A DNA stretch of 64,000 bases. Origin: a phage. How positions within the stretch are numbered: position 1 is the first letter of the stretch; the number at the start of each line of letters is the position of its first letter. The stretch is taken from the sequence record PZ179883.1; one strand, 5' to 3'. The notes beneath the pieces are model-generated. The model saw only the letters and a program-made list of their open reading frames with translations, had not been told where the DNA came from and did no database searches. Positions 1 through 64,000 of this stretch are shown here, one piece after another. Both the position numbers and the translations under genes were made by a program.

Positions 1-2
1 CG

Positions 3-662
3 GGAGAGCGTGTTCCATATAATGGTGAATACGCTCTTATCCGTGGTAATATTTCCGGTGGTGCATGGGTAGACTGGCGAGATCGTCCGGCTGGATTGTT
101 GGTAGACTGTCAGGACTCACGAAATCAAGCATATAACATTTGGAAAGCTACTCATTGGGGCGAACAGCACCTTGCGGCGATGGGTGTTCATGCTGGCGGT
201 GGTAATCCTCATGTTGTATTGCATGTGGGTGGGAATGATTATGCATTTGCATCTAACGGTGATTTTACTGCTGGTGCTGCTGTATATTGTAACGACGTTT
301 ATATTCGTTCTGACCGTCGTCTGAAAATTAATGTTGAAGACTACGAAGAAAATGCGGTGGATAAGGTAAATAAACTCAAAGTTAAAACCTATGATAAAGT
401 TAAATCTCTTTCTGACCGCGAAGTTATCGGCCATGAGATTGGTATTATCGCACAGGATTTGCAAGAAGTATTACCGGAAGCTGTTAGCACTTCTAGTGTC
501 GGATCTCAGGATAACCCAGAAGAAATTTTAACAATTTCAAACTCTGCTGTGAACGCGCTTTTAATTAAGGCCATTCAGGAAATGAGCGAAGAAATTAAAG
601 AATTGAAAACGCCTCTCTTTACTAAAATTGCTCGCAAAATTAGTAAATATTTTAAATTCTAA
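3..662 (+). CDS. 37: Long tail fibre distal subunit gp37, C-terminal fragment (5' end lies outside window)
   Basis: Frame is open from window start (ORF track starts at an internal TTG at 96); sits directly upstream of gene 38 and t as in T-even phages; C-terminal motif IGIIAQDLQEV resembles tail-fibre intramolecular chaperone domains. Confidence 0.8.
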   Translation, partial: GERVPYNGEYALIRGNISGGAWVDWRDRPAGLLVDCQDSRNQAYNIWKATHWGEQHLAAMGVHAGGGNPHVVLHVGGNDYAFASNGDFTAGAAVYCNDVYIRSDRRLKINVEDYEENAVDKVNKLKVKTYDKVKSLSDREVIGHEIGIIAQDLQEVLPEAVSTSSVGSQDNPEEILTISNSAVNALLIKAIQEMSEEIKELKTPLFTKIARKISKYFKF

Positions 663-668
663 CAACAA

Positions 669-683
669 GGGGGAAATGCCCCC
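669..683 (+). other. GC stem-loop (GGGGG-AAATG-CCCCC) between genes 37 and 38
   Basis: Perfect 5-bp G/C stem seen directly after the gene 37 stop; followed only by TTT and then the gene 38 SD, so more likely a stability/attenuation element than a full terminator. Confidence 0.4.
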
Positions 684-698
684 TTTGGAGTATAAATT

Positions 699-1481
699 AT
701 GGCAGTAGTTGGAGTTCCTGGCTGGATTGGAAGTTCAGCCGTAAATGAAACGGGCCAGCGCTGGATGAGTCAAGCAGCTGGTCAATTAAGATTGGGTGTT
801 CCTTGCTGGATGAGTCAATTTGCAGGTCGCTCAAGAGAAATTATTCATACACTTGGAGCAGACCATAACTTCAACGGTCAATGGTTCCGAGATAGGTGTT
901 TTGAGGCAGGTAGTACACCTATAGTGTTTAATATCACTGGAGATTTAGTATCATATTCTAAAGATGTTCCTTTATTCTTCATGTACGGAGATACACCGAA
1001 TGAATATGTTCAACTGAATATACACGGTGTAACGATGTATGGCCGTGGCGGGAATGGCGGTAGCAATAGTCCTGGCTCAGCTGGGGGTCATTGTATTCAA
1101 AATGATATTGGTGGGAGACTAAGAATTAATAATGGCGGAGCTATTGCTGGCGGCGGTGGCGGCGGCGGTGGCGGATATTATTCTCCTTTTTCACAAATGA
1201 GATTGACCTTTGGCGGTGGCGGCGGTCGTCCGTTTGGCGCTCCGGGCGGATCTATTGATATGCAATCAGGAGCAACTGCTGGTACTATTTCTGCGCCAGG
1301 CGCAGGGTCTGTGAACGGTATCTATAACGGCGGGTCTGGTGGTGAAGTTGGATCCGCAGGGGGTAGATGTAATATTCGTGGTCAAGGATATGAATACGAT
1401 GGCGGTGCTGCTGGTTATGCCGTCATAGGGTCTACACCGACATGGCAAAACGTTGGAGCAATATATGGTCCAAGAGTATAA
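699..1481 (+). CDS. 38: gp38 receptor-recognising tail-fibre adhesin, T2/T6 type (260 aa) with glycine-rich motifs
   Basis: SD GGAG 9 nt upstream of ATG; several poly-Gly tracts ([23 protein letters not shown]) separated by variable segments; position between 37 and t. Confidence 0.85.
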
Positions 1482-1512
1482 TTTTGAATAAATATCCTTA
1501 AAAGGAGGGTCT

Positions 1513-2169
1513 ATGGCAGCACCTAGAATATCATTTTCGCCCTCTGATATTCTGTTGGGTGTTCTAGATCGCTTGTTCAAAGATAACGCTACCGGGAATG
1601 TTCTTGCTTCCCGGGTAGCTGTCGTAATTCTTTTATTTATGATGGCGATTGTTTGGTATAGGGGAGATAGTTTCTTTGAGTACTATAAGCAATCAAAGTA
1701 TGAAACATACAGTGAAATTATTGAAAAGGAAAGAAATGCACGCTTTGAATCTGTCGCCCTGGAACAACTCCAGATAGTTCACATATCATCTGAGGCAGAC
1801 TTTAGTGCGGTGTATTCTTTCCGCCCTAAAAACTTAAACTATTTTGTTGATATTATAGCATATGAAGGAAAATTACCTTCAACAATAAGTGAAAAATCAC
1901 TTGGAGGATATCCTGTTGATAAAACTATGGATGAATATGCAGTTCATTTAAATGGACGTCATTATTATTCCGACTCAAAATTTGCTTTTTTACCAACTAA
2001 AAAGCCTACTCCCGAAATAAATTACATGTACAGTTGTCCATATTTCAATTTGGATAATATCTATGCTGGAACAATAACCATGTACTGGTATAGAAATGAT
2101 CATATAAGTAATGACCGCCTTGAATCAATATGTGCTCAGGCGGCCAGAATATTAGGAAGGGCTAAATAA
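1513..2169 (+). CDS. t: Holin T (218 aa)
   Basis: SD AAGGAGG; protein near-identical to recalled T4 holin T (MAAPRISFSPSDIL...), N-terminal TM segment, 218 aa. Confidence 0.95.
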   Translation: MAAPRISFSPSDILLGVLDRLFKDNATGNVLASRVAVVILLFMMAIVWYRGDSFFEYYKQSKYETYSEIIEKERNARFESVALEQLQIVHISSEADFSAVYSFRPKNLNYFVDIIAYEGKLPSTISEKSLGGYPVDKTMDEYAVHLNGRHYYSDSKFAFLPTKKPTPEINYMYSCPYFNLDNIYAGTITMYWYRNDHISNDRLESICAQAARILGRAK

Positions 2170-2442
2170 TTATTTGTTCGTATACATCTCTAGATATCGA
2201 TATACACCCTCAAAACCCTCGTTGAATTCGTCGATGAGGGTTTTCTTATCTTCTTGAGTTAATTCAGAAACAATTTTGCGGAATGAATTCTGATTTAACT
2301 TTCTACCTTCATGTGTTACTCCAATCTCATTCAGAAATGCAATAAAATTAGCACGATTTTCAACAATATCTTCTCTGGAAAATTTAATCAAAATAGACGC
2401 AACAGTAATAATTTCACGAACTGTATCAATGTTTTTATTCAT
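2170..2442 (-). CDS. asiA: Anti-sigma70 factor AsiA (90 aa)
   Basis: Translation MNKNIDTVREIITVASILIKFSREDIVENRANF... matches recalled T4 AsiA; stop codon abuts the t stop codon. Confidence 0.95.
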   Translation of the reverse strand: MNKNIDTVREIITVASILIKFSREDIVENRANFIAFLNEIGVTHEGRKLNQNSFRKIVSELTQEDKKTLIDEFNEGFEGVYRYLEMYTNK

Positions 2443-2454
2443 TAACTATACCAC

Positions 2455-2607
2455 TCAATTAGTTGACTTTACTATAATATCATCAGACGCTTGATTTGTA
2501 AACTGGTCTGTGTTATTTTCTTCAAAAATTTTTTCTACGAATTCTTTGAACGACTCACGTTCCTGAGCTACATTATGCTCGATTACCTTTTCAAGATTAT
2601 GACTCAT
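2455..2607 (-). CDS. Small acidic hypothetical protein (50 aa), not in ORF track
   Basis: ATG overlaps arn stop (ATGA); ORF MSHNLEKVIEHNVAQERESFKEF... found by manual translation; contains the asiA promoter, so uncertain. Confidence 0.3.
   Translation of the reverse strand: MSHNLEKVIEHNVAQERESFKEFVEKIFEENNTDQFTNQASDDIIVKSTN
2470..2505 (-). promoter_or_regulatory. T4-type early promoter upstream of asiA
   Basis: On - strand: GTTTAC, ~18 bp spacer, TGATATTAT extended -10; about 30 nt upstream of the asiA ATG. Confidence 0.55.
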
Positions 2608-2882
2608 TCGAAATAATCTTCAATTTCGTAATCATGGACGTAAATCATTATAGTTTTTAATACATCATCAATACTTTTTCCTGGAGCTGGAATTACGTAA
2701 AAATATCCTGCTTTTGAGAGGTCTTTATAAGTTCCAACCAAGAAATCATTATTCTCAAGATGTAGTTCTTCAACTAATTCATTAACAATTGAGTGGTATA
2801 AATTTGGTAGAAACTTATATAGCTTTTCTAGAATATCAATTTTGATTGTGTATTGAACCACGGACTGAGAATCAATAATCAT
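2604..2882 (-). CDS. arn: Arn, anti-restriction nuclease (McrBC inhibitor), 92 aa
   Basis: 92 aa acidic protein at the T4 arn position between asiA and motA; size matches T4 Arn; sequence identity not verified. Confidence 0.65.
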   Translation of the reverse strand: MIIDSQSVVQYTIKIDILEKLYKFLPNLYHSIVNELVEELHLENNDFLVGTYKDLSKAGYFYVIPAPGKSIDDVLKTIMIYVHDYEIEDYFE

Positions 2883-2965
2883 AGACCTTCCCCTTATGTT
2901 TCTGTTTGCGATTAGATTCTTTAAACGCTTTCTTCTTATCCTTATGAACAGAAGCTTTATTAAAA

Positions 2966-3184
2966 TTATGCTTTGCGACTAAATTGTTCATAGTGCTGAA
3001 TCACCTCTCTTAAACATTTGCATGTGAATGAAAACTTTTTAGCTACACCACATTCAAATATATGTTCTCTTAAATCACGTGTATCAGTATATCCCATCTC
3101 AACAATAAAATGCCGTATTAGATTTTTATCTTTATCATTGAGAGAGTTAAAATAATCGGATTTTGAATTAATTTCCCTGGCCAA
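2966..3184 (-). CDS. Hypothetical protein (72 aa), arn.x region
   Basis: ORF in the co-directional arn-motA block; overlaps next ORF. Confidence 0.5.
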   Translation of the reverse strand: MAREINSKSDYFNSLNDKDKNLIRHFIVEMGYTDTRDLREHIFECGVAKKFSFTCKCLREVIQHYEQFSRKA

Positions 3185-3464
3185 ATTGAATCACCTTCAG
3201 TTGACGTTTTAGTTCTTTTATCATTTCTTCGTTCATCGCAATATAAAGATCGCGTAAAGCAAGTTTTAGCATTCCATTTACTGGATAACTAAATGGGCAT
3301 ACATAATCTTTTCCTACGAGCTTTTTAGTGAATTCCATATCACAGAACTGAAATGCCGGTTCATTTGTATAAATTCCCCAATTAGTTGACATCATTTTAT
3401 TGGCATATTCCAACGCCTGGATTTGATTCTTAATTCCATCAATTTGAAACTTTTTAATATTCAT
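3168..3464 (-). CDS. Hypothetical protein (98 aa)
   Basis: Tightly packed ORF, stop abuts start of downstream ORF. Confidence 0.5.
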   Translation of the reverse strand: MNIKKFQIDGIKNQIQALEYANKMMSTNWGIYTNEPAFQFCDMEFTKKLVGKDYVCPFSYPVNGMLKLALRDLYIAMNEEMIKELKRQLKVIQFGQGN

Positions 3465-3931
3465 TAGTAAAGGTCCTCAGAGTAAAGTTCTTTTTCACTA
3501 CCACCACGTTCAATACGCACTTGTCCAGCGTAAGTTGCAATAATCATTGCTTCTTCACGTGTCCAGTAATTGCTATACTGGTCAATAAATCCTTGGTCTT
3601 CACCACAAACATGGTCTGATACAAGTTTATCACTTACCTGGTCAAGAACTTCAGCCATATCTTTAGAATAATGACGAGCACCAGGAATAACCAGAGTCCC
3701 ACCATCTTTTAACTTAAAGCGGTTGGCTGCACACACAATTCGACGTTGATATTTTTCATTATTGTTCCAATGAGCTACTTGCCAACAGATTTCAGGAACC
3801 TCTTCTAAAACATCCTCTTCCGTATATTCGGTGTAGTCGCCATAGGCCTGTAATTTAGCTGCTAGACTTTCTGGAGTTTCACGTAATAAAGCCAGGTCTA
3901 ATAATTCAAGACGCTCTTTGAAGGTTTTCAT
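3464..3931 (-). CDS. Hypothetical protein (155 aa)
   Basis: ORF with ATGA coupling to neighbours; no recognisable motif. Confidence 0.55.
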
Positions 3932-4083
3932 TTGGTTTCCTCAACACTTTTAATTTTTATAGCTTGTTTAGAACTTTCAAAGCATTGACAATATACTCTT
4001 ACCGCATCAAACTGGTTGGCCGCTTTAAGATGGACTACACCTTCGCCGTTATAAAATTCTACGACAATTTTAAATGTTTTCAT
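3928..4083 (-). CDS. Small hypothetical protein (51 aa), not in ORF track
   Basis: Manual translation [51 protein letters not shown]; ATGA overlaps at both ends. Confidence 0.35.
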
Positions 4084-4409
4084 TTAAACCATCCTTTAAT
4101 ACGTTGCCATAAAGTTTTCTGTTGAGCTTTGTTAACACCAATTGAGCGAATAACTGGTTGAGATTCATGGAATTCTTTATAATCAGCAAGGTAAATTTCG
4201 TAAGCTGAATCCATAAAGGAACTTATAGCTGCCATGAAATTATTGCGAATACCTACTGGAGCATCTTTACTTTCACGAATAATCATGTATTTGCCAGTCT
4301 TAATCTTTACAATAGTTCCAAGATAAGCCCCATGGTACCAGATGTCCCACCCCTCCTGAGTGGGTTCTGCACAACGACGAAGTTCATTGACAATTTCTAA
4401 CTTGTTCAT
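4080..4409 (-). CDS. Hypothetical protein (109 aa)
   Basis: ORF between motA and arn block. Confidence 0.55.
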   Translation of the reverse strand: MNKLEIVNELRRCAEPTQEGWDIWYHGAYLGTIVKIKTGKYMIIRESKDAPVGIRNNFMAAISSFMDSAYEIYLADYKEFHESQPVIRSIGVNKAQQKTLWQRIKGWFK

Positions 4410-4419
4410 TATTTATTCC

Positions 4420-5055
4420 TCACAGTTCAGATGCTACAGTGATTACAGCTTCAATGTTTTCTGCCGAGCGTTTAATGTCAAGATACACATTACCGTTTTT
4501 AGCGATTTTACATGACATTCCGATGTCAGTAAATTTCTGAATATGATGTTCCATCATTTTGTATCCAAAAATTCGCATATTTCCATTGTTGTTAATTTCA
4601 AAATTACGAATTCCGTGAGTGCGTTTTTCTAAAATAGCGAGATAGTTACTGCGGTAAGTTTCAACCTTTTTAAGAACAAATCCATTTTCATCTAAAAGTT
4701 TTAACATGAAGTCTTTATCTTCTTCCATATCAGAAGTAATTTCGCGAGCTTTACGAGTTGCTCGTTTTTTCAGCAGTTCCGGAGCGTTTTCCTGTGCGTA
4801 TAAAGTTGCTGCATTTGAAATAATATCCTGAGCTTCACCAGTAATGATTAATCCATCACCAGATTTCTCCACCAGGCCTTTTTTAATCAATACCCCAATA
4901 TTACTATTAACTACTGCATTACCTAAATCTGGATGCGCCTCACGAACTTCTGCAGCTGTAATGAAATCTTTCTTAGCAATGGTAATTAAAATCGCAGCAG
5001 TTTTTTCATTCAGAATATCGTTAGAAGCTTTGATGATGTAAGTTACTTTAGACAT
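4420..5055 (-). CDS. motA: MotA, middle-transcription activator (211 aa)
   Basis: Translation MSKVTYIIKASNDILNEKTAAILITIAKKDF... matches recalled T4 MotA, 211 aa. Confidence 0.95.
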   Translation of the reverse strand: MSKVTYIIKASNDILNEKTAAILITIAKKDFITAAEVREAHPDLGNAVVNSNIGVLIKKGLVEKSGDGLIITGEAQDIISNAATLYAQENAPELLKKRATRKAREITSDMEEDKDFMLKLLDENGFVLKKVETYRSNYLAILEKRTHGIRNFEINNNGNMRIFGYKMMEHHIQKFTDIGMSCKIAKNGNVYLDIKRSAENIEAVITVASEL

Positions 5056-5087
5056 TTTAATCTCCGTTTCAGTTCATTTATTTGATA

Positions 5088-5125
5088 GGTCTATAATATC
5101 ATGTTTAAAGCAGAAGTAAACACTT
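5088..5125 (-). promoter_or_regulatory. T4-type early promoter upstream of motA
   Basis: GTTTAC, spacer, TGATATTAT on - strand, about 35 nt upstream of the motA ATG. Confidence 0.5.
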
Positions 5126-5160
5126 TTTTGCACTCTTTTTCAAGAGCTCTAATAAAGTAC

Positions 5161-5388
5161 TTACTTAATGTTCAGATTACGAACTTCGATTTCGTCTTCA
5201 TGGGCAAAATCAAACTGTTTGAATTCTGTGTCACCTTTAAATTTAAAAATCATTGTGAAGAAAGTCAGAACACCAGGTTTTTCTTCACGAACTCCACAGA
5301 TATCATATTCAATACCATCTACAACCAGTTTGTTAGCAGTCAGAGCATTTTTAGCTTTAACGATTTCGTTTTCGATTTTAAATTTCAT
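5161..5388 (-). CDS. Hypothetical protein (75 aa), motA.1 position
   Basis: ORF immediately downstream of an early promoter. Confidence 0.6.
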   Translation of the reverse strand: MKFKIENEIVKAKNALTANKLVVDGIEYDICGVREEKPGVLTFFTMIFKFKGDTEFKQFDFAHEDEIEVRNLNIK

Positions 5389-5434
5389 TTTTTGTATCTC
5401 CGGGTTGTTTGTTTCAGTTCATTTAGTTGATAGT

Positions 5435-5490
5435 TGTATAGTACCACAGTATGCTTTGGTTGTAAACCGTTTTGTGAAAAAATTTTAAAA
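5435..5490 (-). promoter_or_regulatory. T4-type early promoter with A/T-rich UP element
   Basis: GTTTAC (rc of 5462-5467), TGGTACTAT extended -10 (rc of 5439-5447), A/T tract upstream. Confidence 0.6.
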
Positions 5491-5518
5491 TAAAAAAAGG
5501 GAGAGCCGAGGCTCTCCC
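5491..5518 (-). terminator. Rho-independent terminator
   Basis: Stem GGGAGAGCC / GGCTCTCCC with 3-nt loop, followed on - strand by a U-run (A-run on + at 5491-5498). Confidence 0.7.
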
Positions 5519-5523
5519 TAAAA

Positions 5524-5673
5524 TTACTGCATGACTGTGATAACTGTCATGATAACGCGTTGAATTCCGAACGCAAGAAGACCTCCTGCTACGGCTGGAA
5601 CAACACCTAAACCCGCCAGTAAAATGCTACCAGATACTAATGCCGCGCTTGTAATACCTATGAATGGACTCAT
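5524..5673 (-). CDS. Small hydrophobic membrane protein (49 aa), not in ORF track
   Basis: ATG overlaps gene 52 stop (ATGA); translation MSPFIGITSAALVSGSILLAGLGVVPAVAGGLLAFGIQRVIMTVITVMQ. Confidence 0.4.
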   Translation of the reverse strand: MSPFIGITSAALVSGSILLAGLGVVPAVAGGLLAFGIQRVIMTVITVMQ

Positions 5674-6998
5674 TTGATTTCCTCTAAATCTTTAGTGTAT
5701 TCTGTAACTACATCAGTAGTTTTCCAATATTCGTTTTCTTCTTTTTTGGCTTTAGCTTCTTCAGCAAGTTTCTTTGCTTCGTCGGAAGTCATATGAAAAA
5801 TGTTCATTCCAACTAGTTTATCAACATAAGAAGAATACATATCAATTTTAGAAAGTTCTTCGGTCAGTTCTTTGCGAGTTTTACCTTGTACAACAATTTC
5901 ACCTGAAATTACTTTCTTAATGAAATGTGCCTTGGCAAAAGCTAAACGAAATGCTGATTCAGTTTCTTTGATTTTGTTATCAATTCGTTTTTGGACATAA
6001 GTTTTACGAACTTCAACGAAGTCTTTGATTAAATTAACTACATTATCGTAAACTTGCAGCTTTCCTTTCTCATTAATGACGGTAATATTCTGGGAACGAC
6101 GCTCAATCAACCCGAAGTCTTTCATAATTTTTGCATGGCGTTCTTCTTCATTATCGCTCAAAGAGTATTCTTTTCGGAATTTAACTTTGAAGCCAAAGCC
6201 ATGCTCACCACAAGCATCATCCCATGTAATGAAGCCTTTATCTTCAAGCGGGTCTAAGATTTTACTCACATAAGTTTCACGATCATACTTATATGGAATC
6301 TCAGTGATATGCATTTGAGTTCGTGAAGTAAACTTATATGTTCCACGAATTTCATATTGCCCATCAATTTCAACGACTTCACCACGAAATTCTGGGAATT
6401 CTACCTTCGGTTTAGTTACTTTCTTTCCTTGAAGAGCTTGCAGTACAGCTTTCTTGACAGAAGAAACACTATGAGGAAGAATGTAAGTTGCATAACCAGT
6501 TGCAATACCGGAAACGCCATTAAGAAGAACAGTAGGAATAATAGGCAAATAGAAAGCAGGCGGAATGTGTTCTTTATCTTGATGTACTGGAGCATATTCA
6601 GTATCTTTATATACGTTATAGAAATTTTTACTTACACGAGCAAAAATATAACGACTTGCTGCTGCCTTTTGGACAGTACGAGAACCAAAGTTTCCTTGAC
6701 CGTCTAACAGAGGAAAGTTATTATTCCAAGTGTTAGCCATCAAAGCACCTGCGTCTTGTGCAGAGTTTTCACCATGATGATATCCAAGGTCCGCTACACC
6801 GCCTGCGATAGAAGCGAGTTTGTGAAACTTATCTTTATTTCCTCGTGCCAAATCAAGAGCTCGAGCAATAACAAATCGTTGAACTGGCTTAAATCCGTCA
6901 ATCATATTTGGAATGGCACGATTTTCAACCGTGTACATAGCATAAGCCAATGCTTCATTATCAATGATACTTTTTAAATCACGATTATTCAGTTGCAT
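5670..6998 (-). CDS. 52: DNA topoisomerase II medium subunit gp52 (GyrA-like), 442 aa
   Basis: 442 aa; translation matches recalled T4 gp52; position between motA and ndd. Confidence 0.95.
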   Translation of the reverse strand: MQLNNRDLKSIIDNEALAYAMYTVENRAIPNMIDGFKPVQRFVIARALDLARGNKDKFHKLASIAGGVADLGYHHGENSAQDAGALMANTWNNNFPLLDGQGNFGSRTVQKAAASRYIFARVSKNFYNVYKDTEYAPVHQDKEHIPPAFYLPIIPTVLLNGVSGIATGYATYILPHSVSSVKKAVLQALQGKKVTKPKVEFPEFRGEVVEIDGQYEIRGTYKFTSRTQMHITEIPYKYDRETYVSKILDPLEDKGFITWDDACGEHGFGFKVKFRKEYSLSDNEEERHAKIMKDFGLIERRSQNITVINEKGKLQVYDNVVNLIKDFVEVRKTYVQKRIDNKIKETESAFRLAFAKAHFIKKVISGEIVVQGKTRKELTEELSKIDMYSSYVDKLVGMNIFHMTSDEAKKLAEEAKAKKEENEYWKTTDVVTEYTKDLEEIK

Positions 6999-7002
6999 AA
7001 AT

Positions 7003-7143
7003 TTACCATACTAGTGAATGTAGTGCCATAATAACATCAGAAATGAAAAGCACGACTTGAATTAATCCGAACATTATTCCGTAATATAATGCTATCAATA
7101 AAATAGCAAGGGCTAATGAATAGCCCAAGATTTTCTTAATCAT
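7003..7143 (-). CDS. Small hydrophobic protein (46 aa), 52.1-like, not in ORF track
   Basis: Manual translation MIKKILGYSLALAILLIALYYGIMFGLIQVVLFISDVIMALHSLVW; start overlaps upstream small ORF. Confidence 0.35.
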   Translation of the reverse strand: MIKKILGYSLALAILLIALYYGIMFGLIQVVLFISDVIMALHSLVW

Positions 7144-7294
7144 TAGTAGATAACAACACAAATGTTAAATATGCACACATACCCTGAGCTAAAGCTTGCG
7201 AAAACACACTGCTGGCATCAATACAGATAGTTAAAACACATGCTACTATCCAACAAATAAATGAAATAACTCCTAATAATTTTGCGATATTCAT
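7136..7294 (-). CDS. Small membrane protein (52 aa), candidate Ac (acridine sensitivity) homologue
   Basis: Manual translation MNIAKLLGVISFICWIVACVLTICIDASSVFSQALAQGMCAYLTFVLLSTND; size and position match T4 ac; identity not verified. Confidence 0.35.
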   Translation of the reverse strand: MNIAKLLGVISFICWIVACVLTICIDASSVFSQALAQGMCAYLTFVLLSTND

Positions 7295-7301
7295 ATTTTC
7301 C

Positions 7302-7382
7302 TCACTGGCGTCCGAAGACGCCTTTAGTTTTAAGATTATTACGATAGAACTGCATCACGTGTTCGTTGTGGAAATTACTCAT
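7302..7382 (-). CDS. stp: Stp peptide (26 aa), activator of host PrrC anticodon nuclease
   Basis: Manual translation [26 protein letters not shown] matches recalled T4 Stp exactly; ATG overlaps ndd stop (TAATG). Confidence 0.85.
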
Positions 7383-7840
7383 TAATATGCCTGCAAAACG
7401 AATTTAAAATTATCAGCCAACATACGGTTCATTTCTTCAAGTGTTTGATACTCAGAATGATGATTACGAGTAAACGCTAAAGCTAACTGTCCTTTTCCAA
7501 ATCCCGTCGTCAAAGGTTTCATCTTAGAAGCAGGCAGATAAAATACTGTGTATGGAACATTGTTATTTGCAATAGTACGTGCAAGCTGAGACCGACGTTG
7601 ACGAATATGACTTAGAACTGCACTGAATCCTTGCTTAGAACGCTGATTACCTACATAAAATCGTGCAGACACGCATGGATTACTAAATGGACGACCATCT
7701 AATTTACTCACTAAAAAGTAAAATCCAGGTTTAGATAAAAAGTCTTTATGCGGAGTTCCCAAAAACCATTCACCGTTCTTGATTGTACCAATAACGGTAG
7801 CGCCCGCATTATTCAGATCAGTAGCAGTCATATATTTCAT
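7382..7840 (-). CDS. ndd: Ndd, host nucleoid disruption protein (152 aa)
   Basis: Translation [34 protein letters not shown]... matches recalled T4 Ndd; ORF-track start at 7888 rejected, ATG at 7840 has SD GAGGAAA. Confidence 0.9.
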
Positions 7841-7900
7841 ATTAATTTCCTCTAAATTATTTTCTACTCCAAGGCCGCATGAATACACGCAGCCATTAAA

Positions 7901-8116
7901 TTAATCGTCGCAGTCGACGCTCAATTCCCAAAACTCTTCTACGATATAAGTTTCAGTATCATTTTCAATACAGAAACGTTCATTACTGTTATTTGCTAAA
8001 GTAGCATTAACTGTCGGTTTCTCGCTAGTGCTCTTAAGAGGTGAAATACGAATTAACTGATCACCATTATCTAAACAAAAAATTTCACCAACTTTTACAT
8101 CTTTAAAGATTTTCAT
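7901..8116 (-). CDS. Hypothetical protein (71 aa), ndd.x region
   Basis: ORF in co-directional block. Confidence 0.5.
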   Translation of the reverse strand: MKIFKDVKVGEIFCLDNGDQLIRISPLKSTSEKPTVNATLANNSNERFCIENDTETYIVEEFWELSVDCDD

Positions 8117-8231
8117 AATTCACCTCAAGGAGTATAAAATCCAAACGCAGTTGTTGACCATCCCATCCAATATGGGAAATTTGCGCCAATGTAAAACATA
8201 AGAATATAAAACCAACCGCTCAGCAAATTCA

Positions 8232-8450
8232 TCATTTTACACCATTCCAAATTGTTTCAACCACGGATTTTAAACCATTTTGATGAATGTCCATTCCAAC
8301 TACCGCCATCAAATAGATTCCAACTACAACTGAACCTAAGGCAAAAATCAGCATGAAAATGAATAAAGCCGGAAAAATATTATCGAAAAACCATTCAATA
8401 AATGTAAAAGCACTGCGTTTACGCTTCATATTTTCCTCACATAAATCCAA
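8232..8450 (-). CDS. Hypothetical membrane protein (72 aa)
   Basis: Hydrophobic core FPALFIFMLIFALGSVVVGIYLMAVV. Confidence 0.5.
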   Translation of the reverse strand: MDLCEENMKRKRSAFTFIEWFFDNIFPALFIFMLIFALGSVVVGIYLMAVVGMDIHQNGLKSVVETIWNGVK

Positions 8451-8550
8451 AGTAAGCGTTTAATACATCAATCATTAAAACGATTGGGAATATACTCAAA
8501 ACTACTAGTATTATAACTACATTCCATATAGCTTTAACAATCTTTTTCAT
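8437..8550 (-). CDS. Small membrane protein (37 aa)
   Basis: ORF-track ORF 8437..8685 trimmed to the ATG at 8550 because the upstream part is the promoter; MKKIVKAIWNVVIILVVLSIFPIVLMIDVLNAYFGFM. Confidence 0.35.
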   Translation of the reverse strand: MKKIVKAIWNVVIILVVLSIFPIVLMIDVLNAYFGFM

Positions 8551-8574
8551 TTTCTGTTCCTCCGTAGTTGATAG

Positions 8575-8630
8575 GGTAATAGTACCACGGAAGAACAGTC
8601 TTGTAAACAACTTTTTTAAAAATATTCGTA
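8575..8630 (-). promoter_or_regulatory. T4-type early promoter
   Basis: GTTTAC (rc 8603-8608), ~18 bp spacer, TGGTACTAT (rc 8577-8589). Confidence 0.55.
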
Positions 8631-8793
8631 ATAAATGTGAATACCAACTACTACCGCTGAAACCTGTGCAACCCACCACGCACAAGCAATAAGTACAGAA
8701 TTCAAAATTTTCATAATAACCTCATTACAAAAGTAAATGTTAAACAAATTAATGGAATACTAATTAACCAAACAAAACACCACCATAGTGAAC

Positions 8794-9057
8794 TCATAGT
8801 TCAATCTCAGCGATTTTCATTTCATTACTATTAATAGCCGCTTTAAGACTATCTGAAAGAATTACATTCCAGTGGTCATTCATATGACCATTAACTAAGC
8901 GTGTAATTTCTTCGGGAGTTGAAAAATAAGGCGTATCAGACTCCCAATGCGATAATCCTAAGCGAGTATAAATCATGCCTTCATCATCGCTAGAATATTC
9001 AACTGACACAAACTCATCAGTTATTTTATGTTTAGCGTAATAAAATTTAAATTTCAT
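8794..9057 (-). CDS. Hypothetical protein (87 aa)
   Basis: ORF-track ORF trimmed to the ATG at 9057 downstream of the promoter; starts MKFKFYYAKHK. Confidence 0.5.
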   Translation of the reverse strand: MKFKFYYAKHKITDEFVSVEYSSDDEGMIYTRLGLSHWESDTPYFSTPEEITRLVNGHMNDHWNVILSDSLKAAINSNEMKIAEIEL

Positions 9058-9087
9058 TTTACTCTCCAAATCCGTATCAGTTGATAG

Positions 9088-9140
9088 TTGTATAGTACCA
9101 CGGTCCTTGTGGTATGTAAACCGTTTTGTGAAAATTTTTA
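9088..9140 (-). promoter_or_regulatory. T4-type early promoter
   Basis: GTTTAC (rc 9116-9121) and TGGTACTAT (rc 9091-9101); leader near-identical to the copy at 37281-37350. Confidence 0.6.
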
Positions 9141-9695
9141 AATGGAAAGATACCATCCGTTGTAGTTGCTTTTTCTTACAACCTTACGAAGGTCTTCTCT
9201 GTCACCGATGAACTTCGGAGTGTACTGGATGACACCTGGATGAATTTCTTTAGTGTTGAATATAATTATACAGTCAGCGACTTGATGATTTAGAATGGGC
9301 CCTAGATTTATTCCAGAACCATATGGATACTCTCCGCTGCATCCTGTTGTCACCGAAATCCAACGTGAGTCAGTTTGATGTGTCTTAACTTCTACACGAA
9401 GCCCGCAGTATCTTGGATGCGCCAATACATCCCATGCATATGTGTACGGATCATCGACATCTTCTTGACCTTTGTTAACATACCCGCTCAGCCAATCTGC
9501 TACAAAAAACTCTGCGTACACAGCGATACGGCATCTTTCGATAACTTCTGCCTTATCCTGATTTGGGTTTTGTTTTAAAGAGTATCTTGCAGTATCAACA
9601 ATTTTGACCTTCATTTCACTAGTCAAGTCACTGTTCGATAGGGTAAATGTCGGAATCTGAAATAGTCTCTGTAACCCCGGATTCGTTTTCTGCAT
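9138..9695 (-). CDS. denB: DenB, endonuclease IV (185 aa)
   Basis: 185 aa ORF at the T4 denB position between rIIB and ndd; size matches; identity not verified. Confidence 0.7.
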   Translation of the reverse strand: MQKTNPGLQRLFQIPTFTLSNSDLTSEMKVKIVDTARYSLKQNPNQDKAEVIERCRIAVYAEFFVADWLSGYVNKGQEDVDDPYTYAWDVLAHPRYCGLRVEVKTHQTDSRWISVTTGCSGEYPYGSGINLGPILNHQVADCIIIFNTKEIHPGVIQYTPKFIGDREDLRKVVRKSNYNGWYLSI

Positions 9696-9756
9696 TTAAA
9701 CTTTCCTTTTATGTCTGAATCACTGGTATTCATATAATAAATCATAATTTCTCTTA

Positions 9757-9782
9757 AAACAAAAGGGCCGAAGCCCTTATTT
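9757..9782 (-). terminator. Tetraloop hairpin / probable terminator
   Basis: GGGC-CGAA-GCCC flanked by A-run and T-run (potentially bidirectional). Confidence 0.5.
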
Positions 9783-9976
9783 TATTTGAATTGTGCAATT
9801 CTTTTCTCTAGACATTCAGCATAAGATTTCATTGAGATAAACTGCGAAAGTAACAGTTCTTGCTCAACTGCATTAACTGTTAGAAACTTTGCGCTTTCTA
9901 AAAATTTGCTCAGTGCATTAATTTTGAGCATTAATTGATCGTATTCTTCTTTTACTCGTGCTTGATAACCTAACAT
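9782..9976 (-). CDS. Hypothetical protein (64 aa)
   Basis: ORF with SD GAGGAA between rIIB and denB. Confidence 0.5.
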   Translation of the reverse strand: MLGYQARVKEEYDQLMLKINALSKFLESAKFLTVNAVEQELLLSQFISMKSYAECLEKRIAQFK

Positions 9977-9992
9977 AATTTTCCTCAGTTAA

Positions 9993-10004
9993 GGGCCGAA
10001 GCCC
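9993..10004 (-). other. Intercistronic tetraloop hairpin GGGC-CGAA-GCCC
   Basis: Immediately 3' of the rIIB stop; no U-run, so likely an mRNA processing/stability element. Confidence 0.4.
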
Positions 10005-10943
10005 TTATTTAAATTGTTCAGTAACGTCTTCAACTACTTCGTATTGGCAGGTACGCATTTTAGCGTCGTTGTAATCAATCGGAATTGATACTACATCACG
10101 CGGATGCACTTTAACTTTTACAACTCGACTGGTTGAACTACCAAAGTGACGAATATAAGATTTAGAACACACATGCAGACCACGAGAACAAGTTTGTGTA
10201 TCATCGTCATTTACACGAGTACGTGGCATTTTAACTACTTTACCAGGACTGTTATCAAAAGTATTTGAATGACAGTCAAAGTAATTACTGCGAACTACTT
10301 TCCAAGCATAGAAGTAACCATCTTCTGTAATTTCAATATCGTTTGCTACCAAGAAATCAAAGAGTCGAGATACCGCTTTTTGGCTTGGGTTTTCCAACAG
10401 ATTTTCCAAGAACGGAAAATAGAATTCAAAGTTTTCGCCTTTTTCCATCGAGTCAAGAATACGATCAACCAAACCAGATCGCAATTCAATATTTTGATAG
10501 AACAAGCTTCCACCTTCAATTCGAACATCGCCGGAAATATATTTTTCAACAGCGCGACGAACATTAATTTTTTGTGCCGCTTCTTCCAACTTATCCGCTA
10601 CAAGCAGATTAAGAATTTCCTGGAAGTTTGAATGAGTATTAGGAGTTGCGTTATAAGTTACACCGTCAACAGTAATTGAAATGAATTTTTTAGATGCATT
10701 CCAAATAATGTCAGATTTAGCAACTGGAGCAATAACTACATCGCTATTAACTTTAACTGTAATATCACCGCTAATAGTAACTTTAGAGCGTTTAGCTTCT
10801 TCAGCATTTTTCAAAACACGACGGATTGTGTCAACCGATACACCTTGCCAATCAGCCAATTCCTGTTGGGTGTAATTACCACTTGAATACAGCTTAACAA
10901 TTTCAGCTTGTTCGTTTTTGGTCAGGCATTTAATATTGTACAT
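10005..10943 (-). CDS. rIIB: rIIB (312 aa)
   Basis: Translation MYNIKCLTKNEQAEIVKLYSSGNYTQQELADW... matches recalled T4 rIIB; 312 aa; directly downstream of rIIA. Confidence 0.95.
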   Translation of the reverse strand: MYNIKCLTKNEQAEIVKLYSSGNYTQQELADWQGVSVDTIRRVLKNAEEAKRSKVTISGDITVKVNSDVVIAPVAKSDIIWNASKKFISITVDGVTYNATPNTHSNFQEILNLLVADKLEEAAQKINVRRAVEKYISGDVRIEGGSLFYQNIELRSGLVDRILDSMEKGENFEFYFPFLENLLENPSQKAVSRLFDFLVANDIEITEDGYFYAWKVVRSNYFDCHSNTFDNSPGKVVKMPRTRVNDDDTQTCSRGLHVCSKSYIRHFGSSTSRVVKVKVHPRDVVSIPIDYNDAKMRTCQYEVVEDVTEQFK

Positions 10944-10954
10944 AATTTTCCTTA

Positions 10955-13132
10955 TTAGGCCGCAAGGGCCTTCATAGTTTTAGCGATTTGAGAAACTTCA
11001 TCATCACTTAAAGAGTTGCGATAACCGATGAAGTCGGAAACAATACGGAATTTCTTGGTAAACTCAGCAACCATTTTATCACTGTTTTTTGAAGCATTAT
11101 TTGATAATACATCAAAAAGATTAGTTACTGTCCAGATGTCATGACCGATGGTATCTTTTCCACCGTTGAAATATACACCCTGTAATGAACTAACCATATT
11201 AGCGAGTCGTGTATATTCTTCAGAAACTTCATCTACACTGAAGTACTTCATCATAAAATCTAGTTCAGGATACTTGATAATTTTATCAATATATCGTTTA
11301 GCTGAACTTGAATAACCTACATACTTATCATAATCTACATCATCAAAAGCATCTACATATAAATCACGCAGAGTTTCAAAAATACATTGGCACTGACCAA
11401 GTTCTTTTACCTTTTTCTGTAAAAGCGGACGAATAACATAAAATTCATTAATGCCAATAAGATTAGCTATACGAATCAAAATATTCGTAGATGGATGACA
11501 AAGCGATGTAGTACCATCCATAGAGAAAATATCAGAACGATGCATGTATGCTACATAACCAGTAATTTCATCTGCTTCTGATGTGAGCGTAAACAGTTCC
11601 TCTTTTTCCCAGCGCCCGTCTTTAATTTCAAACTTAAATGCAGTAGCAGTTTTAGGACGAGAAGCTGTACTTTTTACTGCCTTTGGAATATAACTTTTAA
11701 CTAAAGCCTCAATTTCTGACAAATAATGAATGTTAACTTCATCACTTTCAAACATCGCCATAATATCAGGGAGTAAATCAATTTGTGATTCTACTTCCGG
11801 ATTAATAAACAGAAGGCGTTCGTTGTGATGAATATTCAAAGTGTTATTAAATTCATTATCATCTAACGCACGTGCTAATCCACGGACAATATTAACACGA
11901 TTTTTAATATTATCAATAACGATATTAATTTTTGTTGTATTAATACCAAACAGACGATAACTTGATGCAACGGCTGAAGTTTCATGGCTTTGCTTAATGC
12001 GCTTCAGTCGAGGGTCAAGATTTACTTCATACACAACTCCTGCATTGCATAACTTACTATCAGGTTCAAACATACTCTGCATCTTCTTATATGACAGATT
12101 TTTAGTCGTGAATTTGACTGAATTGCTAATCATATAATCTCGAGCAGAATATCCCATCTTCATCAATTCACGGTATGTATGACGAGGAGATGTAGATTCT
12201 TTAAATCGTTTTACATCTTCATTAAATGCCTTCTCACTGAGCTCTTTAACACGCTCAATAATATTTTTACGAGTACGATCATCTAGTGAAAGAGCCTCGC
12301 GAGATGGAGCAATATCAAGTGAACCCATTGGAAACTTAATGTAATTCACTTCATTGCGAATGCTTAGCCAGTTACGGTCTCTAATAACACCATCGATAGG
12401 ATAAACAATACCGCCATAGATAGCATATAATCCACCACGATCAGGCCAGTATCTTTCTGGATTTACACCGTAATAGTCATCAAAATCCGGAAAATAATCA
12501 ATTTCGCGGTCAAGACCATTAATGATAGCCAAATCTTTGAATGGTCGCATGATATAAGAAACTTCATAAGCAAAGTTTCTAAAGTCTTTTTCTTCAACTG
12601 GAACTACGATTTCAATACCAGTTTTATCATCTGGACCCATTTCTTTTACGAATGTAGGTTTAATCTGTGGACCATCACCATCCATGTAAGCTACATAACC
12701 ACGAATTTCACCTTTATGATACGAAGTAATACTAAATGTATCAGTATAACTAAACGGAGATTTAGAACCTAAACCAAACCCGCCAATAAAGTCATTAGAT
12801 TCAGCCTTAGATGAACTGAAGTATGAATTATATAACCCAGGAGAATTATCATCACCCTGAATATCAAAATCACTCATACCCGGACCAAAATCTCGACAAA
12901 CAAATCGCGGATCTAATCGTCCTGGAACTTGTATGATAAATTTTTCAGGATTTCCATTAAGTGCATGGGCATCAATCATATTAGTAATTAATTCACGGAC
13001 TACTGCACGAATCTTGTTTGTATACAAATCAGATGACAGAATTTTAAATACTTTAGGAGATGCTGTGATGCTAAATGCTTTTGATTTAGAACCATTGCCA
13101 AGAATTGTTTCTTTTTCAGTGGTGATAATCAT
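10955..13132 (-). CDS. rIIA: rIIA (725 aa)
   Basis: 725 aa; N-terminal GHKL/Bergerat ATPase-like motifs ([15 protein letters not shown]); matches recalled T4 rIIA. Confidence 0.95.
10959..10973 (-). other. Hairpin AGGCC-GCAAG-GGCCT inside the last codons of rIIA
   Basis: Palindrome encoding the rIIA C-terminus KALAA, 12 nt upstream of the rIIB ATG. Confidence 0.35.
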
Positions 13133-13142
13133 AATTTCCTCA

Positions 13143-13346
13143 TTAATTCATATTACGCTTAATAACTTCAGCAACTTCTAGTAATTCATCTTTAGTTGCA
13201 GTGTCGGATTGAATTTTATCTCTAATATCTTTAAAGCGGTTTTTAAATTCTTCGGCTTCTCCCATATCGAAAAAGCGTTGAATGATTCTATATTCTCGAT
13301 GAACTGCTTTATCAAAAAGTTCTAAATTTACTTTATATGATTTCAT
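13143..13346 (-). CDS. Hypothetical protein (67 aa), rIIA.1 position
   Basis: Small ORF between 39 and rIIA. Confidence 0.6.
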
Positions 13347-13400
13347 TTCAATATCCTCATTTGCCCAATTAATTATACCACATCCTTGTGGTAAAGTAAA

Positions 13401-15218
13401 CTACTGGCTCATCCATTCTTTACGAAGGTCAGCATTATCTCCCATGAGCATTTCAAAAAGCTCTTTCCAGTTCTCAGGAAGTTTAACAACATCATATACT
13501 GGATTTTGAATCATCTCACGATATTCAGATTTTTCCAAAGAGCCAAGTCCTTTAATATAACGGATGCTATGTTTAGGTAGAGCATCTTTAGCACTCTCAT
13601 ATTCAGCGACTGTATAAAACCATTCTTGTTTTTTACCAATCTGTGCGATGATTACAGGAGTTTTGACAAAGCGAATTCGTCCTTGCTCAAACAGTTCTGG
13701 CCAATTACTAAAAAATCCAAGCAGAGAAGGATAAATGCTTCCTAGACCATCATGGTCAGCATCAGTCATAATAGCAATATTATGATAATTCAAGTTTTCA
13801 GCTTTTTCACCGAGAACTAATCCAGTGATTGCGCAAATATCAAACAGTTCTTTGTTTTTAAGCATGTCAGCATATGACATACCCCAACTGTTGAGAACTT
13901 TACCACGTAATGGATAACCACCATGAAGTTCTTTATCACGAACATCAATAAGATATCCGATAGCAGAATCACCCTCAGTCAAGAAAAGAGTAGTGTCAGC
14001 ATCTTTACCGCAAAGATTCGCTTTAATATGTTTATGAACCTTAGCTTTAGAAGCCTTTTTAGCTGCTTTAGTTTCTGCTGCTTTTTCTGCCGCTAATTTA
14101 CGAGCCAAAGCAGCTTCAATAATTGGCATTAAAATTGCTTCATTATTTAGAATAGCACGTGAAATCTTTTTAGCATCAAGTTGAATATGACTACGGATTT
14201 CACCAAATGGAGAAGTCAAACGCTCTTTAGTTTGAGAATCAAATCGCATGTTTTTCATATCACGGACAAACATAACGATAGTCAAACATTCTTTAACGCG
14301 TGCTTTAGTCACATCAATTTTGAACTTACGTTTGATTTGTGGAATAAGGTCTTCACAAATATCATCCATAACACAGTCAATGTGATGGCCACCATTCTTA
14401 GTGTGAATGTTATTCACATAAGTTAATTGACGAAAACCATCCGGTGAACGACCAACCGCAATAGAGCAATTTTCTTGTTCTTGAACGATAGCATGCTCAT
14501 CATATTGGCGTGCATATTTCTTAAAATTGCCCTGAACCTTTTTACCATTAAAGGTAAATTGAATATCAGGATAAACTACTGCAAGTGTCTGGAGACGATC
14601 TAGTGTAATGTCAAGATAAACTTGGGACAGCTCATTAGTTTCAAATGACATAAAATCAGGAATGAAAGTAACACGAGTTCCTTTCCATTTTCCTGGAATA
14701 GTTTCCCATGATTTATTTTCCATGCCATTTGAACAACGAACTACAATATTATTTTGACCATCACCAGTTTCACCGACAAACATCACAGAAAAAATGTTTG
14801 TCAAACTAGAACCAACACCATTCATACCGCCAGTGACGCGTTCTTTATCATCACCAAAGTTACCGCCTGCTTTTGGAATAGTCCAGGCAGCAACAGGACC
14901 AGGAATTTCTTCACCAGTAGGTGTTTTAACCATCGCCTGTGGAATACCGCGACCGTTATCTTCAACTGTTACTTGATTGTTTTTAATAGTAACATTAATT
15001 TTATTTGCGAATTTAAACTTAGTACGAATACCTTCATCTACTGAGTTATCGATAATTTCATCAATAAGCTTAACAAGACCAGGTACATACTGAACACTTT
15101 CCCATTTACCAAACAGAAAGCGCTCATGCATTTCATTAGCGGAAGAGCCAATGTACATGCCGCTACGCTTTTTGATATGTTCAATATCGCTCAGAATTTT
15201 AATTTCATTCTTAATCAT
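13401..15218 (-). CDS. 39: DNA topoisomerase II large subunit gp39, uninterrupted (605 aa)
   Basis: Translation MIKNEIKILSDIEHIKKRSGMYIGS... with GyrB-like ATPase and toprim regions; start set to the ATG at 15218 (ORF track begins at GTG 15221). Confidence 0.95.
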   Translation of the reverse strand: MIKNEIKILSDIEHIKKRSGMYIGSSANEMHERFLFGKWESVQYVPGLVKLIDEIIDNSVDEGIRTKFKFANKINVTIKNNQVTVEDNGRGIPQAMVKTPTGEEIPGPVAAWTIPKAGGNFGDDKERVTGGMNGVGSSLTNIFSVMFVGETGDGQNNIVVRCSNGMENKSWETIPGKWKGTRVTFIPDFMSFETNELSQVYLDITLDRLQTLAVVYPDIQFTFNGKKVQGNFKKYARQYDEHAIVQEQENCSIAVGRSPDGFRQLTYVNNIHTKNGGHHIDCVMDDICEDLIPQIKRKFKIDVTKARVKECLTIVMFVRDMKNMRFDSQTKERLTSPFGEIRSHIQLDAKKISRAILNNEAILMPIIEAALARKLAAEKAAETKAAKKASKAKVHKHIKANLCGKDADTTLFLTEGDSAIGYLIDVRDKELHGGYPLRGKVLNSWGMSYADMLKNKELFDICAITGLVLGEKAENLNYHNIAIMTDADHDGLGSIYPSLLGFFSNWPELFEQGRIRFVKTPVIIAQIGKKQEWFYTVAEYESAKDALPKHSIRYIKGLGSLEKSEYREMIQNPVYDVVKLPENWKELFEMLMGDNADLRKEWMSQ

Positions 15219-15270
15219 CACTTATCCTCGTTTGGTTTCGGGAATATTATACTCCGGTAATCATAAAGCT

Positions 15271-15288
15271 AAAGGCCCGAAGGCCTTT
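15271..15288 (-). other. Tetraloop hairpin AAAGGCC-CGAA-GGCCTTT
   Basis: Perfect 7-bp stem with CGAA loop between the lipoprotein ORF and gene 39. Confidence 0.4.
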
Positions 15289-15557
15289 TATTTAAAACGA
15301 ATAGTTGAATCCTTAAAGAACAGCCCAGAACATACTGTTCCTTCTACTTTCTGCCCAGTAGGTCCAATAGCACGAAATCCAGTATGTTGGAAATCATTTT
15401 CAGAACAACCGAACCAGTTATATCCAGTGATTTCAATATTAGTAAAACCGCTTGAAGACAAAACTTTGGTTGCATTATCAGCATCAGTACATCCTACTAA
15501 AGACACTGCTAATACTAATGCCGCGATAGAACGATTAATATATTTCATAATTTTCAC
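15288..15557 (-). CDS. Putative lipoprotein (89 aa)
   Basis: Signal peptide with lipobox LVGC (…AALVLAVSLVGCTD). Confidence 0.55.
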   Translation of the reverse strand: MKIMKYINRSIAALVLAVSLVGCTDADNATKVLSSSGFTNIEITGYNWFGCSENDFQHTGFRAIGPTGQKVEGTVCSGLFFKDSTIRFK

Positions 15558-15925
15558 TTAAATTTAATGGCTTGAAGAAGACTAATAATTCTCAAGCGAC
15601 TTCCTTCATCTTTAACTGTAAAAGAAAGAGGGTCACCAGATTTCATAGTGATAGTGCATTCAAAAGCAAAACCTTCGGGAACTTCTTCGAAGAAGTCAAA
15701 TTCTTCATCATAAATTAGAACATTACTCTGAAAACTGTGAAGAATTTTTCCGTCATTTCCAGATGCTGTACTAATCATTGTAACATTATTACCTTTCATA
15801 TCTTCAACGATAAATTCGCTTGTAGATATTACAGCATTAATAGAACCATTCCTATAAATAGCAGAAAATAGATATTTCTTTTCTTCACCTTCGCGAATGC
15901 GATATTTCTTACCGATTTTAAACAT
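15554..15925 (-). CDS. Hypothetical protein (123 aa)
   Basis: ORF in 39-motB interval. Confidence 0.55.
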   Translation of the reverse strand: MFKIGKKYRIREGEEKKYLFSAIYRNGSINAVISTSEFIVEDMKGNNVTMISTASGNDGKILHSFQSNVLIYDEEFDFFEEVPEGFAFECTITMKSGDPLSFTVKDEGSRLRIISLLQAIKFK

Positions 15926-15927
15926 AA

Positions 15928-16104
15928 TTACCCTTTAAGTAAGTCGTAAAATCCGCCATTCACATGCTTAGGGGCAGAGACTAACCGAATAGCAATCCGA
16001 TGACAATCAGGACATACATCAGTATCTCTTTCAGAAATTTTCTTGATTTTTTCGTATTCTTTTGCGCAGTCTTTTGATTGACATTTATAATCATAAAGCG
16101 GCAT
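15928..16104 (-). CDS. Small zinc-ribbon protein (58 aa), not in ORF track
   Basis: Manual translation MPLYDYKCQSKDCAKEYEKIKKISERDTDVCPDCHRIAIRLVSAPK...; CxxC-x17-CxxC. Confidence 0.4.
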   Translation of the reverse strand: MPLYDYKCQSKDCAKEYEKIKKISERDTDVCPDCHRIAIRLVSAPKHVNGGFYDLLKG

Positions 16105-16106
16105 AA

Positions 16107-16520
16107 TTATTCCTTAAAGTGAGCTTTCAACATCTGATACAAGGACCATGCCTGTTCATCATTTTCAATAGTAACTTTCATTACAGGGAATTTAGATTGA
16201 TCAGTTATCGGTGCAGATTCTTCCTGCTCTTCAGCTGCCTGGTATGGATTTTCAACTTCATTAAAGAATTCAGCTTCATTCGATGAAAGCCAAATAAAAT
16301 CTTCATCCAAAATATCTTTACCAGAAGATAGTACTAAATTTCCAGCAAATGACATAATTTTAATAGGACGCCCAAGAGCATCCACATCTAAAATTTTAAA
16401 AGGATGCATACCTAAACGGCGTGCATAGATTCCGTTATCAGTATGGTCTTTAATAAAATTTTCTTGAGCTTGTTTATTTTTAAATTGATACCATTTATTA
16501 ACTTCAAATTTAATAGCCAT
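16107..16520 (-). CDS. Hypothetical protein (137 aa), goF position
   Basis: Position and size roughly match T4 goF; identity not verified. Confidence 0.5.
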
Positions 16521-16735
16521 TAATAAATTTCCTTCCAGTAAGTTGTACCATCTTCAGTGATTTCACGAAATACACCGTAAATTGGTTGTTTATCCCCAAC
16601 CTTTTCATACACATAAACCGAAGTCAAGTGAGTAAACTTAGCAGTGTGTTCCTTTTGAACTACTACCAAATCTGGATCGAATAACACATCTTCAAATTCG
16701 TCATTAGTGCAGTTCTGAACAATTTTACGTTTCAT
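16520..16735 (-). CDS. Hypothetical protein (71 aa), cef position
   Basis: Size equals T4 Cef (71 aa); identity not verified. Confidence 0.5.
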
Positions 16736-16849
16736 TACAATTTCCTCGTTAATTGAACATTGGAGCGATGCGTTTCAGAAGAGTAGCAGCACCTTTGGCA
16801 AATTTTCCATTTTATTCTCCAAATTATTTTCTATATCAGTAGTTGATAT

Positions 16850-16905
16850 TGATATAGTACCATAATCAACTACTGATGTATATAGTTTTATGAAAAAATT
16901 TTAAA
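16850..16905 (-). promoter_or_regulatory. Early-promoter-like element with variant -35
   Basis: TGGTACTATATC -10 region with conserved leader, but -35 reads ATATAC rather than GTTTAC. Confidence 0.4.
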
Positions 16906-16907
16906 CT

Positions 16908-17399
16908 TTATGCATAGCGAGCTTTGCTGTAGTGTTTAATCCAACTTTCAGGAATGACTTTGTATGTTCCTAAAAATACCGCGTTGTATAACTTAACGCC
17001 ATCTTCTACCCATTGATCAGTAATGTATGCACACATAGCGCGAGTACGCCGAGGAAGTGGTTGTCCACCTTCGATAAATTCAAACTCATAAGGAGCAATG
17101 AACTTGATAGCTCGACCGAGTTTCCACTTAAAGTCTACACCTACATGCGAAGTATCAATCGTTTCAATTCCTTTAGCGGGAACAGCTTTCAAAAACGCAG
17201 ATTCAAGAAATTTCGCGCGAACATAACCAAACTGAGGTTTAGACTTTCCATCTTTAGGAATGATACGCACTTTTACTTCAGAATCTTCATCTTTAACGCC
17301 GTGTTTAAGCTGAATGCTTACAATTTCGACCAATTTTCCTGCTGCTTTAGAACGGGATTTATCAGATACACGAGCAATTTCACCAATATTAATAATCAT
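16908..17399 (-). CDS. motB: MotB (163 aa)
   Basis: 163 aa at the T4 motB position; shares the motif TDQW(V/I)EDGV with the next ORF. Confidence 0.65.
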   Translation of the reverse strand: MIINIGEIARVSDKSRSKAAGKLVEIVSIQLKHGVKDEDSEVKVRIIPKDGKSKPQFGYVRAKFLESAFLKAVPAKGIETIDTSHVGVDFKWKLGRAIKFIAPYEFEFIEGGQPLPRRTRAMCAYITDQWVEDGVKLYNAVFLGTYKVIPESWIKHYSKARYA

Positions 17400-17442
17400 A
17401 GTTATCTCTCACTTGTTAAAAAGATTTTATACTCCACAGGAC

Positions 17443-17475
17443 CATTATACTCTGGTCCCAAGAGTTTGTAAACTA
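17443..17475 (-). promoter_or_regulatory. T4-type early promoter upstream of motB
   Basis: GTTTAC (rc 17468-17473) and a perfect TATAAT (rc of 17445-17450). Confidence 0.6.
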
Positions 17476-18021
17476 TTAATTCAAAATAGCTACCACCGCA
17501 CTACGAGGTACTACACTAAAATCTCCTGCATGGACAACGTTCAGAAGCTCAACACCATCTTCAATCCACTGGTCTGTTACCCAACCACAGATAGGATTAT
17601 CAAAAGGACGACGGATAGACACAGCAGCACACAACAGGTCTGTAGGGTCTTGTTCTTCAACTTCTTGGAACAGGATGAACTCATCTTCATAAACCAGGTT
17701 TTTCTTTATTTTGTTATTATCTAACCGGCGACCGTGGATGACGTAAGATTTGTCAAACCACTCACTTTTGGCAAATTCTTCAACAATAAATTCGCCTTCG
17801 CCAAAAACATCAGTCAGAGTTTTATGACCAGAAATCAAGGCATTAGTTTTAATTTTAGGTTCAACCAGTTTGTAGGTTTTGCCGATTTCAATAGCGGTAG
17901 TCATAGTAGGTTCCTTAATTTCCAGTGGTTTAACAGGGCATACATAAGTGCTTACAACATCAAAATCAATCAGTTTAGCTACCGGATTTGGTGTGTATTC
18001 AGGATTATAATTAAATTTCAT
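17476..18021 (-). CDS. Hypothetical protein (181 aa), paralogue of the MotB C-terminal domain
   Basis: Motif CGWVTDQWIEDGVELLNVVH parallels MotB CAYITDQWVEDGVKLYNAVF. Confidence 0.6.
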   Translation of the reverse strand: MKFNYNPEYTPNPVAKLIDFDVVSTYVCPVKPLEIKEPTMTTAIEIGKTYKLVEPKIKTNALISGHKTLTDVFGEGEFIVEEFAKSEWFDKSYVIHGRRLDNNKIKKNLVYEDEFILFQEVEEQDPTDLLCAAVSIRRPFDNPICGWVTDQWIEDGVELLNVVHAGDFSVVPRSAVVAILN

Positions 18022-18023
18022 AA

Positions 18024-18524
18024 TTATCTCATTTCAATAAAATCTACGAGTTCAGCATGGGATTTACGGAACATTACTTGGTGCCCGCCAATGATAACTT
18101 CATCTTCAGGAACTTCGTATACAGCGAGATAAAATCCTTTAGAAGATAATTCTTCCCGCTCTTCTCGTGTGAACCATCTCATCATATCATATTCACTAGC
18201 GAAAGCAAAATGATAAAGAGCTATAAACCATCCTGGAATATGATATTCTACTCCAACATAATCTTTCTTGAACTTAGTATTAATTACTATATTAGCGTTT
18301 TTAACTAATAGTTTATCTTCGTGTGGTAAAGGAATTCTTTTATTATTATCGCTATGATGCATAAAATTAGGTCTGTCATAACCTACGTGTAATAACCACT
18401 CTTCGCTCCATGAATCTATTATACTCCTGTACGGCGTTATTTGAACACAAAGATTTCGACGTATTGTTATAGCATCTTCATAATTAAGAATACTAAAAGA
18501 TGATTCAACACGATAAATTTTCAT
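18024..18524 (-). CDS. Hypothetical protein (166 aa)
   Basis: ORF-track start at 18563 falls in the promoter -10; ATG at 18524 has SD GAGGATAA. Confidence 0.55.
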   Translation of the reverse strand: MKIYRVESSFSILNYEDAITIRRNLCVQITPYRSIIDSWSEEWLLHVGYDRPNFMHHSDNNKRIPLPHEDKLLVKNANIVINTKFKKDYVGVEYHIPGWFIALYHFAFASEYDMMRWFTREEREELSSKGFYLAVYEVPEDEVIIGGHQVMFRKSHAELVDFIEMR

Positions 18525-18547
18525 TTTATTATCCTCAGTAGCTATGG

Positions 18548-18585
18548 TGTTATAATACCACAACTAACCGAGGAAGTAAACAACT
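18548..18585 (-). promoter_or_regulatory. T4-type early promoter
   Basis: GTTTAC (rc 18576-18581) and TGGTATTAT (rc 18550-18560). Confidence 0.5.
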
Positions 18586-18587
18586 TT

Positions 18588-19271
18588 TTATCGTTTTGTT
18601 GGAAGAGATAGAGGATCGCACTCTTCTTCTGACGGAGCATCTTCAAGACCCATAGCATATCGCAAAGCATACTTCATCATCAGGATGTCTTTCGCACAGT
18701 CATGAATAGAATCATGCGCAACGAATCCATCTAAAGTTCCTTTTGGAAGAGGACACGTGGTCATATCACGAACAAGCAGAAGTGCTTCAATTCTGGTACG
18801 AATATCACGCTGATTCCAGAATTTACATGGTTCTAACTTAAATGTGTCAAGTTCATTCTCAGAAACACCATTAAGACGTTGAATATCACGAATGAGATCG
18901 ACTAAAATTGGAAAATCAAACGACATTCCACGGCACCAGCCTTGAGATTTCCAAGGATCGATATTATGTGCATTGATGTAATCATTAAATTTCGCAATAC
19001 CGTCGATAGTGCTTACATCTTCATCGGACGGTGCAATATTTTTTCGAGCTTCAGGAGACTGATTTTTCCACCATTCGATAGTGCTTTTAGTAAAAAGACG
19101 ATGTCCTTTTTGGCTTTTTAAATCAAATTTGATTTTAATGCCGCGTGAAACTAATTCATCAAATGTTTCAACTACTTCTGGGTTAGGGTCAAAAGCAATT
19201 ACAGCTAAATCAATAACAGCTGCTTTTTCACCACTTCCCATTGTTTCAAAATCTATAATAAAATCAAACAT
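18588..19271 (-). CDS. dexA: Exonuclease A DexA (227 aa)
   Basis: 227 aa; N-terminal DEDD-like exonuclease motif (FIIDFETMG); matches T4 DexA size and position. Confidence 0.9.
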   Translation of the reverse strand: MFDFIIDFETMGSGEKAAVIDLAVIAFDPNPEVVETFDELVSRGIKIKFDLKSQKGHRLFTKSTIEWWKNQSPEARKNIAPSDEDVSTIDGIAKFNDYINAHNIDPWKSQGWCRGMSFDFPILVDLIRDIQRLNGVSENELDTFKLEPCKFWNQRDIRTRIEALLLVRDMTTCPLPKGTLDGFVAHDSIHDCAKDILMMKYALRYAMGLEDAPSEEECDPLSLPTKR

Positions 19272-19513
19272 TAAATTTTCCTTGCTAAATCGCGAATTTG
19301 ACCTACAGTATAATCTTGAATATAAACTTTATTAATAGGTTCATCAATAAATTTTGCCATAGATTCAATATCTTTTTGTATTTCTTCAAGACTGTATACT
19401 ATCTTTAAAGCTTTTTCGCGAATAGTAATATTTTCAGGACCCTGATTTTCTTCAATGACAGTTTTAACATTTGTCATAAGAGATTTAAACTGGTACCAAC
19501 TCAATTCAATCAT
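19271..19513 (-). CDS. Hypothetical protein (80 aa)
   Basis: Shares C-terminal motif LEEI..D....I.DY.VG.I with the adjacent 86-aa ORF. Confidence 0.5.
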   Translation of the reverse strand: MIELSWYQFKSLMTNVKTVIEENQGPENITIREKALKIVYSLEEIQKDIESMAKFIDEPINKVYIQDYTVGQIRDLARKI

Positions 19514-19766
19514 TAATAATCGCCTTATAAAGATAGCTAATTTCGCCTAAAATATAATCATTGATTGTAACAGTTTTCACTTCACCACAAAAGAATTCTA
19601 ACGCAATTAAATCTCGTTCAATTTCTTCTAATTGAAGCCTCAACTTACTAGATTCTATTTTTACAGTTTCACGATTTTTGCTATAAGCAATTTCATAAAT
19701 TTCGCTTACTTTATCTTGAAGAAGATAAAACTGATCTTTAGTTATTTCCACGAATAGCTTCCTCAA
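19506..19766 (-). CDS. Hypothetical protein (86 aa), paralogue of the 80-aa ORF
   Basis: LEEIERDLIALEFF…INDYILGEISYL aligns with the neighbouring ORF. Confidence 0.5.
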   Translation of the reverse strand: MRKLFVEITKDQFYLLQDKVSEIYEIAYSKNRETVKIESSKLRLQLEEIERDLIALEFFCGEVKTVTINDYILGEISYLYKAIIND

Positions 19767-19772
19767 ATTTAA

Positions 19773-21092
19773 TCATACATAAAACACATCATAACGACCA
19801 CGGGTAACACCAACATAAAGAAGTTGTTGAGCCAATTCAGCATCTGCATAATGAATACAAGGCGTATAAATGAAAGCACGGTCTACAGACATACCTTGAG
19901 CTTTATGGAATGTTGATGCAGGAAGTGCTTTCACTTTACTAAACTGTGATTTAGCATCCCAAAAATCACTCCATGGAGCTTTTCCGCCTTTGTTCCAATT
20001 TTTATAAGTTTCTGCCGTTTTACCTAAAAATAGGTTAAACTTATATAACTCTTCATCAGATGAAATTATTTTAATCTTTTCACGATAATATTCATCATCG
20101 CCGTAAGTTTCTACTGTTAAATCCCAATGACGAATTAGATATTCTCCAGGAACGCCACGAGCTTTAACAAATGTTGATGTATACTCTGCTTCTATAATAC
20201 GAACTAATTGTCCGTTATTAAAAATAATTTCTGACACAGGCTTTCCATCAATTTTATATGTTTTAATTAATGGTTCCTGCATTACAATAATTTCACCGAC
20301 AATAAAATCTTTATCAGTTTCAAAAATCTTTTTACGAATAATGCTATTTAACTTATCAACAGATTTATTCGTAAATGCCATTACACGATTTTCAAACAAA
20401 TCATCTAGTGATTTGACGATTGAAAAATAATTTACCATAAAATCGCGTAAAGCGGTATCACCAGTAAATCCACGTACTCCATGCCCGTCAACAATTTTAT
20501 CATAAATCCACTTACCGTTGCGAACATCAGTAGCTACATCAATAATAGGAGCATTACTGCGTTTAACTTCAGTGAGTTCACACTGATAAAAATCTTTGTG
20601 CGTAAAGAATGGACTGATATAAGCAGTGTTTTCTCCTGGGTCAACAGGTCTAATTTGCTTATTATCGCCTATTCCAATTATAGTACACCACGGCGGGATA
20701 GTTGAAAGCAGAATTTTAAATAGCTTTCTATCGTACATTGACACTTCGTCGCAGATTAATACTCTACATTTGGCTAAATCCGGTACTTCTTTTTGTTCAA
20801 AAAGAACGTTTTCTTCGTATGTTACTGGGTTAATTTTGAGAATACTGTGAATAGTACTCGCTTCTTTCCCTGATAGTTTTGAAAGAATCTTTTTAGCTGC
20901 GTGTGTAGGAGCTGCTAAAATAATTCCAGTTTCGCCTGTAGATATTAAAGCTTCAATGATGAACTTAGTAAGAGTAGTCTTACCAGTACCAGCAGGTCCA
21001 TTAATAGTTACATGATGTTTCTTTTCTTTGATAGCCCTCATAACAATGTTAAAGGCATTTTTCTGGCCTTCGGTCAAATCATCAAATGTCAT
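19773..21092 (-). CDS. dda: Dda DNA helicase (439 aa)
   Basis: Translation MTFDDLTEGQKNAFNIVM… with Walker A GPAGTGKT; 439 aa as in T4 Dda. Confidence 0.95.
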   Translation of the reverse strand: MTFDDLTEGQKNAFNIVMRAIKEKKHHVTINGPAGTGKTTLTKFIIEALISTGETGIILAAPTHAAKKILSKLSGKEASTIHSILKINPVTYEENVLFEQKEVPDLAKCRVLICDEVSMYDRKLFKILLSTIPPWCTIIGIGDNKQIRPVDPGENTAYISPFFTHKDFYQCELTEVKRSNAPIIDVATDVRNGKWIYDKIVDGHGVRGFTGDTALRDFMVNYFSIVKSLDDLFENRVMAFTNKSVDKLNSIIRKKIFETDKDFIVGEIIVMQEPLIKTYKIDGKPVSEIIFNNGQLVRIIEAEYTSTFVKARGVPGEYLIRHWDLTVETYGDDEYYREKIKIISSDEELYKFNLFLGKTAETYKNWNKGGKAPWSDFWDAKSQFSKVKALPASTFHKAQGMSVDRAFIYTPCIHYADAELAQQLLYVGVTRGRYDVFYV

Positions 21093-21400
21093 CGTAAATT
21101 CCCTGCAATTGGTATACTAACAATACGCCCAGTATCTAAAATTCGCCGATATAATCTTTGTGTGTCTACATCAGGCTTAACATGTTTAACTTCTATTTTA
21201 TTAAACCAAAACTTGCGTGGAGTCTCAACTAATCTCGGAATTCCCATACCTAAAGCTAGTTGATACTGCTCTTTAAGAGTTGTAAATACTTTATCAGCAA
21301 TCTCCCTTTCAAAAAATACAGCAGGGCGATGTTCATCAAGAGGAACAGGCACCGCAAATCCATCTTTATCTCTATACACTATCGCATATACATAAAACAT
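21089..21400 (-). CDS. Hypothetical protein (103 aa), dda.1 position
   Basis: ATGA-coupled to dda. Confidence 0.55.
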   Translation of the reverse strand: MFYVYAIVYRDKDGFAVPVPLDEHRPAVFFEREIADKVFTTLKEQYQLALGMGIPRLVETPRKFWFNKIEVKHVKPDVDTQRLYRRILDTGRIVSIPIAGNLR

Positions 21401-21401
21401 A

Positions 21402-22148
21402 TTATCCTCGGATAAGTTTAAAAATTGAACAATTTAGCGGGTATCCTCTTTTCAGTTTAAGTTTATCAATAAAAGACAAGTTTTGATACCGCTCTATACC
21501 TTGAATAATTTTATCACACATATCATATTGCATTTCTGCTTCTGACAGCTTTTTCACAGTTTTCCAATCCGAGCCTTTAAGAAGAACGTTCAATTTAACA
21601 ACTTCAGCACCTTCTGCTATACGAGAACCATCAATACGAGCTTTAAGTGCTATAATCGTTAGCTTAACGTCAGAAGTTTGTTTTGATTTAGAAAGCTGAG
21701 AAATGTGCTCAATTCGGTTTTCGCGTTTTTTCTGTATAGCTTTAATTTGATTATAAGTCTTTTTGATTTTAGCCCATTTCTTTTCATCTAAATTTAGTTT
21801 ATGAACTTTTTTCGCAGATGAACGACCAATTCGCAAAGCAAATAAATCACGCTTTTCAATCAACTCTTCTAAAGTATAATCAGAACGAAATGTATTATAC
21901 TTTTTCTTTACTGCAATAACATTCCCTTTAATGTATCCAACGTTATTATCAAAACGTTCTAACGATAATTTCTCTCCTTCAATACGATTATCAAAAGGTT
22001 CTCCTGAGTAAGCGCAAACTTTCTGATCTAAAATGTTCTTAATGTAATTGAAGTCTAAGTTAAAATCTTTAGAACGTCTTTTAGCTGATGCCTGAGTGTG
22101 CTCTAGACGACGTGTAATTTTACGAATTTGATTTTTAGACAGTTTCAT
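21402..22148 (-). CDS. Basic, coiled-coil-rich protein (248 aa), candidate Srd
   Basis: Position between dda.1 and modA and size are consistent with T4 srd; identity not verified. Confidence 0.5.
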   Translation of the reverse strand: MKLSKNQIRKITRRLEHTQASAKRRSKDFNLDFNYIKNILDQKVCAYSGEPFDNRIEGEKLSLERFDNNVGYIKGNVIAVKKKYNTFRSDYTLEELIEKRDLFALRIGRSSAKKVHKLNLDEKKWAKIKKTYNQIKAIQKKRENRIEHISQLSKSKQTSDVKLTIIALKARIDGSRIAEGAEVVKLNVLLKGSDWKTVKKLSEAEMQYDMCDKIIQGIERYQNLSFIDKLKLKRGYPLNCSIFKLIRG

Positions 22149-22174
22149 ATTTTTCTCACGGACGGGTTAACTAC

Positions 22175-22210
22175 TTATACTATAACATTTTTACTTCAGC
22201 TTGTAAACAA
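22175..22210 (-). promoter_or_regulatory. T4-type early promoter
   Basis: GTTTAC (rc 22203-22208) and TGTTATAGT extended -10. Confidence 0.5.
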
Positions 22211-22264
22211 CTTTATGAAAAATGCTTTAAAACTTTCATGGTATAATGAATCTAAGTCCTTCCA

Positions 22265-22867
22265 TTATAGATTAAATCCTTCAAAATCAAGAGTATAGAT
22301 AGTGTATGTTGAATACTTTTTATACTCGTATCTATCCGCAATTCTAAATACACTTCCAGCTGGTATCATTACTTCTTGTTCATCTGAAACTAATTCCATA
22401 TTACGATAACGATGGCTATCTGGAAACTTAAAACTCGGACTATATTCTTTACAACGTAGAGCTTTTATAGCATACTCCTGGAAATTAAATACCATAGGAG
22501 CTTTGAATTCAAAAATAACTTGTGTGTTGTATTCTAATCCAGAAGCAAAATGTAGAGCTATATTTTTATCATATGAAGCTGATACTACTTTATCAAATGT
22601 AATAATATCAATTCCTTGATTTAACACTTGCTTAGTCTCAACTGGAACACCTCTCCAAAGAGGTTTATCGTTTGGAACCAAACGAGATTTGATTATTTCA
22701 TTTAACCAAGAGTGGTCGTCTGGCTTATTAGTAATACAATGAATTAAAAGTTCAATTTCGGATAAATTAAATCCTTCAGAAAGTAATTCTTCACGAATAG
22801 AAGCACGCACCGATGCATCCATTGATTTGATTTTAAAATCTTTTAATTGCATTGCTGAATATTTCAT
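22265..22867 (-). CDS. modA: ADP-ribosyltransferase ModA (200 aa)
   Basis: R-S-EXE signature seen (LWRG…SASYD…EQEVMIP); 200 aa as T4 ModA; ModA/ModB assignment rests on size and order. Confidence 0.7.
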   Translation of the reverse strand: MKYSAMQLKDFKIKSMDASVRASIREELLSEGFNLSEIELLIHCITNKPDDHSWLNEIIKSRLVPNDKPLWRGVPVETKQVLNQGIDIITFDKVVSASYDKNIALHFASGLEYNTQVIFEFKAPMVFNFQEYAIKALRCKEYSPSFKFPDSHRYRNMELVSDEQEVMIPAGSVFRIADRYEYKKYSTYTIYTLDFEGFNL

Positions 22868-23499
22868 TCAACTACCTCAATATCATACACTTTAAATGTT
22901 CCAAATGAATCGTGTAATTTTTCTTTTGAAATAGAAGTTATTTTATACTTTCCAATTGGAATCATCCATTCTTGTTCACGCACAATCATCATTAAGTTAT
23001 CAGTACGTTCTGAATCTAATCCATCAGTATCTTCATATGTATACTTAAACTCAGTGTTAGGAGAAGAAAGTATAATATCGCTGATATGGTCAGAGTAATT
23101 AAAAGCTTTATCAGTTTTTAAGCGAAATATTATTTCAGTGGAATATTCAACATAAGAAAAACCACATGCTGTGTGCAAACTAGTAGTAAATGAATCTACT
23201 CTGTTCGTTGAAAACACTTCTCCAACTTGTAAATCTTTAATGAGTTCTTTTGTCGATTTTGATATACCACGATATAACTGATAAGGTGATTCAGTTAAAT
23301 GCTTTTTAATGATTTTATTCAACTGCCGATGAAGAGCTTCATTCTTTTTGGCTTCCATACATTGCCAAAGAACTGACTGCTCAAAGTCAGTAAATTTTTC
23401 ACAGACTTTTTTATACATATCATATTGAAAATCGACACTTTCAGCTTTTATAGATAACTGTTCAACATCTGCGAGATTAATAATCATGATAGCCTCCAT
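22864..23499 (-). CDS. modB: ADP-ribosyltransferase ModB (211 aa)
   Basis: R-S-EXE signature seen (LYRG…FSTNR…EQEWMIP); ATGA-coupled to modA. Confidence 0.7.
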   Translation of the reverse strand: MEAIMIINLADVEQLSIKAESVDFQYDMYKKVCEKFTDFEQSVLWQCMEAKKNEALHRQLNKIIKKHLTESPYQLYRGISKSTKELIKDLQVGEVFSTNRVDSFTTSLHTACGFSYVEYSTEIIFRLKTDKAFNYSDHISDIILSSPNTEFKYTYEDTDGLDSERTDNLMMIVREQEWMIPIGKYKITSISKEKLHDSFGTFKVYDIEVVE

Positions 23500-23509
23500 A
23501 TACTTCAGA

Positions 23510-23545
23510 AGCTATCATATCATTGTTAGGAAGGAAAGTAAACAA
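23510..23545 (-). promoter_or_regulatory. T4-type early promoter
   Basis: GTTTAC (rc 23538-23543) and TGATATGAT. Confidence 0.5.
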
Positions 23546-23554
23546 CTTTTTGAA

Positions 23555-23737
23555 TTATTTTGCCCAGGGAGCCCAGGGCGGAGGGTCAAGATGGTATGAA
23601 GCTAGTTCTTCTAGAAGAGCATCTGGGGCTTCAATTCCATAATTCTGTAATACTATACGGTACTCTTTCTTATAATCACTAGAATCATTCTGGTTATTCG
23701 TAGAATGATTATCTTCTAACATCTCAAATAAATCCAT
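23555..23737 (-). CDS. Hypothetical protein (60 aa)
   Basis: Small acidic ORF. Confidence 0.4.
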   Translation of the reverse strand: MDLFEMLEDNHSTNNQNDSSDYKKEYRIVLQNYGIEAPDALLEELASYHLDPPPWAPWAK

Positions 23738-23745
23738 ATTAATTC

Positions 23746-24216
23746 CTAGCGATAAAAACCAAATTGACGATTAGCTTCAATAATCTTTCTTTCTTCTTCG
23801 GACATTCTCCAGCGTAGTCCAACGTCAAAATGAGCCCAGACCATCTTAACAAATGCATTTATATCTTTAATATCTTCAATAATGAATGTTTTACTTTTCG
23901 AAGGTTGACTCGCTAATTTAACTTTATCATCTTCAAACAGGTCAAAAAGACCATATTCATGAGCTCTTTTATAGCCTTTAATAGTTAAAGCTTCAGAAGA
24001 AGAAAATGGTGAATCAGTATTCTGCAAAATATCTTCAGTATGTTTTATAATTAGAATAACATTTTCTGGATATTTTCTTTCTTTTATATCTTTAATTAAA
24101 ATATCCGGATTTTCTGCTAAAGGAATAATTAATGAGCACTCTTTATCAAGTGTATTTACTGATTTACCTTCTTTAGACATAAATTTTATTGAATAATGTT
24201 TTGCTACTTCAATCAT
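23746..24216 (-). CDS. Hypothetical protein (156 aa)
   Basis: ORF in the soc-modB interval (mrh/srh region of T4). Confidence 0.55.
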
Positions 24217-24373
24217 GTGATTTCCTCTTGCCTACTAACGGGCCGTCAGGAATTTTGTTTTCCTGGATATATTTCTCATTTTCTTCCATCATTTTACTAC
24301 CGATTTTAAGAAGCAAATCCAATGCTTCATTTGCTTTAGCCTTGGCCTCTTCTAGCGTCATATCTCTGTTCAT
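24209..24373 (-). CDS. Small hypothetical protein (54 aa), not in ORF track
   Basis: Manual translation [54 protein letters not shown]; overlaps both neighbours. Confidence 0.3.
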
Positions 24374-24573
24374 GATTTATCCCCATAGATGTCTCTCATC
24401 AATTTAAGTACTGAGCGTTCTAATTTCTTTTCTTTCTCAGCACTAATCATTGATTTCATCCATTCTTCCGATTCGTTCTGCATTTCTTTATTTGCTTGTT
24501 CAACCCAACCATCATCAATGTACATTGAGTTTGGTCTATTGAACCATTCAAACATTTTCTTCAGAACTTTCAT
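24370..24573 (-). CDS. Hypothetical protein (67 aa)
   Basis: ORF. Confidence 0.5.
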
Positions 24574-25045
24574 TTGTTTTACCTAAAACGACAGTAGAAG
24601 CATCGTCAAATTCATGAATTTTTAGCAAATTTGGATGTAAACTATTCCATACAGAAGAAATAAAATATGATAAAGCGTCTTCACTCGCAATTATAAATTT
24701 ATTTCCTTTATCTATTTTCCAACTATATAATGAATCGTACGAATAGAAAGATAAAGGTTTATCATTATATTGTTCTGCGCTAACATTAATGTATTCGGAT
24801 TTAGTAAATGCTTCAATTGCTCTAAATGGAATATTTGGTACAGTTTCAATAATTCCGATCTTTTTAAGTTTTATTTCAGCATCTTCTGGAACTGGCATTG
24901 AAACGAAATTTTCTACGAGATACATTGGGTCACAATAACCCTTATCAATCATTACTGCTACGGTAATTGGAACATCTTTAGCAAATGACATGCTATTACT
25001 GCTAATATACATTTCAAACAAAATCGCTTCCATAATTTTCCTCAA
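24548..25045 (-). CDS. Hypothetical protein (165 aa)
   Basis: ORF. Confidence 0.55.
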
Positions 25046-25380
25046 TCACAAGATGTAGATGAACAGCTAGAATCACAAGAACTTCCACATGAATCGCCCG
25101 TCCACACATGAACAGGAACATTAGTATCATATGAATCAGAACTAGACTGTGTATTCTGCGTATTAGATGATGTAGGTGTTGACCAACGCCAAGGATTTTT
25201 ATAATATTCCTGGGCTTCTTCATAAGTCATAGTAACTGCTTCTACTGTTCCATCTCCCATATAAACATATTCAACTACAGTTAAAGGAAGGTAGTCATTT
25301 GAAATAGGAACTACACCTTCTCCGGGAGTTGTAGAGAAAAAATCCGTAAAGAAACTTTTAAACCAATTAAAGATAAACAT
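25042..25380 (-). CDS. Cys/Ser-rich small protein with N-terminal hydrophobic segment (112 aa)
   Basis: ORF-track ORF trimmed to the ATG at 25380 (TAATG coupling to upstream ORF); C-terminus [18 protein letters not shown]. Confidence 0.5.
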
Positions 25381-25592
25381 TACAAAAAGCCTCTTTGAAA
25401 TTCGACTCTTTGAAATCCACCCCAATCAGTGTATCGCATTTCAGCATTGAACTCGACTGAACCATCTGCATGCATCATGAATGAATGCGTGACGATATCA
25501 CAATCCCAGCTTTTCATACCCCATTTATCAGAGATAGCTTTATCAAGAACCTTCTGGAGGTCTTCATTTGGTTTAATCCAGCGATTTAACAT
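25380..25592 (-). CDS. Hypothetical protein (70 aa)
   Basis: ORF immediately downstream of an early promoter. Confidence 0.5.
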   Translation of the reverse strand: MLNRWIKPNEDLQKVLDKAISDKWGMKSWDCDIVTHSFMMHADGSVEFNAEMRYTDWGGFQRVEFQRGFL

Positions 25593-25614
25593 AGTGCTCT
25601 CCTCTATAAGATAA

Positions 25615-25650
25615 TTTTATTATACCATACTCATTTTGGAAAGTAAACCG
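25615..25650 (-). promoter_or_regulatory. T4-type early promoter
   Basis: GTTTAC (rc 25643-25648) and a perfect TGGTATAAT (rc 25617-25627). Confidence 0.6.
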
Positions 25651-25662
25651 GTAAAATGAAAA

Positions 25663-25684
25663 AAGGACTCCCGAAGGAGTCCTT
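25663..25684 (-). terminator. Rho-independent terminator downstream of soc
   Basis: Stem AAGGACTCC / GGAGTCCTT with CGAA loop, then U-run on - strand. Confidence 0.65.
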
Positions 25685-25688
25685 GAAT

Positions 25689-25934
25689 TTATTCACCAGT
25701 TACTTTCCACAAATCTTCGTTTGCAGTAATCCATTCAGTACGTTGATTTTCTTCATATACTGTAGAATATGCTGCTTTTTCTGAAGGGAATATCTGATAA
25801 TGAGCGCCAGAAATTTTGTGAACGTCAGAATAAAGAGGGAAAGCTACAGAAATTTCCTTTCCTTCAATTTTCTTATTTCCATCTAATTTTTGCTCAAATG
25901 TTTTAATATTAACATAACCGCGAGTACTAGCCAT
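25689..25934 (-). CDS. soc: Small outer capsid protein Soc (81 aa)
   Basis: Translation MASTRGYVNIKTFEQKLDGNKKIEGKEISVAFPLYSD… matches recalled T4 Soc. Confidence 0.95.
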   Translation of the reverse strand: MASTRGYVNIKTFEQKLDGNKKIEGKEISVAFPLYSDVHKISGAHYQIFPSEKAAYSTVYEENQRTEWITANEDLWKVTGE

Positions 25935-25963
25935 GTAATTCTCCTTTATTTAAATTACATGAC

Positions 25964-25971
25964 TATTTATA
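25964..25971 (-). promoter_or_regulatory. T4 late promoter TATAAATA upstream of soc
   Basis: Exact TATAAATA on - strand about 30 nt upstream of the soc ATG. Confidence 0.6.
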
Positions 25972-26155
25972 ATAAATTCTTGCGGAACGTTAAAATACCC
26001 AATTTTAGTTAATATAACAACATCACCGTTAATAATTACCGGAGAATAATCGGCTGGAGCATTAAACTTCCAATGAGCTCTAATATTATATCCATCAGAA
26101 CCAAATGCTCAACTAGCCGGTCTCCCGGCTTTTTGCCATGCATAAAAATCAAATT

Positions 26156-26356
26156 TCATTTTGAATGCTCTATAATTAATTTTAAGGCTTCTTCATGCAC
26201 CTTACCTAATTGTATATGTCCAGTTTTAATTGTGTAAGCTTTGTGGAGCTGATTAGATAGGAGCTCGTATGTGAGCTCCTTGTCATAATTTTTAAATAGC
26301 TGGTCAATACGTTTCTTGTGGGCTTTCTTAAGTTGACGTTTATTTAAACGAGCCAT
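26156..26356 (-). CDS. Hypothetical basic protein (66 aa)
   Basis: ORF between 56 and soc. Confidence 0.5.
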   Translation of the reverse strand: MARLNKRQLKKAHKKRIDQLFKNYDKELTYELLSNQLHKAYTIKTGHIQLGKVHEEALKLIIEHSK

Positions 26357-26889
26357 TAATAACCTCGGTCTTGACGAGCGAAGTTTTCAGCATTTTTCAG
26401 ATAATAAAGTTTAAAGATTTCTTCAGCCGTAAGACCGAGACCTTGGAACATGTTCAGAACGAAATGAAGAATATCAATCATTTCGAATTTAATTTCCAAC
26501 TGGTCTTGTGGAGACAAATCAGTAATCAGAGTTTCACGACGTTCACCATGCTGCGACTTCCAAGGCTTCCATACAGCAGATGCATCTTTTTCACCATTGC
26601 TCATACCACCAAGAGAAGTCAGAAGTTCACGGAATTCATCATCAATGTAATCTTTCTGATTACGCAGCCAATCAACAACTTCACCCGCAGTAGCCAAATC
26701 ATCAGGATGACGGTTATATTCAGGTTTATCTTTAGCTAAACGAACCTGTAGAGATTTCTGCATATCAAGCATAACCTGCAGCGGGTCTTTTTCATCACCG
26801 AGAATATCCCAGTATTCATTTTGAGCTTTATCAGCGCCTTCGATCAGTTGACTACATTCGTTAAAGTAAGCCATTATTTTTCCTTTCAA
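26356..26889 (-). CDS. 56: dCTPase/dUTPase gp56 (MazG-like NTP pyrophosphatase), 177 aa
   Basis: Position between dam and soc and size match T4 gene 56; identity not verified. Confidence 0.75.
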   Translation of the reverse strand: MKGKIMAYFNECSQLIEGADKAQNEYWDILGDEKDPLQVMLDMQKSLQVRLAKDKPEYNRHPDDLATAGEVVDWLRNQKDYIDDEFRELLTSLGGMSNGEKDASAVWKPWKSQHGERRETLITDLSPQDQLEIKFEMIDILHFVLNMFQGLGLTAEEIFKLYYLKNAENFARQDRGY

Positions 26890-26934
26890 TTCATTAATAA
26901 GTTAAATAATTATATCATTTGAGTATGTAAGCAA

Positions 26935-28274
<1,340 letters not shown>

Positions 28275-28296
28275 TATATCATCCTCAGCAATTTAT

Positions 28297-28330
28297 TTTA
28301 TAATACCATAACAAGCTGAGAAAGTAAACA
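28297..28330 (-). promoter_or_regulatory. T4-type early promoter upstream of the 186-aa ORF and dam
   Basis: GTTTAC (rc 28324-28329) and TGGTATTAT (rc 28299-28309). Confidence 0.55.
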
Positions 28331-28373
28331 AATTTATGAAATTTGTGATAAATATTAATTTAAAGGAGGACAT

Positions 28374-28574
28374 ATGGCACAAAAATTAATGGCACTTGTT
28401 AATGCCATCAAAGGTAATAAGAAACGTATAGCTTTTACTATTTCTGCTATGGTAGGAATTTTACTCTGGAACTTTATTTTATCACCAATTGCAATTGCGC
28501 ATGGTGTTAATATTCCAGTAGTTACTCTTGATACATTCGTAGATCTAGCATTTGCTTTAGTTGGGTTAATTTAA
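28374..28574 (+). CDS. Small membrane protein (66 aa) on the opposite strand
   Basis: Strong SD AAAGGAGGA 5 nt before ATG; predicted TM helix (AMVGILLWNFILSPIAIA); stop overlaps the 3' end of gene 61. Confidence 0.5.
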   Translation: MAQKLMALVNAIKGNKKRIAFTISAMVGILLWNFILSPIAIAHGVNIPVVTLDTFVDLAFALVGLI

Positions 28575-29599
28575 ATCTTGGCATATTTAGATAACCGCAT
28601 TTTAGCCATCAACCCTTGGGCAATATTATTTTTCATATATTCCATAATTTGTTCAGGGGTTGCACCTTCCTTTCTAATCATATCATTAACATCTTTTGAT
28701 TTCCAGGGAGATTTATCCCAAAACATAACCCTTTCTCCTGCATCAACTAATTTAGTCATTCGCTTGATAGTGTCAGGGTGACGAGGTTCATTATCTAAAA
28801 CCCACACTCGTCTATCTTTAAATGGAACAACTTCTAGGTCTAATTGACCACCCGTAATAGCTATACCATTTTCAATAAAAAGTGAATCTATAGGTCCTTC
28901 TAGAACATATACATCGCCATCTTTAACTCGTTCGACTCCATATATTTTTGTTGCCTCAGGATAAGCTTTAATGGTGATATATTTTTGAGGAGCATCTTTC
29001 TTTAATGCACGTCCTTGAAAAGACTCAGCTTTTCCATTAGCATTATAAATTGGAATAACAAGACGAGGCTCAGAAATTTCCTTTTTGTATGTTCCCGGTG
29101 CTATGCTATTAACTAATTTAGGCCATTCAGTTGTAAACCAAAGATATTTCCATTTATCCTTTGGAATACAACGAGCTTTTACGTATTTTATAATTGGATG
29201 GTCTTCCGCCAGTTTATCTAATCTAACACATGACGGAAGAGATTTAATTATTTTCTTCTCAGGATGTTTAGGAAGTTCTTTAGGTTTTTCTACTGGACGA
29301 CTTTTACCTTTTTCTTTTCTTATTTCAAAGATATACTCACGATATAAATCAGGTTCAAACTCCTTTAAATATATTCCTATTGGTGCATGATAGTTACAGT
29401 TATAACAATGAATATTTCCTTCATTATTATCACCATAATACCATCCACGAGCTTTATTCTGGTCGGTTTTTGAATCTCCACAAACAGGGCATCTAAACCG
29501 CAATTTAAAAGTTGAACTATTATTTACTTGTGTGAATTTAGGTAAATGAGCTAATGCACGATACGCAAACTCATTATCAATCCAAGGTATTGATGACAT
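28571..29599 (-). CDS. 61: DNA primase gp61 (342 aa)
   Basis: N-terminal zinc ribbon CPVCGDS…CYNC and toprim region; 342 aa as T4 gp61. Confidence 0.95.
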   Translation of the reverse strand: MSSIPWIDNEFAYRALAHLPKFTQVNNSSTFKLRFRCPVCGDSKTDQNKARGWYYGDNNEGNIHCYNCNYHAPIGIYLKEFEPDLYREYIFEIRKEKGKSRPVEKPKELPKHPEKKIIKSLPSCVRLDKLAEDHPIIKYVKARCIPKDKWKYLWFTTEWPKLVNSIAPGTYKKEISEPRLVIPIYNANGKAESFQGRALKKDAPQKYITIKAYPEATKIYGVERVKDGDVYVLEGPIDSLFIENGIAITGGQLDLEVVPFKDRRVWVLDNEPRHPDTIKRMTKLVDAGERVMFWDKSPWKSKDVNDMIRKEGATPEQIMEYMKNNIAQGLMAKMRLSKYAKI

Positions 29600-29765
29600 T
29601 TTTACTCTTCTTTTTCTTTAGATTCCTCTTTTTCTTTTTAGGAATCTGTTCAGGACCTTTATTTACTACAGCACCTGATGTTGTTCCAGTAGAGATATTT
29701 TCAGGATTACCACCTGAATCTCCAGCAACCATATCTTCTTTAATAAATTCTTTATATGTTTTCAT
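29577..29765 (-). CDS. Hypothetical lysine-rich protein (62 aa), 61.1 position
   Basis: ORF overlapping the gene 61 start by 23 nt. Confidence 0.45.
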   Translation of the reverse strand: MKTYKEFIKEDMVAGDSGGNPENISTGTTSGAVVNKGPEQIPKKKKRNLKKKKSKNVINTLD

Positions 29766-29766
29766 A

Positions 29767-30123
29767 TTAACCTCTATTCATAAAAGCATTAAAAATTTGG
29801 TCATCAATAGATGGAATAGCAACCTTTTCGGCATCATTTAGCAAATCATTAATTTCATCAGATAGCATAACACATGTGCCTTTATTTCCTGTAATTGTTA
29901 CTGCACAATTACGAACGTTTTCTTTATCAAATTTTAGGTTAATATTTTCGTAGTGAAAATCCTTTAATGCCGAGTATATCTTTAAAATGAAATTGTCTTT
30001 TACTACAATAAACCCAACTTCACTATTAAAACGTGGTTCATGGAAACTGTAATAAACCTTTTCATCTATGAAATCGTATGAAATTTTTTCCATTTTTAAA
30101 TATGAAAATTCAGAACTATACAT
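29767..30123 (-). CDS. Hypothetical protein (118 aa), 61.2 position
   Basis: ORF. Confidence 0.55.
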   Translation of the reverse strand: MYSSEFSYLKMEKISYDFIDEKVYYSFHEPRFNSEVGFIVVKDNFILKIYSALKDFHYENINLKFDKENVRNCAVTITGNKGTCVMLSDEINDLLNDAEKVAIPSIDDQIFNAFMNRG

Positions 30124-30135
30124 ATTAACCTCTAA

Positions 30136-30429
30136 TTACTCACCTACCACTTCAGCGATGATATTTTTATTATTAAAGTTTTTATCGCAATACAGAACAT
30201 AATTATACTGCATTACACCACCAGACTTAAGCTGTTTTTGCACTTCAGCTTTCATTTCGGGGCGATCGCGCTCAACGATATTCATAATATCTGCTTCAAT
30301 TTGAGTTTCAACTTCAGTCTGATCTGCGGTCATAGACCATTCACATAAATCTTTATCATATCCTGCCATAGCAGGCTGAGCAGCACAAGAAGACAAAGTA
30401 AAAATTGTAGCAAAAATAAATTTTTTCAT
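30136..30429 (-). CDS. sp: Spackle periplasmic protein Sp (97 aa)
   Basis: Signal peptide MKKFIFATIFTLSSCAAQPAMA; 97 aa; position 61.3 as in T4. Confidence 0.75.
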   Translation of the reverse strand: MKKFIFATIFTLSSCAAQPAMAGYDKDLCEWSMTADQTEVETQIEADIMNIVERDRPEMKAEVQKQLKSGGVMQYNYVLYCDKNFNNKNIIAEVVGE

Positions 30430-30454
30430 GATAATCTCCTCAGTAGTTTATGTT

Positions 30455-30490
30455 TATATAGTATCTCAATTTCCAACAAAAGTAAACAGC
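30455..30490 (-). promoter_or_regulatory. T4-type early promoter upstream of sp
   Basis: GTTTAC (rc 30482-30487) and a TACTAT -10 region. Confidence 0.5.
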
Positions 30491-30747
30491 TATTTTAAAA
30501 CTTCTGCATAATCACATGTTACAAACTGTTTCTCTAACTTGACGATTTTACGAAAATACCTTTTACACTGACGAATCTGCCTCTTCGTAGGACGTACAGC
30601 AAACTTAATAAATTCCACTCGACCAAATGGAGGACTTTCTTCTGCTGGAATATCTAGCACCAATTCCCACGTATCTGCAATAAGTGCTTTGAATTGAGTA
30701 TTTTTCCTGACGTTATACGGAGTAGGTTTAAATAAAACAATATGCAT
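30490..30747 (-). CDS. Hypothetical protein (85 aa), 61.4 position
   Basis: ORF. Confidence 0.5.
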   Translation of the reverse strand: MHIVLFKPTPYNVRKNTQFKALIADTWELVLDIPAEESPPFGRVEFIKFAVRPTKRQIRQCKRYFRKIVKLEKQFVTCDYAEVLK

Positions 30748-30748
30748 A

Positions 30749-30931
30749 TTATCCTCGGCAATCTACTTCACATACTTTCTTGTCATCAATGAAAGCTTTA
30801 ACTAATGCTTTATTAACTTCAGCATATTGAGTAGTAGCCCATTGAACGTCATCTTTCATCATTGTGGTTTCTTTAGTAAACATGCTTTCATTCTTAAACC
30901 ACCCCATAAAAACTACCTTTACCAATTCCAT
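30749..30931 (-). CDS. dmd: Dmd, antitoxin against host RnlA/LsoA (60 aa)
   Basis: Translation MELVKVVFMGWFKNESMFTKE… matches recalled T4 Dmd (61.5); directly downstream of gene 41. Confidence 0.85.
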   Translation of the reverse strand: MELVKVVFMGWFKNESMFTKETTMMKDDVQWATTQYAEVNKALVKAFIDDKKVCEVDCRG

Positions 30932-30957
30932 AACAATCTCCTCATTTAACCAACAAG

Positions 30958-30992
30958 ACTACTATACCATAGTCTTGTCAGCTTGTAAACTA
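30958..30992 (-). promoter_or_regulatory. T4-type early promoter upstream of dmd
   Basis: GTTTAC (rc 30985-30990) and TGGTATAGT. Confidence 0.55.
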
Positions 30993-32417
30993 AAATTTTA
31001 ATTCATTTGCCAAAGCATCTAACTGAGCTCGAGTGGATTCATTTCTTTGATAGCGATTCTGCTCAGCTTGTATCTGTTGTGAACCTGCTACCTCACTCAC
31101 TTCAGTTGGAGTAGAATCTTGTTCAATTTCTACCCATTTCTGATTTCCTTTTTGAACACCCATCAAAAACTTATTCCATTTATTCTTATCACCATATCGT
31201 GATTTGATTTGCTTAATAAGTTGTTGTTCAGCAGCTGCTAACTCCTCGGTTTCAATGACCGCAAGCATAAAATCAGCTGTTGCTGGAAGACCGGCAGATT
31301 CTGCAATATCGCTCATGTTAACATCAGAAGAATCCCAAGCTTGTTTACCAACCTGTGCTGCAGTCCAAAGAACAGTTTCGGTTTCAACAGCAAGAGCACG
31401 TAATTCCTCTGCAATGGCTTTAACAGTTGTGTAACTATTTTCTGAGTAAACTCTAATGCGGCAAGATTTACAAATACCCAGATAGTCGACAATAATGATT
31501 GTTGGAACAAAATTCTTCTTGAGCTTTAATTCGTTTAAAAGCGATCGAAATGTATTAGCATCTGCTCCACCAGTAGGATACTGTTTAACTATTAAACGAC
31601 CGAGAGTAGATTTCTCGCGCCATTTTTCCATTTTTCCTTTATACTCAGCGTAAGAAATATGCCCGTCATCAATGTCATCAAGAGAAACATCAAGCATATT
31701 AGCATCAATACGCTTAGCACAGACTTCTTCTGCCATTTCCATGGAAATGTAAAGAACGTTATGACCAAGCTGTAAATAATCTGCTGCTAATGAACAAAGT
31801 CCTAATGATTTACCAACGTTAACACCAGCCATTAAAACGTTCAGTGTTCCAGTTTCAGCTCCGCCTTTAGTAATTTTATTTAGAATTTTGAGTTTAAATG
31901 GAACCTTACGGGCTTTATTCATATAAGATAGCCAACGTGCTTCATAGTCATCCATCCAATCATGACCAACGTAACTATCAAATGAAATTGATAATGCTTG
32001 GCGCATGATGTCAGGAATAGCACCTACATCTGGCATTTTCTTATTTCGTTTTTCCGGAGGAAGCTCAGCATTAGTTTGAATTTCGATTATTTTAGACGTA
32101 GCATTAAACATCGCCCTTTGCTGAACATATTTTTCTGTTTCTTTTACTAACCAACTGTGGTCTTCTGGAGAATCGGCTAGTTTTGAAATAAGTGTTTTTA
32201 CACCAGAATATTCTGTTTCAGTAAATGAACTATTTTCTAATGCAACATTTAACGCATTAATAGATGGAACGCTATGGTACTCATTAACATGAGATTTGAT
32301 TAATTTGAATGTATTTTTAGCTGGACCACTTTCAAAATATTCTGAATCCATATATGGCCAAACTTTTGAAAAATAAGCTTGATCAAATATGAGATGAGAA
32401 AGAATAATTTCTACCAC
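30990..32417 (-). CDS. 41: Replicative DNA helicase gp41 (DnaB family), 475 aa
   Basis: Translation MVEIILSHLIFDQAYF…; Walker A GVNVGKS; 475 aa. Confidence 0.95.
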   Translation of the reverse strand: MVEIILSHLIFDQAYFSKVWPYMDSEYFESGPAKNTFKLIKSHVNEYHSVPSINALNVALENSSFTETEYSGVKTLISKLADSPEDHSWLVKETEKYVQQRAMFNATSKIIEIQTNAELPPEKRNKKMPDVGAIPDIMRQALSISFDSYVGHDWMDDYEARWLSYMNKARKVPFKLKILNKITKGGAETGTLNVLMAGVNVGKSLGLCSLAADYLQLGHNVLYISMEMAEEVCAKRIDANMLDVSLDDIDDGHISYAEYKGKMEKWREKSTLGRLIVKQYPTGGADANTFRSLLNELKLKKNFVPTIIIVDYLGICKSCRIRVYSENSYTTVKAIAEELRALAVETETVLWTAAQVGKQAWDSSDVNMSDIAESAGLPATADFMLAVIETEELAAAEQQLIKQIKSRYGDKNKWNKFLMGVQKGNQKWVEIEQDSTPTEVSEVAGSQQIQAEQNRYQRNESTRAQLDALANELKF

Positions 32418-32426
32418 ACTTACTCC

Positions 32427-32789
32427 TTAAAAGAATTTAAATTTTTTCTTTGACCTTTTATTAAATGCATCTTGTAGTTGCATTGTAATACATTTTTCTA
32501 CATGAGGAGCTAACTCAGCTTTTCTTTCTTGGTCAAGAACAGCAAAGTCCATTACGACTTTTCCATCAACCCAATCTAATTTTGTCACATACACAATGTG
32601 TGTAGAACCATCTTCTAGTTTAATGACAATCTCCTGGATAACATTTTCCATGGCAGATTTAATTATCTTAAGAGATTCATTAAAAAGACGTTCTTTTCTT
32701 TCTTCTTCCCCCTCCGAAGAGGGGGATTCGTCAATAATTTCTAGATCTAAATCTAAATCATCTTTATTCATTAAATTCTTCCATATCAC
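32427..32789 (-). CDS. 40: gp40 head-assembly membrane protein (120 aa)
   Basis: Position between uvsX and 41 as in T4; start overlaps uvsX 3' end. Confidence 0.7.
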   Translation of the reverse strand: MIWKNLMNKDDLDLDLEIIDESPSSEGEEERKERLFNESLKIIKSAMENVIQEIVIKLEDGSTHIVYVTKLDWVDGKVVMDFAVLDQERKAELAPHVEKCITMQLQDAFNKRSKKKFKFF

Positions 32790-33945
32790 TTAACTGATCT
32801 AGGTCAGTTTCTAAATCAGCAGCTGATTTACTTTTACTTTCTGGGGATTTAAATTTTTCAACCTTTGAGTTAATTAATTCATCAACTTCAGCTTCAACAA
32901 TTTCATTACTATCAATAGCGCCTAATTGATAAGCACGTTTAATAGCATCCCGGAATGGTTGATGCTTAAATAAAGGACCCCAAAATGTAGTGCAATTGGT
33001 ATCTTTTGCACGCCAAGATTTTTCTTCGCGAATCATCTCGCCGGTTTCTTCATCAAGAAATTCACGAGCATACCAGCCATTTTTAGGTTTTACTACAAAT
33101 CCTAATTCAAGGGCCATATCTAATAATCCAGAATAAGGATCGATGCCACCATCAAATTTAACATCAATAAAGAATTTACTTTTTTCTTTGACGGTACGAG
33201 ATTTTTCTACATTTAGAACAAATTGATACCCCTGAAGATCAGAACCATCTTTAATCTGACGTTTACCGATAATGAATACAGTATCAGCCGAATACATTAC
33301 GCCTGTACCACCTGTCATCACGGTTTTACTAAACATTTCAATTGTTTCAATTGTATGGTTAACCGCAACACACGGAATGTTTTTAATACTAAAATAAGGA
33401 GTAACAATACGGAATAATGACTTCAGTGATTTAGCACGAGTCATATCTGCCACAGATTTTTCATTCAAGGCATCTTCCGTTTCTTTCTTAGAAGCCATAT
33501 TACCAATTGAGTCGATGAATACAATAACTTTTTCACCGCGCTCAATAGCTTCAAGCTGATTCACCATATCAATTTTCAGCTGTTCAACTGACTGGATTGG
33601 TGTATGAATTACTCGTTCCGGGTCAACTCCCATGGATCGCAAATAAGCTGGAGTGATACCAAATTCGCTATCATAAAATAGACAAACCGCATCAGGATAT
33701 TTGTTCAAATATGCCGCAACCATAGTCAAAGACATATTTGATTTAAAGTGTTTAGAAGGACCTGCGAAAATAGTTAAACCAGACTGCATACCGCCATCAA
33801 TCGCACCGGAAATAGCGATATTAAGCATTGGGATTTTTGTACGGATTACATCCTTTTCATTAAAGAACTTAGATGTAGTCAGTTCAGCAGTCATTTTAGA
33901 AGTGGAAGCTTTAATCAAACGGGATTTTAAATCTGCAATAGACAT
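32764..33945 (-). CDS. uvsX: UvsX recombinase (RecA-like), 393 aa
   Basis: Walker A GPSKHFKS; RecA fold motifs; matches recalled T4 UvsX. Confidence 0.95.
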   Translation of the reverse strand: MSIADLKSRLIKASTSKMTAELTTSKFFNEKDVIRTKIPMLNIAISGAIDGGMQSGLTIFAGPSKHFKSNMSLTMVAAYLNKYPDAVCLFYDSEFGITPAYLRSMGVDPERVIHTPIQSVEQLKIDMVNQLEAIERGEKVIVFIDSIGNMASKKETEDALNEKSVADMTRAKSLKSLFRIVTPYFSIKNIPCVAVNHTIETIEMFSKTVMTGGTGVMYSADTVFIIGKRQIKDGSDLQGYQFVLNVEKSRTVKEKSKFFIDVKFDGGIDPYSGLLDMALELGFVVKPKNGWYAREFLDEETGEMIREEKSWRAKDTNCTTFWGPLFKHQPFRDAIKRAYQLGAIDSNEIVEAEVDELINSKVEKFKSPESKSKSAADLETDLDQLSDMEEFNE

Positions 33946-34022
33946 TCATTTTTTCCATAGGCATCATTATATTTTCCTCACTGGTTAAAGATAGAATAAT
34001 TATAACACAATAAATTTAGGCA

Positions 34023-34865
34023 TTAATCAACTGCTATTGGATGAATAGCATTAAACTTATGAAATGCTTCTGATTTTTCTTTACGCGAAACACACATGCG
34101 AAGAACCTTTAATGGCTCGTCTTCTTCACCCAACGATTTTCGTTTTTCAATATTCGATGTTTTCCAACGAGCTTGCTCTGGAAACTCTCTATTGATTTGC
34201 TCAAGCGCTCTATTATGTTTAGAATTACTACGAATTGAACTACATCCACCGGGAGCGTGTGATTTTCCAGATACAACTAGATATTTGAACAAGGCCAAAT
34301 GCGGATAACCTTGATTAATTAAATTGAGAAATGCATACATATCTTCGCATAAATCAATTTTTCCATACCCAATTTGTTCTGTCGTAAGTTTTCCGAGGTC
34401 ATACCATGTATTCGTGAATCCATATGAGTTTTCACGATAATTACCCCAAGATGAAGTAATTTTAAAAATTGGTAGACGAGCATGACCGTGATAATACCCG
34501 CAATCCATGGCATCTTCAACATATTGAATCAATTCATAGAACTGTTCACGAGTTAATTGATTAATTTTATCTACACGCCGTTTATCGTCTCTCTTTCGTA
34601 TTGAACTCATACGAATAGTAGTATCATCATCAATCATCCAGATTCGTTGACCTGCATACATATCAGTAATTGCTTTACGAGTACCAGCAATTCCATTAAC
34701 ATCATCAGGAATAGTTATAATTTTAGCTCTAGACCCATAAGCGTCATAATAAGCTTTTTCTTCGTGTTTACGTACTACAATATGAGGTTCATAATCAGTT
34801 GGAAACATATCAAGGGCAGAAACTGCCCCTACACGCTGATAACTTGGAATTACGAATTGAATCAT
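34023..34865 (-). CDS. Glycosyltransferase (280 aa), candidate T2/T6-type beta-glucosyl-HMC-alpha-glucosyltransferase
   Basis: Occupies the T4 bgt locus between uvsX and 42 but is not T4 beta-gt (351 aa); DxD-like motif IWMIDDDTTI. Confidence 0.55.
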   Translation of the reverse strand: MIQFVIPSYQRVGAVSALDMFPTDYEPHIVVRKHEEKAYYDAYGSRAKIITIPDDVNGIAGTRKAITDMYAGQRIWMIDDDTTIRMSSIRKRDDKRRVDKINQLTREQFYELIQYVEDAMDCGYYHGHARLPIFKITSSWGNYRENSYGFTNTWYDLGKLTTEQIGYGKIDLCEDMYAFLNLINQGYPHLALFKYLVVSGKSHAPGGCSSIRSNSKHNRALEQINREFPEQARWKTSNIEKRKSLGEEDEPLKVLRMCVSRKEKSEAFHKFNAIHPIAVD

Positions 34866-35503
34866 TTAAGTGCCTTACATTTGTCAAAATGGTATCTTGT
34901 CATATTTGGCCCACGTCCTTTTAGTCCGCAATGCGGACATATTTTTTCTATCAAATTATGAGGTTTTCCTTTACGATTTTTAGACATCGTTTCTTTAATT
35001 ATTTTAGCTTTTTCTACGCCAAAAATTTCTTCATAAGTTTTACCAGAATTTTCCTTGGCTCGATTTATAATTCCATATGCCTGCTCATTTTTACCATACA
35101 TTGGATTACCTTCGCCTTTCATTCTTTTAGAATGATCAGGACGCTTGATTCCACGAAAGGCATTTCCGCACTTATATCTTTCTTCTGGAGATAGTTTTTT
35201 ACCGTACATTCCATTTAATTTGCCTGGAAAACTTCCTCCCCATGCTTCATTCTTTAAATTATATGAATCCGGACAATTAGCAGCATCTAAACAAGTTAAA
35301 ATAATTTCTTCAACCTGTCTAAACATTGGTCCTTCATATAATATTTCTTTATTAAAGGATTTTATTCCATATTTCTTTTTAGCATGTTGCCAAACTACAC
35401 CCGAACCATCATAATTCGGGTTGTGACCATCATGACTTCCTATATACCACTTTTTAGTTTTAGGATGTTTATACTTATAAACATGTGGCACATTTACTTC
35501 CAT
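34862..35503 (-). CDS. GIY-YIG homing endonuclease, Seg-like (213 aa)
   Basis: N-terminal GIY-YIG motif (HVYKYKHPKTKKWYIGSHDG) and NUMOD3-like repeats (GKK…PEER, SKRMKGEGNPMYGK); ATGA overlaps with both neighbours. Confidence 0.7.
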   Translation of the reverse strand: MEVNVPHVYKYKHPKTKKWYIGSHDGHNPNYDGSGVVWQHAKKKYGIKSFNKEILYEGPMFRQVEEIILTCLDAANCPDSYNLKNEAWGGSFPGKLNGMYGKKLSPEERYKCGNAFRGIKRPDHSKRMKGEGNPMYGKNEQAYGIINRAKENSGKTYEEIFGVEKAKIIKETMSKNRKGKPHNLIEKICPHCGLKGRGPNMTRYHFDKCKALK

Positions 35504-36234
35504 TTTCCAGTATAATCCTTTTTAGCAATATGAGTCTCACCGGTGTTCCACCAATGGTCAACTAAATAAAACTGATTTTCGTACACATGAAGACTTCCAA
35601 CGTTCCATATAATAGAACCTGCTTTATATTGCCGCGATGGGTCGCCTGCATTCAAATCAGATACTAATTTATCTAGTACGTATTTTTGCCAAGCATAATC
35701 ATTACGATAGCCTGCCCAGCAATCATTGCTTCTCATGCTAACAACCGCATTGACTTTCTTATCACGAATCAGGTACTGTACTGTATTCGTACACATGAAA
35801 TCTGACATACCATCTTTATTGTAGTCAAACTGCATAGATGGACGAGTATAAATCATGATACCACGTCGAGAATCAGGATTTTGACCAAGTTCAGCTAAAC
35901 ACATATCATACTGGGCATAGTTATCTTCTGACCAGATGGCCCAACCATAATTCGAGTTAATTTCGCCTTTAGAAGATGCTACCTGCTGCCAAATCTTTGG
36001 TGTTTCACCTGGAATATCTTTAACAAACAAACTTTGAGACTTATACCATTCAAGTTCACGCTGAATGTATTCATCATTAAGAGCGCCAAAAATAAACGGT
36101 TCATCTGCTACAAATGATGCGCCAATAATTTCAATAGTTTTAACGCCAGTTTTATCAACTACGAAATCTTTTTCTTTTAATGCAAGCCCCAAATGAAGAC
36201 GGATTTCTTCAACTGTCATAGAGTCACTAATCAT
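35494..36234 (-). CDS. 42: dCMP hydroxymethylase gp42 (246 aa)
   Basis: Thymidylate-synthase-like fold motifs; 246 aa; matches recalled T4 gp42. Confidence 0.95.
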   Translation of the reverse strand: MISDSMTVEEIRLHLGLALKEKDFVVDKTGVKTIEIIGASFVADEPFIFGALNDEYIQRELEWYKSQSLFVKDIPGETPKIWQQVASSKGEINSNYGWAIWSEDNYAQYDMCLAELGQNPDSRRGIMIYTRPSMQFDYNKDGMSDFMCTNTVQYLIRDKKVNAVVSMRSNDCWAGYRNDYAWQKYVLDKLVSDLNAGDPSRQYKAGSIIWNVGSLHVYENQFYLVDHWWNTGETHIAKKDYTGKWK

Positions 36235-36387
36235 TTAAACCTCAATTGATACATTCATATTTAACTTGTAACAGTAATAAACCCCAACCTAAAATAATAG
36301 TTGGAATCATAAGAGGAACCGTTACACTATAGTATATACTTATTATAATCATCAAGATTAAAAGCAACACTGCTATAATTTTGCTTT

Positions 36388-36639
36388 TCATTCCTTCTCT
36401 CTGATGATAATTACTTGATTTGGCTGTGCAGACTTTTTAGTTTCACCAGCAATTGACCAAATAAATGTAATAAACCAACCAATGATTGACCAGTTAAACA
36501 GTAAAGATGTAAAAAAGATTCCTACTGTCGATTTTGACCCACGCATCAAGGCAATGAACCAAGGAAGCATGTATATAATAATAGCCAACACACCTGAAAC
36601 TAAAACCATAAAAATTGAACCTGCTACTAAAGTTTCCAT
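36388..36639 (-). CDS. imm: Immunity (superinfection exclusion) protein Imm (83 aa)
   Basis: 83 aa two-TM membrane protein at the T4 imm position. Confidence 0.85.
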   Translation of the reverse strand: METLVAGSIFMVLVSGVLAIIIYMLPWFIALMRGSKSTVGIFFTSLLFNWSIIGWFITFIWSIAGETKKSAQPNQVIIIREKE

Positions 36640-36646
36640 GTTTTCC

Positions 36647-37027
36647 TCACTTAGTCAAATTTTTTACGCATGAATTATAAGAATTTACTACATACTCAAT
36701 CGGAGCATTTTTACCAGTACGCCATTGATAATTATTAGCCCAATTAGCCCAAAGTTCGGCACAGTAACTTTCAATTTTTTCTTCACGTGTAATCACATCT
36801 GAATTACGATATGCTTGAGCAGATTCATCTGGACGAATAGCTTCGTCAAAATTCGCCTGCATTTGTTCTACTGTCTGTTTTGGAGCTTCTTTATAACACT
36901 TAACATTAGGATTATAAAATTTGCTTGAACAGTTTACAATTTTTCGTACATCAGACTGATTTACTACTGGTCCTTGAGCTACACAGCCAGTAAGACCCAA
37001 TGCAATAACCAAAATAGCGATTTTCAT
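36647..37027 (-). CDS. Putative lipoprotein (126 aa), imm.1 position
   Basis: Signal peptide with lipobox LTGC. Confidence 0.55.
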   Translation of the reverse strand: MKIAILVIALGLTGCVAQGPVVNQSDVRKIVNCSSKFYNPNVKCYKEAPKQTVEQMQANFDEAIRPDESAQAYRNSDVITREEKIESYCAELWANWANNYQWRTGKNAPIEYVVNSYNSCVKNLTK

Positions 37028-37037
37028 AATAATTTCC

Positions 37038-37274
37038 TCAAATACAAGTAGTAATTACTCCAGTAGTGCTTACACAGGTATTACCTAATTGAACACCCAG
37101 CGTTCCATTAGTATTCATATGAAGATTATCATCAATTTTTGTTGATACTTTACCATTCATGCGAATAACAGTATTAGATTCAATCACATTCTGAGTGTCA
37201 TTTTCAATATCAATAAATGGAACAGCTGCTAATGCAACTAAACACGCTGCTAAACAACCATAAACAATTTTCAT
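37038..37274 (-). CDS. Small secreted/membrane protein (78 aa)
   Basis: ORF-track ORF trimmed to the ATG at 37274 downstream of the promoter; signal-like MKIVYGCLAACLVALAAVPF. Confidence 0.5.
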   Translation of the reverse strand: MKIVYGCLAACLVALAAVPFIDIENDTQNVIESNTVIRMNGKVSTKIDDNLHMNTNGTLGVQLGNTCVSTTGVITTCI

Positions 37275-37305
37275 TTTATTCTCCAAATCCGTATCAGTTG
37301 ATAAT

Positions 37306-37340
37306 TGTATAGTACCACGGAAGAACAGGGATGTAAACCA
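37306..37340 (-). promoter_or_regulatory. T4-type early promoter
   Basis: GTTTAC (rc 37333-37338) and TGGTACTAT; about 70-bp near-identical copy of the element at 9063-9130. Confidence 0.6.
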
Positions 37341-37420
37341 TTTTGTGAAAAAATTTTTAATGAATTCCAGAGGTCCAGAATCATCTATTTTTCCTAAGTA
37401 TAGATTTATATTACTTGTAT

Positions 37421-37442
37421 GAAAAAGGGACCCGGAGGTCCC
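37421..37442 (-). terminator. Rho-independent terminator downstream of gene 43
   Basis: GGGACC-CGGA-GGTCCC followed by U5 on - strand. Confidence 0.6.
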
Positions 37443-37455
37443 TAGATTTATTCTA

Positions 37456-40152
37456 TCAGCCAAACAGGAAGTCTAACGAAGCTTTTTCCTCATAGTCCAT
37501 ACCCGCCGATTCACACATACCCGCAAGCGGTTTAACAAACGATTTTTGGAACAAAGTTGAGTAGTCAATCCAAGACAGTACATCAGAACGAATTTCTTTT
37601 GGAAGTTCCGTACCCGATGGCCAAGCAATGCACTTGTCACCAAATGGATTTCCCTCACGTAATGGAAGAACCATTACCTTATTTCCATCCAAAATTGGAG
37701 CTACACCTAAACCGCTAACAGCTCGACGATAAGTTAGCACCCCACGAATGTGGAACGGGCATTTAAATCCTGGCCAACCTTTATCGTCATATTTCGCTAT
37801 ATCGTTCGCAGTTTTTACTTCAGCAATAACTTTATAGTCAAGTTGACGATATTCTTTCTCAAAGTTCTTATAGTATTCTTGGACAGACTCTTCACCTTCC
37901 TGAAGAATGCGACGAATACTTTCTTCGAGAGCTTCTTGTACTGCTTTTGGTGTTGAACTCTGCTGAGTTTCCATACCCATGATTTTTAGATGTGGTTCAG
38001 CAAATCGTTTATCTTCCATATCATAAACGTTCAGAGCATAACGTTTTTTCGCTTTCCAAAATCCACCAACACCCTTTGAACCAAGCGGAGGACAAGAAAT
38101 AGCTTCACGGTCCATATGCATCAGATGCTCGCGGTTATTCATATAATCACATAACTCACGATATGCAACATCAATCATAGGTTCCATCTTTTTCTTACCA
38201 AACTGATTCATGAATTCAACTAAATCATTTTGTTCTTTAAAGCGATCAAGACCTACTTTTTCAATAACTTTATCTACACAAACATATACCGAATCAGTAT
38301 CACCCGCTGCGATGAAATCTTCGCCATTAGTTCCACACACCTTATTCAAGTATTCATTAATTTTACGAGCAATCCACTGAATACCAACTTGACCAAAAAT
38401 TGTGATAGCAGTAGCATTTCGCAAATCATAATAACGGAAATGAATATTACCAAGAGCACCATAAAGACTGTTGATAAGAATTTTACGGTTTAGCTGATTT
38501 GTGTTAGCAAGAGTAGCTGCTTTTTCACATTCTTCAATCAGACTATTAAGAACAGATTCGGTGTAATTCGATAATTCATTTAAGAAATCATCATTGAACT
38601 TAACATATCGTTCAACTTCTGGTTTAGTTGAACAAGACCCTGCACCTTTCATAATAATCTTTTTAATAGCTTCGGCATTCATTTCTTCGGCGAACATTTT
38701 CTTTTTCCAATCTTTACGCTGGAAAAATACTTTAGCGATTTCCTTTGGAATGATACCTTCTTGGTGCTTATCATACATCCATCCATTCGGAGAGCAAGAA
38801 TATTCATCACTTGGCTTAGGAGCTGTTCCTGCGATGTATTCATGAATTGGATGAACTTTGAACTGACCACGAATAGTTTCAGGACTAATGTTAACCTGAC
38901 GAATAATGCTAGGATACAGAGACGTCAAGTCAAAACTCATAATGTATCGACGGGCAATCGCTTTAGGTTCAAACACAAATGCACCTGGAAAACTTTGTTT
39001 AACGTGCGAACCTTGTTGAGGAATAACCTTGTGTTCACCTTTCAATGAGTTAAAAATAATAGCATCCCAAGTTTTAATAGGACTCATTACACCAGAAAAA
39101 GGCATTTTAGCGTAATAAGACATACTTAAAACTAGATCGATAAACCCACGAATTTTATCAATTGCTTGAACTGATTCTACGTCAATGATGTTATAACTAA
39201 TGTATCGTTGATGATTAGTCTCACGAAGTTTATTAATAGGACCGTCGTATGGTAATTTACCTTTTTTGGTTTCATGTTGAGCAACTGATTCCAAAGAGAA
39301 TGATGGCAAATTAGTAAATGCGAATTTTTTGTACAAATCTAAATAATCAAGAATAGATACGCCATCAATAGAATAAATTTCTTTGCTACCGTACATATTT
39401 TGAATTAGTTTAGATTTTACTCGACCGATTGGGGAGAAGCGTTTCATACTGCGTTCGCCCAGAACCATTTTAACGCGATTCATGATATACGGAACGTCAA
39501 ATCCCTCAATATTCCAACCGGTAAAAATAGCAGGTCGTTTCTGTTCCCAGAGATTAATATATTCCATGAGCATATCACGCTCATTATCAAATGGCATATA
39601 AATTACTCGGTCAAGAATTTCTTGAGGAACTTCATCACCACCTTCACAGTCAAGCTTAGCAGCTAACTTTGCATCCCATTTTGATACTGAACCGTACATT
39701 GAATTCAAAAGGTCGAAAACATAAAAACGATCATCAATTGAATCGTAATGAGTGATAGCATCAATTTCATATTCAGCTTTCATTGGGTCAGGAAATTTAT
39801 CACCAGTAACCTCAATGTCACAGTTAGCTACACGAACAAATTTTCGGTCATAAACAATTTCTGAACCATACGTATCACTGATATAAGCGAGTTTAAAATC
39901 GTTCATACCGAGAGCTTCGAGACCGATGTCTTCCATTCGCTTCATCCAATCTCGAGCATCTTTCATTGATGGAAATTTTTGAGGAGCGCAGTTTTTACCG
40001 TAGATGTCTTTGTATTTTGACTCTTCCTTACAATGCCTAAACATAGTTGGAAGATATTCTACTTCACGAGTACGTTCCTTTCCGTTTTCATCAATATAAC
40101 GTTCAACAATATTATTTCCGACTGTTTCGATAGAGATATAAAATTCTTTCAT
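37456..40152 (-). CDS. 43: DNA polymerase gp43 (family B), 898 aa
   Basis: Translation MKEFYISIETVGNNIVERYIDENGKERTREV…; exonuclease and pol motifs (YGDTDS); 898 aa as T4. Confidence 0.97.
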   Translation of the reverse strand: MKEFYISIETVGNNIVERYIDENGKERTREVEYLPTMFRHCKEESKYKDIYGKNCAPQKFPSMKDARDWMKRMEDIGLEALGMNDFKLAYISDTYGSEIVYDRKFVRVANCDIEVTGDKFPDPMKAEYEIDAITHYDSIDDRFYVFDLLNSMYGSVSKWDAKLAAKLDCEGGDEVPQEILDRVIYMPFDNERDMLMEYINLWEQKRPAIFTGWNIEGFDVPYIMNRVKMVLGERSMKRFSPIGRVKSKLIQNMYGSKEIYSIDGVSILDYLDLYKKFAFTNLPSFSLESVAQHETKKGKLPYDGPINKLRETNHQRYISYNIIDVESVQAIDKIRGFIDLVLSMSYYAKMPFSGVMSPIKTWDAIIFNSLKGEHKVIPQQGSHVKQSFPGAFVFEPKAIARRYIMSFDLTSLYPSIIRQVNISPETIRGQFKVHPIHEYIAGTAPKPSDEYSCSPNGWMYDKHQEGIIPKEIAKVFFQRKDWKKKMFAEEMNAEAIKKIIMKGAGSCSTKPEVERYVKFNDDFLNELSNYTESVLNSLIEECEKAATLANTNQLNRKILINSLYGALGNIHFRYYDLRNATAITIFGQVGIQWIARKINEYLNKVCGTNGEDFIAAGDTDSVYVCVDKVIEKVGLDRFKEQNDLVEFMNQFGKKKMEPMIDVAYRELCDYMNNREHLMHMDREAISCPPLGSKGVGGFWKAKKRYALNVYDMEDKRFAEPHLKIMGMETQQSSTPKAVQEALEESIRRILQEGEESVQEYYKNFEKEYRQLDYKVIAEVKTANDIAKYDDKGWPGFKCPFHIRGVLTYRRAVSGLGVAPILDGNKVMVLPLREGNPFGDKCIAWPSGTELPKEIRSDVLSWIDYSTLFQKSFVKPLAGMCESAGMDYEEKASLDFLFG

Positions 40153-40195
40153 AGATATTCCTTAGTTTATAGCCCGAGTTATTAGGCTCTTGATA
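40153..40195 (-). promoter_or_regulatory. Candidate gp43 translational operator (hairpin plus SD region)
   Basis: Short hairpin AGCC-UAAUAACUCG-GGCU just 5' of the SD AAGGAA on the mRNA; architecture resembles the T4 gene 43 autoregulatory site. Confidence 0.4.
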
Positions 40196-40213
40196 TATTA
40201 TACTCCAAATAAG

Positions 40214-40226
40214 GGGCCGAAGCCCC
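40214..40226 (-). other. Tetraloop hairpin GGGGC-CGAA-GCCCC between regA and 43
   Basis: Perfect 5-bp G/C stem with CGAA loop. Confidence 0.45.
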
Positions 40227-40230
40227 TTGC

Positions 40231-40599
40231 TTAATTACCAATCGTATATTTGGGAACGAGTTTCCATTCATGTTTTTGTTTAAAAGAAATAACTCGGAAG
40301 TTATTAGTTAAATCTTTCATAAAAGTTCTTTGACCAGGAACGATTTCAATCAGTCCCCAATCTTCTAACAGCCATGCAATCGAATCACGACGAACTTCAT
40401 CTTCTTCTGTCATTTCAACTTGACGGCCATCCATACGAAGCATTTCTTTAAAATGAACGATATAGTATAGTCCTTTTTTCTGGAGAATATGACAGGATTG
40501 ATACAGAACTTTATCTTTATTATTAGCAATTCCCATGCGAGTCAAGGTTTCTTTAACTTTCAGAAAATCTTCAGGTTTTTTAAGAGTAATTTCAATCAT
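40231..40599 (-). CDS. regA: Translational repressor RegA (122 aa)
   Basis: Translation MIEITLKKPEDFLKVKETLTRMGIANNKDKVLYQSCHILQKKGLYYIVHFKEM… matches recalled T4 RegA. Confidence 0.95.
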   Translation of the reverse strand: MIEITLKKPEDFLKVKETLTRMGIANNKDKVLYQSCHILQKKGLYYIVHFKEMLRMDGRQVEMTEEDEVRRDSIAWLLEDWGLIEIVPGQRTFMKDLTNNFRVISFKQKHEWKLVPKYTIGN

Positions 40600-40600
40600 T

Positions 40601-41164
40601 TTACCATTCCAATGCTAGTTTTTTGAGTTGTTTCTGTTCTTTTACGTTCTTAGTCACTTCTTTCAAAAAATCATCCGTGACTAAACCTTTTAGTTCTTTT
40701 AATACTAAAGGAAGTTTTCCATTTTTAGTAAGAATTGATTTATAGTTAATTGCATCATTTGTATTAACTTGATACCGCTTAGCAAGTAACTTAATAATCA
40801 ATACTTCAGTAGAATCTTCAACCAGTTTTGCCCATTTACCATATCTTTTACCCCGAGGAACAGCAGCCATCAGATAATTAAAATGGGCTTCATCGCTTAA
40901 ACCTGATCCAATTAAATTCATAGCATATACAGCTGGCATGCACTCAGGAAATTGTGATAATGCATTCTCAACCATGTATTTTGAATAATCTTTTTGAGCA
41001 ATAGAGCATTTAGTTTTATTATTGATAGCCCCAATTATTTCAAAAAACTCATTTTCAGCTTTTTCTTTAAAAGAATCAGCAGCAGATTGGACAGCTGTCC
41101 AATCTTTTGAATACCAAGCAACTTGATGCTCGTTTAATTGAATATCATCTTCAAATAAGCTCAT
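40601..41164 (-). CDS. 62: Clamp-loader subunit gp62 (187 aa)
   Basis: 187 aa; position between 44 and regA. Confidence 0.9.
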
Positions 41165-41165
41165 A

Positions 41166-42140
41166 TCACTTCCACTGCATTTCGCATGCCAATTGAATGA
41201 AAAGATATGCTAAATGTAATTCAGTATTAGCCGCAATTCCATGATACTGGTTATTTTCACCAACAATTTCATACATACGAATAATACTTTGCGGAGTTAC
41301 GCGTGTATAAATTTCTTCGGCAAGTTTACCTACGAACCACGAATAATCAGCTGCATATTTTGGTGCTAAAGCTCTGAGCTGTTTAACATCTTTATTTTTG
41401 AGAGATTCAAGAACATCATCAATAGCACCACGATCGTTAGTAACCAGTGATAAAATACCAGCATCCAAAACACCTTTAGATGAATAACTATCGAGCTCAC
41501 CAATAGTTTTACGAAAATCAGGAAAATTCTTTTTAACCAAAGCTGCTACAACTTTCATATCAGCTATAGCAATTCCTTCATGCTTACAGATTTCAGTCAA
41601 TCGACGAATCATCTGCTTCATCATTTCAATTTTATCTTCATCGGTCGGTTGACCGAATGTAATAACTCGGCAGCGTGACTGAAGAGGTTTAATAATACCA
41701 TCAATATTGTTAGCAGTAATAATAATACTACAGTTTGAACTATAAGCTTCCATAAAGGAACGAAGATGTCGCTGAGACTCTGCTAGCCCTGAGCGGTCAA
41801 ATTCATCAATAACAATTACTTTTTGACGACCATCAAATGAAGCTGCACTAGCAAAATTAGTCAAAGGACCGCGAACGAAATCAATTTTACAATCTGACCC
41901 ATTCACAAACATCATATCAGCATTTACATCATGACACAATGCTTTCGCTACGGTTGTTTTACCTGTTCCTGGAGAAGGAGAATGAAGAATAATATGTGGA
42001 ATTTTACCTTTACTTGTAATAGATTTAAAGGTTTCTTTATCAAAGGCGGGAAGAATACATTCATCGATAGTAGATGGACGATATTTCTGTTCAAGAATGT
42101 GTTCTTTTTCATTTACAGTAATCATAATTTCCTCATTCAA
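41166..42140 (-). CDS. 44: Clamp-loader ATPase gp44 (AAA+), 324 aa
   Basis: Walker [10 protein letters not shown], Walker [12 protein letters not shown]-like motif. Confidence 0.95.
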
Positions 42141-42157
42141 GTTTTAGTGTAAATTAT

Positions 42158-42175
42158 AAAGGGCCGAAGCCCTTT
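42158..42175 (-). other. Tetraloop hairpin AAAGGGC-CGAA-GCCCTTT between 45 and 44
   Basis: Perfect stem with CGAA loop. Confidence 0.45.
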
Positions 42176-42176
42176 A

Positions 42177-42863
42177 TTAAAAGTCGTGGGTAGAATCAGC
42201 TTCAAGAGCTACTACATAATTCGCATGTTCACCTTCAAATTTAGCAGCGCCTTGTTTACCTTTTGCCCAGAGAAGAAGTTTATAATTTCCTGGTTGCATT
42301 TTCATATTTGCCATATTGATAATGAAATTAAATGTATTTTCACCATCATAATCACCAAGAGTCAAAGAATATTTAACACGGGTCAAAGCAGAATCTTCTA
42401 CTTTGTTAAAACCGTTAATTACAATTTTACCTTCTTTTACTGTGATAGCAATTGTATCAATCTGCAGACCGCGAGATACACGCAACAGCTGTTGAAGGTC
42501 TTCAGCTTTAATTTCAGTAACAACAGATGCTACCGGGAATGGAATTGGTTTATTAGGAGCAACTACTGTACTCGGATCGGCTGCTGGCCAAAAAATTGTT
42601 GAACGGGCATCAGCAATTTTAATATTACCATCTTCTGACTGGGAAATTTCTGCATCATCATTAACGAGAGACAGAATACCAAGAAAACCGTTCAAATCGT
42701 AAATCGCTACATCAAAATCAATAGTGTCAGAAATATTTGCTTCCGCATAAGTTGTACCATTAACCGCGCGAGTCATAATAAATTGACCGGATTTAAGCAT
42801 AATACCAGAGTTAATAGTAGCGAAATTTTTAAGCAGAGCAGTAGTATCTTTAGACAGTTTCAT
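42177..42863 (-). CDS. 45: Sliding clamp gp45 (228 aa)
   Basis: Translation MKLSKDTTALLKNFATINSGIMLKSGQFIMTRAVNGTTYAEANISDTIDFDVAIYDLNGFLGILSLV… matches recalled T4 gp45. Confidence 0.95.
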   Translation of the reverse strand: MKLSKDTTALLKNFATINSGIMLKSGQFIMTRAVNGTTYAEANISDTIDFDVAIYDLNGFLGILSLVNDDAEISQSEDGNIKIADARSTIFWPAADPSTVVAPNKPIPFPVASVVTEIKAEDLQQLLRVSRGLQIDTIAITVKEGKIVINGFNKVEDSALTRVKYSLTLGDYDGENTFNFIINMANMKMQPGNYKLLLWAKGKQGAAKFEGEHANYVVALEADSTHDF

Positions 42864-42919
42864 GTAATTTCCTTCAATTCAAAATGAGATTTAATTTTAT
42901 AACTAATTTAATAAAGCAA

Positions 42920-43309
42920 TTAACGATTAAAATCAGCAGCAATTGTTTCCGCAACAATTTGAGCAGCAACAATTAGACGTTCATCTGCATTACCGCAATA
43001 ATCATCTTCAAGGCGTTCACCGCATGAAGTCATAATAAATTTAGCACCAGCATTTAGAGATTCTGTCGTATGTTTGCGCATTAGTTCAATCCATTTATCA
43101 CTCACTTCACGATCGATAGCTTCATAATACGCATGACGAGCAGGTGCAGATTTAATTTTATTCTGAATAACTTCCATTGCGTTATCAGAAAGAGACAAAA
43201 CCCATGCTCGACGAATTTTATTTTGGTTTTGCGGATTTGATTCAGAACGCACGTGTTTTGGCTGAATATCTTTTACATCAACAGTATAATTCACAGTAAT
43301 TTTAGTCAT
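42920..43309 (-). CDS. rpbA: RNA-polymerase-binding protein RpbA (129 aa)
   Basis: 129 aa at the T4 rpbA position. Confidence 0.8.
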
Positions 43310-43318
43310 AATACACCT

Positions 43319-43507
43319 TTAGTCATAATAATCAGTAACAGTCCAAGCTTCATTCCTGTTGGACATTATTTTCGTATATTCTGATTTAAATGCATTCTTA
43401 AGCATAGATTCAGTAACTATATGCTCTTCATTAGAAAAATTATTTCTCAGAATATATCGTTTTATTTCAGGAATAGTTAATAAATGCTGTCCAGTTGAAT
43501 ATTCCAT
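43319..43507 (-). CDS. Hypothetical protein (62 aa), 45.2 position
   Basis: ORF. Confidence 0.6.
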   Translation of the reverse strand: MEYSTGQHLLTIPEIKRYILRNNFSNEEHIVTESMLKNAFKSEYTKIMSNRNEAWTVTDYYD

Positions 43508-43562
43508 GTTTTTCCTCCATAGAGATTATACTCTAATAAATTAAAGCATAATCTCTTATAAA

Positions 43563-45245
43563 TTAAACCATTACAGTAAATCGACCAACTTTCTTCATTT
43601 GAAGATGCTGACCATATTCTTGCGGGTCATGGTCTTTATGCGAAATTATAAAAACATTAGTGTTTTTCATTGAATTTATAATATTAGCTACACCTTTAAT
43701 ACCTTCGGCATCAAATGACCCATCAAACACTTCATCAAGAATTAATGTACTAATACTAACACCAGATACGATAGAAGCAATATCACGCCAAGTAAATAAA
43801 AGAGCAATATCAATTCGTGCCTTTTCACCTTCACTAAATGAAGCATAACTAAAATCTTCACGACCACGGGATTTAATTGTCTCATTAAATTCTTCATCTA
43901 ATGTAAACACATAATCCGCTTCCATTATTTTAAGATAATGGTTAATCTGCTTATTAAATAATGGAATGTACTTTTTAATAATAGCACCTTTAATACCAGA
44001 ATCTTTGAGCATATCAGTCAAAATTCCTCGGTGGTATTTTTCCATTACTAAATTAGTTTTTGTCTTAACAATTTTATCAAGTTCTTCTTGAAGCAATGCT
44101 ATTTCATCAGCATGGTCAATAAACTCGGATGATGCTTTTTCTATAGCTGCTTTAACTTTTTTAGCTTTATCTACTGTCGTGATTAGAGATTGCTTTTTAT
44201 TGCGAATATCATTTGCCAACGACTGCTGGGTTTTAATATTATCTCGGTATTCATCAACAAGAACTTTTAAATTATCACGATGTGTTGAAAGCTGTTCAAA
44301 CGAATGCGTACATTCAGAAACTTTATCTTTAATTTTAGAAACAACTTTATCACCGGAACTTAATTGTGACAAGCAGGTTGGACATAATCCACCTTCGTGA
44401 TACATATTAATGACTTTATTATACGAGTCAATTTTTGATTTAATTAAAACTGCTTCTTGACCGATTTTATTAAATGCATCAGTCGGGTCTTCATCTAAAA
44501 CAATATTAACTAATCTTTCATTAGCTTCTTCTATTTCCGATTTTAGCGTTCTAGCTTCTTTTGCCAAATCATCATACATATTTTGAAGACGAGTAAGGTT
44601 GTCACCCGTTAATTTTTTCTGGCGTTCAACGTTATCATTATATATTTTAATTTGTTGGATAATACTATCTTTTTTAACGTCAAGCACTTGGTTTTGTGAA
44701 TTTAATTCACGTATTAGTGCTTTATTAAGCTTATCCATTTCAGCTAATGTTCCTACCTCAAGCAGGTCTTCCACAAGCTTTCTTCGCGCAGGGGTCGACA
44801 AACCCATGAAAGGGGTATACCCTGCTGTACCAAGGACAACAATCTGCTTGAAACTGGCATATGACATTCCGATAAGCTGTTCAAATTCTGCTTGGAAATC
44901 TTTACTGCTGGCAGATTCATTAAGACGTGTACCGTTAACGGTGATTTCGAAAACGTTTGGTTTTTGTCCTCTTTTGATATAGTACTTTTTCTCATCATAT
45001 TCCATCCACAGTTCAACTAAAAGTTCTTTCTTATTTGTGCTGTTTATTAATTGGCCTTTCTTTACATCACGAAATGGCTTGCCAAAAAGCCCAAATGTGA
45101 TGGCTTCTAACATAGTAGACTTACCACCGCCATTTCGTCCAGTAATAAGAGTTTTTTGAACCTTATCTAATTGAATGTCAATAGGATTTCCACCTACTGA
45201 CATTATATTTTGATACCTAACTCGGTTTAGTTTAAAATTCTTCAC
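43563..45245 (-). CDS. 46: Recombination nuclease subunit gp46 (Rad50/SbcC-like ATPase), 560 aa
   Basis: Walker A GRNGGGKST, central coiled coil with CPTC zinc hook, signature/Walker B LILDEVFD. Confidence 0.95.
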   Translation of the reverse strand: MKNFKLNRVRYQNIMSVGGNPIDIQLDKVQKTLITGRNGGGKSTMLEAITFGLFGKPFRDVKKGQLINSTNKKELLVELWMEYDEKKYYIKRGQKPNVFEITVNGTRLNESASSKDFQAEFEQLIGMSYASFKQIVVLGTAGYTPFMGLSTPARRKLVEDLLEVGTLAEMDKLNKALIRELNSQNQVLDVKKDSIIQQIKIYNDNVERQKKLTGDNLTRLQNMYDDLAKEARTLKSEIEEANERLVNIVLDEDPTDAFNKIGQEAVLIKSKIDSYNKVINMYHEGGLCPTCLSQLSSGDKVVSKIKDKVSECTHSFEQLSTHRDNLKVLVDEYRDNIKTQQSLANDIRNKKQSLITTVDKAKKVKAAIEKASSEFIDHADEIALLQEELDKIVKTKTNLVMEKYHRGILTDMLKDSGIKGAIIKKYIPLFNKQINHYLKIMEADYVFTLDEEFNETIKSRGREDFSYASFSEGEKARIDIALLFTWRDIASIVSGVSISTLILDEVFDGSFDAEGIKGVANIINSMKNTNVFIISHKDHDPQEYGQHLQMKKVGRFTVMV

Positions 45246-45505
45246 AAAAGATTCCTTTTAATGTATCTTTTAGACCATTCTATCATATCATCATAATCTA
45301 AAAAGTATTCATCAAATTCAGCCATGCAAACAACGCCTTGTGCTGTTTTTGATGTAATATAAATTATTCCAACATATCTAGAATCTTCTTCGGTATAATC
45401 AATGTTTGCTATGAATTCATCATTAATGTCAAATGTCGAAAACTTCACAGTATGCATCCTTAATACAAGATACGGCCATATCTCGCAATGATTTAGGTGT
45501 GTCAT
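45242..45505 (-). CDS. Hypothetical protein (87 aa), 46.1 position
   Basis: ATGA-coupled to gene 46. Confidence 0.55.
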   Translation of the reverse strand: MTHLNHCEIWPYLVLRMHTVKFSTFDINDEFIANIDYTEEDSRYVGIIYITSKTAQGVVCMAEFDEYFLDYDDMIEWSKRYIKRNLL

Positions 45506-45692
45506 TATCTAAAATGTTGAAGTTAAAAGATACAGCCCAGTCAGTGCAGACCGTAACCTTTTTAATACAATTATCTTCAACCTTTAGCGGTTCAAACCAA
45601 TATTCAATAATTTCTTTATGCCCAATATCATCTTTTACTTCGCATTCAAAATGCTGACTCATCATAACATTTTTAAATTCATCAAAAGTCAT
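45429..45692 (-). CDS. Hypothetical protein (87 aa), 46.2 position
   Basis: Overlaps neighbour; start may be downstream. Confidence 0.5.
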   Translation of the reverse strand: MTFDEFKNVMMSQHFECEVKDDIGHKEIIEYWFEPLKVEDNCIKKVTVCTDWAVSFNFNILDNDTPKSLRDMAVSCIKDAYCEVFDI

Positions 45693-46708
45693 TGTGTTGC
45701 CTCTACATATAACTGATTTGCATATTGAATAAGTGCTTCGCGATCAGAATCAGTGATGTCTGGAATTGCATTAATGTATTCTTCCATCAACGTCTGAAGA
45801 GATTGAACTTCCACTTCTTCGTTATCATCTGATTCGACAGAGTTATCAATCTTTGACACAACTCGTAATGAATGCACAACTTTTTCTAGTTCAGATTCGA
45901 ACTTCGTTAGATTTTTGTCTACCTCAGTTACTATAACACGTACTGATAGATTTGTAAAATCTTTATAGTCAATTTTTCCCTTAAATGGATATTGAATTCG
46001 ACGATGCCAGGTAGTGTTGTTTGGAATAAATTCCATTCGTTCTGTTTCTGTATCAAACATCCAGAATCCACGAGGGTCATTCTCGTCACCTGCAGTTAGT
46101 GTCCATGGTGTCCCAATATATCTGACGTTAGCAGCCTCAGAGATAGTATGGAAGTGACCAGACCACACCTCTTTATAAGTCTTAAGGAAATCAGGTTCAA
46201 GACCGTGAGATTTCATTCCTTTATAAAAATAAAATCCATTCAGCTCCCAGTGACCGACACAAAAAGAAGCAGATGAAGTTTTGATGTGTTCAAGAATTTC
46301 ACCAGTATTTTCTTCACACATCCAAGGAATTAAATCAATCAAGCATCCGTCAAAATCTACTGTAGTAGGCTTATCATATACTTTAACATTAGGATATTTA
46401 GCCAAAAGCTCAGTAGAAGCATTTGGATGCATTACATTTTTATAGTGGAGATCGTGATTTCCTACAATAGTATGTAATGTGATTCCAACGTCATCAAGCA
46501 TTTGAACTATTTCACGAGCAAACTCCATAGTTTTATGCGTGATTGCTTTTCGCACATCAAAAATATCACCATATTGAATCCATGTAGTAATTCCATTTTT
46601 CTTAGAATATTCTATCGCTTGTTTAATTCCATCAATTTGAATACCGCGAATCCATTCATCATCAGCTTTAACGCCTAAATGCCAATCACCTAAATTTAAA
46701 ATTTTCAT
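45689..46708 (-). CDS. 47: Recombination nuclease subunit gp47 (Mre11/SbcD-like), 339 aa
   Basis: Calcineurin-like phosphoesterase motifs (LGDWHLG, GNHD, GHWE); 339 aa. Confidence 0.95.
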   Translation of the reverse strand: MKILNLGDWHLGVKADDEWIRGIQIDGIKQAIEYSKKNGITTWIQYGDIFDVRKAITHKTMEFAREIVQMLDDVGITLHTIVGNHDLHYKNVMHPNASTELLAKYPNVKVYDKPTTVDFDGCLIDLIPWMCEENTGEILEHIKTSSASFCVGHWELNGFYFYKGMKSHGLEPDFLKTYKEVWSGHFHTISEAANVRYIGTPWTLTAGDENDPRGFWMFDTETERMEFIPNNTTWHRRIQYPFKGKIDYKDFTNLSVRVIVTEVDKNLTKFESELEKVVHSLRVVSKIDNSVESDDNEEVEVQSLQTLMEEYINAIPDITDSDREALIQYANQLYVEATQ

Positions 46709-46845
46709 ATATCAAGAACCGTCGTTGAAATGCAAAATAAAATTATTGAAATAAATCCATCTGGAGTACTAAAGAACCCAATCCAACACGCTCTGGTGAA
46801 CAAATAAAACGCTAGAAAAAGTATCACATATCCAAGAAATATCAT
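46705..46845 (-). CDS. Small membrane protein (46 aa), 47.1 position, not in ORF track
   Basis: Manual translation MIFLGYVILFLAFYLFTRACWIGFFSTPDGFISIILFCISTTVLDI; ATGA overlap with the gene 47 start. Confidence 0.35.
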   Translation of the reverse strand: MIFLGYVILFLAFYLFTRACWIGFFSTPDGFISIILFCISTTVLDI

Positions 46846-46868
46846 TATATCAAACTCCGTATAAAGCT

Positions 46869-46886
46869 AAAGGGCCGAAGCCCTTT
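46869..46886 (-). other. Tetraloop hairpin AAAGGGC-CGAA-GCCCTTT at the 3' end of alpha-gt
   Basis: Perfect stem with CGAA loop overlapping the agt stop. Confidence 0.45.
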
Positions 46887-48087
46887 ATTTTGTAATAATG
46901 TCAAACTGTTCTTTAAAGCAGAAGCTTGAATCTTGGTGCTGATACAAAAATTCATAAGCTTTTTCACGTTCGCGGTCATAAAGAGCTCGGTCAGATGACA
47001 GTTCTTTAATACGTTCAAATGTTGATTCCATGTCATTTTCATCAAACCAAACGATACCGCTATCATGAGAAATTAATGGAGTATTATCAACACGGAATTT
47101 TAAATTTTCGCCCGTAGATTTCCAAAATACCGGAATTGTTCCACATGCACCAAGCTCGAGATGAGTGTATTCTAAAGAACGCTGTAGATATTTTTTGTCC
47201 AACTTACTCAGCTGATAACCAAATCCGGATTTACTCATGCGTTCAAGCATTTCGCTATTTACATAACGGTCAAGAATTTGCGTTGGCAAATTAGGAGCAA
47301 TTTTAATTTGGTCTACTTGATGAAGACGATAATACTCGTATGGAATTCCTTTTTCTTTAATAGGAATGAACGCTGGAGAACGTTCCAGACCTTCCATAAT
47401 AGTACTTAGTCCTGCAGGTTTAAGATGTTTTTCATGAAAATCAAACATCTGATAAAAGCCTTTCCATGTAGTCGTACGACCAATCCAACGGTTGATATTC
47501 ATGTTAATTTCAGAAACATCTTTCCAGTAGGTTGACCGAACCTTCGCAATATCCATAGGAGGCTGAAAGTTATATACGGTCGGCGCTTCTTCAATATCAT
47601 CAAACAGAGAAACTGTTTCTGGATACCATTCTTTCATCAAAACTTTATTAAAGTCACCATTATCAGAATGGCTAAAAATAACATCAGCTCGACGAACAGT
47701 TTCTTCTAATCCCAAATTTCGGCGCAAAGAAAGAGAAGAATGGTCATGTTGATAAACTACAACACGAACCGAAGGTTTAATGTTATCAATAATTTTTTTA
47801 TAGTTATTAATAGTGTCTTCTTCAACCGAAGTAGCAGGAACTGAATTGATAATTAGAATATCACAATCATTTACCAGCTTAAGTGTTTTATCGTATTCTT
47901 TTGCCAATAAAACCGGAATTGAAAATGATTTATAATCATGCGCACAATTACGAGTAAATGATTTATCTTTAGCATAAACCAAAGTTACTTCATGACCATT
48001 TTTAATAAACCAATCACGCTGCTCAAGAGAAAATTTAGTTACACCGCAACCTTCAAGACCTCGAGCCATAAAAATACATACTTTCAT
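46885..48087 (-). CDS. agt: DNA alpha-glucosyltransferase (400 aa)
   Basis: Translation MKVCIFMARGLEGCGVTKFSLEQRDWFIKNGHEVTLVYAKDKSFTR… matches recalled T4 alpha-gt; 400 aa. Confidence 0.92.
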   Translation of the reverse strand: MKVCIFMARGLEGCGVTKFSLEQRDWFIKNGHEVTLVYAKDKSFTRNCAHDYKSFSIPVLLAKEYDKTLKLVNDCDILIINSVPATSVEEDTINNYKKIIDNIKPSVRVVVYQHDHSSLSLRRNLGLEETVRRADVIFSHSDNGDFNKVLMKEWYPETVSLFDDIEEAPTVYNFQPPMDIAKVRSTYWKDVSEINMNINRWIGRTTTWKGFYQMFDFHEKHLKPAGLSTIMEGLERSPAFIPIKEKGIPYEYYRLHQVDQIKIAPNLPTQILDRYVNSEMLERMSKSGFGYQLSKLDKKYLQRSLEYTHLELGACGTIPVFWKSTGENLKFRVDNTPLISHDSGIVWFDENDMESTFERIKELSSDRALYDREREKAYEFLYQHQDSSFCFKEQFDIITK

Positions 48088-48140
48088 TTAATATCCTCTT
48101 TGTTTTGGTTTATTTTACCAAAAATTTATAAAGCAATATA

Positions 48141-48154
48141 GGAGCCGAAGCTCC
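48141..48154 (-). other. Tetraloop hairpin GGAGC-CGAA-GCTCC
   Basis: Perfect 5-bp stem with CGAA loop. Confidence 0.4.
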
Positions 48155-48327
48155 TATCCACATAATACGCCATACAGAGGCTCGTTAGAACTTTTAAATT
48201 TTATGCGCTTATATTTTATAGTTCCTTCTGCTTTAGCTTTATCATGAGACTCTTTAAAGCGTCTCATCATTTCCTCTTTAGAGGAACGAATTTTATTATA
48301 ATCTATTTCAGAAGTCTGGGTGTTCAT
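48154..48327 (-). CDS. Small hypothetical protein (57 aa), not in ORF track
   Basis: Manual translation MNTQTSEIDYNKIRSSKEEMMRRFKESHDKAKAEGTIKYKRIKFKSSNEPLYGVLCG. Confidence 0.3.
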   Translation of the reverse strand: MNTQTSEIDYNKIRSSKEEMMRRFKESHDKAKAEGTIKYKRIKFKSSNEPLYGVLCG

Positions 48328-48330
48328 CTT

Positions 48331-48537
48331 TCATAGTTGCCACCATTTTTTGACTTGATAGGAATCAACCCACACTTTCATATTAGGGTCTGCTCTTACA
48401 ATAGGAGGATTAACTTCTTTAATTGAACTATCATGGTATTCTTTTTCAGAAATTTTCACACAAAGATGACCATTTAAAGATTCAGTAAATCCTGCATTAA
48501 TTTTAAGACGCTTGAATTTTACGTGTGTAAGCATCAA
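48331..48537 (-). CDS. Hypothetical protein (68 aa)
   Basis: ORF. Confidence 0.5.
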   Translation of the reverse strand: MMLTHVKFKRLKINAGFTESLNGHLCVKISEKEYHDSSIKEVNPPIVRADPNMKVWVDSYQVKKWWQL

Positions 48538-48820
48538 TCATATCCTCAATCTGCGATCTAGTAGTCTTCCAAAGAATACTGATGAGTTCATCGTTATATG
48601 GCTGTTTCAGAATATCCCGACTTTTCTTGATAGCATATTCGTATTGAGCAAAATTATTGTTTTCAGCTGCGATCTGAGCGTGCTTATAAAGACGATTCAG
48701 TTCGCGTTTGTTTTTAGACAATAACTTATTTGCTTTTCTTTCTGCTTCAAGACGGTTCTTTTCTTCAATAGAAGAAATAAGCTTTTCCACTTCATCATTA
48801 ATTTCGGGTTTATCAGTCAT
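48503..48820 (-). CDS. Hypothetical coiled-coil protein (105 aa)
   Basis: ORF. Confidence 0.5.
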   Translation of the reverse strand: MTDKPEINDEVEKLISSIEEKNRLEAERKANKLLSKNKRELNRLYKHAQIAAENNNFAQYEYAIKKSRDILKQPYNDELISILWKTTRSQIEDMIDAYTRKIQAS

Positions 48821-48821
48821 A

Positions 48822-49040
48822 TTATTTCTCTAATATAAAATAAAAATCATCATCTGTTAAATGATACCGATAGTTTAATTCTACACCATTAGATTTAAAA
48901 GCGGTATCATACGGATTTTCTGGGTCAATATCAATGTCAAGAGCTAAAACTTCCCTGAGATACATTTTAAGTAAATAGGGAATAGCTTCAACTTCAGGTA
49001 TTTCTTCCAAGAATCCGGAGAGGTTAATCGTTAGCCTCAT
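48822..49040 (-). CDS. Hypothetical protein (72 aa)
   Basis: ORF. Confidence 0.5.
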
Positions 49041-49581
49041 ATAAAAAATCCAAACTAGGAGAATCGTCTACAACACTTTTCTTTTCAGCCCCCGGTGTTC
49101 TATAGGTTGATTCTTCGTAATGCGTCATTTTATCGTAGATGTCTTGAATAAAAGTTTCATCTACTAACGCAACCATATCGTCGTCACGACTGTCATAGAC
49201 ATTGTGAACGAAGTAACTATATTTCTTTGCAACTTCCTTACGTTCTTTTTTAATACGTTGGACGAATGCATTAAAACAAGCTTGAGTTATATATGCATGC
49301 GGGTTTTTATATTTCGTTTCATCAAAATTATGAAGCCCCTTAATAGAAGCTTCTATACCATCTGCAATCATTTCTTGTTTCCAGGATTGGGTGTATCCTG
49401 AAAAGTTGAAACGTTTAGATAAGCCTTCTGCAATAAGCATAATGGCTAATCCGATGGTATCATTCTGACGAACTACTTTATTTGGGTCTTTATTATTTGC
49501 TAATTCTGTTTTCCAATCAATAATAGCTTGTAAAAGCTCTTTATTGTTTACGTAATTATATTTAGGCTTAGTTTCTGACAT
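49024..49581 (-). CDS. 55: Late-transcription sigma factor gp55 (185 aa)
   Basis: Translation [32 protein letters not shown]… matches recalled T4 gp55; start set to the ATG at 49581 (ORF track begins at an upstream GTG). Confidence 0.95.
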
Positions 49582-49659
49582 TTTCACCTCTTAGCTCAAT
49601 TCATAGATCTATTATATCATAATATTTGAAGATCTATCTTAAAGCATAGAGGATATCAG

Positions 49660-49929
49660 TTATCTAAGTAAACAGTATGCTTGGAACACTTTCTCCATCA
49701 TCTTTTTAAATTCATGAATATCTATGTAATGACTAGTTAAATCAGCATGATATAAAAAGTCTAAAAACTTTTCATGTGTGCTAACATATTCACTTTCATT
49801 TAATTCAGAAACATGGCTTTCCCAATATCCAACACCAGTCTTATTTGGGAAAAATGAAATTTTCATATATTGGTCAACATAGAAAATTCCATAATTTTCA
49901 ATAGTAATAGAAATATTAATAAATTTCAT
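49660..49929 (-). CDS. Hypothetical protein (89 aa)
   Basis: ORF in the 55-nrdH interval. Confidence 0.5.
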   Translation of the reverse strand: MKFINISITIENYGIFYVDQYMKISFFPNKTGVGYWESHVSELNESEYVSTHEKFLDFLYHADLTSHYIDIHEFKKMMEKVFQAYCLLR

Positions 49930-50141
49930 ACATTCATCAACTTAGCCGCTTCAAGAGCTGCATCTAGTGAATCAAATTGGTCAACGTATTCAATCAATTC
50001 GCCATAATTAGCGTATAACCACCATTGGCTAAATTCATACTCAAGGATGAATCCATTTCCTTCAATTTGAGTTAAACCAATGCCATTTGTATTTACTTCA
50101 TATCCAGCAAGACGCAAATCGTTAATAAGAGCTTCGTTCAT
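49926..50141 (-). CDS. Hypothetical protein (71 aa)
   Basis: ATGA-coupled ORF. Confidence 0.5.
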   Translation of the reverse strand: MNEALINDLRLAGYEVNTNGIGLTQIEGNGFILEYEFSQWWLYANYGELIEYVDQFDSLDAALEAAKLMNV

Positions 50142-50143
50142 AA

Positions 50144-50470
50144 TTATACCTTAGTAATTTTCAGGTCTGCAAATTTTTTCTTACGTTGATTTTTCATGCG
50201 ACGAATAGTTTTATCGGAAATTTCATGCTTTTGATAAGCTTTAGATTCTACACCAAAAGCTTTAACATCAAATTCTGACAAGATATATTGAACCAACAAT
50301 TCACGGACAGTATTGCGTCCAATCTTCTGATCATTCTGTTTCATCGTCTGATGAAGCTCTTTTTCCCATTTATCCAAAATTTGAGGAGTTACAATATCGC
50401 CTTTTTCTAGCAAAGAAACTACTTTATCATATGCGTAAGAATTGATGGCGTTTTTAATTTGAATAGTCAT
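50144..50470 (-). CDS. Hypothetical protein (108 aa)
   Basis: ORF. Confidence 0.55.
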   Translation of the reverse strand: MTIQIKNAINSYAYDKVVSLLEKGDIVTPQILDKWEKELHQTMKQNDQKIGRNTVRELLVQYILSEFDVKAFGVESKAYQKHEISDKTIRRMKNQRKKKFADLKITKV

Positions 50471-50506
50471 ACATTATCCTCAATTACGTTAAAATTTTAT
50501 TATCCA

Positions 50507-50523
50507 AAAAGGGCCGAAGCCCT
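50507..50523 (-). terminator. Tetraloop hairpin / probable terminator
   Basis: GGGC-CGAA-GCCC preceded on + by an A-run (U-run on - strand). Confidence 0.5.
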
Positions 50524-50723
50524 TAGCTAAACTTTTTGGCACCCTTCCAGCCTTCGTACATCATTGCGACTGACAATGACAAAGCTCCTTCACATGCTGC
50601 ATACTTATTATTCCAGAACCAATTTAGAAAAACTTCATCCTCAATACCATTGTGTTTCATGTTCTGGAAAAATTTGGCGCGTTCTTCAGCAATTCGCTGC
50701 GATAATTTAGATTCAGGATTCAT
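50523..50723 (-). CDS. Hypothetical protein (66 aa)
   Basis: ORF. Confidence 0.5.
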   Translation of the reverse strand: MNPESKLSQRIAEERAKFFQNMKHNGIEDEVFLNWFWNNKYAACEGALSLSVAMMYEGWKGAKKFS

Positions 50724-50939
50724 TTAAATTTCCCAATTACCATTTTCATCAATAAATTTAATCCAGTCATTTACTGACCACTTAGTTGTATCGCCTTTTG
50801 GAGTAGCATTTAAAGTATATAGCCCTTGCTTAAAAAGCATTCGTTTGATATTCATATTTTCCTCAGCTGTAACGATAGCACTCGTTTGATTTACGTTTAG
50901 CAACTCGTTGAGAAATATTATAATCAAAATCATCATCAA
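50724..50939 (-). CDS. Hypothetical protein (71 aa; start uncertain)
   Basis: ORF; the internal ATG at 50855 would avoid overlap with the upstream ORF. Confidence 0.45.
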   Translation of the reverse strand: MMMILIIIFLNELLNVNQTSAIVTAEENMNIKRMLFKQGLYTLNATPKGDTTKWSVNDWIKFIDENGNWEI

Positions 50940-51201
50940 TGTAAACTGATTTTTTCAACTTTCTTACTTCACTACGCAATTGACGATTTAGCTCATCTTT
51001 AACTTCTGAATCAATGCCTTTCATTCTACGCCATTTATCTGAGCGAAAAATGTTTTCAACCATATCTTTATGACTTACACCATCAGGAGCTTTACGCTTT
51101 CCGAAATAGTCATAATCACGAACTTTCAAGTCTTTACGACGATACGTTTTACCCATGGAGTTTAATTTCCTTAGCAACTGAACTAAATACAGCACGATCA
51201 C
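50863..51201 (-). CDS. Hypothetical basic protein (112 aa; start uncertain)
   Basis: ORF; Arg/Lys-rich. Confidence 0.5.
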   Translation of the reverse strand: MIVLYLVQLLRKLNSMGKTYRRKDLKVRDYDYFGKRKAPDGVSHKDMVENIFRSDKWRRMKGIDSEVKDELNRQLRSEVRKLKKSVYIDDDFDYNISQRVAKRKSNECYRYS

Positions 51202-51331
51202 AAATCATCTGTTTATGTAACTTGAGTATAAGATAATAAACTTCAAAACCGTTTACATAAGTAACACGAACAACATTACCATTAATAAAATAATATTGTC
51301 CCTTTTTAATCTCTTTATCAACCACAACCAT
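51149..51331 (-). CDS. Hypothetical protein (60 aa)
   Basis: ORF immediately downstream of an early promoter. Confidence 0.5.
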   Translation of the reverse strand: MVVVDKEIKKGQYYFINGNVVRVTYVNGFEVYYLILKLHKQMICDRAVFSSVAKEIKLHG

Positions 51332-51356
51332 ATCAAATCCTCAAAGGCAATTCATA

Positions 51357-51393
51357 TGTTAATAATACCACAGTTTGAACTTGTTGTAAACAA
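51357..51393 (-). promoter_or_regulatory. T4-type early promoter
   Basis: GTTTAC (rc 51386-51391) and TGGTATTAT. Confidence 0.55.
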
Positions 51394-51471
51394 CTTTGTG
51401 AAAATTATTTTAGGGAATGATAAGAAGTGAATGATAGTTAGAATGGTAATATACAGAATGTGAGAAAGAAA

Positions 51472-51486
51472 GGCCCAGAGGGCCCA
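51472..51486 (-). terminator. Hairpin / probable terminator downstream of nrdH
   Basis: GGCCC-AGAG-GGGCC with preceding A-rich tract on +. Confidence 0.5.
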
Positions 51487-51488
51487 TC

Positions 51489-51797
51489 TTAGTCTTCTAT
51501 GATATCTCTATCATATCCAAGTGAAATGAGAGTTTCTTTGAAATGTTTAATGTTCTTTTGTCTAGAATCATTAATGAAAATGACTGGATAACGAATGTTA
51601 AGAGATGTGAATCCAGCGCGTTTAGCAAGAGATACAATCAGTGGACGATCATACTCAATCTTACCGTTATTTGTAAGAACTTTATAGAAAGTAAAAGGAG
51701 CATTGAGCTCCTTTAGAAGTTTTGTAACTGATTGACATCCAGGACAACGACCTACTTCATCTGGAATTCCATAGACTTCAATCTTATTTTGTTTCAC
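51489..51797 (-). CDS. nrdH: Glutaredoxin-like protein NrdH (102 aa)
   Basis: Redox-active CPGC motif; position between nrdG and 55. Confidence 0.7.
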   Translation of the reverse strand: MKQNKIEVYGIPDEVGRCPGCQSVTKLLKELNAPFTFYKVLTNNGKIEYDRPLIVSLAKRAGFTSLNIRYPVIFINDSRQKNIKHFKETLISLGYDRDIIED

Positions 51798-51799
51798 AA

Positions 51800-52036
51800 C
51801 TATTCCTTACTGAGAGCAGCATTCAGCTTATTAGTAATTTTATCCAGACGCTCATTGAACTCACTAGAAGATAGTCCTTTTTCTGGAGAAATCAAACTAA
51901 TCACGAAAAATATAGCAATAAAAGGAATAAGGAAAATAGCTCCAACTGCCATAAACAAAAAGAATGTTACGGTTGTAAGAAAATCAGCTAAACCTTTACG
52001 AAATTTATACATATTTACCCTTAATTGATTAACCAA
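51800..52036 (-). CDS. Small membrane protein (78 aa)
   Basis: Two hydrophobic segments (TVTFFLFMAVGAIFLIPFIAIFFVISL). Confidence 0.5.
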   Translation of the reverse strand: MVNQLRVNMYKFRKGLADFLTTVTFFLFMAVGAIFLIPFIAIFFVISLISPEKGLSSSEFNERLDKITNKLNAALSKE

Positions 52037-52126
52037 GCATTGATAAGCACTAAACTATATTGCGAATAAAATTCTGGACCAAAATGAAAAATCATATCAT
52101 TTATAGTGTCCATAATATAATTCAAT

Positions 52127-52597
52127 TTAATCATGTTTCCACACCCCATCGGTATTTGACCAAAGTCGCTGATTATCTGATCCTCGCCACAGCTTTTTGG
52201 TCGGAAGATTTTTCTCATACTTCCCATCAATAATAACATCAACATATTTAAGCATTTCTAGTTGTTTAATATCTTCAAATTTATATCCTGTCCACAACCA
52301 AATGCTTTTATTGGGATAAAGATTTTTTACTGTTTGAACAATGCAATGAACAACATCTCGGTTATCAGGATAGAGAGGGTCTCCTCCAGTTATAGTTAAT
52401 CCTTCTATATAATCATTATTCAAACATTCAATTAATTGTTCTAGTGTTTCACCAGTGAATGGAACGCCATTTCTAGCATTCCATGTTGATTTATTATAAC
52501 AACCTTCGCATTTATGCAAACAACCTGTAACGAAAAGAACGACCCTGCATCCAGGGCCATTCACAAAATCGCAGGGATAAAATCTATCGTAATTCAT
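52127..52597 (-). CDS. nrdG: Anaerobic ribonucleotide reductase activase NrdG (radical SAM), 156 aa
   Basis: CxxxCxxC cluster motif GCLHKCEGC; ATGA-coupled to nrdD. Confidence 0.9.
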   Translation of the reverse strand: MNYDRFYPCDFVNGPGCRVVLFVTGCLHKCEGCYNKSTWNARNGVPFTGETLEQLIECLNNDYIEGLTITGGDPLYPDNRDVVHCIVQTVKNLYPNKSIWLWTGYKFEDIKQLEMLKYVDVIIDGKYEKNLPTKKLWRGSDNQRLWSNTDGVWKHD

Positions 52598-54411
52598 TGG
52601 TGTTTAACCCTATGCATGATTTCTTTATTTTTGCCAAGATTAAATCCACGTTCATTCGGATTTCCCAAATAACCACAAGTTCTTCTTATTGTGTTCATCT
52701 TTTTAGGATCAGTTTCTCCACAAATAGAACAAACAAATCCGTTTTCAGTAGGAGTCATTTCATGGGTACTTCCACATGTAAAACATTTATCTACTGGCAT
52801 ATTAACACCAAAATAATCTAAATGTTGTGCAGCATAATCCCATACAGCCTCAAGACCCTTTAGGTTATTTTTCATATCAGGAAGTTCAACATAAGAAATG
52901 TGACCACCTGTCGCAATGAAATGATATGGGGCTTCGCGAGAAATCTTTTCAAATGGAGTAATATTTTCTTCTACTGAAACGTGGAAACTGTTAGTATACC
53001 AGCCTTTATCGGTAACATCTTTTACACTTCCATATTTTTCGGTATCAAGTTTACAGAAGCGATAGCACAGGTTTTCAGCAGGAGTAGAATACAAACTAAA
53101 AGCAAATCCAGTTCTTTCAGTCCACTGCTTAAGACGAGCATTCATTTTAGTTAAAATTTCTTGTCCAATATCACGACCGACAAGAATATTCAATTCGTGA
53201 ATACCGATGTATCCTAGGGACACTGAACTTCTACCGTTTTTAAATAACTCAATTATATCGTCATCAGGTTTAAGACGAACCCCGAATGCACCTTCTTGGT
53301 AAAGAATAGGAGCAACAGTCGCTTTAACTCCTTTTAAGGAACTAATTCTACACATCAATGCTTCAAAACATAAATCCATTCGTTCATTGAACAATTCAGT
53401 AAATTTCTGTTCATTGAACTGTGTTCCAATATAAGAATCTAACGCAATACGAGGAAGATTCAGTGTTACAACGCCAAGATTATTACGTCCATCAAGAATT
53501 TCATTACCAGTCGAATCTTTCCATACACTTAAGAAACTGCGGCAACCCATTGGAGAAACAGGAATAGATGAACCTGTGATAGCTTTATTGTTCTTAGCCG
53601 AAATGATGTCAGGATACATTCTTTTACTTGCACACTCTAGAGCAAGCTGCTTAATATCATAGTTCGGATCGTCTTTATAAAGATTAACACCTTCTTCAAC
53701 GAACATAACAAGCTTAGGGAAAATAGGAGTTATCCCATCACGACCAAGACCTTTAATACGATTTTTCAGAATTGCTTTCTGAATCATTCGTTCAGTCCAG
53801 TCAGTTCCCGTACCAAATGTAATTGTTACAAAAGGCGTTTGTCCGTTTGAACTAAAGAGAGTGTTTACTTCATATTCATAAGCTTGAAATGCATCGTATA
53901 CGTCTTTTTCTGTTTTAGATTGAGCATAATTCAACGCATCAGCGATTTGCCATTTTTCTGCATCCTCAATATGTTTTGCATAGGTGCGTTTAACATAAGG
54001 AGAAAGTACTTTATCTACATTCGCAAAAGTCGTTCCGCCGTATTGATGGGAAGCAACCTGTGCAGTAATTTGTGCCATAATTGCAGTAGCAACGCCAATT
54101 GATTTAGGAGTTTCAATCTGTGCATTACCGAGCTTAAACCCGTTCTCAAGCATTCCTTTTAAATCTACTAAACAGCAATTAGTAAATGGAAGAGCAGGGG
54201 AATAATCAATATCATGGAAATGAATAATTCCGCTTTCATGCGCTTTCATAATAAAAGACGGGACCATATTTTTGGCAATGTGTTTAGACACAATACCAGC
54301 CATAAGGTCCCGTTGAGTTGGAAAAACACGAGAATCTTTATTAGCATTCTCGTTTAAAAGGTCTTTATTAGTTTTATGAATCAATCCTTCAATTTCTTTT
54401 TCAATTGTCAT
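52594..54411 (-). CDS. nrdD: Anaerobic ribonucleoside-triphosphate reductase NrdD, intronless (605 aa)
   Basis: C-terminal glycyl-radical motif RRTCGYLG and CxxC zinc site; continuous 605-aa reading frame. Confidence 0.95.
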   Translation of the reverse strand: MTIEKEIEGLIHKTNKDLLNENANKDSRVFPTQRDLMAGIVSKHIAKNMVPSFIMKAHESGIIHFHDIDYSPALPFTNCCLVDLKGMLENGFKLGNAQIETPKSIGVATAIMAQITAQVASHQYGGTTFANVDKVLSPYVKRTYAKHIEDAEKWQIADALNYAQSKTEKDVYDAFQAYEYEVNTLFSSNGQTPFVTITFGTGTDWTERMIQKAILKNRIKGLGRDGITPIFPKLVMFVEEGVNLYKDDPNYDIKQLALECASKRMYPDIISAKNNKAITGSSIPVSPMGCRSFLSVWKDSTGNEILDGRNNLGVVTLNLPRIALDSYIGTQFNEQKFTELFNERMDLCFEALMCRISSLKGVKATVAPILYQEGAFGVRLKPDDDIIELFKNGRSSVSLGYIGIHELNILVGRDIGQEILTKMNARLKQWTERTGFAFSLYSTPAENLCYRFCKLDTEKYGSVKDVTDKGWYTNSFHVSVEENITPFEKISREAPYHFIATGGHISYVELPDMKNNLKGLEAVWDYAAQHLDYFGVNMPVDKCFTCGSTHEMTPTENGFVCSICGETDPKKMNTIRRTCGYLGNPNERGFNLGKNKEIMHRVKHQ

Positions 54412-54881
54412 TTTAAACTCTTTCTAAGCTGCTTCTTAAATGAAGCTATTAACTGTGTTTTGGTGTCAGATTCATTATATTCAAATCCTCTTTGAAGCAT
54501 CTCGGCCATCATTTCCTCTTTTCCTAAACGAGAAAATTCCTTTGATTTATCTCCAACAAAGTTAGGGTGAATATTGTTTTGGGTGTAATCGGATTTTAAA
54601 TAAGTAAGTAAATTTTCTAACCATTCAAGATAATCAACACCTTGTCCCTTTAAGCCAGAACGATTAAATTTATGTTTCATTTGACCTTCTGCGGCATTGC
54701 AGAGATTACAAAGCAATCCACGTACCTTTCCTGCTTTTGGTCCATTTAATTCATGGTCATGATCAAGATGATTAGCTTGAACATCAGGATTTAGTTCTCG
54801 TTGGCAAATTAAACATTTACCGTTTTGTGCATCATAAAATTTCTGTTTTTCTTCTTTATATAATTTGCCAGTCAATAACAT
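54408..54881 (-). CDS. 49: Endonuclease VII gp49, Holliday junction resolvase (157 aa)
   Basis: Zinc-site CLICQ…CNLCN and catalytic HLDHDH; 157 aa as in T4. Confidence 0.92.
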   Translation of the reverse strand: MLLTGKLYKEEKQKFYDAQNGKCLICQRELNPDVQANHLDHDHELNGPKAGKVRGLLCNLCNAAEGQMKHKFNRSGLKGQGVDYLEWLENLLTYLKSDYTQNNIHPNFVGDKSKEFSRLGKEEMMAEMLQRGFEYNESDTKTQLIASFKKQLRKSLK

Positions 54882-54923
54882 AATAAAACCCTTACCTTAA
54901 ATAGATAAGGGTATTTATTATTT

Positions 54924-55100
54924 TTAAGTATTGTAAAACATTCGATGCAATCGTTTATACTGTCGAATCATCTTTTTAGTAGGACGAGAATAGGTTCCTA
55001 CGCAAGTGGTCATATGAGGGTCCGTAGAATGTCCTTTAATAAAAAGTTTCCAAACCTTACCGCCATTTAACTTTTCAGTATAAACCAATTCGGTTTTCAT
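54924..55100 (-). CDS. Small ORF (58 aa) whose C-terminus duplicates the pin-like gene
   Basis: Manual translation MKTELVYTEKLNGGKVWKLFIKGHSTDPHMTTCVGTYSRPTKKMIRQYKRLHRMFYNT; last 16 aa nearly identical to the 167-aa ORF. Confidence 0.35.
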   Translation of the reverse strand: MKTELVYTEKLNGGKVWKLFIKGHSTDPHMTTCVGTYSRPTKKMIRQYKRLHRMFYNT

Positions 55101-55136
55101 TAAAATGTCCTGTCAGAAAAAGAATTTTGAGTTTTT

Positions 55137-55640
55137 TCAAGTATTATAAAACATTTGATGCAATCGCTTATATTGCCGAATCTTTTGGTCAGAAAAAGAA
55201 ATTTGAGTTTCAAGCCATTCAATGTACTCTGCGGCAGCTTGCATCAGGTTACCTTCATAGCCATCGTTATTTTCTTGCGCAGCTAATTTAGCTAATGCGT
55301 ATGAAATACGTTCACCTTGAAAAGAGGCTTCAGGCTTCTGAACATCTTGGCTAGTTCTCTCTACAACTTCTTCAATTTCGCCATTTTCGACTGATTCAGT
55401 ATTCCACAAGCACCAATACGTAATTGGCTTATCGTAGATGTTAATAATCTTTCCGTCGGAAAGTTCAATTTCAATAATTCCAGTATCAGGTTCTATATCA
55501 TCTTCACATTCTTTTGCAAGTTCACGAACTTTAAAGACAGTACCTGCACTAAGTTCCGGCCAGTAATTACACAGCCCTATATCAACACGATTAATTCTAA
55601 ACCACTTATCTACTGTAATCATGTCCCATCTCCATATCAA
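55137..55640 (-). CDS. Hypothetical protein (167 aa), candidate Pin (protease inhibitor) by position
   Basis: Position upstream of gene 49 as T4 pin; identity not verified. Confidence 0.5.
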   Translation of the reverse strand: MIWRWDMITVDKWFRINRVDIGLCNYWPELSAGTVFKVRELAKECEDDIEPDTGIIEIELSDGKIINIYDKPITYWCLWNTESVENGEIEEVVERTSQDVQKPEASFQGERISYALAKLAAQENNDGYEGNLMQAAAEYIEWLETQISFSDQKIRQYKRLHQMFYNT

Positions 55641-55744
55641 TTAAGTCATTTATCGTTGGTTCATTATATACTGTTTCTTCATCAGTGTAAACCGGTTCTT
55701 CCGGCTCTGGCTCTACAGTTTCCCATCTAGCCGCCCACCAAGGT

Positions 55745-55954
55745 TTAACCCCGAAGCTTATTAAGTTCTTCATAATCAATCCAGGATTCTAATCCTGATG
55801 GCAAATCAGATTCAATTTCCCAAAGAAGTTCTTCAATTTTCTGAAGACGATCTAATTCTTCGGCTGGAATAGTAACCATTGACGGAGTTCTTGATACACT
55901 AATATCGTAAATCATATTTACCCCAGTTTGACCATGCAATCGCCATATTTCCAT
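55745..55954 (-). CDS. Hypothetical protein (69 aa)
   Basis: ORF. Confidence 0.5.
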   Translation of the reverse strand: MEIWRLHGQTGVNMIYDISVSRTPSMVTIPAEELDRLQKIEELLWEIESDLPSGLESWIDYEELNKLRG

Positions 55955-56133
55955 TTAGAAATAGACTTTTCACCATTAGAATAATAAACTTCGAGTTTAG
56001 CACGATTATTTTTAATTTGAATAACCTTGGCTGTCATCAAAGTTCCATACCCGTAATAAACTGCGACTTCATCACCTACATATACCGCGCTTCCGCGGTA
56101 GTCATGGATATAATCAGTTCCTTCGAGCATCAT
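55918..56133 (-). CDS. Hypothetical protein (71 aa)
   Basis: ORF; KOW/SH3-like small beta protein by composition. Confidence 0.5.
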   Translation of the reverse strand: MMLEGTDYIHDYRGSAVYVGDEVAVYYGYGTLMTAKVIQIKNNRAKLEVYYSNGEKSISKWKYGDCMVKLG

Positions 56134-56393
56134 TTAAAATATTCTCGCAGTTGGTCAAATCCACCAATATGACTTCCATCAGGAGCAAATACCTGGGGCA
56201 TTGTCAAGCCGATTTGAGTATCACGACCTAGTTTAGTCAGAAGCTCAGCAATTTTCTCATCATCAAAAACACCTTTTTCCGGCATAATGTTGATAAATTC
56301 AAACGGCTGTTTCTTCACGGTCAAAAGACGTTTTGCATTATCGCAATACACACATTTATGAATGTTGCTATCATAACCATATACTTTAAACAT
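56130..56393 (-). CDS. nrdC: Thioredoxin/glutaredoxin NrdC (87 aa)
   Basis: Redox motif CVYC; 87 aa as T4 NrdC. Confidence 0.85.
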   Translation of the reverse strand: MFKVYGYDSNIHKCVYCDNAKRLLTVKKQPFEFINIMPEKGVFDDEKIAELLTKLGRDTQIGLTMPQVFAPDGSHIGGFDQLREYFK

Positions 56394-56394
56394 A

Positions 56395-56685
56395 TTATTC
56401 CTTAATTCCTAGTACTTGTTTAAAAATCTCGTCATAATCAAGACTTTGGCCCGTTTGTTCTTTATGTTTGTATATAATATCACTTACTTCTGATAGCATA
56501 TTTTTATATGAACGAGTTAAAGCAGATTTAAGCACGCTATATCTATCAGGAAATTTACCATGTTCATTATAATAAGCTATTGCTAATTCACGGACTGCCT
56601 TTTCAGCAGTCTCCATATATTCTTTACGCTTGGTCATTTTCTTCTCGGTTAAATCGGTGTTTGCAATGACGACATTTATATTCAA
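56395..56685 (-). CDS. Hypothetical protein (96 aa; start uncertain)
   Basis: ORF overlapping upstream ORF. Confidence 0.5.
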
Positions 56686-56941
56686 GCTCTGGTTTACGCC
56701 AGTTAATCAATTGGACCTGTTCAGTACCACATTTTGGGCAGTTCGGAACATTCTTAGAAGCCCTTTCGCGGCGTTCAACCATAACCATAATGGCATCCCA
56801 AGCAGGAGGTTTAAAGTCTAGATCGTCACAGCCATGAATCTTTCCACGCATTTCTAAATCGTCTTCTTCACCAGCCATAATAATTTTAATTAGACTGGAA
56901 TTACTTGAAGCTGCAATATCTTCTAATAAGCGCTTTTTCAT
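56624..56941 (-). CDS. Zinc-ribbon protein (105 aa)
   Basis: CPKCG…CRHC motif at C-terminus. Confidence 0.5.
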
Positions 56942-57867
56942 TTCAATACCTCAATAGCATTACGTAAACCATTTGCTTTGGCGGTTAAAGCCTTAAGAAC
57001 TTTAGTATGCTCTTCAATCTGTTTTTCAACTTCAATTAAGCGTGTATTAAGATATTCGCGTTCTTCACTCAGGTTATCAATCTTTTCTACTTTAGGTTCT
57101 TTTACAACTGGCTTATATGTATTAGGGTTCTTCAGTTTAATTAGAATGCGTGAACTGTACAGCATTGAACCATTATCTTCGGTTTCGTCATACATTTCCA
57201 CTACGTCCATCATCTCCACCATCGTGCAGAGTTTATAAGACAACGAACGAATAGTTTTGTTGTGCTTATTAATTTCTCTAGCTGTCATGGTGCCGAGATT
57301 ACGTGAGTAATAATAAGGAACCTGGATATTAATTAATACTGATGAACCACCTGGCTTGTGTGTTACTTCATCAGCAATAACCCAGTCCTTAACATGAACT
57401 GTATTTGTACGGTCATCGCCCGCGGTAAATAGTTTACGAGCATGCTTAAAAAGCATATTCACTTGGTCATTGAATTGACAAGCGAATTTATCAGCAAATT
57501 TAGTTTCAGGAATGGTAGATAACCAATCAGCCAAATGGGTCTTTTTAACATCGTTAACAATAGTAAATTCAACCAAATCGGTTATAGATGTCGCAGATTT
57601 AATGAAGCTCGGCTTCATAAAGTTTTTAATGTTATCACTAGCTACAGTAGAAGATAACAGACGAGAACGTTTAAACCATTGAAGCAAATTGCCTAACGAA
57701 TGAGAATAAGCGTTTTGAGTATCTTTACAGATATGATTTTCCTGGCTAACATATTGAAGGAAATCACGAAGAATATTATTAATTACTGCTCTGTGCCCGA
57801 TCTGATAATTACGATGTTTAGTAATAAGACTGTCAAAATAATCAATATAATGTTTACGAGTTTTCAT
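56938..57867 (-). CDS. Hypothetical protein (309 aa), member 1 of a four-gene paralogous array with C-terminal coiled coil
   Basis: Shares (L/M)F(K/R)…A(R/S)(K/R)L motif and a C-terminal heptad-repeat tail with the next three ORFs. Confidence 0.6.
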   Translation of the reverse strand: MKTRKHYIDYFDSLITKHRNYQIGHRAVINNILRDFLQYVSQENHICKDTQNAYSHSLGNLLQWFKRSRLLSSTVASDNIKNFMKPSFIKSATSITDLVEFTIVNDVKKTHLADWLSTIPETKFADKFACQFNDQVNMLFKHARKLFTAGDDRTNTVHVKDWVIADEVTHKPGGSSVLINIQVPYYYSRNLGTMTAREINKHNKTIRSLSYKLCTMVEMMDVVEMYDETEDNGSMLYSSRILIKLKNPNTYKPVVKEPKVEKIDNLSEEREYLNTRLIEVEKQIEEHTKVLKALTAKANGLRNAIEVLK

Positions 57868-57919
57868 GTTCTTCTCACTTAGTTAATGATTTATACTCCG
57901 AGCCATCCTTGGCTTTAAA

Positions 57920-58921
57920 TTACTTAATTAACTGTAAAGCTTGTTCAAGACGATCCAGGCGATTAACAGATTCTTCCCAAATCCTTTTAGCCTGTTCATA
58001 TTCTTTCTGCGCTTTATTAGAAATTTCTAGAGCTTCTTTATAAGCTTTTTCTAATGCAATAACTTCTGGACGAATTTCTACCGATTCAGGTGAATCATCA
58101 AGATTATCCATTAGTTCCTCAAGGGTAGTTTCTTCTTTAGGAGTATTCACAATTTCTTCGCATTTTTGTTGGTAAATTTCTTTATCAGTAGGTGAGTACG
58201 CACACTTTACTTCACGAAGACTAACTACAATTTTGTATCCTTCCCAACCGCACACATTCTTAAAAGGATAAGTATGAATATTTTCGACTGTTTCCATACA
58301 AAGTAGTGCAGTCTCTAATTGACGAGTTATATCACTAGCAATTGAGAAAAATTTATTAATGTTCTTTTGATTAGCTTCTGGTGTAAAAAATTCATAATTC
58401 ACAAAAATAGCTGCTTTATTTTTATCAAGCTCATATTCTTTTATGATAATCATATCAGAAGCCCAAGGATGAATTTGACGATAATCACCATAGCATAATT
58501 TAGAAGCTGATTTTAGAATTTGCTTTTTGAAAAGTCTGAAATTACTAATCCAACGACGAGTAAAAATATTCTCAGGGTCTTCTTTATTATTAAGATGATA
58601 AGAATTAACATCACCGAACCAATTATATCCTACTACATCTTTGGTTCGTTTAATTTCTTTCCCAAAATTACCAAGAATATCCTGATTAACTAAATATGAA
58701 AGAAGACGAGAACCTTTAAAGGTTTCCTTAATATCACCTTTATCTTCGCGACTAGAAATTTTATGAACTTCATGAATAAATTTGCTGGAAGAAACAATGC
58801 TTACATCAATATTATTGAGCCATTGATTGATAATGGAAATCACGCTATTCTGACTAGACACAGGTTTAACTTTATCATCAATAACGCTGTTGAATGATTT
58901 GATATATTCATTACGAGTCAT
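57920..58921 (-). CDS. Hypothetical protein (333 aa), paralogous array member 2
   Basis: Motif LFKKQILKSASKL; C-terminal coiled coil. Confidence 0.6.
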   Translation of the reverse strand: MTRNEYIKSFNSVIDDKVKPVSSQNSVISIINQWLNNIDVSIVSSSKFIHEVHKISSREDKGDIKETFKGSRLLSYLVNQDILGNFGKEIKRTKDVVGYNWFGDVNSYHLNNKEDPENIFTRRWISNFRLFKKQILKSASKLCYGDYRQIHPWASDMIIIKEYELDKNKAAIFVNYEFFTPEANQKNINKFFSIASDITRQLETALLCMETVENIHTYPFKNVCGWEGYKIVVSLREVKCAYSPTDKEIYQQKCEEIVNTPKEETTLEELMDNLDDSPESVEIRPEVIALEKAYKEALEISNKAQKEYEQAKRIWEESVNRLDRLEQALQLIK

Positions 58922-58978
58922 ATTAATCTCCTCAGTAGAAAGTAAGAATATTATACCACATCCCTGTGGTAAAGTAAA

Positions 58979-60001
58979 CTAGTTCAGTGCATTTAGTGCA
59001 TTGTTCAGTTTAGAACGTTGCTTCGTGAGATTTTTGACTTTTTCTTGAGCTTTTTCTAGCATCTTTTCAGCTTCTAGCACTTCATTAGTTGCTTTAACGA
59101 GTTCATCATCTACTGCCTTGATAGACTTCTCAATCGCATCTGCATGCCATTTTTCAACAGGTTTAAGACTCGGATTTTCAATAGGAAGAAAATTCACTTT
59201 ATTGAATTTCCATGCATCTTTATTACCTGAACTATACATCCAAAATTTAGGATCGTTTGATGAGTAATTGGATAAATTTAAGTTATCTTGCACTTCCTGC
59301 TTTTTCTCTTGTGTGACTTCGTCCTTTCTCAAAAAATCGTATTTAAATGAAACGATCATATCAAGTTCATATGTTGTTGTATGTTCCCAATTTCGCTCAA
59401 AACGAGGTAAAATCTTAGATTGAACAGCAGCAACAACATCCATATACTTAAATGCTTCTGTTAACTGCGATTTAAGGCATTCACAAATTGAAAGAGAATT
59501 TTTTGTATTAGGTTTAAAGCTAATTCGTGCAGTTCTATTATTTTCTTTTAATGGTCTTACTTCCATCTGAAGAGTATAACCATCAAATTTCAGATTCTTT
59601 AAGTTAATATCAGAACCTTTTAATCGACTAGCCGTCGACAAAATTTGCTTTAATTGTCTACGGAACAGAGCAATAAATCTCCATTCAATACGATAATGAT
59701 TTGGATTGAAAAATCCAGATGATAAATCGACCTTACTTTGACCAACGCCTTGAACAAATAGAGGATTTTTATAATCAATAGTTTTACAGAAATCGGTGAG
59801 CTGTTCACGAGCAGTCATTTGTGTAATATACCCTGCTTTACTAAAATTACGCACCCATTCACTGCTATTCGTATACTTAAAGTGATGAATAACACGATTA
59901 ACTTTATCAGGGTCTAAATTATTTTCACACAAAAATGTCATAACATCACGAGTATAGCTGGCATTACGAACCATATCTTCAATTTGAGAACGAGTTTTCA
60001 T
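58979..60001 (-). CDS. Hypothetical protein (340 aa), paralogous array member 3
   Basis: Motif LFRRQLKQILSTASRL; C-terminal coiled coil. Confidence 0.6.
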   Translation of the reverse strand: MKTRSQIEDMVRNASYTRDVMTFLCENNLDPDKVNRVIHHFKYTNSSEWVRNFSKAGYITQMTAREQLTDFCKTIDYKNPLFVQGVGQSKVDLSSGFFNPNHYRIEWRFIALFRRQLKQILSTASRLKGSDINLKNLKFDGYTLQMEVRPLKENNRTARISFKPNTKNSLSICECLKSQLTEAFKYMDVVAAVQSKILPRFERNWEHTTTYELDMIVSFKYDFLRKDEVTQEKKQEVQDNLNLSNYSSNDPKFWMYSSGNKDAWKFNKVNFLPIENPSLKPVEKWHADAIEKSIKAVDDELVKATNEVLEAEKMLEKAQEKVKNLTKQRSKLNNALNALN

Positions 60002-60009
60002 GGTGTTCC

Positions 60010-60897
60010 TTAAGATTTAAGTAAATCAACGATTTTAATTAATTTTTCACGCTCAGATTTAGCTTTACTACTCAATCCAGATAGTCTGAAAATTTCATCA
60101 TCATATTGCTGAATAGAAATATTTAGCTCTTCAATCTGCTTATTAAAATAAGCAATTTGTTCAGAATGTTTTTCATTACTGCGAACTGGTACAGGTTTTG
60201 TAGGTAATTTAGTTGAACTGGATTCATCTGGGCGATAAATTAAAATACAACTTGAACCGATAGGGCATTTTGCACCAGATGAATATTCTAATGTTCCAGC
60301 TTCTTTTAAAACTTCAAAAGCTAAACAGAGATGATGCCCCATATTAACATAATCTGTAGAGCGAGCTCTGATGTAATAATCATCTCCACGAGTACTAAAT
60401 TTAAAGCATTTAAGGTCTTCTGTATTATTGGTCTTAAAAATCATTTGTTTATCTAGACCTTTAGCTAATCGAGCGCCTAATGCTAATAATCGTCGTTGAT
60501 TTTCCCACAAATCCGCTATCATTTGGTCAAATGATAATTTCGGCATTAGTCGACCATAAAGGTCATATCCTTTATTATAATTGCGAAGGATTTCACTCGC
60601 ATTAATACGAGACAACGCTCCAATTTTATTAAGGGCTTTCATGATGCGATTAGATAAACCCATTCCAGATCCGTTTGTTCGTTGCAAATGTTTATCTAAT
60701 CCAAACCCAATATCAACTTTAAATTTATCTAAAATTTCAGCATGAACATCTCTGTCAATAACATTCAAATCCAAAGTTGGGTTAAATCTATGAAAAAATT
60801 TATCTGGCTCTCCACGACGAAGTACAGTCCATTCATTTAATTTTTTATTAACTAAAGATTTAATTACTGCATTGACATTATTAATTACTACTGACAT
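60010..60897 (-). CDS. Hypothetical protein (295 aa), paralogous array member 4
   Basis: Motif ENQRRLLALGARLAKGL; C-terminal coiled coil. Confidence 0.6.
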   Translation of the reverse strand: MSVVINNVNAVIKSLVNKKLNEWTVLRRGEPDKFFHRFNPTLDLNVIDRDVHAEILDKFKVDIGFGLDKHLQRTNGSGMGLSNRIMKALNKIGALSRINASEILRNYNKGYDLYGRLMPKLSFDQMIADLWENQRRLLALGARLAKGLDKQMIFKTNNTEDLKCFKFSTRGDDYYIRARSTDYVNMGHHLCLAFEVLKEAGTLEYSSGAKCPIGSSCILIYRPDESSSTKLPTKPVPVRSNEKHSEQIAYFNKQIEELNISIQQYDDEIFRLSGLSSKAKSEREKLIKIVDLLKS

Positions 60898-60908
60898 ATT
60901 TTTCTCAC

Positions 60909-61313
60909 TTAATTTTCAATTTTACTAAATACACAGAATATGATGGAAAAGACTATATAAGCACCGCATACAGATTGAACTAATACCATTCCAAAGAACC
61001 AAACAATATTATCAAACAATGTCTGTTTTACGTCGAAAGGACGTAAACTTACAGTAATATTATCACCTTTTTCTATTGAAGAATACATCTCTGGGGAAAT
61101 ATATTCACTAAATCTATAACCGTCTTTGAGTTCATATACAGCAATAAACGATAAACTAGACCCCTTTCCTTGAGTTCCTGTAATAGTATTAACTACAGTA
61201 ACATCATAATCTTTATAATGCATATAATCATTAATAGCATAATAACCATATGCAACTACTACACATAAACAACATATCAATAAATTCAATCTTTTAATTA
61301 TCAACTGTTTCAT
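60909..61313 (-). CDS. Membrane protein (134 aa)
   Basis: N-terminal and C-terminal TM segments (LLICCLCVVVAYGYYAI; IVWFFGMVLVQSVCGAYIVFSIIFCVF). Confidence 0.55.
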   Translation of the reverse strand: MKQLIIKRLNLLICCLCVVVAYGYYAINDYMHYKDYDVTVVNTITGTQGKGSSLSFIAVYELKDGYRFSEYISPEMYSSIEKGDNITVSLRPFDVKQTLFDNIVWFFGMVLVQSVCGAYIVFSIIFCVFSKIEN

Positions 61314-61368
61314 AATAATCTCAATTAAAAGGGCTTAGAACCATTATACCATCCTTGGTATAAAGCGG

Positions 61369-61896
61369 TTATGCGAGTACCGTCTTTAACCGTTCTTCAA
61401 ACTTCCGAAGAGTATTTTGGCGTTCAGCTCTTTGCTTTTTGTAAGTTTCAATACGCTCTGAAATGAGAGAGTATCGTTCATTTACTGATTCTTTCATAAA
61501 ATCAGGAATTTCACGAGAAGCTTTAATCTCGTCAAATTTATCAATAACAGCTTGCTCTTCAGCAATTAAGTTATCATACATTAAAATATCTTTCTTGATG
61601 AACTCAATATCTTCTTGAGTTACACGAGACATTTTAGATGCTTTATCCTTTTTGTACTGTTCGTTAGTATCACGAGACCAGTGTAATGTACGATTTTTAT
61701 TCGTATTCTTGTAAATTTCTACAATACCGATCTCATCAATAATAACGATCCAATTCCAACGGGATTTGTAAATTTGTCCTCCATCAACAGTGATTTCACC
61801 TCCGATTGAGATGTCGTTAAAGAACTTGCTTTGCGCTTCAGATTTAAATTTGCCATCGTTGTAATTTACCAAGTTGAAAATATCTTTAGCGTTCAT
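61369..61896 (-). CDS. Hypothetical protein (175 aa)
   Basis: ORF directly downstream of an early promoter. Confidence 0.55.
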   Translation of the reverse strand: MNAKDIFNLVNYNDGKFKSEAQSKFFNDISIGGEITVDGGQIYKSRWNWIVIIDEIGIVEIYKNTNKNRTLHWSRDTNEQYKKDKASKMSRVTQEDIEFIKKDILMYDNLIAEEQAVIDKFDEIKASREIPDFMKESVNERYSLISERIETYKKQRAERQNTLRKFEERLKTVLA

Positions 61897-61921
61897 TTTC
61901 TGTTCCTCCGTAGTTGATAGT

Positions 61922-61956
61922 TGTATAGTACCACAGAGGAACAGTCTTGTAAACCA
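61922..61956 (-). promoter_or_regulatory. T4-type early promoter
   Basis: GTTTAC (rc 61949-61954) and TGGTACTAT; leader near-identical to the copy at 8556-8610. Confidence 0.6.
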
Positions 61957-62271
61957 CTAAAAGAAACTTCTTTCACAATTTTTTCCACTGAACCATGCGC
62001 TTACTGCTTTCTTAGTCTCAGGAGCAGTGTTATCCATAAACCATTCAAAGGCAGCCTTTTTATGATTCTGGAGGGCTTCTCGGGCTTTAATCTGCTCACG
62101 GTCTATTAACACTAACATATGAGCCTTTCTTGTCACCATGGGCTTCTTATGATTTTTTGAATACTCCCAGTCATTTGTCCATCGCATTGTCGTTGCGAAT
62201 TGAAATACAGCTTCTTTAATCTTAGTTTCGTAAATTTCACGAGCCTTTGAGTATAACATCATTACCTCCAT
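61957..62271 (-). CDS. Hypothetical protein (104 aa)
   Basis: ORF whose 3' end overlaps the promoter. Confidence 0.5.
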   Translation of the reverse strand: MEVMMLYSKAREIYETKIKEAVFQFATTMRWTNDWEYSKNHKKPMVTRKAHMLVLIDREQIKAREALQNHKKAAFEWFMDNTAPETKKAVSAWFSGKNCERSFF

Positions 62272-62361
62272 TCACCAGTTTAATTCTAGTCATCTTTTTG
62301 ATGGCAGTCCATATAATCTATTTCTGAACTGCCTTTTTGTCTTAGAAGGCCTCTTATGAAT

Positions 62362-63348
62362 TTATTTCAGAAGAGTAACCTCAGCGATTTCTTGCCAACC
62401 GTTTTTGTCGGTCATAATAAAGTCAGCAAGATAAAGAGCAGTACGCAGTGAAACATTGCGTAAACGATTAACATTGACTTTCATCCATGATAATGCTTTA
62501 TAAGTTTCTTCATCAGAAAGACCGCGCTTTTGCATCATGTCAGTTGAAAGAATAACATCTTCAACCCTGACCATAATTTCTTCATTAGTGTGAACACCCA
62601 AATCCAAATAAACTGAGCGGGACACCAATGCTTGTAAGTGTGGGGCAAGTTTAGTACCACGGTCTAATTCGCGGTCAATGTCAACGTTTGTGATAAAAAC
62701 AATCGTTCCTTTAAATTCAAACTCACGGTCAATGCCTTTTTCTTCTAAGTAAGAAGATGCAGTGCTCCAGCAGACTTTACGGGTCTCTCCAGTGTCCAGA
62801 GCAGCTTTTAGAAGATTAAGAATGTCCATATCAGAGAAAACATCCACATCATCAATCAAAAGGACGGAATTCTCTTCACGATTATTCCAAAGCTGTTCAT
62901 AAAGACCAATACCAGAGATTTTACCATTAATGCTTTTATATTCAATGTATCCATTATCATTTGCTTTATTTAAAGCTTTATCTAAAGAATACGTTTTACC
63001 AATACCTGCTGCGCCAGAGATAATTAATGAACGAATATTTCCATTAATAATACCGTTCGTCATCATTCCCATAACATTAAATCTTTTATTAATGCGGGTT
63101 TTCATATCTTCATATGATTCTTTAACTTCTTCAACTTTTACACCATCATATGAAATATCTGATTTGTAAACCCAAACACCGCGACGTTTACCGTCAATTT
63201 CAACAAAAACTTTACCATCTCCTTGTGCATCTACCGGAGCATTATCTGGGAACCATTCACCTAAGAGCTCAAAAGTTCCAGAGATTTCTTTACCGAAGTA
63301 GATACCCTTATTGATAGTTACAGTTTTCATTTTATTCTCCAATTTCAC
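62362..63348 (-). CDS. P-loop NTPase, AAA-like (328 aa)
   Basis: Walker A GAAGIGKT, Walker B LLIDDVD, sensor-like IVFITN. Confidence 0.65.
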   Translation of the reverse strand: MKLENKMKTVTINKGIYFGKEISGTFELLGEWFPDNAPVDAQGDGKVFVEIDGKRRGVWVYKSDISYDGVKVEEVKESYEDMKTRINKRFNVMGMMTNGIINGNIRSLIISGAAGIGKTYSLDKALNKANDNGYIEYKSINGKISGIGLYEQLWNNREENSVLLIDDVDVFSDMDILNLLKAALDTGETRKVCWSTASSYLEEKGIDREFEFKGTIVFITNVDIDRELDRGTKLAPHLQALVSRSVYLDLGVHTNEEIMVRVEDVILSTDMMQKRGLSDEETYKALSWMKVNVNRLRNVSLRTALYLADFIMTDKNGWQEIAEVTLLK

Positions 63349-63363
63349 ATTTGTTTTGATAGG

Positions 63364-63398
63364 GTAATAGTATCACACTACTACCCTGCTGTAAACAA
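63364..63398 (-). promoter_or_regulatory. T4-type early promoter upstream of the ATPase gene
   Basis: GTTTAC (rc 63391-63396) and TGATACTAT. Confidence 0.55.
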
Positions 63399-63399
63399 T

Positions 63400-63663
63400 T
63401 TATTTTAATGTTTGCCAAATTTTTACTGCTTCGCGACGAGATACTTCTACAGCTCCAAGTTCTACAGCTTTTTGGCGTCGCCGAGCGTGTAAGTCATAAT
63501 GTTTAATGCGTTTATCTTGAAACCAAGAACGTTTCATTCCTATTGCTTCTGCCATTTCGTGAAGCTCTTCAATATCTCCATCAGTGAACATATGACAATT
63601 TTTAGTTGGATGACCGCGAAGTTTCCATCCATGATTCATTAAAACATCTACGTAAACTGTCAT
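63400..63663 (-). CDS. Hypothetical protein (87 aa)
   Basis: ORF. Confidence 0.5.
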   Translation of the reverse strand: MTVYVDVLMNHGWKLRGHPTKNCHMFTDGDIEELHEMAEAIGMKRSWFQDKRIKHYDLHARRRQKAVELGAVEVSRREAVKIWQTLK

Positions 63664-63809
63664 TGATTCTTCTCCAAATAAGTTTCGATAATTTTCTGAG
63701 CGAGATAAACTGCATTATCTTCAGTTGCATCTTCTAAGAAACTTTCAAAACACTCTGAAATTTCTTCTGTGTCAATCAACTTTTTTACTTCAATTGGTGT
63801 AATTTTCAT
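63660..63809 (-). CDS. Small acidic protein (49 aa)
   Basis: ORF-track ORF trimmed to the ATG at 63809 downstream of the promoter. Confidence 0.4.
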   Translation of the reverse strand: MKITPIEVKKLIDTEEISECFESFLEDATEDNAVYLAQKIIETYLEKNQ

Positions 63810-63845
63810 TTTGTTTTTCCGTTTAAGTGTTTGTTTTGATAGTTG

Positions 63846-63878
63846 TATAGTACCATAAAGCTTTATGCTTGTAAACAA
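63846..63878 (-). promoter_or_regulatory. T4-type early promoter
   Basis: GTTTAC (rc 63871-63876) and TGGTACTAT. Confidence 0.6.
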
Positions 63879-63906
63879 TTTTGTGAAAAATTTTTGAAAT
63901 AAAAAA

Positions 63907-63924
63907 GGGAGCCCGAAGGCTCCC
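63907..63924 (-). terminator. Rho-independent terminator
   Basis: GGGAGCC-CGAA-GGCTCCC preceded on + by A6 (U-run on - strand). Confidence 0.65.
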
Positions 63925-64000
63925 TATCATTTATAATAACTTCGGTGGTTTTCAAGATAAACCCTCTCAAGGAAGTCATCCCAAAAACCCATGTCTACTT

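Follow-up and report, generated by a model that had tools for sequence, protein, structure and literature searches.

Gene organization at the locus

The window analyzed here, a phage DNA stretch of 64,000 nucleotides (record PZ179883.1), comes from a T2/T6-like Tequatrovirus. Its minus strand carries, in order, genes 43, imm.1, imm, 42, a 213-residue open reading frame (ORF), ba-gt, uvsX, 40 and 41 (Table 1). This ORF, taken from the ORF list, runs uninterrupted from ATG to TGA between two intact neighbors and stands alone, outside any intron or intein. It had been described in the first-pass annotation as overlapping both flanking genes by ATGA; this is correct for the downstream side, where the motif joins its stop to the start of ba-gt, whereas the overlap with the end of gene 42 comprises the 10 nt ATGGAAGTAA. 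A comparable overlap of 13 nt is annotated in Klebsiella phage KP185, and at sites without the ORF the ATGA at the start of ba-gt is shared with gene 42 instead. T4 has no gene at this junction, as had been noted in that annotation: its b-gt and 42 are separated by a gap of 23 nt with no gene inside. The T4 glucosyltransferase at the corresponding place is the product of a different gene (351 aa), on whose other side, between uvsX and b-gt, lies segA.

Table 1 Features at the 42/ba-gt locus, in window coordinates
Feature	Position	Strand	Basis
ba-gt, beta-glucosyl-HMC-alpha-glucosyltransferase, 280 aa; downstream neighbor	34023..34865	-	Pfam TAGT; annotation in T2, RB10, HP3
ATGA overlap, Seg-like gene stop/ba-gt start	34862..34865	-	Sequence
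Seg-like gene for a putative free-standing homing endonuclease, 213 aa, stop codon included	34862..35503	-	ORF list; PHROG 314; identity to SegA-E; dN/dS
C-terminal beta-beta-alpha CCHC zinc-finger-like module (C189, C192, H205, C209)	34868..34948	-	Conservation; model
632-bp insert relative to endonuclease-free relatives	34866..35497	.	Window aligned to T2 and pSe_SNUABM_01
Helical region, about aa 141-177	34973..35083	-	AlphaFold helices 140-152, 157-161, 163-177 (pLDDT 85-97)
NUMOD3-like repeat linker, about aa 95-140, NGMYGKKLSPEERYKCGNAFRG / RPDHSKRMKGEGNPMYGK	35084..35221	-	Sub-threshold Pfam; homolog matches
GIY-YIG catalytic domain, about aa 1-92	35228..35503	-	Profile versus 1LN0; Foldseek 1MK0; conservation
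Overlap of Seg-like gene start with gene 42 end, 10 nt, ATGGAAGTAA	35494..35503	-	Sequence
Foreign co-segregating 3′ third of gene 42, aa about 167-246 (MRSND-CWAGY ... DPS ... ENQ ... TGKWK)	35494..35743	-	Fixed differences; divergence; neighbor test
Gene 42, dCMP hydroxymethylase; constant upstream neighbor	35494..36234	-	Pfam Thymidylat_synt

The Seg-like gene is presumably co-transcribed with gene 42 and ba-gt, by read-through of the gene 42 transcript, and is probably also translationally coupled with them. A dedicated promoter was not found for it, with sigma-70-like sites occurring at the frequency expected from shuffled sequence, and the T4 late promoter motif TATAAATA does not occur within about 9 kb of the gene, the only two instances in the window lying at 15853 and 25964. 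A search for a hairpin that could sequester its ribosome-binding site was likewise negative (z = -0.08), and neither another Seg-like gene nor a tRNA gene was found in the 64-kb window.

Fold and domain architecture

The only Pfam match to the protein alone is NUMOD3 (PF07460), below threshold (E = 0.0027; 18 bits against a gathering cut-off of 20.4); the Pfam GIY-YIG models PF01541 and PF19835 do not match it at E ≤ 0.1, and the NCBIfam model TIGR01453 reaches 24 bits, short of its cut-off of 56. A sugar-binding protein proposed by a single-sequence PDB search was spurious, and the family profile and structure model took the place of these searches. With E = 2e-31, the protein matches PHROG 314, 'homing endonuclease'. 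A profile built from a 47-sequence alignment, drawn from 70 homologs in a large protein database, matches the catalytic domain of I-TevI (1LN0, E = 0.006) and places Y9, Y20, E65 and N82 opposite I-TevI Y6, Y17, E75 and N90. Of the 47 homologs, 45 retain Y9, all 47 retain Y20, 40 retain E65 and all 47 retain N82. Near the N-terminus, the GIY and YIG motifs read H-V-Y(9)-K ... W-Y(20)-I-G-S, within VYKY (residues 8-11) and YIGS (20-23), and are followed by YDGSG (31-35) and by the equivalents of the catalytic glutamate (E65) and the structural asparagine (N82). Individually, 17 of the 47 homologs match PF19835 (SegE_GIY-YIG), seven match PF01541 and 33 match NUMOD3.

The AlphaFold model (mean pLDDT 87; 93-98 over residues 11-80) shows a three-stranded sheet with helices, and its top PDB matches in Foldseek are the I-TevI structures 1MK0 and 1LN0, both with probability 1.00, 1MK0 being the best (target TM 0.67, root mean squared deviation 2.8 Å). 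A further 227 viral Seg/GIY-YIG models match it at E ≤ 0.001. The GIY-YIG module claimed in the first-pass annotation, which a structure prediction lacking the fold would have refuted, is supported by the PHROG match, the profile, the model and the Pfam matches of the homologs. An arginine at the position of I-TevI R27 is, however, absent: the segment between YIGS and YDGSG comprises only seven residues (H24-N30), none of them arginine. One might speculate that R62, conserved in 37 of the 47 homologs, substitutes for it. Comparison with orthologs in other lineages gave dN/dS values of 0.14-0.44, and the protein is therefore under purifying selection.

The catalytic domain is followed by a linker with two or three NUMOD3-like repeats, modeled at lower confidence (pLDDT 56-79). 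The repeats named in the earlier annotation are weak in the protein itself, with its sub-threshold score; among the 33 homologs that match NUMOD3, the best does so with 4.5e-10. The helical region beyond the linker is, from the model, presumed to form part of a DNA-binding half. The zinc-finger-like module at the C-terminus is modeled as two strands (residues 186-188 and 195-197) and a helix (199-212), resembles zinc fingers, UBZ among them, in weak Foldseek matches, and retains each of its four ligands in 43 of the 47 homologs. The same short CCHC module occurs in other phage endonucleases.

Relationship to T4 Seg proteins and I-TevI

Alignment with T4 SegA-G, part of a comparison that had been proposed from the sequence, gave 31-38% identity to SegA-E over 88-167 residues, restricted to the N-terminal part and best for SegC and SegB. 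The present protein shares with SegA-E, which are active enzymes, the architecture of the catalytic domain (GIY...YIG, a short loop and YxGSG) and also the lack of an arginine at the I-TevI R27 position; because SegA-E share this absence, it is not disqualifying. The genes are alike as well in being free-standing ORFs packed between essential early genes, and in their patchy distribution. By contrast, the similarity ends after the catalytic domain and the NUMOD3-like region, and none of the T4 SegA-G sequences has the CCHC zinc finger. The loci differ too, being 42/ba-gt here and uvsX/b-gt for T4 segA. Orthology with a named T4 Seg protein (SegA, SegC or SegD) was rejected on the grounds of the N-terminal-only identity and the different locus, and in the case of segA also because of its 32% identity and different C-terminus. 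Labels in public records, for example 'SegD' or 'similar to segC', are therefore loose, as the protein is not an ortholog of any of SegA-E.

With I-TevI, encoded in the T4 td intron, the protein has in common the catalytic fold with its aligned Y, Y, E and N residues, and the modular succession of catalytic domain, linker and DNA-binding domain including a zinc finger. Sequence identity is about 20%, however, the Seg-like gene does not lie in an intron, and the counterpart of the I-TevI helix bearing R27 is shorter. The protein has its zinc finger at the C-terminus, whereas that of I-TevI is in the linker, and no helix-turn-helix was detected in the Seg-like protein.

Distribution and the empty site

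A megablast search with the locus found the Seg-like gene in 78 of 508 related phage records. It is absent from T2, RB10, RB33, HP3 and T4, and in most non-carriers (T2, RB10, RB33, HP3 and others) gene 42 and ba-gt are adjacent. The locus spans 1701 bp in records with the gene and 1069 bp in those without, a difference of exactly 632 bp, and the empty junction reads TGGAA/ATGATTC, with the stop of gene 42 overlapping the start of ba-gt. By tblastn, copies are at least 99% identical in 72 records, on backgrounds that are 2-6% apart, and 95-99% identical in six. Comparison of the junction in insert-free phages, as had been suggested beforehand, thus agrees with the earlier description of a free-standing Seg-type gene that has invaded an operon: the insertion between 42 and ba-gt is seamless, and the length polymorphism is clean. 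The element is also strain-specific and probably mobile, as that annotation had proposed, and is scattered over unrelated backgrounds; had it resided at this site in all T-even phages, that description would have failed, and T2, RB10 and T4 all lack it.

Some copies are split into two ORFs or decayed (split or frameshifted in Roth04/67/77/78, REP2/REP3 and PYps5T), as is expected in a homing cycle. The identical protein is already present in NCBI as 'hypothetical protein' (HY03_0158, EC121, ACG-C40 and others) and in UniRef as 'Homing endonuclease', so that public labels of the exact protein are either hypothetical or putative homing endonuclease. Literature searches found no paper that names or characterizes a Seg at the 42/ba-gt locus.

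A diverged gene 42 3′ end linked to the endonuclease gene

Eight carriers and 12 non-carriers were aligned over window positions 31800-38500 for a comparison of the flanks. All 19 fixed differences between the two groups fall at 35503-35641, within the terminal 140 bp of gene 42, and none is on the ba-gt side. Differences are again dense at 35707-35743, where pSe_SNUABM_01 is the one exception to fixation. Between-group divergence reaches 14-16% across 35542-35841 and is 2-6% elsewhere, with no excess on the ba-gt side right up to the insert and no association there with presence of the endonuclease gene. Within the 3′ end of gene 42, the nearest neighbor of each phage shares its endonuclease state in 20 of 20 cases, compared with 6, 14, 10 and 11 of 20 in four flanking regions, where about 10 would be expected by chance. 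Diversity inside the endonuclease gene itself is 0.3-1.5%, below that of most of the surrounding DNA.

The identity of gene 42 to its T4 and T2 counterparts is 96% over the first 480 nt and 78-79% over the last 261 nt. At the protein level, carrier gp42 reads NDCWAGYRND...DPS...VYENQFY...TGKWK, whereas the corresponding residues in non-carriers and in T4 are NDVVFGFRND...DST...VYSRHFY. Other genera of T4-like phages possess the carrier-type motifs natively, and the block therefore looks to have been imported together with the endonuclease gene. A diverged allele of an adjacent, putative target gene that travels with the endonuclease gene is the footprint of co-conversion and immunity that characterizes Seg-type elements. 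The link is not absolute, because pSe_SNUABM_01 has no endonuclease gene, yet displays the carrier-type block at 35707-35743, and two endonuclease-free contigs of another lineage, L104 and L105, have the same gene 42 allele as the carriers there; that is, all three hold part or all of the carrier-type allele without the gene.

The same arrangement in other lineages

Among homologs of 35-71% identity whose upstream flank was recovered, every one lies directly 3′ of a gene 42 homolog, including in contigs whose gp42 is only 28-62% identical to the present one, while the downstream neighbor differs from case to case, as does the junction sequence. An ortholog of 70% identity occupies the same 42/ba-gt junction in 13 of 157 records of Klebsiella Jiaodavirus. 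Here, too, codons 1-172 of gene 42 are 95-100% identical between carriers and non-carriers, and identity then falls to 69-77% up to the stop; on the ba-gt side of these phages no association with the endonuclease was found. In the metagenomic lineage L100, to which L104 and L105 belong, carriers whose backgrounds are 5-10% apart share a near-identical block, which starts at the M-R-S-N-D codons of gene 42 and covers the rest of that gene and the whole endonuclease gene. Tequatrovirus, Jiaodavirus and L100 agree in the codons at which the linked block begins on its left side (35722-35736 in the window). The junction of the L100 group, ...TCTTAAT/TTTGATATT, is unrelated to that of Tequatrovirus. 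That the gene 42 ends of Tequatrovirus carriers and Jiaodavirus carriers might be recent copies of each other was considered and rejected, their nucleotide identity being 56-77%.

The 42/ba-gt junction of Klebsiella phage Shark_ER15 is occupied by an HNH-type gene that shares only the NUMOD3-like stretch with the Seg-like gene. Sandegren et al. are said to have described in 2005 the replacement of mobC/mobE by SegH/Hef in relatives of T4. The two cases are alike in that one intergenic site harbors unrelated endonuclease families in different phages, and unlike in locus and in the proteins involved.

Proposed target site and mechanism

Taken together, these comparisons make it likely that the ORF encodes a free-standing GIY-YIG homing endonuclease of a lineage specialized on gene 42, which would cut within the 3′ third of that gene. 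From sequence and distribution we infer that the protein is an active nuclease, where it cuts and that it homes. The mode of action proposed is that of T4 SegF and SegG, which are associated with genes 56 and 32, respectively, and cut inside the conserved neighboring gene, a few hundred base pairs away from where they are inserted; the DNA that separates the cut from the endonuclease gene is always co-inherited, giving rise to a diverged linked allele. The present element would resemble them in having its target within a neighboring gene. The target gene itself is different, and so is the protein, which displays only marginal sequence similarity to SegF (E = 7e-4 over 55 aa) and none to SegG.

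In a mixed infection, the Seg-like protein would bind the DNA of the endonuclease-free phage through its C-terminal half (NUMOD3 repeats, helices and CCHC zinc finger) and would then cut within the 3′ third of the recipient gene 42. Our best guess for the cut is near the M-R-S-N-D-V-V-F-G codons, which correspond to window positions 35707-35745 and precede the insertion point by about 200-240 bp. A second candidate is at the S-R-H codons, at 35572-35581, about 75 bp upstream of that point. Recombinational repair from the carrier would copy in the 632-bp gene and, along with it, the carrier-type end of gene 42, which is heavily substituted and presumably uncuttable. The co-segregating block of gene 42 is predicted to be both the region of the endonuclease target and that of immunity in carriers.

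The target that the first-pass annotation had considered likely was instead the corresponding junction in endonuclease-free relatives, and classical logic for intron-encoded homing endonucleases would agree: the recognition and cleavage site would be the empty 42/ba-gt junction, disrupted by the insertion, and hitch-hiking DNA from the original donor would account for the divergent end of gene 42. Contigs L104 and L105 fit an intact target at an empty junction, and the gene 42 block alone does not place the cut, because a divergence of about 20% could by itself suppress crossovers and maintain the linkage. A target at the junction predicts, however, that co-conversion extends to both sides, whereas fixed differences are confined to the gene 42 side and the ba-gt side lacks any association right up to the insert. 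Moreover, the junction sequences of ortholog-carrying lineages are unrelated, gene 42 is the sole constant neighbor, and the left boundary of the block is identical in three lineages. Owing to this asymmetry, the shared boundary, the constant gene 42 and the variable junction, a cut inside gene 42 is favored, and we regard a target at the junction as unlikely.

The ORF could also encode a DNA-binding remnant, inactive or domesticated, that is passed on vertically and has been lost repeatedly, with its patchy occurrence arising from deletion and general T-even recombination. The missing R27 equivalent, the failure of the Pfam GIY-YIG models to score the protein, the split or frameshifted copies and the high mosaicism that T-even genomes display in any case would all be compatible with this. 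It is nevertheless very improbable in view of the conservation of Y9, Y20, E65 and N82 across the 47 homologs, the low dN/dS, the 72 near-identical copies on diverged backgrounds with in-gene diversity below that of most flanks, and the emergence of the same cassette structure in three lineages; besides, the active T4 SegA-E enzymes share the arginine-less YxGSG architecture. As for a chance ORF or mis-annotation with no real gene behind it, AT-rich DNA does yield many spurious ORFs on other frames, but the strong family, profile and fold matches, the conservation across genera and the purifying selection refute this reading.

For the gene 42-directed endonuclease favored here, an extension that we put forward tentatively, and with less conviction than the assignment itself, is that one Seg lineage, devoted to gene 42, spreads from genus to genus among T4-like phages in the form of a fixed cassette. 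This would consist of the endonuclease gene and a replacement C-terminal third of dCMP hydroxymethylase that always starts at the M-R-S-N-D codons, a point that we take to lie between the catalytic residues Cys148 and Asp179 of the enzyme.

Implications

The Seg-like gene is an ordinary, as yet uncharacterized and unnamed member of the well-known T4 Seg class, with a sequence that is already public, and a gene 42-specific Seg cassette in three lineages is tidy and unsurprising, leaving the general understanding of homing endonucleases unchanged. What the T-even set gains is a Seg endonuclease with a concrete predicted target, the terminal 250 bp of gene 42, and a clean natural example, in three independent lineages, of what appears to be endonuclease-driven mosaicism in the gene of an essential enzyme. 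In T2/T6-like therapeutic phages, this could account in part for marker exclusion and for the mosaic boundaries found around the 42/glucosyltransferase region. If the cassette model were true, homing would repeatedly make chimeric versions of an essential DNA-modification enzyme, and crosses with T4-type phages could drag the glucosyltransferase type (ba-gt versus b-gt) along, linking the spread of a selfish element to a DNA-modification, and hence anti-restriction, phenotype.

Endonuclease families at the 42|ba-gt junction

The boundary between gene 42 (dCMP hydroxymethylase) and the beta-alpha-glucosyltransferase gene (ba-gt), where the Seg-like gene lies in the window, has a different occupant in Klebsiella phage vB_KpnM_Shark_ER15: a 176-aa HNH-type endonuclease (HRHHIIPKHAGG...NIVYLTPEEHAKAH) with NUMOD3-like repeats, rather than the Seg-like one. 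The adjoining gene 42 is an allele of the type found in phages without the Seg-like gene (non-carriers). The 42|ba-gt junction is therefore a site for two unrelated endonuclease families.

The C-terminal zinc-finger module of the Seg-like protein (CPHC...RYHFDKC) recurs in otherwise unrelated phage endonucleases, identity over a stretch of 25 aa reaching 76%; the protein-search matches include the HNH endonuclease of phage Bp7 (H95) and an entry from Erwinia phage Kaldavass (H99). That unrelated endonucleases, one of them HNH, have this module in common suggests that it is shuffled between families. At three related loci, a stretch comprising this module alone directly follows gene 42 and is probably a decayed copy of the endonuclease gene (Table). 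Elsewhere the gene is split into ORFs of 127 + 86 aa or 110 + 117 aa, as a result of either degeneration or sequencing error.

Table: Features of the window and of related phage or metagenomic loci (L-numbers)
Feature	Location	Strand	Detail
HNH-type endonuclease	L182 1526-2056		Shark_ER15
Zinc-finger module	window 34868-34948	-	
Endonuclease remnant	L154 3776-3874		residues 178-212
Endonuclease remnant	L155 3770-3868		residues 178-212
Endonuclease remnant	L156 3501-3599		residues 178-212
Endonuclease gene, two frames/ORFs	L005 3001-3617		Klebsiella phage Roth67; also Roth04/77/78
Endonuclease gene, two frames/ORFs			E. coli phages REP2/REP3; Yersinia phage PYps5T
pSe_SNUABM_01 locus	L003 1-1146		
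CWAGY block equivalent	window 35707-35743		
Gene 42, two overlapping CDSs	L183 801-1534		KPV15; 801-1181 + 1178-1534
uvsX homologue, two tblastn pieces	L020 6216-6854, 8071-8508		
uvsX homologue, two tblastn pieces	L021 5343-5981, 7198-7635		
186-aa ORF	window 27714-28274	-	phrog_8706 match (unknown function)
imm.1 to gene 43 stretch	window 37040-37300		

Gene 42 alleles

Salmonella phage pSe_SNUABM_01 is without the endonuclease gene, and its gene 42 carries the CWAGY block of the carrier type followed by the SRH block of non-carriers, a combination that identifies the gene as recombinant. In the gene 42 homologues of T4-like phages (L005, L011-L028 and L090-L169), WAGY at gp42 residues 173-176 tends to pair with xNQ or xRQ at residues 219-221, and VVFG[FY] with [SE]RH; the paired residues may be co-adapted within the enzyme. 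The overlapping gene 42 CDSs annotated in Klebsiella phage KPV15 imply that this essential gene is frameshifted, for which an error in sequencing is the likeliest cause.

Other variable regions

A shortened uvsX adjoins a 'putative endonuclease' in pSe_SNUABM_01, in which the 41-uvsX region is ~15% diverged from that of all other phages compared. The uvsX homologue of one metagenomic lineage (L020 and L021) falls into two pieces with a gap of about 1.2 kb, which suggests an element lying in between, possibly an intron, intein or endonuclease gene.

In the window itself, dam and gene 61 flank the 186-aa ORF, for which Pfam gave no match; the corresponding interval in T4 measures 310 bp and contains no gene. 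The stretch from imm.1 to gene 43 is hypervariable among Tequatroviruses: non-carriers differ pairwise by 17-20%, and the small ORFs annotated there vary from record to record.

Follow-up and report, generated by a model that had tools for sequence, protein, structure and literature searches.

A T2/T6-type beta-glucosyl-HMC-alpha-glucosyltransferase very probably occupies the T4 beta-gt locus of a phage genome

Phage T4 carries a 351-aa beta-glucosyltransferase between uvsX and gene 42, and a 64,000-nucleotide stretch of phage DNA (PZ179883.1; the window, hereafter) raises the question of which transferase stands at this locus and how it would modify the DNA of its phage. From the letters alone, an earlier note had placed at the T4 beta-gt locus a 280-aa protein with the motif IWMIDDDTTI. 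The ORF list and the translation bore this out: 34023..34865 on the minus strand is an intact 280-aa ORF with an ATG start, located between uvsX and gene 42, and the motif forms its residues 75-84. What had been said of T4 was also correct, as the syntenic T4 interval holds segA and the 351-aa b-gt. In the window, uvsX (32764..33945, minus strand; RecA and T4_UVSX_C domains) lies downstream of the transferase gene. Gene 42 (35494..36234, minus strand; PF00303, thymidylate-synthase family, 54 bits), which encodes the dCMP hydroxymethylase supplying hm-dCMP, lies upstream and has the same length as, and is syntenic with, gene 42 of T4, T2 and T6. The order uvsX, transferase gene, gene 42 was found to be common to T2, T6 and the Durham phages considered below. 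The codons for D79-D80-D81 (34623..34631, minus strand) read atcatcatc on the plus strand, which is GATGATGAT on the coding strand; judging from GT-A enzymes generally, they would encode a DxD-type metal/UDP-sugar binding motif.

Homology of this ORF to T4 beta-gt was rejected. The alignment against T4 beta-gt that the earlier note had proposed as a check gave a best BLASTP E value of 3.9, hence no strong alignment. PF09198, against which T4 b-gt scores 325 bits, did not match the window protein, and chains of the 1JG7 type gave no PDB sequence match to it at E up to 10. Moreover, a tblastn search with T4 beta-gt found nothing in the 64-kb window. The protein scored 39.4 bits against the Pfam family PF20691 TAGT (TET-associated glycosyltransferase; gathering cut-off 27.5), with residues 3-207 aligned to positions 2-205 of the 205 in the profile, and its residues 1-275 matched PHROG 842, "beta-glucosyl-HMC-alpha-glucosyltransferase", at 1.5e-87. 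No NCBIfam model matched it, and a PDB sequence search returned chance matches only (E above 1), so that no solved structure of the family can be reached by sequence.

The window enzyme would nonetheless resemble T4 beta-gt (GT63, PF09198, PDB 1JG7) in its slot, in the inverting outcome of the reaction (a beta linkage) and in the chemistry of glucosylated-HMC DNA, and UDP-glucose is the donor of T4 beta-gt as it is of the window-type enzyme. However, T4 beta-gt has a GT-B fold, belongs to another Pfam family and shows no sequence similarity, whereas the window enzyme is of the GT-A type, a fold also given in PMC13216743. The acceptors differ as well, being free HMC for T4 beta-gt and alpha-glucosyl-HMC for the window-type enzyme. 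With a score above threshold, a GT-A fold and a DxD motif, the window protein fits the TAGT family, a GT-A family sister to CAZy GT2. The family name refers to a TET/JBP dioxygenase acting on DNA, whereas in T-even phages hydroxymethylation is carried out on the nucleotide by gp42, and the T-even acceptor is the sugar already on the base and not the hydroxymethyl base itself. Because T-even HMC derives from gp42, an association with TET/JBP is not expected, and membership in the Pfam family does not require one.

Direct alignment with the enzymes of T2 (AYD82639.1, from MH751506) and T6 (BBF63468.1, from AP018814) showed full-length identity of 97% to T2 and 96% to T6 ggt, the T2 alignment being free of gaps and that with T6 AP018814 having one gap of one residue. 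These identities, together with the failure of T4 beta-gt to align, support the earlier proposal of a T2/T6 arrangement with a second-glucose transferase. The window and T2/T6 enzymes have in common their 280-aa length, the locus between uvsX and gene 42, alpha-gt and gene 42 as partners, the DDD motif and the invariant residues. The window enzyme departs from theirs at nine to eleven positions, and at six of these it has a haplotype that neither T2 nor T6 carries. Neither of these two phages has beta-gt; a beta-linked glucose is attached to alpha-glucosyl-5hmC by their second transferase, and the resulting gentiobiosyl-5hmC occupies about 5% of sites in the case of T2 and 72% in that of T6 (bioRxiv 10.64898/2026.02.25.707755; PMC13216743). 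Deletion of ba-gt in T6 leaves alpha-glucosyl-hmC only and increases Brig1 sensitivity (PMC11078745), and BapA releases glucose from T6 delta-g-gt DNA but none from wild-type T6 DNA (bioRxiv 10.64898/2026.02.25.707755). GmrSD-type enzymes still attack the gentiobiosyl form (PMC13216743).

Both deposited T6 genomes were observed to carry lesions in the transferase gene, each of a different kind. MH550421 has an amber TAG at codon 10 (4951-4953 of the retrieved stretch) and a CDS annotated from Met20, and in AP018814 one of the Asp codons of the DDD is missing in frame, leaving 279 aa (4135-4974 of the retrieved stretch). Since T6 serves as the reference for gentiobiosylation at 72%, these lesions mean either that laboratory stocks have drifted or that the enzyme tolerates such changes.

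The predicted structure of the window transferase has a GT-A fold (a single Rossmann-like nucleotide-diphospho-sugar transferase fold), not GT-B. This answers the fold question that the earlier note had put and agrees with PMC13216743, in which T6 TAGT is GT-A and sister to GT2. A search of a large protein database returned only 11 homologues, so the structure alignment (10 sequences) is shallow and the model only moderately confident. In this alignment, which reaches down to 31% identity, D79, D80 and D81 were invariant, as were D175, G206, G207, S209 and R212, and every invariant residue was found intact in the window transferase. The DDD motif comes after strand E74-77 of the model, which places a conserved DxD after the fourth beta-strand. 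By analogy with GT-A enzymes, D79-D81 would bind a divalent metal and the diphosphate of UDP-glucose. The invariant E174/D175 is likely to provide the catalytic base; it lies about 95 residues after the DxD, the spacing of GT2 enzymes. The basic hairpin 85-101 and the loop 194-212 are likely to make the contacts with glucosylated DNA.

Whereas the transferase gene and gene 42 of T2 share an ATGA overlap, in the window a 642-bp gene for a 213-aa GIY-YIG seg-like homing endonuclease (34862..35503, minus strand) comes between the two, a detail absent from the earlier note. Its assignment rests on PHROG 314 (2.3e-31) and on similarity to SegA (44% identity to the N-terminus of the T4 protein), and sub-threshold matches to NUMOD3 and to the group I intron endonuclease model TIGR01453 were also found. 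The seg-like ORF overlaps gene 42 by 10 nt and shares a start/stop ATGA with the transferase gene, an overlap that suggests translational coupling of the transferase to the seg-like ORF. An AAGG Shine-Dalgarno-like sequence lies 7 nt upstream of the transferase ATG. A scan of 33800-36500 for promoters and terminators gave counts not above those of shuffled sequence. The sole terminator-like hairpin on the coding strand (34811-34831) falls inside transferase codons 12-18; since it is part of conserved coding sequence, we make no regulatory claim for it.

The genes that would make the acceptor were found in the same window. The gene for the DNA alpha-glucosyltransferase producing alpha-glucosyl-HMC (alpha-gt; 46885..48087, minus strand) was T4-like, as previously noted, with 784 bits against PF11440 and 91% identity to T4 a-gt, and it was 99.2-99.5% identical to the alpha-gt of the Durham phages Some, CP and EH2. 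The ORF at 26356..26889 (minus strand) is probably gene 56, a dCTPase/dUTPase that would exclude dCTP so that HMC replaces C. This assignment is based on family (PF08761 dUTPase_2, 29.2 bits against a cut-off of 22.9) and on synteny, the neighbouring gene of phage Geo, in the same order beside dam, being annotated as dCTP pyrophosphatase. As alpha-gt and gene 42 stand in the same window, the acceptor pathway is present.

In the proposed pathway, gp42 would produce hm-dCMP, and HMC would be incorporated during replication. Alpha-gt would then transfer glucose from UDP-glucose, in alpha linkage, to about three in four HMC residues. By analogy with the T2/T6 enzymes, the window transferase would add a second glucose from UDP-alpha-D-glucose to O6 of the first, with inversion. 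Given GT2-like inverting chemistry, which we infer, UDP-alpha-glucose would yield a beta-1,6 linkage and thus alpha-gentiobiosyl-HMC. The sensitivity profile of the phage would be expected to shift accordingly: gentiobiosyl-HMC would resist enzymes acting on alpha-glucosyl-HMC, such as the Brig1 glycosylase and BapA, and would still be a target of type IV enzymes of the GmrSD/BrxU type.

Taken together, we consider the window ORF to be a T2/T6-type beta-glucosyl-HMC-alpha-glucosyltransferase (ba-gt, g-gt or TAGT), i.e., a small enzyme with a GT-A fold, belonging to the Pfam TAGT family and placed beside GT2, with a probability of about 0.93. Identity, family, fold, motif conservation, synteny and the completeness of the pathway genes come from our analysis; the chemistry and the defence phenotypes are taken from the literature on orthologues. 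As such, the ORF is an already known gene at a known position, ordinary and not a discovery. At 90% DNA identity or more, the gene was found in 480 phage records, from Tequatroviruses of Escherichia, Shigella, Yersinia, Salmonella and Citrobacter, and many of these records annotate it as beta-glucosyl-HMC-alpha-glucosyltransferase; the block from uvsX to imm was collinear in 473 records. The label "non-T4" given in the earlier note overstates how unusual the enzyme is, since most Tequatroviruses combine alpha-gt with TAGT and the T4 pair of alpha-gt and beta-gt is the rarity (PMC13216743). For the window, the result is thus a routine annotation, whose practical value lies in predicting a phenotype, gentiobiosyl-HMC probably mixed with mono-alpha-glucosyl-HMC. 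The transferase decides whether alpha-glucosyl-HMC receives a second-glucose cap, and deletions of the T6 orthologue alter susceptibility to Brig1, BapA and GmrSD/BrxU.

Nucleosides were analyzed by HPLC/MS in ten Tequatroviruses with a TAGT at the locus between uvsX and gene 42, and alpha-5-gentiobiosylmethyl-dC was present (PMC13390438). In DNA of the Durham phages Geo, BGP and EL, 5-hmdC, alpha-glucosyl and alpha-gentiobiosyl forms occur at about 1:2:2, and gentiobiosylation is near complete in Solly, TB37, Some, CP and EH2 (PMC13390438). We compared the transferase genes of these eight phages; five of the seven phages of Durham group iv were included, QOTSP and NR1 being left out. Identity between the window transferase and its counterparts in Geo, BGP and EL was 99%, with K33/E and I50/V as the sole differences. 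The earlier note, which stated that sequence does not reveal the sugar or the linkage, was therefore too cautious, as these 99% identical proteins come from phages with alpha-5-gentiobiosylmethyl-dC (PMC13390438); what sequence cannot tell is at what proportion of sites the second glucose is added. The window gene showed 23-24 mostly synonymous nucleotide differences from those of Geo, BGP and EL, and the 24 differences from Geo mean that the window is not the same phage. Moreover, the window has a seg-like gene between the transferase gene and gene 42, which Geo, BGP and EL do not.

The six haplotype residues, I89, K95, R97, I101, S202 and H203, are common to the window, Geo, BGP and EL, and are replaced by M, R, C, V, A and Q, respectively, in Solly, TB37, Some, CP, EH2, T2 and T6. 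In the alignment they form two patches. I89, K95, R97 and I101 lie within codons 89-101 (34563..34601, minus strand), in the basic hairpin after the DxD motif, and the S-H pair occupies codons 202-203 (34257..34262, minus strand), just before the invariant G206, G207, S209 and R212. A 76-nt query covering codons 82-107 divided the records bimodally into 109 of the window type (at least 90% identity) and 366 of the T2/T6 type (80-90%).

Three other readings were weighed against a transferase that adds a second glucose. Substitution for T4 beta-gt, with the enzyme placing a first glucose directly on HMC left free by alpha-gt, would suit the occupied T4 b-gt locus, and GT2-like GT-A enzymes, being typically inverting, would presumably give a beta linkage on HMC too. 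We nevertheless regard this as very improbable: T2, T6 and the Durham carriers keep about 25-33% of their HMC unglucosylated (bioRxiv 10.64898/2026.02.25.707755; PMC13390438), beta-glucosyl-HMC was not detected in the Durham phages (PMC13390438), and when the T6 orthologue is deleted, about 75% alpha-glucosyl-hmC takes the place of gentiobiosyl-hmC (bioRxiv 10.64898/2026.02.25.707755; PMC11078745), with the window protein being 96-99% identical to the T6, T2 and Durham enzymes. The chance is equally slight that the six-residue haplotype alters donor or linkage specificity so that the second sugar is not beta-1,6-glucose. The substitutions relative to T2/T6 do cluster in two loops near active-site motifs, and some phages whose DNA chemistry is different have distant homologues of TAGT (PMC13216743), but the substitutions are conservative or outside invariant columns, and in Geo, BGP and EL, which have the very same haplotype, HPLC/MS identified the second modification as gentiobiose (PMC13390438).

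Least probable of all is an inactive gene, either a decaying allele or one silenced by the upstream seg-like insertion, which would leave the DNA only mono-alpha-glucosylated. Loss in culture does happen, as the lesions in both deposited T6 genomes indicate, and 642 bp have been inserted between gene 42 and the transferase gene in the window. Against this, the ORF is full length with all invariant residues intact, the Shine-Dalgarno-like AAGG lies upstream of its ATG, the ATGA overlap suggests that its translation is coupled to that of its neighbour, the arrangement of seg-like and transferase genes is retained in 78 phage records, and the exact 280-aa protein was found on 14 independent public contigs. 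We therefore retain the reading of an active second-glucose transferase.

For this transferase, the DNA of the window phage would probably be a Geo-like mixture of hmC, alpha-glucosyl-hmC and alpha-gentiobiosyl-hmC. This mixed pattern is predicted from the 99% identity, the haplotype and the dam gene in common with the Geo group, together with a 186-aa ORF in common with Geo. Only tentatively, and at odds that we put well below even, do we suggest that the I89 K95 R97 I101 S202 H203 allele (about 109 of 475 records) encodes an enzyme that is less efficient or selects its sites differently, and is the determinant of the 1:2:2 pattern, so that a common two-patch allele might set the ratio of mono- to diglucosylation. 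The correlation of haplotype with pattern compares three phages with five and is confounded by their relatedness. Other factors must matter, since T2 has the majority allele yet only 5% gentiobiosyl. In the published comparison, dam and the restriction-enzyme-like gene are the sole differences named between the groups (PMC13390438), and the correlation of allele with phenotype is the only element of our analysis without a counterpart in the cited papers. If the suggestion were true, the stoichiometry of T-even hypermodification, and hence Brig1/BapA-type versus GmrSD-type sensitivity, would be partly readable from the transferase gene.

A Dam-type methyltransferase gene (26935-27714, minus strand; PF02086, 174 bits) was found in the window, and its start is overlapped by 1 nt by a 186-aa ORF (27714-28274, minus strand; PHROG 8706, function not known). 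Geo has the same pair. The likeness of the 186-aa ORF to restriction enzymes rests on sub-threshold Pfam matches to DpnII (16.8 bits, cut-off 23) and to BanI restriction endonuclease; searches of the PDB and of NCBIfam yielded nothing above noise. The ORF was present in 147 phage records, including Geo, and in the T4 record the interval from dam to gene 61 carries no annotation. [quoted passage not shown] On sequence grounds, it may form with dam a phage-borne GATC restriction-modification-like pair.

Only 78 phage records contain the seg-like gene that lies beside the transferase gene; in 71 of these its identity is 99% or more, and it is more conserved than its flanking genes. It was not found at the junction of the transferase gene and gene 42 in T2, T6, Geo, Solly, BGP or EL. 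Next to it, in the last ~280 nt of gene 42 (35494-35780, minus strand), the divergence from seg-less phages reaches 26% of positions. In 93-nt bins, the 3' third of gene 42 showed 22, 8-12 and 24-25 differences from T2, T4, Geo and Solly, and 0-10 were counted elsewhere; the same ~280 nt were identical to those of the seg-carrying phage C2-3. This diverged end looks like a homing co-conversion tract, or like a cleavage-resistant target travelling with the seg-like gene. On the other side of gene 42, the 153-bp interval up to imm is unannotated in the T4, T2 and T6 records. In the window it holds a 49-aa hydrophobic ORF (36242-36391, minus strand), which is annotated in Durham phages and whose counterpart on a related contig is Pfam PF26865 Phage_T4_Y02C.

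Follow-up and report, generated by a model that had tools for sequence, protein, structure and literature searches.

The window is a 64,000-nucleotide stretch of DNA from a T4-like phage (sequence record PZ179883.1). On its minus strand, pin, a 58-codon open reading frame (ORF58) and gene 49 lie one after the other, with the following features listed in the direction of reading:

55663..55691, minus strand: sigma-70-like promoter upstream of pin (TTTACA-17-TATAAT, 11/12 matches), from a consensus scan only
55137..55622, minus strand: pin (PinA, inhibitor of the host Lon protease), 161 aa, with a core of residues 1-145 and a captured tail of residues 146-161
55188..55210, minus strand: repeat 2 partner of the fossil, pin codons ETQISFSD, with which the Pin core ends
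55137..55187, minus strand: captured pin tail, 16 codons and the stop, QKIRQYKRLHQMFYNT*; repeat copy 1 is 55137-55182
55100..55135, minus strand: fossil of an unfused pin end, reading KTQNSFSDRTF*, out of frame with pin and untranslated
55108..55111, minus strand: putative Shine-Dalgarno AGGA for ORF58, 7 nt upstream of the ATG, within the fossil
54924..55100, minus strand: ORF58, a 58-aa TifA-family gene (Pfam DUF7279, phrog_3272)
54924..54969, minus strand: repeat copy 2 (tail 2), which is ORF58's own 3' end and encodes IRQYKRLHRMFYNT*
54888..54912, minus strand: hairpin and T-run between the ORF58 stop and the gene 49 start, from a terminator scan
54408..54881, minus strand: gene 49 (endonuclease VII, 157 aa), from the ORF list; every matching phage record annotates it as endonuclease VII

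Read from the ATG at 55622, the pin product has 161 aa, the length of the Pin proteins of T4 and T2, and carries the same tail as these; the 167 aa attributed to it in an earlier, sequence-only reading of this DNA start at an upstream TTG. The window protein is 92-98% identical to database Pin proteins.

Direct repeats at the pin-gene 49 junction

Two direct repeats are present at the junction, as the sequence-only reading had noticed, and both score far above chance in shuffles. Repeat 1 pairs 54924-54969 with 55137-55182 (40/46 bases, 87%) at an offset of 213, and blastn carries it out to 54921/55134 (87.8% over 49 nt). The repeat is thus real, although the earlier coordinates were a few bases off and the identity is ~87-88% instead of the roughly 90% first given. 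Its score of 31 is the highest for any ungapped direct repeat between 54300 and 55800, compared with a mean of 11.2 (sd 1.1, max 16) in 200 dinucleotide-preserving shuffles, which places it at a z of ~18. The second, shorter repeat was also recovered, at 55112-55134 and 55188-55210 (22/23 bases), and its score of 20 at an offset of 76 exceeds the maximum of every shuffle. The likeness of the two protein endings was borne out as well: ORF58 ends in ..KKMIRQYKRLHRMFYNT and pin in ..QKIRQYKRLHQMFYNT.

AT-rich DNA such as this often holds short repeats in two copies, but an origin of the similarity by chance, low complexity or assembly artefact has practically no probability left, being refuted by the shuffles (31 against a maximum of 16), by differences between the copies that fall mostly at synonymous sites, and by the identical junction in 114 independently deposited phage records, which also means that the junction is not an artefact of assembly.

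ORF58, TifA and the tail of PinA

ORF58 matches the Pfam family DUF7279 (PF23945; residues 7-56, 62.7 bits for a cut-off of 24.5) and phrog_3272 (3e-34). In several Tevenvirinae genera a DUF7279 gene directly precedes gene 49, and full-length orthologues of ORF58 occur in Dhakavirus, Gaprivervirus, Mosigvirus-like phages and further T4-like genera with tail-less pins. The dN/dS of ORF58 against five orthologues is 0.05-0.26, and judged from these comparisons it is a conserved gene under purifying selection. The sequence-only reading had instead proposed that a duplicated pin 3' end created the small ORF. The window taken alone, with a shared 14-residue ending and a short ORF, would be compatible with the birth of a new and probably meaningless ORF in this way, but the comparative data refute it: full-length orthologues exist where pins are tail-less, the match to a curated Pfam family and the dN/dS values are those of an established gene, and the part common to both is the helix that the TifA family conserves. 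We regard such an origin as extremely improbable. ORF58 is the old, independent and conserved gene, and pin the recipient. The same reading had considered that relatives might hold an independent gene with a diverged C-terminus; the independent gene is there, and its C-terminus is conserved.

The putative promoter upstream of pin is the likely source of a transcript that would cover both pin and ORF58. No promoter-like site was found by a scan between the two genes, which led us to reject the view that a promoter came with the duplication. The AGGA at 55108..55111 would act as the ribosome-binding site of ORF58 (the unfused allele of EcNP1 reads CGAGCA at this position), and the gene is presumably expressed.

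The pin product matches Pfam Inhibitor_I24, the family of T4 PinA, which inhibits E. coli Lon, over residues 4-141 of 161 (1.8e-46) and phrog_2167 over residues 1-146. Both pin family models (Pfam, PHROG) therefore stop at residues 141-146, short of the tail, and residues 147-161, outside both, match phrog_3272 instead. Core and tail are fused between D (55188-55190) and Q (55185-55187). These family matches show the last 16 residues of T4-type PinA to be a captured TifA-family helix and no part of the Pin family domain. They also establish, at the level of sequence, that copying went from ORF58 to pin, since the DUF7279 model reaches over the tail of ORF58, T4-type TifA shares its motif, and the Pin models end before the tail.

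Between the tails of pin and ORF58 we counted four synonymous changes and one non-synonymous change, and the comparison demonstrates purifying selection on both. The pin tail variants RMIQQ (T4), QMIRQ (RB32) and QKIRQ (window) are connected by single substitutions, and all pin tails share His-Gln-Met (CAA), where ORF58 has His-Arg-Met (CGA). The T4-type (RMIQQ) and window-type (QKIRQ) junctions could represent more than one fusion event; given the RB32 intermediate and the shared Gln substitution, a single origin of the fused pin appears more economical. AF2 modelled Pin poorly (pLDDT 65.5, below 50 in the tail), so that the packing or role of the tail cannot be read from the model. Natural 148-aa pins without the tail are common (alleles A and X below), which indicates that the tail is dispensable for viability.

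Profile comparisons show that ORF58 is homologous to T4 TifA (gp61.4), a protein that binds RNA and inhibits the type III toxin ToxN (Srikant et al. 2022, PMC9391042; Guegler et al. 2023, PMC10853763). With hhalign, the ORF58 alignment matches that of eight published TifA homologues (94.9%, E 4e-8), pairing TifA 25-69 with ORF58 15-56 with a 3-residue gap only, and the window's own T4-type tifA (30490-30747) matches the same DUF7279 model with 72.7 bits. The link to TifA first arose from a chance tblastn match elsewhere in the window and was then confirmed by Pfam and hhalign.

TifA has been described as a three-stranded sheet with a C-terminal helix (PMC10853763). Its residues P53, T54, K55, R56 and R59 (a Pro-Thr cap and a basic cluster) are required for RNA binding, and a loop of ~20 residues around F41 is implicated in ToxN specificity. 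The architecture predicted for ORF58 by AF2, at moderate confidence, is the same: a three-stranded sheet (strands 2-9, 15-22 and 31-37) and a basic C-terminal helix (42-56) capped by P40-T41, with a pLDDT of 81.7 in the best model and of 52-63 in the other four, from an alignment of 10 sequences. The homologue search returned 10 ORF58-type clusters only, which did not suffice for a deep alignment. Searched against the PDB, the model gave no significant fold match (best E 0.27), and the fold thus provided no functional lead. In both proteins the Pro-Thr cap is followed by basic residues (RPTKKMIRQYKR in ORF58, RPTKRQIRQCKR in TifA), and the pairwise alignment of the helices sets RPTKKMIRQYKRLHR against RPTKRQIRQCKRYFR. 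Among 10 ORF58-type proteins, R39, P40, T41, K42, R46, K49 and R50 are invariant and K43 nearly so.

Outside the helix the two proteins can barely be aligned. ORF58 has 58 aa where TifA has 85, and lacks the N-terminal 10 residues and the C-terminal extension of TifA; where hhalign leaves a gap of 3 residues only, the inter-strand loop of the ORF58 model would comprise ~8 residues (23-30), unrelated in sequence to the TifA loop. The genomic settings differ too, ORF58 adjoining pin and gene 49 and the TifA gene adjoining dmd. ORF58 is not part of the dmd-tifA operon: tifA proper, at 30490-30747, lies downstream of a 60-aa ORF (30749-30931) that we take to be dmd. Since tifA proper lies elsewhere in the window, ORF58 is a paralogue and not the tifA orthologue. 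None of the ten TifA homologues in Table S2 of PMC10853763 is of the short, pin-adjacent type, and even among genuine TifA homologues several failed to neutralise ToxN (PMC10853763). A literature search for DUF7279 found nothing. By analogy with TifA, ORF58 probably binds RNA through its PT-capped basic helix and would act against an RNase-type host toxin.

Four alleles and the order of events

Relatives of the window carry four alleles of the variable interval, of which gene 49 is the downstream anchor. Allele A (EcNP1) has a 148-aa pin ending in ..FSDRAF* that is coupled by TAATG to ORF58 (..TCTGAC CGA GCA TTT TAATG..ORF58..). In allele T (T4, T2), a 137-nt in-frame deletion fuses pin to the last 15 codons of ORF58 (..TCTGAC CGA ATG ATT CAG..). 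Allele X (ECP2301, HY03) has lost ORF58 cleanly (..CGAGCGTTTTAATACTTGA..), through a 168-nt loss at TTTTAAT/TTTTACAAT that keeps one copy of the AAT / TTTTA-AAT microhomology. Allele W, carried by the window, RB32, JB75, ECO4 and APTC-EC-2A, consists of the fused pin, a 36-nt fossil of the unfused pin end and an intact ORF58. W occurs in 114 records, A in ~74 Tequatrovirus records, and W and A together in 188; T (~250) and X (~65) are extrapolated from an evenly spaced sample of 60/656 rows, in which they account for 23 and 6, and these counts include duplicate GenBank and RefSeq entries.

In the outgroups VR5, SP18, EAWsc9 and the IMG/VR loci L016-L032, a pin or pin C-domain gene ending in ..FSDxxF* is followed by a DUF7279 gene, the hairpin and gene 49. 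Dhakavirus and Gaprivervirus keep the ancestral pin-ORF58 arrangement, and among the IMG/VR loci the pin-borne tail is found only in the Tequatrovirus loci L011-L015. By comparison with these outgroups, allele A is the ancestral arrangement. The alleles are mosaic, which weakens tree-like reasoning: in ECO4 the pin core resembles that of T4, the tail is of type W and the 3' end of ORF58 is like that of EcNP1. In the GenBank annotation of RB32 this gene appears, identically arranged, as RB32ORF078c, and the sequences agree at 97.5% across the junction; the depositors' note ('similar to RB69ORF087c, JS98orf087c-like, pin') records similarity only, and no copying direction, fossil, allele series or TifA link.

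The hairpin (10-pair stem, TTTATTATG tail; an annotated terminator in JB75) is kept in all four alleles and in other genera (sequences of T4, T2, VR5 and SP18), and all rearrangements seen between pin and gene 49 have it as their 3' limit. It is said to have a regulatory role in gene 49 translation.

The alleles of relatives support the earlier suggestion that the repeats are a recombination footprint. The suggested mobile cassette survives in the sense that ORF58 is itself present or absent among T-even relatives, but the associated homing-endonuclease hotspot does not. The nearest T4 homing endonucleases are I-TevII in nrdD, mobC at nrdG/nrdD, and mobD (PMC2988022), so the wider T4 nrd region does carry such genes, and the content of the interval varies, SP18 having an extra 89-aa ORF and a 30-aa ORF. 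Even so, no homing-endonuclease gene (GIY-YIG/HNH) was found between pin and gene 49 in ~60 related loci from at least six genera, the longest ORF of this interval having ~102 aa, the table of T4 homing endonucleases places none at pin/49 (PMC2988022), and deletions and joins among resident sequences account for every allele. That the repeats are the insertion or excision scar of a seg/mob cassette at a known hotspot is therefore very unlikely. Among the ~100-aa interval ORFs of other genera run through Pfam, one gave a sub-threshold FeoA match only.

We consider it probable that the repeats mark a gene fusion together with the retention or re-acquisition of the donor gene, ORF58. The ancestor would have had a pin ending in ..(E/K)TQ(I/N)SFSD-xxF*, its stop overlapping (TAATG) the start of an ORF58 that ended before the hairpin. 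A 137-nt deletion joining GAC CGA to ATG ATT would then have placed the final 15 codons of ORF58 in frame behind pin, yielding the 161-aa Pin of T4 and T2, whose C-terminal 15-16 residues would, through this in-frame fusion, be a TifA-like basic helix without the Pro-Thr-Lys cap. The breakpoint of the T fusion, between CGA and ATG, shows 0-1 nt of homology. W would have arisen when a fused allele recombined illegitimately with an unfused one, which fits the position of its join (fused pin end to fossil) in an A-run beside a shared CTTGAAA heptamer. The TAA of the fossil overlaps the ATG of ORF58 (TAATG), one copy of repeat 2 (55112-55134) lies inside it, and its live counterparts are ..ETQISFSDRAF* + TAATG in EcNP1 and ..LRFSDKAF* + TAATG in VR5. 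In W, direct repeats of 46 bp now flank ORF58 and others of 23 bp the pin tail; homologous recombination could remove 213 nt, giving the T4 type, or 76 nt, giving the ancestral type. Taking 213 nt out of ECO4 (W), at any point of a stretch of 22 identical nt, yields ACG-C40 (T) exactly, from pin through the hairpin. Such repeat-mediated deletions would explain the presence/absence polymorphism of ORF58.

Two observations sit less easily with fusion and re-acquisition. The W junction is no clean microhomology product (a period of 213 against the 210 nt between the CTTGAAA heptamers of an A-type allele, with three extra A), and the three junction variants could mean multiple fusions.

The order of these events is inferred, and W could predate T. 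We see a real, if less than even, chance that W came first and in place, through a tandem duplication in an A-type allele of a ~210-nt segment between two CTTGAAA heptamers, one in the pin codons W-L-E-T and the other at the ORF58 stop. A 137-nt in-frame deletion would next have taken the body of ORF58 out of copy 1, and the T4/T2 type would have followed later by homologous deletion between the two tails. The A-type allele indeed has the heptamer at both required positions, 210 nt apart, and T4 makes tandem amplifications at microhomologies of 6-10 bp (PMC9391042). The last step recreates a real T allele, as the 213-nt deletion in ECO4 shows. The two ETQNSFSD repeats of RB32, moreover, are identical over 23-24 nt. 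Against this order, the period of W is 213 and not 210, with three extra A at the junction, and two rare events would be needed in one lineage. The pin tails of T4 and the window also differ at only 2-3/48 bases from the ORF58 tail of EcNP1, compared with 6-7/48 from the window's own, which suggests that the tail donor and the resident ORF58 were different alleles. This donor signal could be blurred by recombination, as in ECO4.

Under the fusion with retention or re-acquisition that we favor, as under the alternative, a close parallel is T4 itself, in which segments are readily duplicated and deleted at microhomologies of 2-10 bp (PMC9391042). In both cases the junctions show short direct repeats, and small accessory or counter-defense genes are gained and lost. 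Here, unlike there, the products are fixed natural alleles, and one deletion, being in frame, made a chimeric protein.

A possible counter-defense pair and the evolution of PinA

It is conceivable, though on present evidence doubtful, that Pin and ORF58 form a small counter-defense pair against toxin-antitoxin systems and that the TifA-type helix on PinA is functional. Were this so, Pin would inhibit Lon, by which antitoxins are degraded, and ORF58 would be a second, loop-poor RNA-binding inhibitor of the TifA type with another RNase toxin as its target. The helix on PinA might then tether it to RNA or ribosomes, or retain part of the activity of the lost gene, and the pin tail would not be a neutral passenger. 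The divergence of the tail, mostly synonymous (4 vs 1), is consistent with a functional tail. Natural pairs exist, both of 148-aa and 161-aa Pin alleles and of phages with and without ORF58.

Two points, neither of which we found in the literature searched, emerge from the sequence comparisons. The C-terminal 16 residues of T4 PinA are a captured copy of a TifA-family RNA-binding helix, and ~190 Tequatrovirus records, together with several other genera, carry a short TifA paralogue immediately upstream of gene 49.

The mechanism of genome change is ordinary, namely short-repeat recombination of the kind well documented in T4, and the case is one of ordinary phage micro-evolution, modestly new in that the C-terminus of T4 PinA comes from a TifA-type helix. 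The finding explains a small oddity of many T-even genomes, with the inferred direction of the event now corrected, and the results bear on how phages assemble their anti-toxin counter-defenses.

Anatomy of the pin-49 interval

The window belongs to a Tequatrovirus, a T4-like phage. Its interval between pin, which encodes the Lon inhibitor PinA, and gene 49 lies in a region (54380-55680) with 98-99% identity to many phages of Escherichia, Shigella, Yersinia and Salmonella. It holds a 58-aa gene, called ORF58 here.

52594-54411, minus strand: nrdD
54408-54881, minus strand: gene 49 (endonuclease VII)
54888-54912, minus strand: hairpin and T-run
54924-55100, minus strand: ORF58
55137-55622, minus strand: pin, 161 aa counted from ATG
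after pin, minus strand: 49.1 and other small genes

The sequence-only reading had proposed two direct repeats here, and both were found. The long one pairs 54924-54969 with 55137-55182 (40/46 bases, offset 213) and corresponds to the codons for IRQYKRLH(Q/R)MFYNT-stop; the short one pairs 55112-55134 with 55188-55210 (22/23 bases, offset 76) and corresponds to the codons for (E/K)TQ(I/N)SFSD. The top direct-repeat score within 54300-55800 was 31 and the short repeat scored 20; both repeats exceed the maximum of 16 in 200 dinucleotide shuffles (mean 11.2±1.1).

On the coding strand, ORF58 and pin have near-identical peptide endings, as had been claimed. Pin reads ..A-A-E-Y-I-E-W-L-E-T-Q-I-S-F-S-D followed by Q-K-I-R-Q-Y-K-R-L-H-Q-M-F-Y-N-T-stop, and ORF58 ends ..R-P-T-K-K-M-I-R-Q-Y-K-R-L-H-R-M-F-Y-N-T-stop. 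One base past the pin stop, in another frame, begins K-T-Q-N-S-F-S-D-R-T-F-stop, whose TAA overlaps the ORF58 ATG (TAATG). Given this anatomy of peptides and repeats, together with the pin ends of relatives, the 36 nt separating the two genes are the leftover of an unfused pin end, a fossil. AGGA is found 7 nt 5' of the ORF58 ATG, and we infer that it replaces a translational coupling destroyed by the fusion. A 40-aa TTG ORF (55100-55222, minus strand), which follows the fossil frame backwards into the pin tail (..EKTQNSFSDRTF-stop), was rejected as a gene candidate and attributed to the rearrangement as a by-product.

Around the interval, nrdD is a single unbroken 605-aa ORF, whereas in T4 it is annotated as two joined pieces (intron containing I-TevII), so the window phage is without the intron. 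Two genes upstream of pin, a 56-aa ORF (55745-55915, minus strand) stands where T4 carries 49.2 and 49.3. It matches phrog_3402, 'antitoxin from a toxin-antitoxin system' (6e-40), with a sub-threshold Pfam match to the T7 gp5.9 RecBCD inhibitor (20.3 bits, cut-off 24.5), and is possibly a further counter-defence gene close to pin.

Alleles in relatives and the direction of copying

Four pin-49 alleles were seen within Tequatrovirus.

Alleles of the pin-49 interval
Allele A: EcNP1, NBG2, KIT03; 148-aa pin ending ..ETQISFSDRAF*, TAATG-coupled to ORF58
Allele T: T4, T2, ACG-C40; 161-aa tailed pin, without ORF58
Allele X: ECP2301, HY03; 148-aa pin, without ORF58
Allele W: window, RB32 (ORF078c), JB75, ECO4, APTC-EC-2A; 161-aa pin, then fossil, then ORF58

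Counted per database record and in part extrapolated, 114 records cover the W-specific junction fully, W and A together make up 188, and T and X about 250 and 65 (both extrapolated from an evenly spaced sample). In phage vB_VIPECOOM02 (locus L060, 894-1364), an A-type allele has a 1-nt deletion that turns ..TCTGACCGAG.. into TCTAACGAG; the resulting frameshift makes pin 8 codons longer, with a 26-nt overlap with ORF58.

Three lines of evidence bear on which gene gave its end to the other. In Dhakavirus VR5, Gaprivervirus SP18 and EAWsc9, and IMG/VR T4-like contigs, pin or the gene for its C-domain ends ..L-R-F-S-D-x-x-F*, and a DUF7279 gene directly precedes the hairpin of gene 49, in many cases coupled through TAATG to the gene before it. 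Pin genes bearing the tail are limited to Tequatrovirus loci. Pin models (Pfam Inhibitor_I24, PHROG 2167) end at residues 141-146, and residues 147-161 match the ORF58 family phrog_3272 instead. Since all three agree, allele A is ancestral and the tail moved from ORF58 to pin, the reverse of the earlier proposal that duplication of a pin 3' end had created the small ORF. The captured segment is the ORF58 helix from K43 onward, minus its PTK cap.

The suggestion of a homing-endonuclease hotspot found no support. In about 60 loci from Tequatrovirus, Mosigvirus, Dhakavirus, Gaprivervirus and more distant T4-like phages, the interval holds only small ORFs of 102 aa or less and no homing endonuclease; no entry in the T4 homing-endonuclease table falls at pin/49 (PMC2988022), and every allele can be derived from resident sequence.

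Junctions and order of events

The T4/T2 junction reads GAC CGA ATG ATT, combining the left side of A (GAC CGA followed by GCA..) with the right side of ORF58 (..AAG followed by ATG ATT), so that the T fusion corresponds to an in-frame 137-nt deletion. X is a 168-nt deletion from TTTTAAT to TTTTACAAT. Because the tail variants RMIQQ (T4), QMIRQ (RB32) and QKIRQ (window) are connected by single substitutions, and all share His-Gln-Met against His-Arg-Met in every ORF58, a single origin of the pin fusion is favoured.

In W, AAAAA separates the fused-pin end (..AATACTTGA) from the fossil CTCAAAATTC... An A-type allele carries CTTGAAA at each of the two positions concerned. These heptamers are spaced by 210 nt, against an observed period of 213 nt, which argues against a clean microhomology product.

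We slightly prefer a history in which A would have given T by deletion, and T would then have been joined illegitimately to a diverged A to form W. A tandem duplication of A in place, with the 137-nt deletion in copy 1 yielding W and T arising later from W, also fits, but comparison of the pin tails with the ORF58 tail of the window itself gives 6-7 differences in 48 bases, and with the EcNP1-type ORF58 tail only 2-3, a weak indication as alleles such as ECO4 are mosaic. Under either history W would be intrinsically convertible: ECO4 minus 213 nt, cut anywhere in the 22-nt identical stretch of its tails, matches ACG-C40 without a difference from pin up to and including the hairpin, and the window minus 76 nt regenerates an A-type end (..FSDRTF* and TAATG). 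Frequent recombination at short homologies is documented in T4 (PMC9391042). The recombination footprint of the sequence-only reading is upheld, unlike its small ORF born of duplication and its endonuclease hotspot.

ORF58, TifA and the PinA C-terminus

On comparative grounds ORF58 is a real gene, with full-length orthologues in several genera, a dN/dS of 0.05-0.26 and a match to Pfam DUF7279 (62.7 bits, cut-off 24.5). The window's two tails differ by four synonymous changes and one non-synonymous change, so both peptides seem to be under constraint, albeit on small numbers. A tblastn search of the whole window returned a second ORF58 match at 30550-30603, inside an 85-aa ORF.

30490-30747, minus strand: tifA orthologue, 85 aa, one residue off T4 gp61.4 = TifA (PMC10853763 Table S2)

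An RPTK-basic helix is common to this gene, ORF58 and the pin tail (two full copies and one partial). The adjoining ORFs of 60 aa (30749-30931) and 97 aa (30136-30429) we take to be dmd and spackle-like, respectively.

TifA is an inhibitor of ToxN, a type III toxin. It binds RNA with a basic helix at its C-terminus, which has a conserved Pro-Thr cap; P53, T54, K55, R56 and R59 are required (PMC9391042, PMC10853763). It also matches DUF7279 (72.7 bits), and the ORF58 family aligns with eight published TifA homologues at an hhalign probability of 94.9%. Like TifA, ORF58 has an invariant or nearly invariant motif (R39-P40-T41-K42-K43..R46..K49-R50) and a predicted fold of three strands and a helix (42-56), the prediction being of moderate quality for ORF58 and poor for Pin. 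From these similarities we file ORF58 as a putative short paralogue in the TifA family. This short type is absent among the homologues assayed in PMC10853763, where several true TifA homologues failed to neutralise ToxN.

Elsewhere, the association of pin with a TifA-family gene recurs. Mosigvirus-like contigs have a DUF7279 gene directly upstream of pin; a 191-aa protein from one ENA contig (P0037) fuses the two in frame in the opposite order, DUF7279 first and Pin second, possibly through sequencing error; and in locus L024 (1695-2461) a frameshifted remnant of DUF7279 separates pin from gene 49. In Dhakavirus/Gaprivervirus, pin is a 57-aa gene for the C-terminal domain only (L016 1808-2283; L003, phage SP18, 1807-2249; L010 2038-2483), followed by a 90-100-aa ORF. 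That of L016 has motifs (WPEL..WCFW) similar to those of the N-terminal domain of Pin, in reversed order relative to T4 Pin, which points to domain shuffling beyond the tail. SP18 also has an extra 30-codon ORF, MDALITVFWAGVALFGLLLVLSCTAKLLGY, inserted after its ORF58 homologue and ahead of the hairpin of gene 49; it is absent in VR5, EAWsc9 and Tequatrovirus and looks like a small membrane peptide.

Recombination of this type at short repeats is familiar in T4, the ORF58 family is already in Pfam and PHROGs, and the RB32 depositors had noted ORF078c as 'similar to .. pin'. In the literature on DUF7279, PinA and TifA, which was covered incompletely, we did not find recorded the copying direction and allele series, the fossil, the TifA kinship of the pin-adjacent gene or the nature of the PinA C-terminus, and these appear to be the novel elements. 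Our conclusion is that T4 PinA ends in a captured TifA-type helix.

Follow-up and report, generated by a model that had tools for sequence, protein, structure and literature searches.

The nrdC.3-nrdC.6 tandem array of a T4-like phage: diverged proteins of a probable common design as candidate inhibitors of host immunity

No lytic phage has been studied as thoroughly as T4, but for the majority of its early accessory genes no role is known. For one of them, nrdC.5, a function has been described: when supplied on a plasmid, the T4 gene allows a phage deletion mutant to plate again on cells that carry Dsr1, a NAD-depleting sirtuin defense that nrdC.5 counters (PMC9391042, eLife 2022). Dsr1 and Avs7 have a common sensor, which detects phage major capsid proteins (PMC13581612). 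In the literature searched, we found no mechanism for NrdC.5 and no domain description or family context. Two neighboring genes also encode inhibitors, nrdC.1 acting against Septu and gp49.2 against OLD. The genes studied here resemble these two and the dmd-tifA-adfA “anti-TA island”: all are dispensable early accessory genes, and all cluster in variable regions of T-even genomes. The neighboring and island genes, however, encode small unrelated proteins and not four paralogues of about 300 aa on a common scaffold. Another likeness, by analogy only, is to DSAD1 of phage SPbeta, described in published abstracts as a phage protein blocking the SIR2-type NADase DSR2, which, according to such abstracts, senses a phage structural protein. 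However, the proteins described below have no sequence or fold homology to DSAD1.

The stretch of DNA analyzed in this study (referred to as the window; 64,000 nucleotides, PZ179883.1) comes from a Tequatrovirus (T4-like) genome and carries the nrdC.3-nrdC.4-nrdC.5-nrdC.6 orthologues as four minus-strand ORFs at 56938-60897, in the gene order and synteny of T4 (Table 1). ORF calling returned exactly the coordinates and sizes (309, 333, 340 and 295 aa) that a preliminary description had given for four co-directional genes, and also as described there, the array lies upstream of nrdC, which is found at 56130-56393 on the same strand, downstream of the four. These genes are already known and mostly uncharacterized. 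The 340-aa protein is encoded between nrdC.6 and nrdC.4 as in T4, is 95.6% identical to T4 NrdC.5 (dS 0.14), and matches PF23882 (DUF7235) over its full length (residues 1-340; 436 bits with a cut-off of 30). Judging from its sequence, the function of T4 NrdC.5 may reasonably be transferred to it. The same Pfam search gave no PF23882 match in the 309-, 333- or 295-aa proteins. The first two of these are full-length members of PHROG 1435, the family of T4 NrdC.3 and NrdC.4, whose homologues carry PF26897, and the third is a full-length member of PHROG 2257, the family of T4 NrdC.6, whose homologues carry PF26899. The nrdC.3 gene is a divergent allele, its product being 62% identical to T4 NrdC.3, 74-77% to RB69-type proteins and 99.7% to that of phage JE01.

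Table 1. Positions of the array genes, their motifs and tails, and two promoter-like sites in the window
Feature	Position	Strand	Evidence or remark
nrdC.3 orthologue, 309 aa	56938..57867	-	ORF, T4 synteny, phrog_1435 E 2.6e-115, tblastn
nrdC.3 heptad tail, aa 261-309	56941..57087	-	a/d 86% hydrophobic vs 20% elsewhere
nrdC.3 central motif MLFKHARKL, aa 138-146	57430..57456	-	same alignment columns as in nrdC.4, nrdC.5 and nrdC.6
nrdC.4 orthologue, 333 aa, paralogue of nrdC.3	57920..58921	-	phrog_1435 E 3.9e-166
nrdC.4 heptad tail, aa 285-333	57923..58069	-	a/d 86% hydrophobic vs 26% elsewhere
nrdC.4 central motif LFKKQILKSASKL, aa 130-142	58496..58534	-	hhalign and MAFFT alignment
early-promoter-like site, nrdC.5-nrdC.4 gap	58950..58978	-	consensus match only
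nrdC.5 orthologue, 340 aa, DUF7235	58979..60001	-	Pfam PF23882, 436 bits
nrdC.5 heptad tail, aa 292-340	58982..59128	-	a/d 93% hydrophobic vs 17% elsewhere
nrdC.5 central motif LFRRQLKQILSTASRL, aa 112-127	59621..59668	-	hhalign, MAFFT, AF2 model
nrdC.6 orthologue, 295 aa, most divergent member of the array	60010..60897	-	phrog_2257 E 1.4e-152
nrdC.6 heptad tail, aa 247-295	60013..60159	-	a/d 86% hydrophobic vs 23% elsewhere
nrdC.6 central motif RRLLALGARLAKGL, aa 135-148	60454..60495	-	hhalign, MAFFT, AF2 model
middle-promoter-like site upstream of nrdC.7	61343..61366	-	GCTTTA, 12 nt, TATAAT, read from sequence

The globular parts of the four proteins had been described as strongly diverged, which is consistent with BLASTP detecting just the nrdC.3-nrdC.4 pair (26% identity over 226 aa, E 2e-8), the other five of the six pairs not being significant. 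Profile comparisons made from shallow alignments were weak (e.g., 2% and 0.1% with nrdC.6), and deeper sets with intermediates were needed. Two Yersinia phage proteins, gp94 and gp111, were used for this, gp94 being added as the single intermediate for nrdC.6, and reversed alignments, which gave at most 1.9%, served as controls. With hhalign, nrdC.3-nrdC.4 scored 98.3%, nrdC.3/nrdC.4 scored 88.4% against nrdC.5 over the globular core, and the nrdC.5 set containing gp111 scored 94.8% (E 5e-8) against nrdC.3/nrdC.4. The nrdC.6 set containing gp94 scored 77.6% (E 1.9e-5) against nrdC.3/nrdC.4 over the globular part and 83.4% against nrdC.3. When the 73 window ORFs of at least 100 aa were searched, the best non-self matches of the nrdC.5 HMM were nrdC.3 and nrdC.4, and that of the nrdC.3/nrdC.4 HMM was nrdC.5; the nrdC.6 HMM did not single out its paralogues among these ORFs. 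These comparisons argue strongly for a common origin of nrdC.3, nrdC.4 and nrdC.5. The old duplications proposed earlier are thus well supported for these three genes (98%, 88% and 95%) and moderately for nrdC.6, which is linked through one intermediate (78-83%) and not without it.

A central motif common to the four proteins was part of the preliminary description, and it indeed occupies the same columns in BLASTP, hhalign and a 17-sequence, multi-family MAFFT alignment. In AF2 models it sits in a helix pair, H105-115/H117-127 in nrdC.5 and H123-132/H134-144 in nrdC.6. These two independent models (pLDDT 78 for nrdC.6 and 67, moderate confidence only, for nrdC.5) have the same order of elements, i.e., motif helix pair, beta-beta, alpha, beta-beta, disordered linker and terminal helix. 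In Foldseek searches, both match the BFVD entries A0A0A0PZG4 and A0A1V0DXL6 with probability 1.00, the TM-scores of cross-family matches being low (0.3-0.5). No solved-structure relative of the array proteins was found in the PDB; the sequence matches obtained there, to designed helical repeats and APC subunits, had weak E-values and were not considered real. The proteins would then follow one design made of: a variable N-terminal helical portion; a conserved core, with a helix carrying F-x-K-x-G-x-L-S...A..IL.NF, then a helix pair carrying the ..ILxxAxKL.xGD.R motif, and after it a beta-hairpin, a helix and a second beta-hairpin; a disordered linker of 15-50 residues; and a C-terminal coiled coil of seven heptads. 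This core, linker and coiled-coil layout is a first structural clue to the way in which NrdC.5 might act.

It might be argued that nrdC.6 is no true paralogue and resembles the three real ones only in its size and its coiled-coil tail. It shows no significant BLASTP or HMM similarity to the others, reaches just 0.1-17% in profile comparisons without an intermediate (at most 13% for nrdC.5-nrdC.6 directly), and is a separate family in Pfam and PHROGs. However, we consider this unlikely, as two sequence blocks and a third helix of nrdC.6 are collinear with the others in every method, its tail has the same register, and the gp94 result stands far above the reversed controls. Also, its order of secondary structure elements is identical to that of the nrdC.5 model, and the Foldseek matches are common to both. 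Based on hhalign with the intermediate, the fold topology of the models and the common Foldseek matches, support for a common origin of nrdC.6 with the other three is moderate. The link joining nrdC.3 through nrdC.6 into one superfamily appears to be new; it is absent from the papers found on T4 NrdC.5, and databases keep three separate families. Such a superfamily would consist of the DUF7235, NrdC.3/NrdC.4 and NrdC.6 families, reaching Tegunavirus and, by predicted fold, probably also relatives in Karamvirus and those infecting Acinetobacter, Aeromonas, Erwinia and Klebsiella.

The last 49 residues of each protein were analyzed by comparing heptad positions a and d with all others. The heptad-repeat tails reported earlier are present in all four proteins as seven unbroken heptads, with 86-93% hydrophobic residues at a/d versus 17-26% elsewhere, and the register counted from the C-terminus is identical in the four. 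In C-terminal heptad score, the array proteins hold ranks 1-4 among the 73 window ORFs. The product of nrdC.8 (175 aa, with a helical tail and heptad rank 5) was considered as a fifth member and ruled out, having no profile similarity. In the AF2 models the tail is a 59-residue helix in nrdC.5 (aa 281-339) and a helix-turn-helix in nrdC.6 (aa 242-271 and 277-294). Tail sequences are conserved inside each family and differ between families.

Since the four tails are equal in length and heptad register and have a similar L..A(L/I)..L(K/N) ending, and the genes are adjacent and co-directional, the proteins might form one hetero-oligomeric complex acting jointly on a single target. We regard this as very unlikely: nrdC.5 alone, on a plasmid, sufficed against Dsr1, even though other copies may have remained in that phage; related phages retain differing subsets of the array; and the tails are family-specific, hhalign with tails only being mostly insignificant (nrdC.3-nrdC.5 alone reaches 70%). 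A bolder idea, which we think unlikely, is a Straboviridae-wide modular scaffold, of which the array would be the visible part, with a common coiled-coil stalk and core, rapidly replaced heads that would each block a separate bacterial immune sensor, and tails in like register co-assembling paralogues into multi-specific complexes. If this were true, nrdC.3, nrdC.4 and nrdC.6 would each be a new inhibitor of a defense that lacks a matched phage counter-measure. One protein that might be taken as evidence for head swapping, P0231 (173 aa, with an unrelated head on the exact nrdC.5 tail), was rejected as a possible assembly chimera; it occurs on one 803-bp metagenome contig only, and no phage genome carries it.

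None of the four proteins matched an enzyme family in Pfam or NCBIfam, and no enzyme signal came from the PDB search; the alignment positions conserved between families hold hydrophobic or basic residues, and the families have no conserved catalytic residues in common. This agrees with the earlier observation that no catalytic motif is visible, and sets the array apart from enzymatic counter-defense by NAD resynthesis, nucleases or transferases. A resemblance of the nrdC.3 N-terminus to a tyrosine-recombinase SAM-like domain was sub-threshold (Pfam E 0.083; NCBIfam 19 bits versus a cut-off of 279) and was dismissed.

On balance, and with modest confidence, the best explanation appears to be that the array encodes a protein family whose members inhibit host immune proteins as oligomers and without enzymatic activity, each with a target of its own. 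The same explanation, held no more firmly, takes the region to be a tandem array of accessory genes that arose by ancient duplication, are non-essential and prereplicative, and encode one protein design. The proteins would be produced early in infection and act stoichiometrically; each head would bind a different host immune protein, and the coiled coil would make the inhibitor oligomeric, providing avidity for oligomeric defense proteins. Most likely, NrdC.5 binds Dsr1 directly, ahead of the late capsid protein that reportedly triggers the Dsr1 sensor, and nrdC.3, nrdC.4 and nrdC.6 would inhibit other defense systems. The anti-defense role proposed in the preliminary description is thus backed by experiment for one member, T4 nrdC.5 against Dsr1, and is a proposal for the other three; the decoys and swappable specificity also suggested there are not supported in that form. 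The supplement of a transposon screen (10.1101/2025.11.20.689424) lists all four T4 genes as non-essential, with hits at 96% or more of their sites, and therefore a housekeeping role does not refute the anti-defense reading.

Alternatively, NrdC.5 might beat Dsr1 without binding it, by masking or delaying the capsid trigger or by acting on NAD metabolism, as the published experiment is one of genetic suppression only (PMC9391042) and phages, according to published abstracts, counter NAD depletion by resynthesis pathways. This seems improbable to us, since NrdC.5 has no enzyme or nucleotide-binding domain and shares no conserved catalytic residues with the other families. The timing in T4 also argues against it, nrdC.5 being an early gene and the capsid trigger a late protein.

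Diversifying selection had been suggested for the array. However, whole-gene dN/dS against T4 is 0.15-0.32 for the four genes, indicating purifying selection weaker than in most neighbors, and the suggestion is therefore unsupported. Being below 1, these values do not point to an arms race on the scale of whole genes, and this counts against the inhibitor-array reading. Variation consists instead of mosaic allele replacement (dS of nrdC.3 against T4 is 0.91, with flanks at about 0.12), loss or gain of copies (nrdC.4 is absent from RB69 and LYE-01, and nrdC.3 from VR7 and VR25) and frameshifts (the nrdC.6 tail is frameshifted in the T4 reference, and other phages have fused and frameshifted array genes). 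As nrdC.3, nrdC.4 and nrdC.6 have no reported phenotype, are all non-essential and are among the copies so lost or damaged, it is conceivable, though on the unlikely side, that only NrdC.5 inhibits immunity, while these three have other host-takeover roles or are near-neutral cargo being lost. Against this, array orthologues are retained at full length in hundreds of genomes under the purifying selection noted above, the block in which the three genes lie holds three proven inhibitor genes (nrdC.5, nrdC.1 and gp49.2), and loss in certain lineages is observed for proven anti-defense genes too. Returning to the inhibitor family, as nrdC.5 disarms Dsr1 and the design is probably shared, there are good grounds to regard the other three proteins as new candidate inhibitors of immunity, a role that appears not to have been proposed before. 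As diverged copies of the design seen in NrdC.5, these neighbors are specific and cheap-to-test candidates for inhibition of other defenses.

HMMER with the nrdC.5 profile against the whole library of 1.84 billion clusters retrieved 13, four of them full length, and did not reach the other array families; tblastn with divergent members and with Yersinia phage gp94 and gp111 gave no matches across genus boundaries. The family appears to extend, very diverged, to T4-like phages of Yersinia, Acinetobacter, Aeromonas, Klebsiella and Erwinia, and therefore one mechanism, once found, would annotate many genomes.

A scan of the region for promoters and terminators was no richer than scans of shuffled sequence, and the two sites in Table 1 were picked by eye. 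The site in the nrdC.5-nrdC.4 gap has a GTTTAC-type -35 element, a 17-nt spacer and a TG-extended TATAAT, and is followed by a GAGGAG ribosome-binding site. The site upstream of nrdC.7, which we take to resemble the MotA-box consensus, is a putative promoter that could drive nrdC.7, nrdC.6 and nrdC.5.

The window comes from a T4-like phage, and the 3,960-base stretch of the array matches 657 phage records, the best match being Escherichia phage IME537 (Tequatrovirus) at 97.4%. Re-derived open reading frames (ORFs) agreed exactly with the preliminary description in the coordinates, lengths and common direction of the four genes, which correspond to nrdC.3 to nrdC.6 of T4 (see the table). With the annotated T4 genome as reference, the array is transcribed toward nrdC.2, nrdC.1 and nrdC. 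A promoter-like site inside the array, recognized by consensus match only, fits early expression.

Array genes of the window and records of array rearrangements
Feature	Coordinates	Strand	Basis
nrdC.3 orthologue	56938-57867	minus	309-aa ORF, T4 genome comparison
nrdC.4 orthologue	57920-58921	minus	333-aa ORF, T4 genome comparison
nrdC.5 orthologue	58979-60001	minus	340-aa ORF, T4 genome comparison
nrdC.6 orthologue	60010-60897	minus	295-aa ORF, T4 genome comparison
Rearrangement, database protein P0056			
Rearrangement, ACG-C40 (hits H60, H99)			
Rearrangement, L009	3438-4279		
Rearrangement, L008	3410-4438		

The globular parts have diverged as strongly as had been proposed, as five of the six array pairs fall below BLASTP significance; the sole significant pair was nrdC.3 with nrdC.4 (26% identity over 226 residues, E 2e-8). 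PHROGs places these two together (phrog_1435) and nrdC.5 and nrdC.6 each in a separate family, and Pfam covers the array with three families (PF26897, DUF7235/PF23882 and PF26899). Profiles were then compared by hhalign (percentages are its probabilities), with homologues drawn from the protein database and from phages RB69, VR7, VR25 and phiEC1. nrdC.3 matched nrdC.4 at 98.3% (E 2e-14), and the joint profile of both (nrdC.3/4) matched nrdC.5 at 88.4% (E 2.8e-6) over 182 globular columns, the tail being excluded. The nrdC.6 profile reached at most 17% with the others. Foldseek searches led to gp94 and gp111 of Yersinia phage fHe-Yen9-01; gp94 appears intermediate between nrdC.6 and nrdC.4, and gp111 is nrdC.5-like. 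When gp94 was added to the nrdC.6 profile and gp111 to the nrdC.5 profile (one sequence each), nrdC.3/4 matched nrdC.6+gp94 at 77.6% (E 1.9e-5; globular columns 63-228 against 87-221), nrdC.3 alone matched it at 83.4%, and nrdC.5+gp111 matched nrdC.3/4 at 94.8% (E 5e-8). Reversed-alignment controls (n=7) gave at most 1.9%, with E of at least 0.025. In a 17-sequence alignment of all families, the tail and three blocks of sequence fall in shared columns. Of the four tandem paralogues originally described, nrdC.3, nrdC.4 and nrdC.5 are thus homologous by direct profile comparison; nrdC.6, linked only with gp94 added, is very probably homologous also, as the most diverged member, and we consider it likely to belong to the array family. 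The identity of the four genes taken jointly with the three-way paralogy can be stated with high confidence.

The two Yersinia phage proteins are diverged members of the array superfamily. In fHe-Yen9-01 (L010), gp94 (11459-12337) and gp111 (18382-19323) lie about 6 kb apart and not in tandem, and gp111 adjoins an nrdC.10-like ATPase. The nrdC.5-like gp111 of Tegunavirus is only 31-35% identical between phages (the counterparts compared being those of phiR1-RT and TG1), as against 83-97% for gp94 and the rest of the region. The nrdC.5 family is tiny, with 13 clusters among 1.84 billion representatives. In the window, nrdC.10 (62362-63348) matched models of P-loop AAA and STAND-type NTPases, but below threshold; an 87-aa ORF upstream of it (63400-63663) encodes a DUF4031 protein, and the interval separating nrdC.10 from the next T4-like gene contains ORFs absent from T4.

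AlphaFold2 was given family-specific alignments, one family per model, so that the models of nrdC.6 (pLDDT 78, pTM 0.65) and nrdC.5 (pLDDT 67, pTM 0.51; confident core 55-228) are independent. Their N-terminal helical part is variable, and the order of elements after it is identical: motif helix pair, beta-hairpin, helix, second beta-hairpin, linker and terminal helix or helices. The central motif is predicted to lie within the helix pair (123-132/134-144 in nrdC.6, 105-115/117-127 in nrdC.5), and the low-confidence linker would span 227-241 and 229-276, respectively. The heptad-repeat tails reported for all four proteins were borne out: in the last 49 residues, 86-93% of a/d positions are hydrophobic, compared with 17-26% elsewhere, and the proteins rank 1-4 in C-terminal heptad score among the 73 window ORFs of at least 100 aa. 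Each tail comprises seven unbroken heptads, in a register relative to the C-terminus that is identical in all families, and the families end in L..A(L/I)..L(K/N). The fifth-best score belongs to nrdC.8 (61369-61896, 175 aa), which has a helical heptad-like tail; profile similarity between it and the array was sought and not found. Residues 30-86 of nrdC.3 (57610-57780) gave a weak, sub-threshold match to the tyrosine-recombinase N-terminal SAM-like domain (Pfam and NCBIfam).

An evolved T4 deletion mutant could not infect ECOR17 owing to the sirtuin defence Dsr1, and expression of nrdC.5 rescued infection of Dsr1-carrying cells, a mechanism not being given (Srikant et al., eLife 2022, PMC9391042). 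Dsr1 and Avs7 are reported to have a sensor domain in common, one that recognizes the major capsid proteins of phages (Nature 2026, PMC13581612). As T4 nrdC.1 inhibits Septu and gp49.2 inhibits OLD, the block is an anti-defence neighbourhood in which one array member, nrdC.5, is a proven counter-defence gene. The earlier anti-defence reading therefore holds by experiment for T4 nrdC.5, while the other three are candidates because they probably form one superfamily with it; the chance that at least one of them is an immune inhibitor seems to us about even. In the HIDEN-SEQ supplement all four T4 genes score as non-essential, 96% or more of the sites having been hit. In the window, 55606-56133 carries T4-like pin (94%) and 49.1 (90%) and no homologue of gp49.2 or gp49.3, whose position is filled by two small ORFs (69 and 71 aa) of unassigned function.

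As described before, no catalytic motif was seen: the array proteins lack any enzyme domain, and the families have no catalytic residues in common. They may be stoichiometric binders; NrdC.5 would occupy Dsr1 (its capsid-sensing domain or NADase assembly) ahead of the late proteins, the coiled coil would make it a multivalent inhibitor, and its three paralogues might act likewise on other host proteins. This specific picture of binding and avidity is the mechanism we favour, but tentatively and at less than even odds. The likeness to DSAD1/DSR2 is a functional analogy only, since homology to DSAD1 was tested and not found. That nrdC.5 counteracts Dsr1 was already known, as were the array genes themselves, and no later papers on nrdC.3-nrdC.6 were found in the literature searched. 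Not found in the papers and family databases searched were: the proposed union of the three database families in one superfamily with a common architecture; its span across T4-like phages; and the candidacy of nrdC.3, nrdC.4 and nrdC.6 as inhibitors.

Diversifying selection, suggested initially, was not shown, because gene-wide dN/dS against T4 (nrdC.3, 0.32; nrdC.4, 0.19; nrdC.5, 0.19; nrdC.6, 0.15) exceeds that of most neighbours (0-0.09) yet is well below 1. The nrdC.2-nrdC.3 segment (56624-57867) is mosaic, from another lineage, as its dS (0.64 and 0.91) is far above that of the flanks (about 0.12); the nrdC.3 allele is 62% identical to that of T4 and 99.7% to that of phage JE01. Copy number varies among related phages: RB69 carries nrdC.3, nrdC.5 and nrdC.6, VR7 and VR25 carry nrdC.4, nrdC.5 and nrdC.6, and LYE-01 lacks nrdC.4.

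In certain phages a deletion has fused nrdC.5 to nrdC.3, genes are split, or a gene is duplicated internally. Among these natural rearrangements, P0056 (299 aa, 167-kb contig) included, one fusion joins nrdC.5 (aa 146-270) to nrdC.3 (aa 138-309), with nrdC.4 deleted; ACG-C40 has a larger remnant, nrdC.5(1-69)/nrdC.3(238-309); and nrdC.5 of Ec_YwIITB1 is broken into two ORFs. NrdC.6 of Shigella phage Sf25 (P0121, 378 aa) has an in-frame 83-residue tandem duplication (IRAHSTDYVNMGHH…FNKQIEEL) covering the latter half of the core together with the linker. In a 173-aa protein (P0231, L007 120-641), 120 unrelated N-terminal residues are followed by a 53-residue tail that matches the NrdC.5 tail exactly; we did not accept it as a real head swap, as it lies on a single 803-bp metagenome contig, is carried by no complete phage genome and may thus be an assembly chimera.

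The T4 reference nrdC.6 (NC_000866; L001 12067-12894) encodes 275 aa with an out-of-frame end (…EELIFLFNNMMMKFSDYLD), and therefore has only the first half of the coiled-coil tail present in the window and other phages. As nrdC.6 is annotated as an 891-nt gene in the T4 stock of the HIDEN-SEQ preprint, the short form is either a strain difference or a reference error. The tail of RB69 NrdC.5 as annotated (L003 5973-6875, 300 aa) is not helical and seems to be out of frame; phiEC1 (L005 6827-7783), a related Mosigvirus, encodes an intact 318-aa NrdC.5 with the usual heptad tail. Elsewhere in the window, nrdD (52594-54411) is a single uninterrupted 605-aa ORF, whereas T4 nrdD, which follows mobC, is interrupted by a group I intron with I-TevII.
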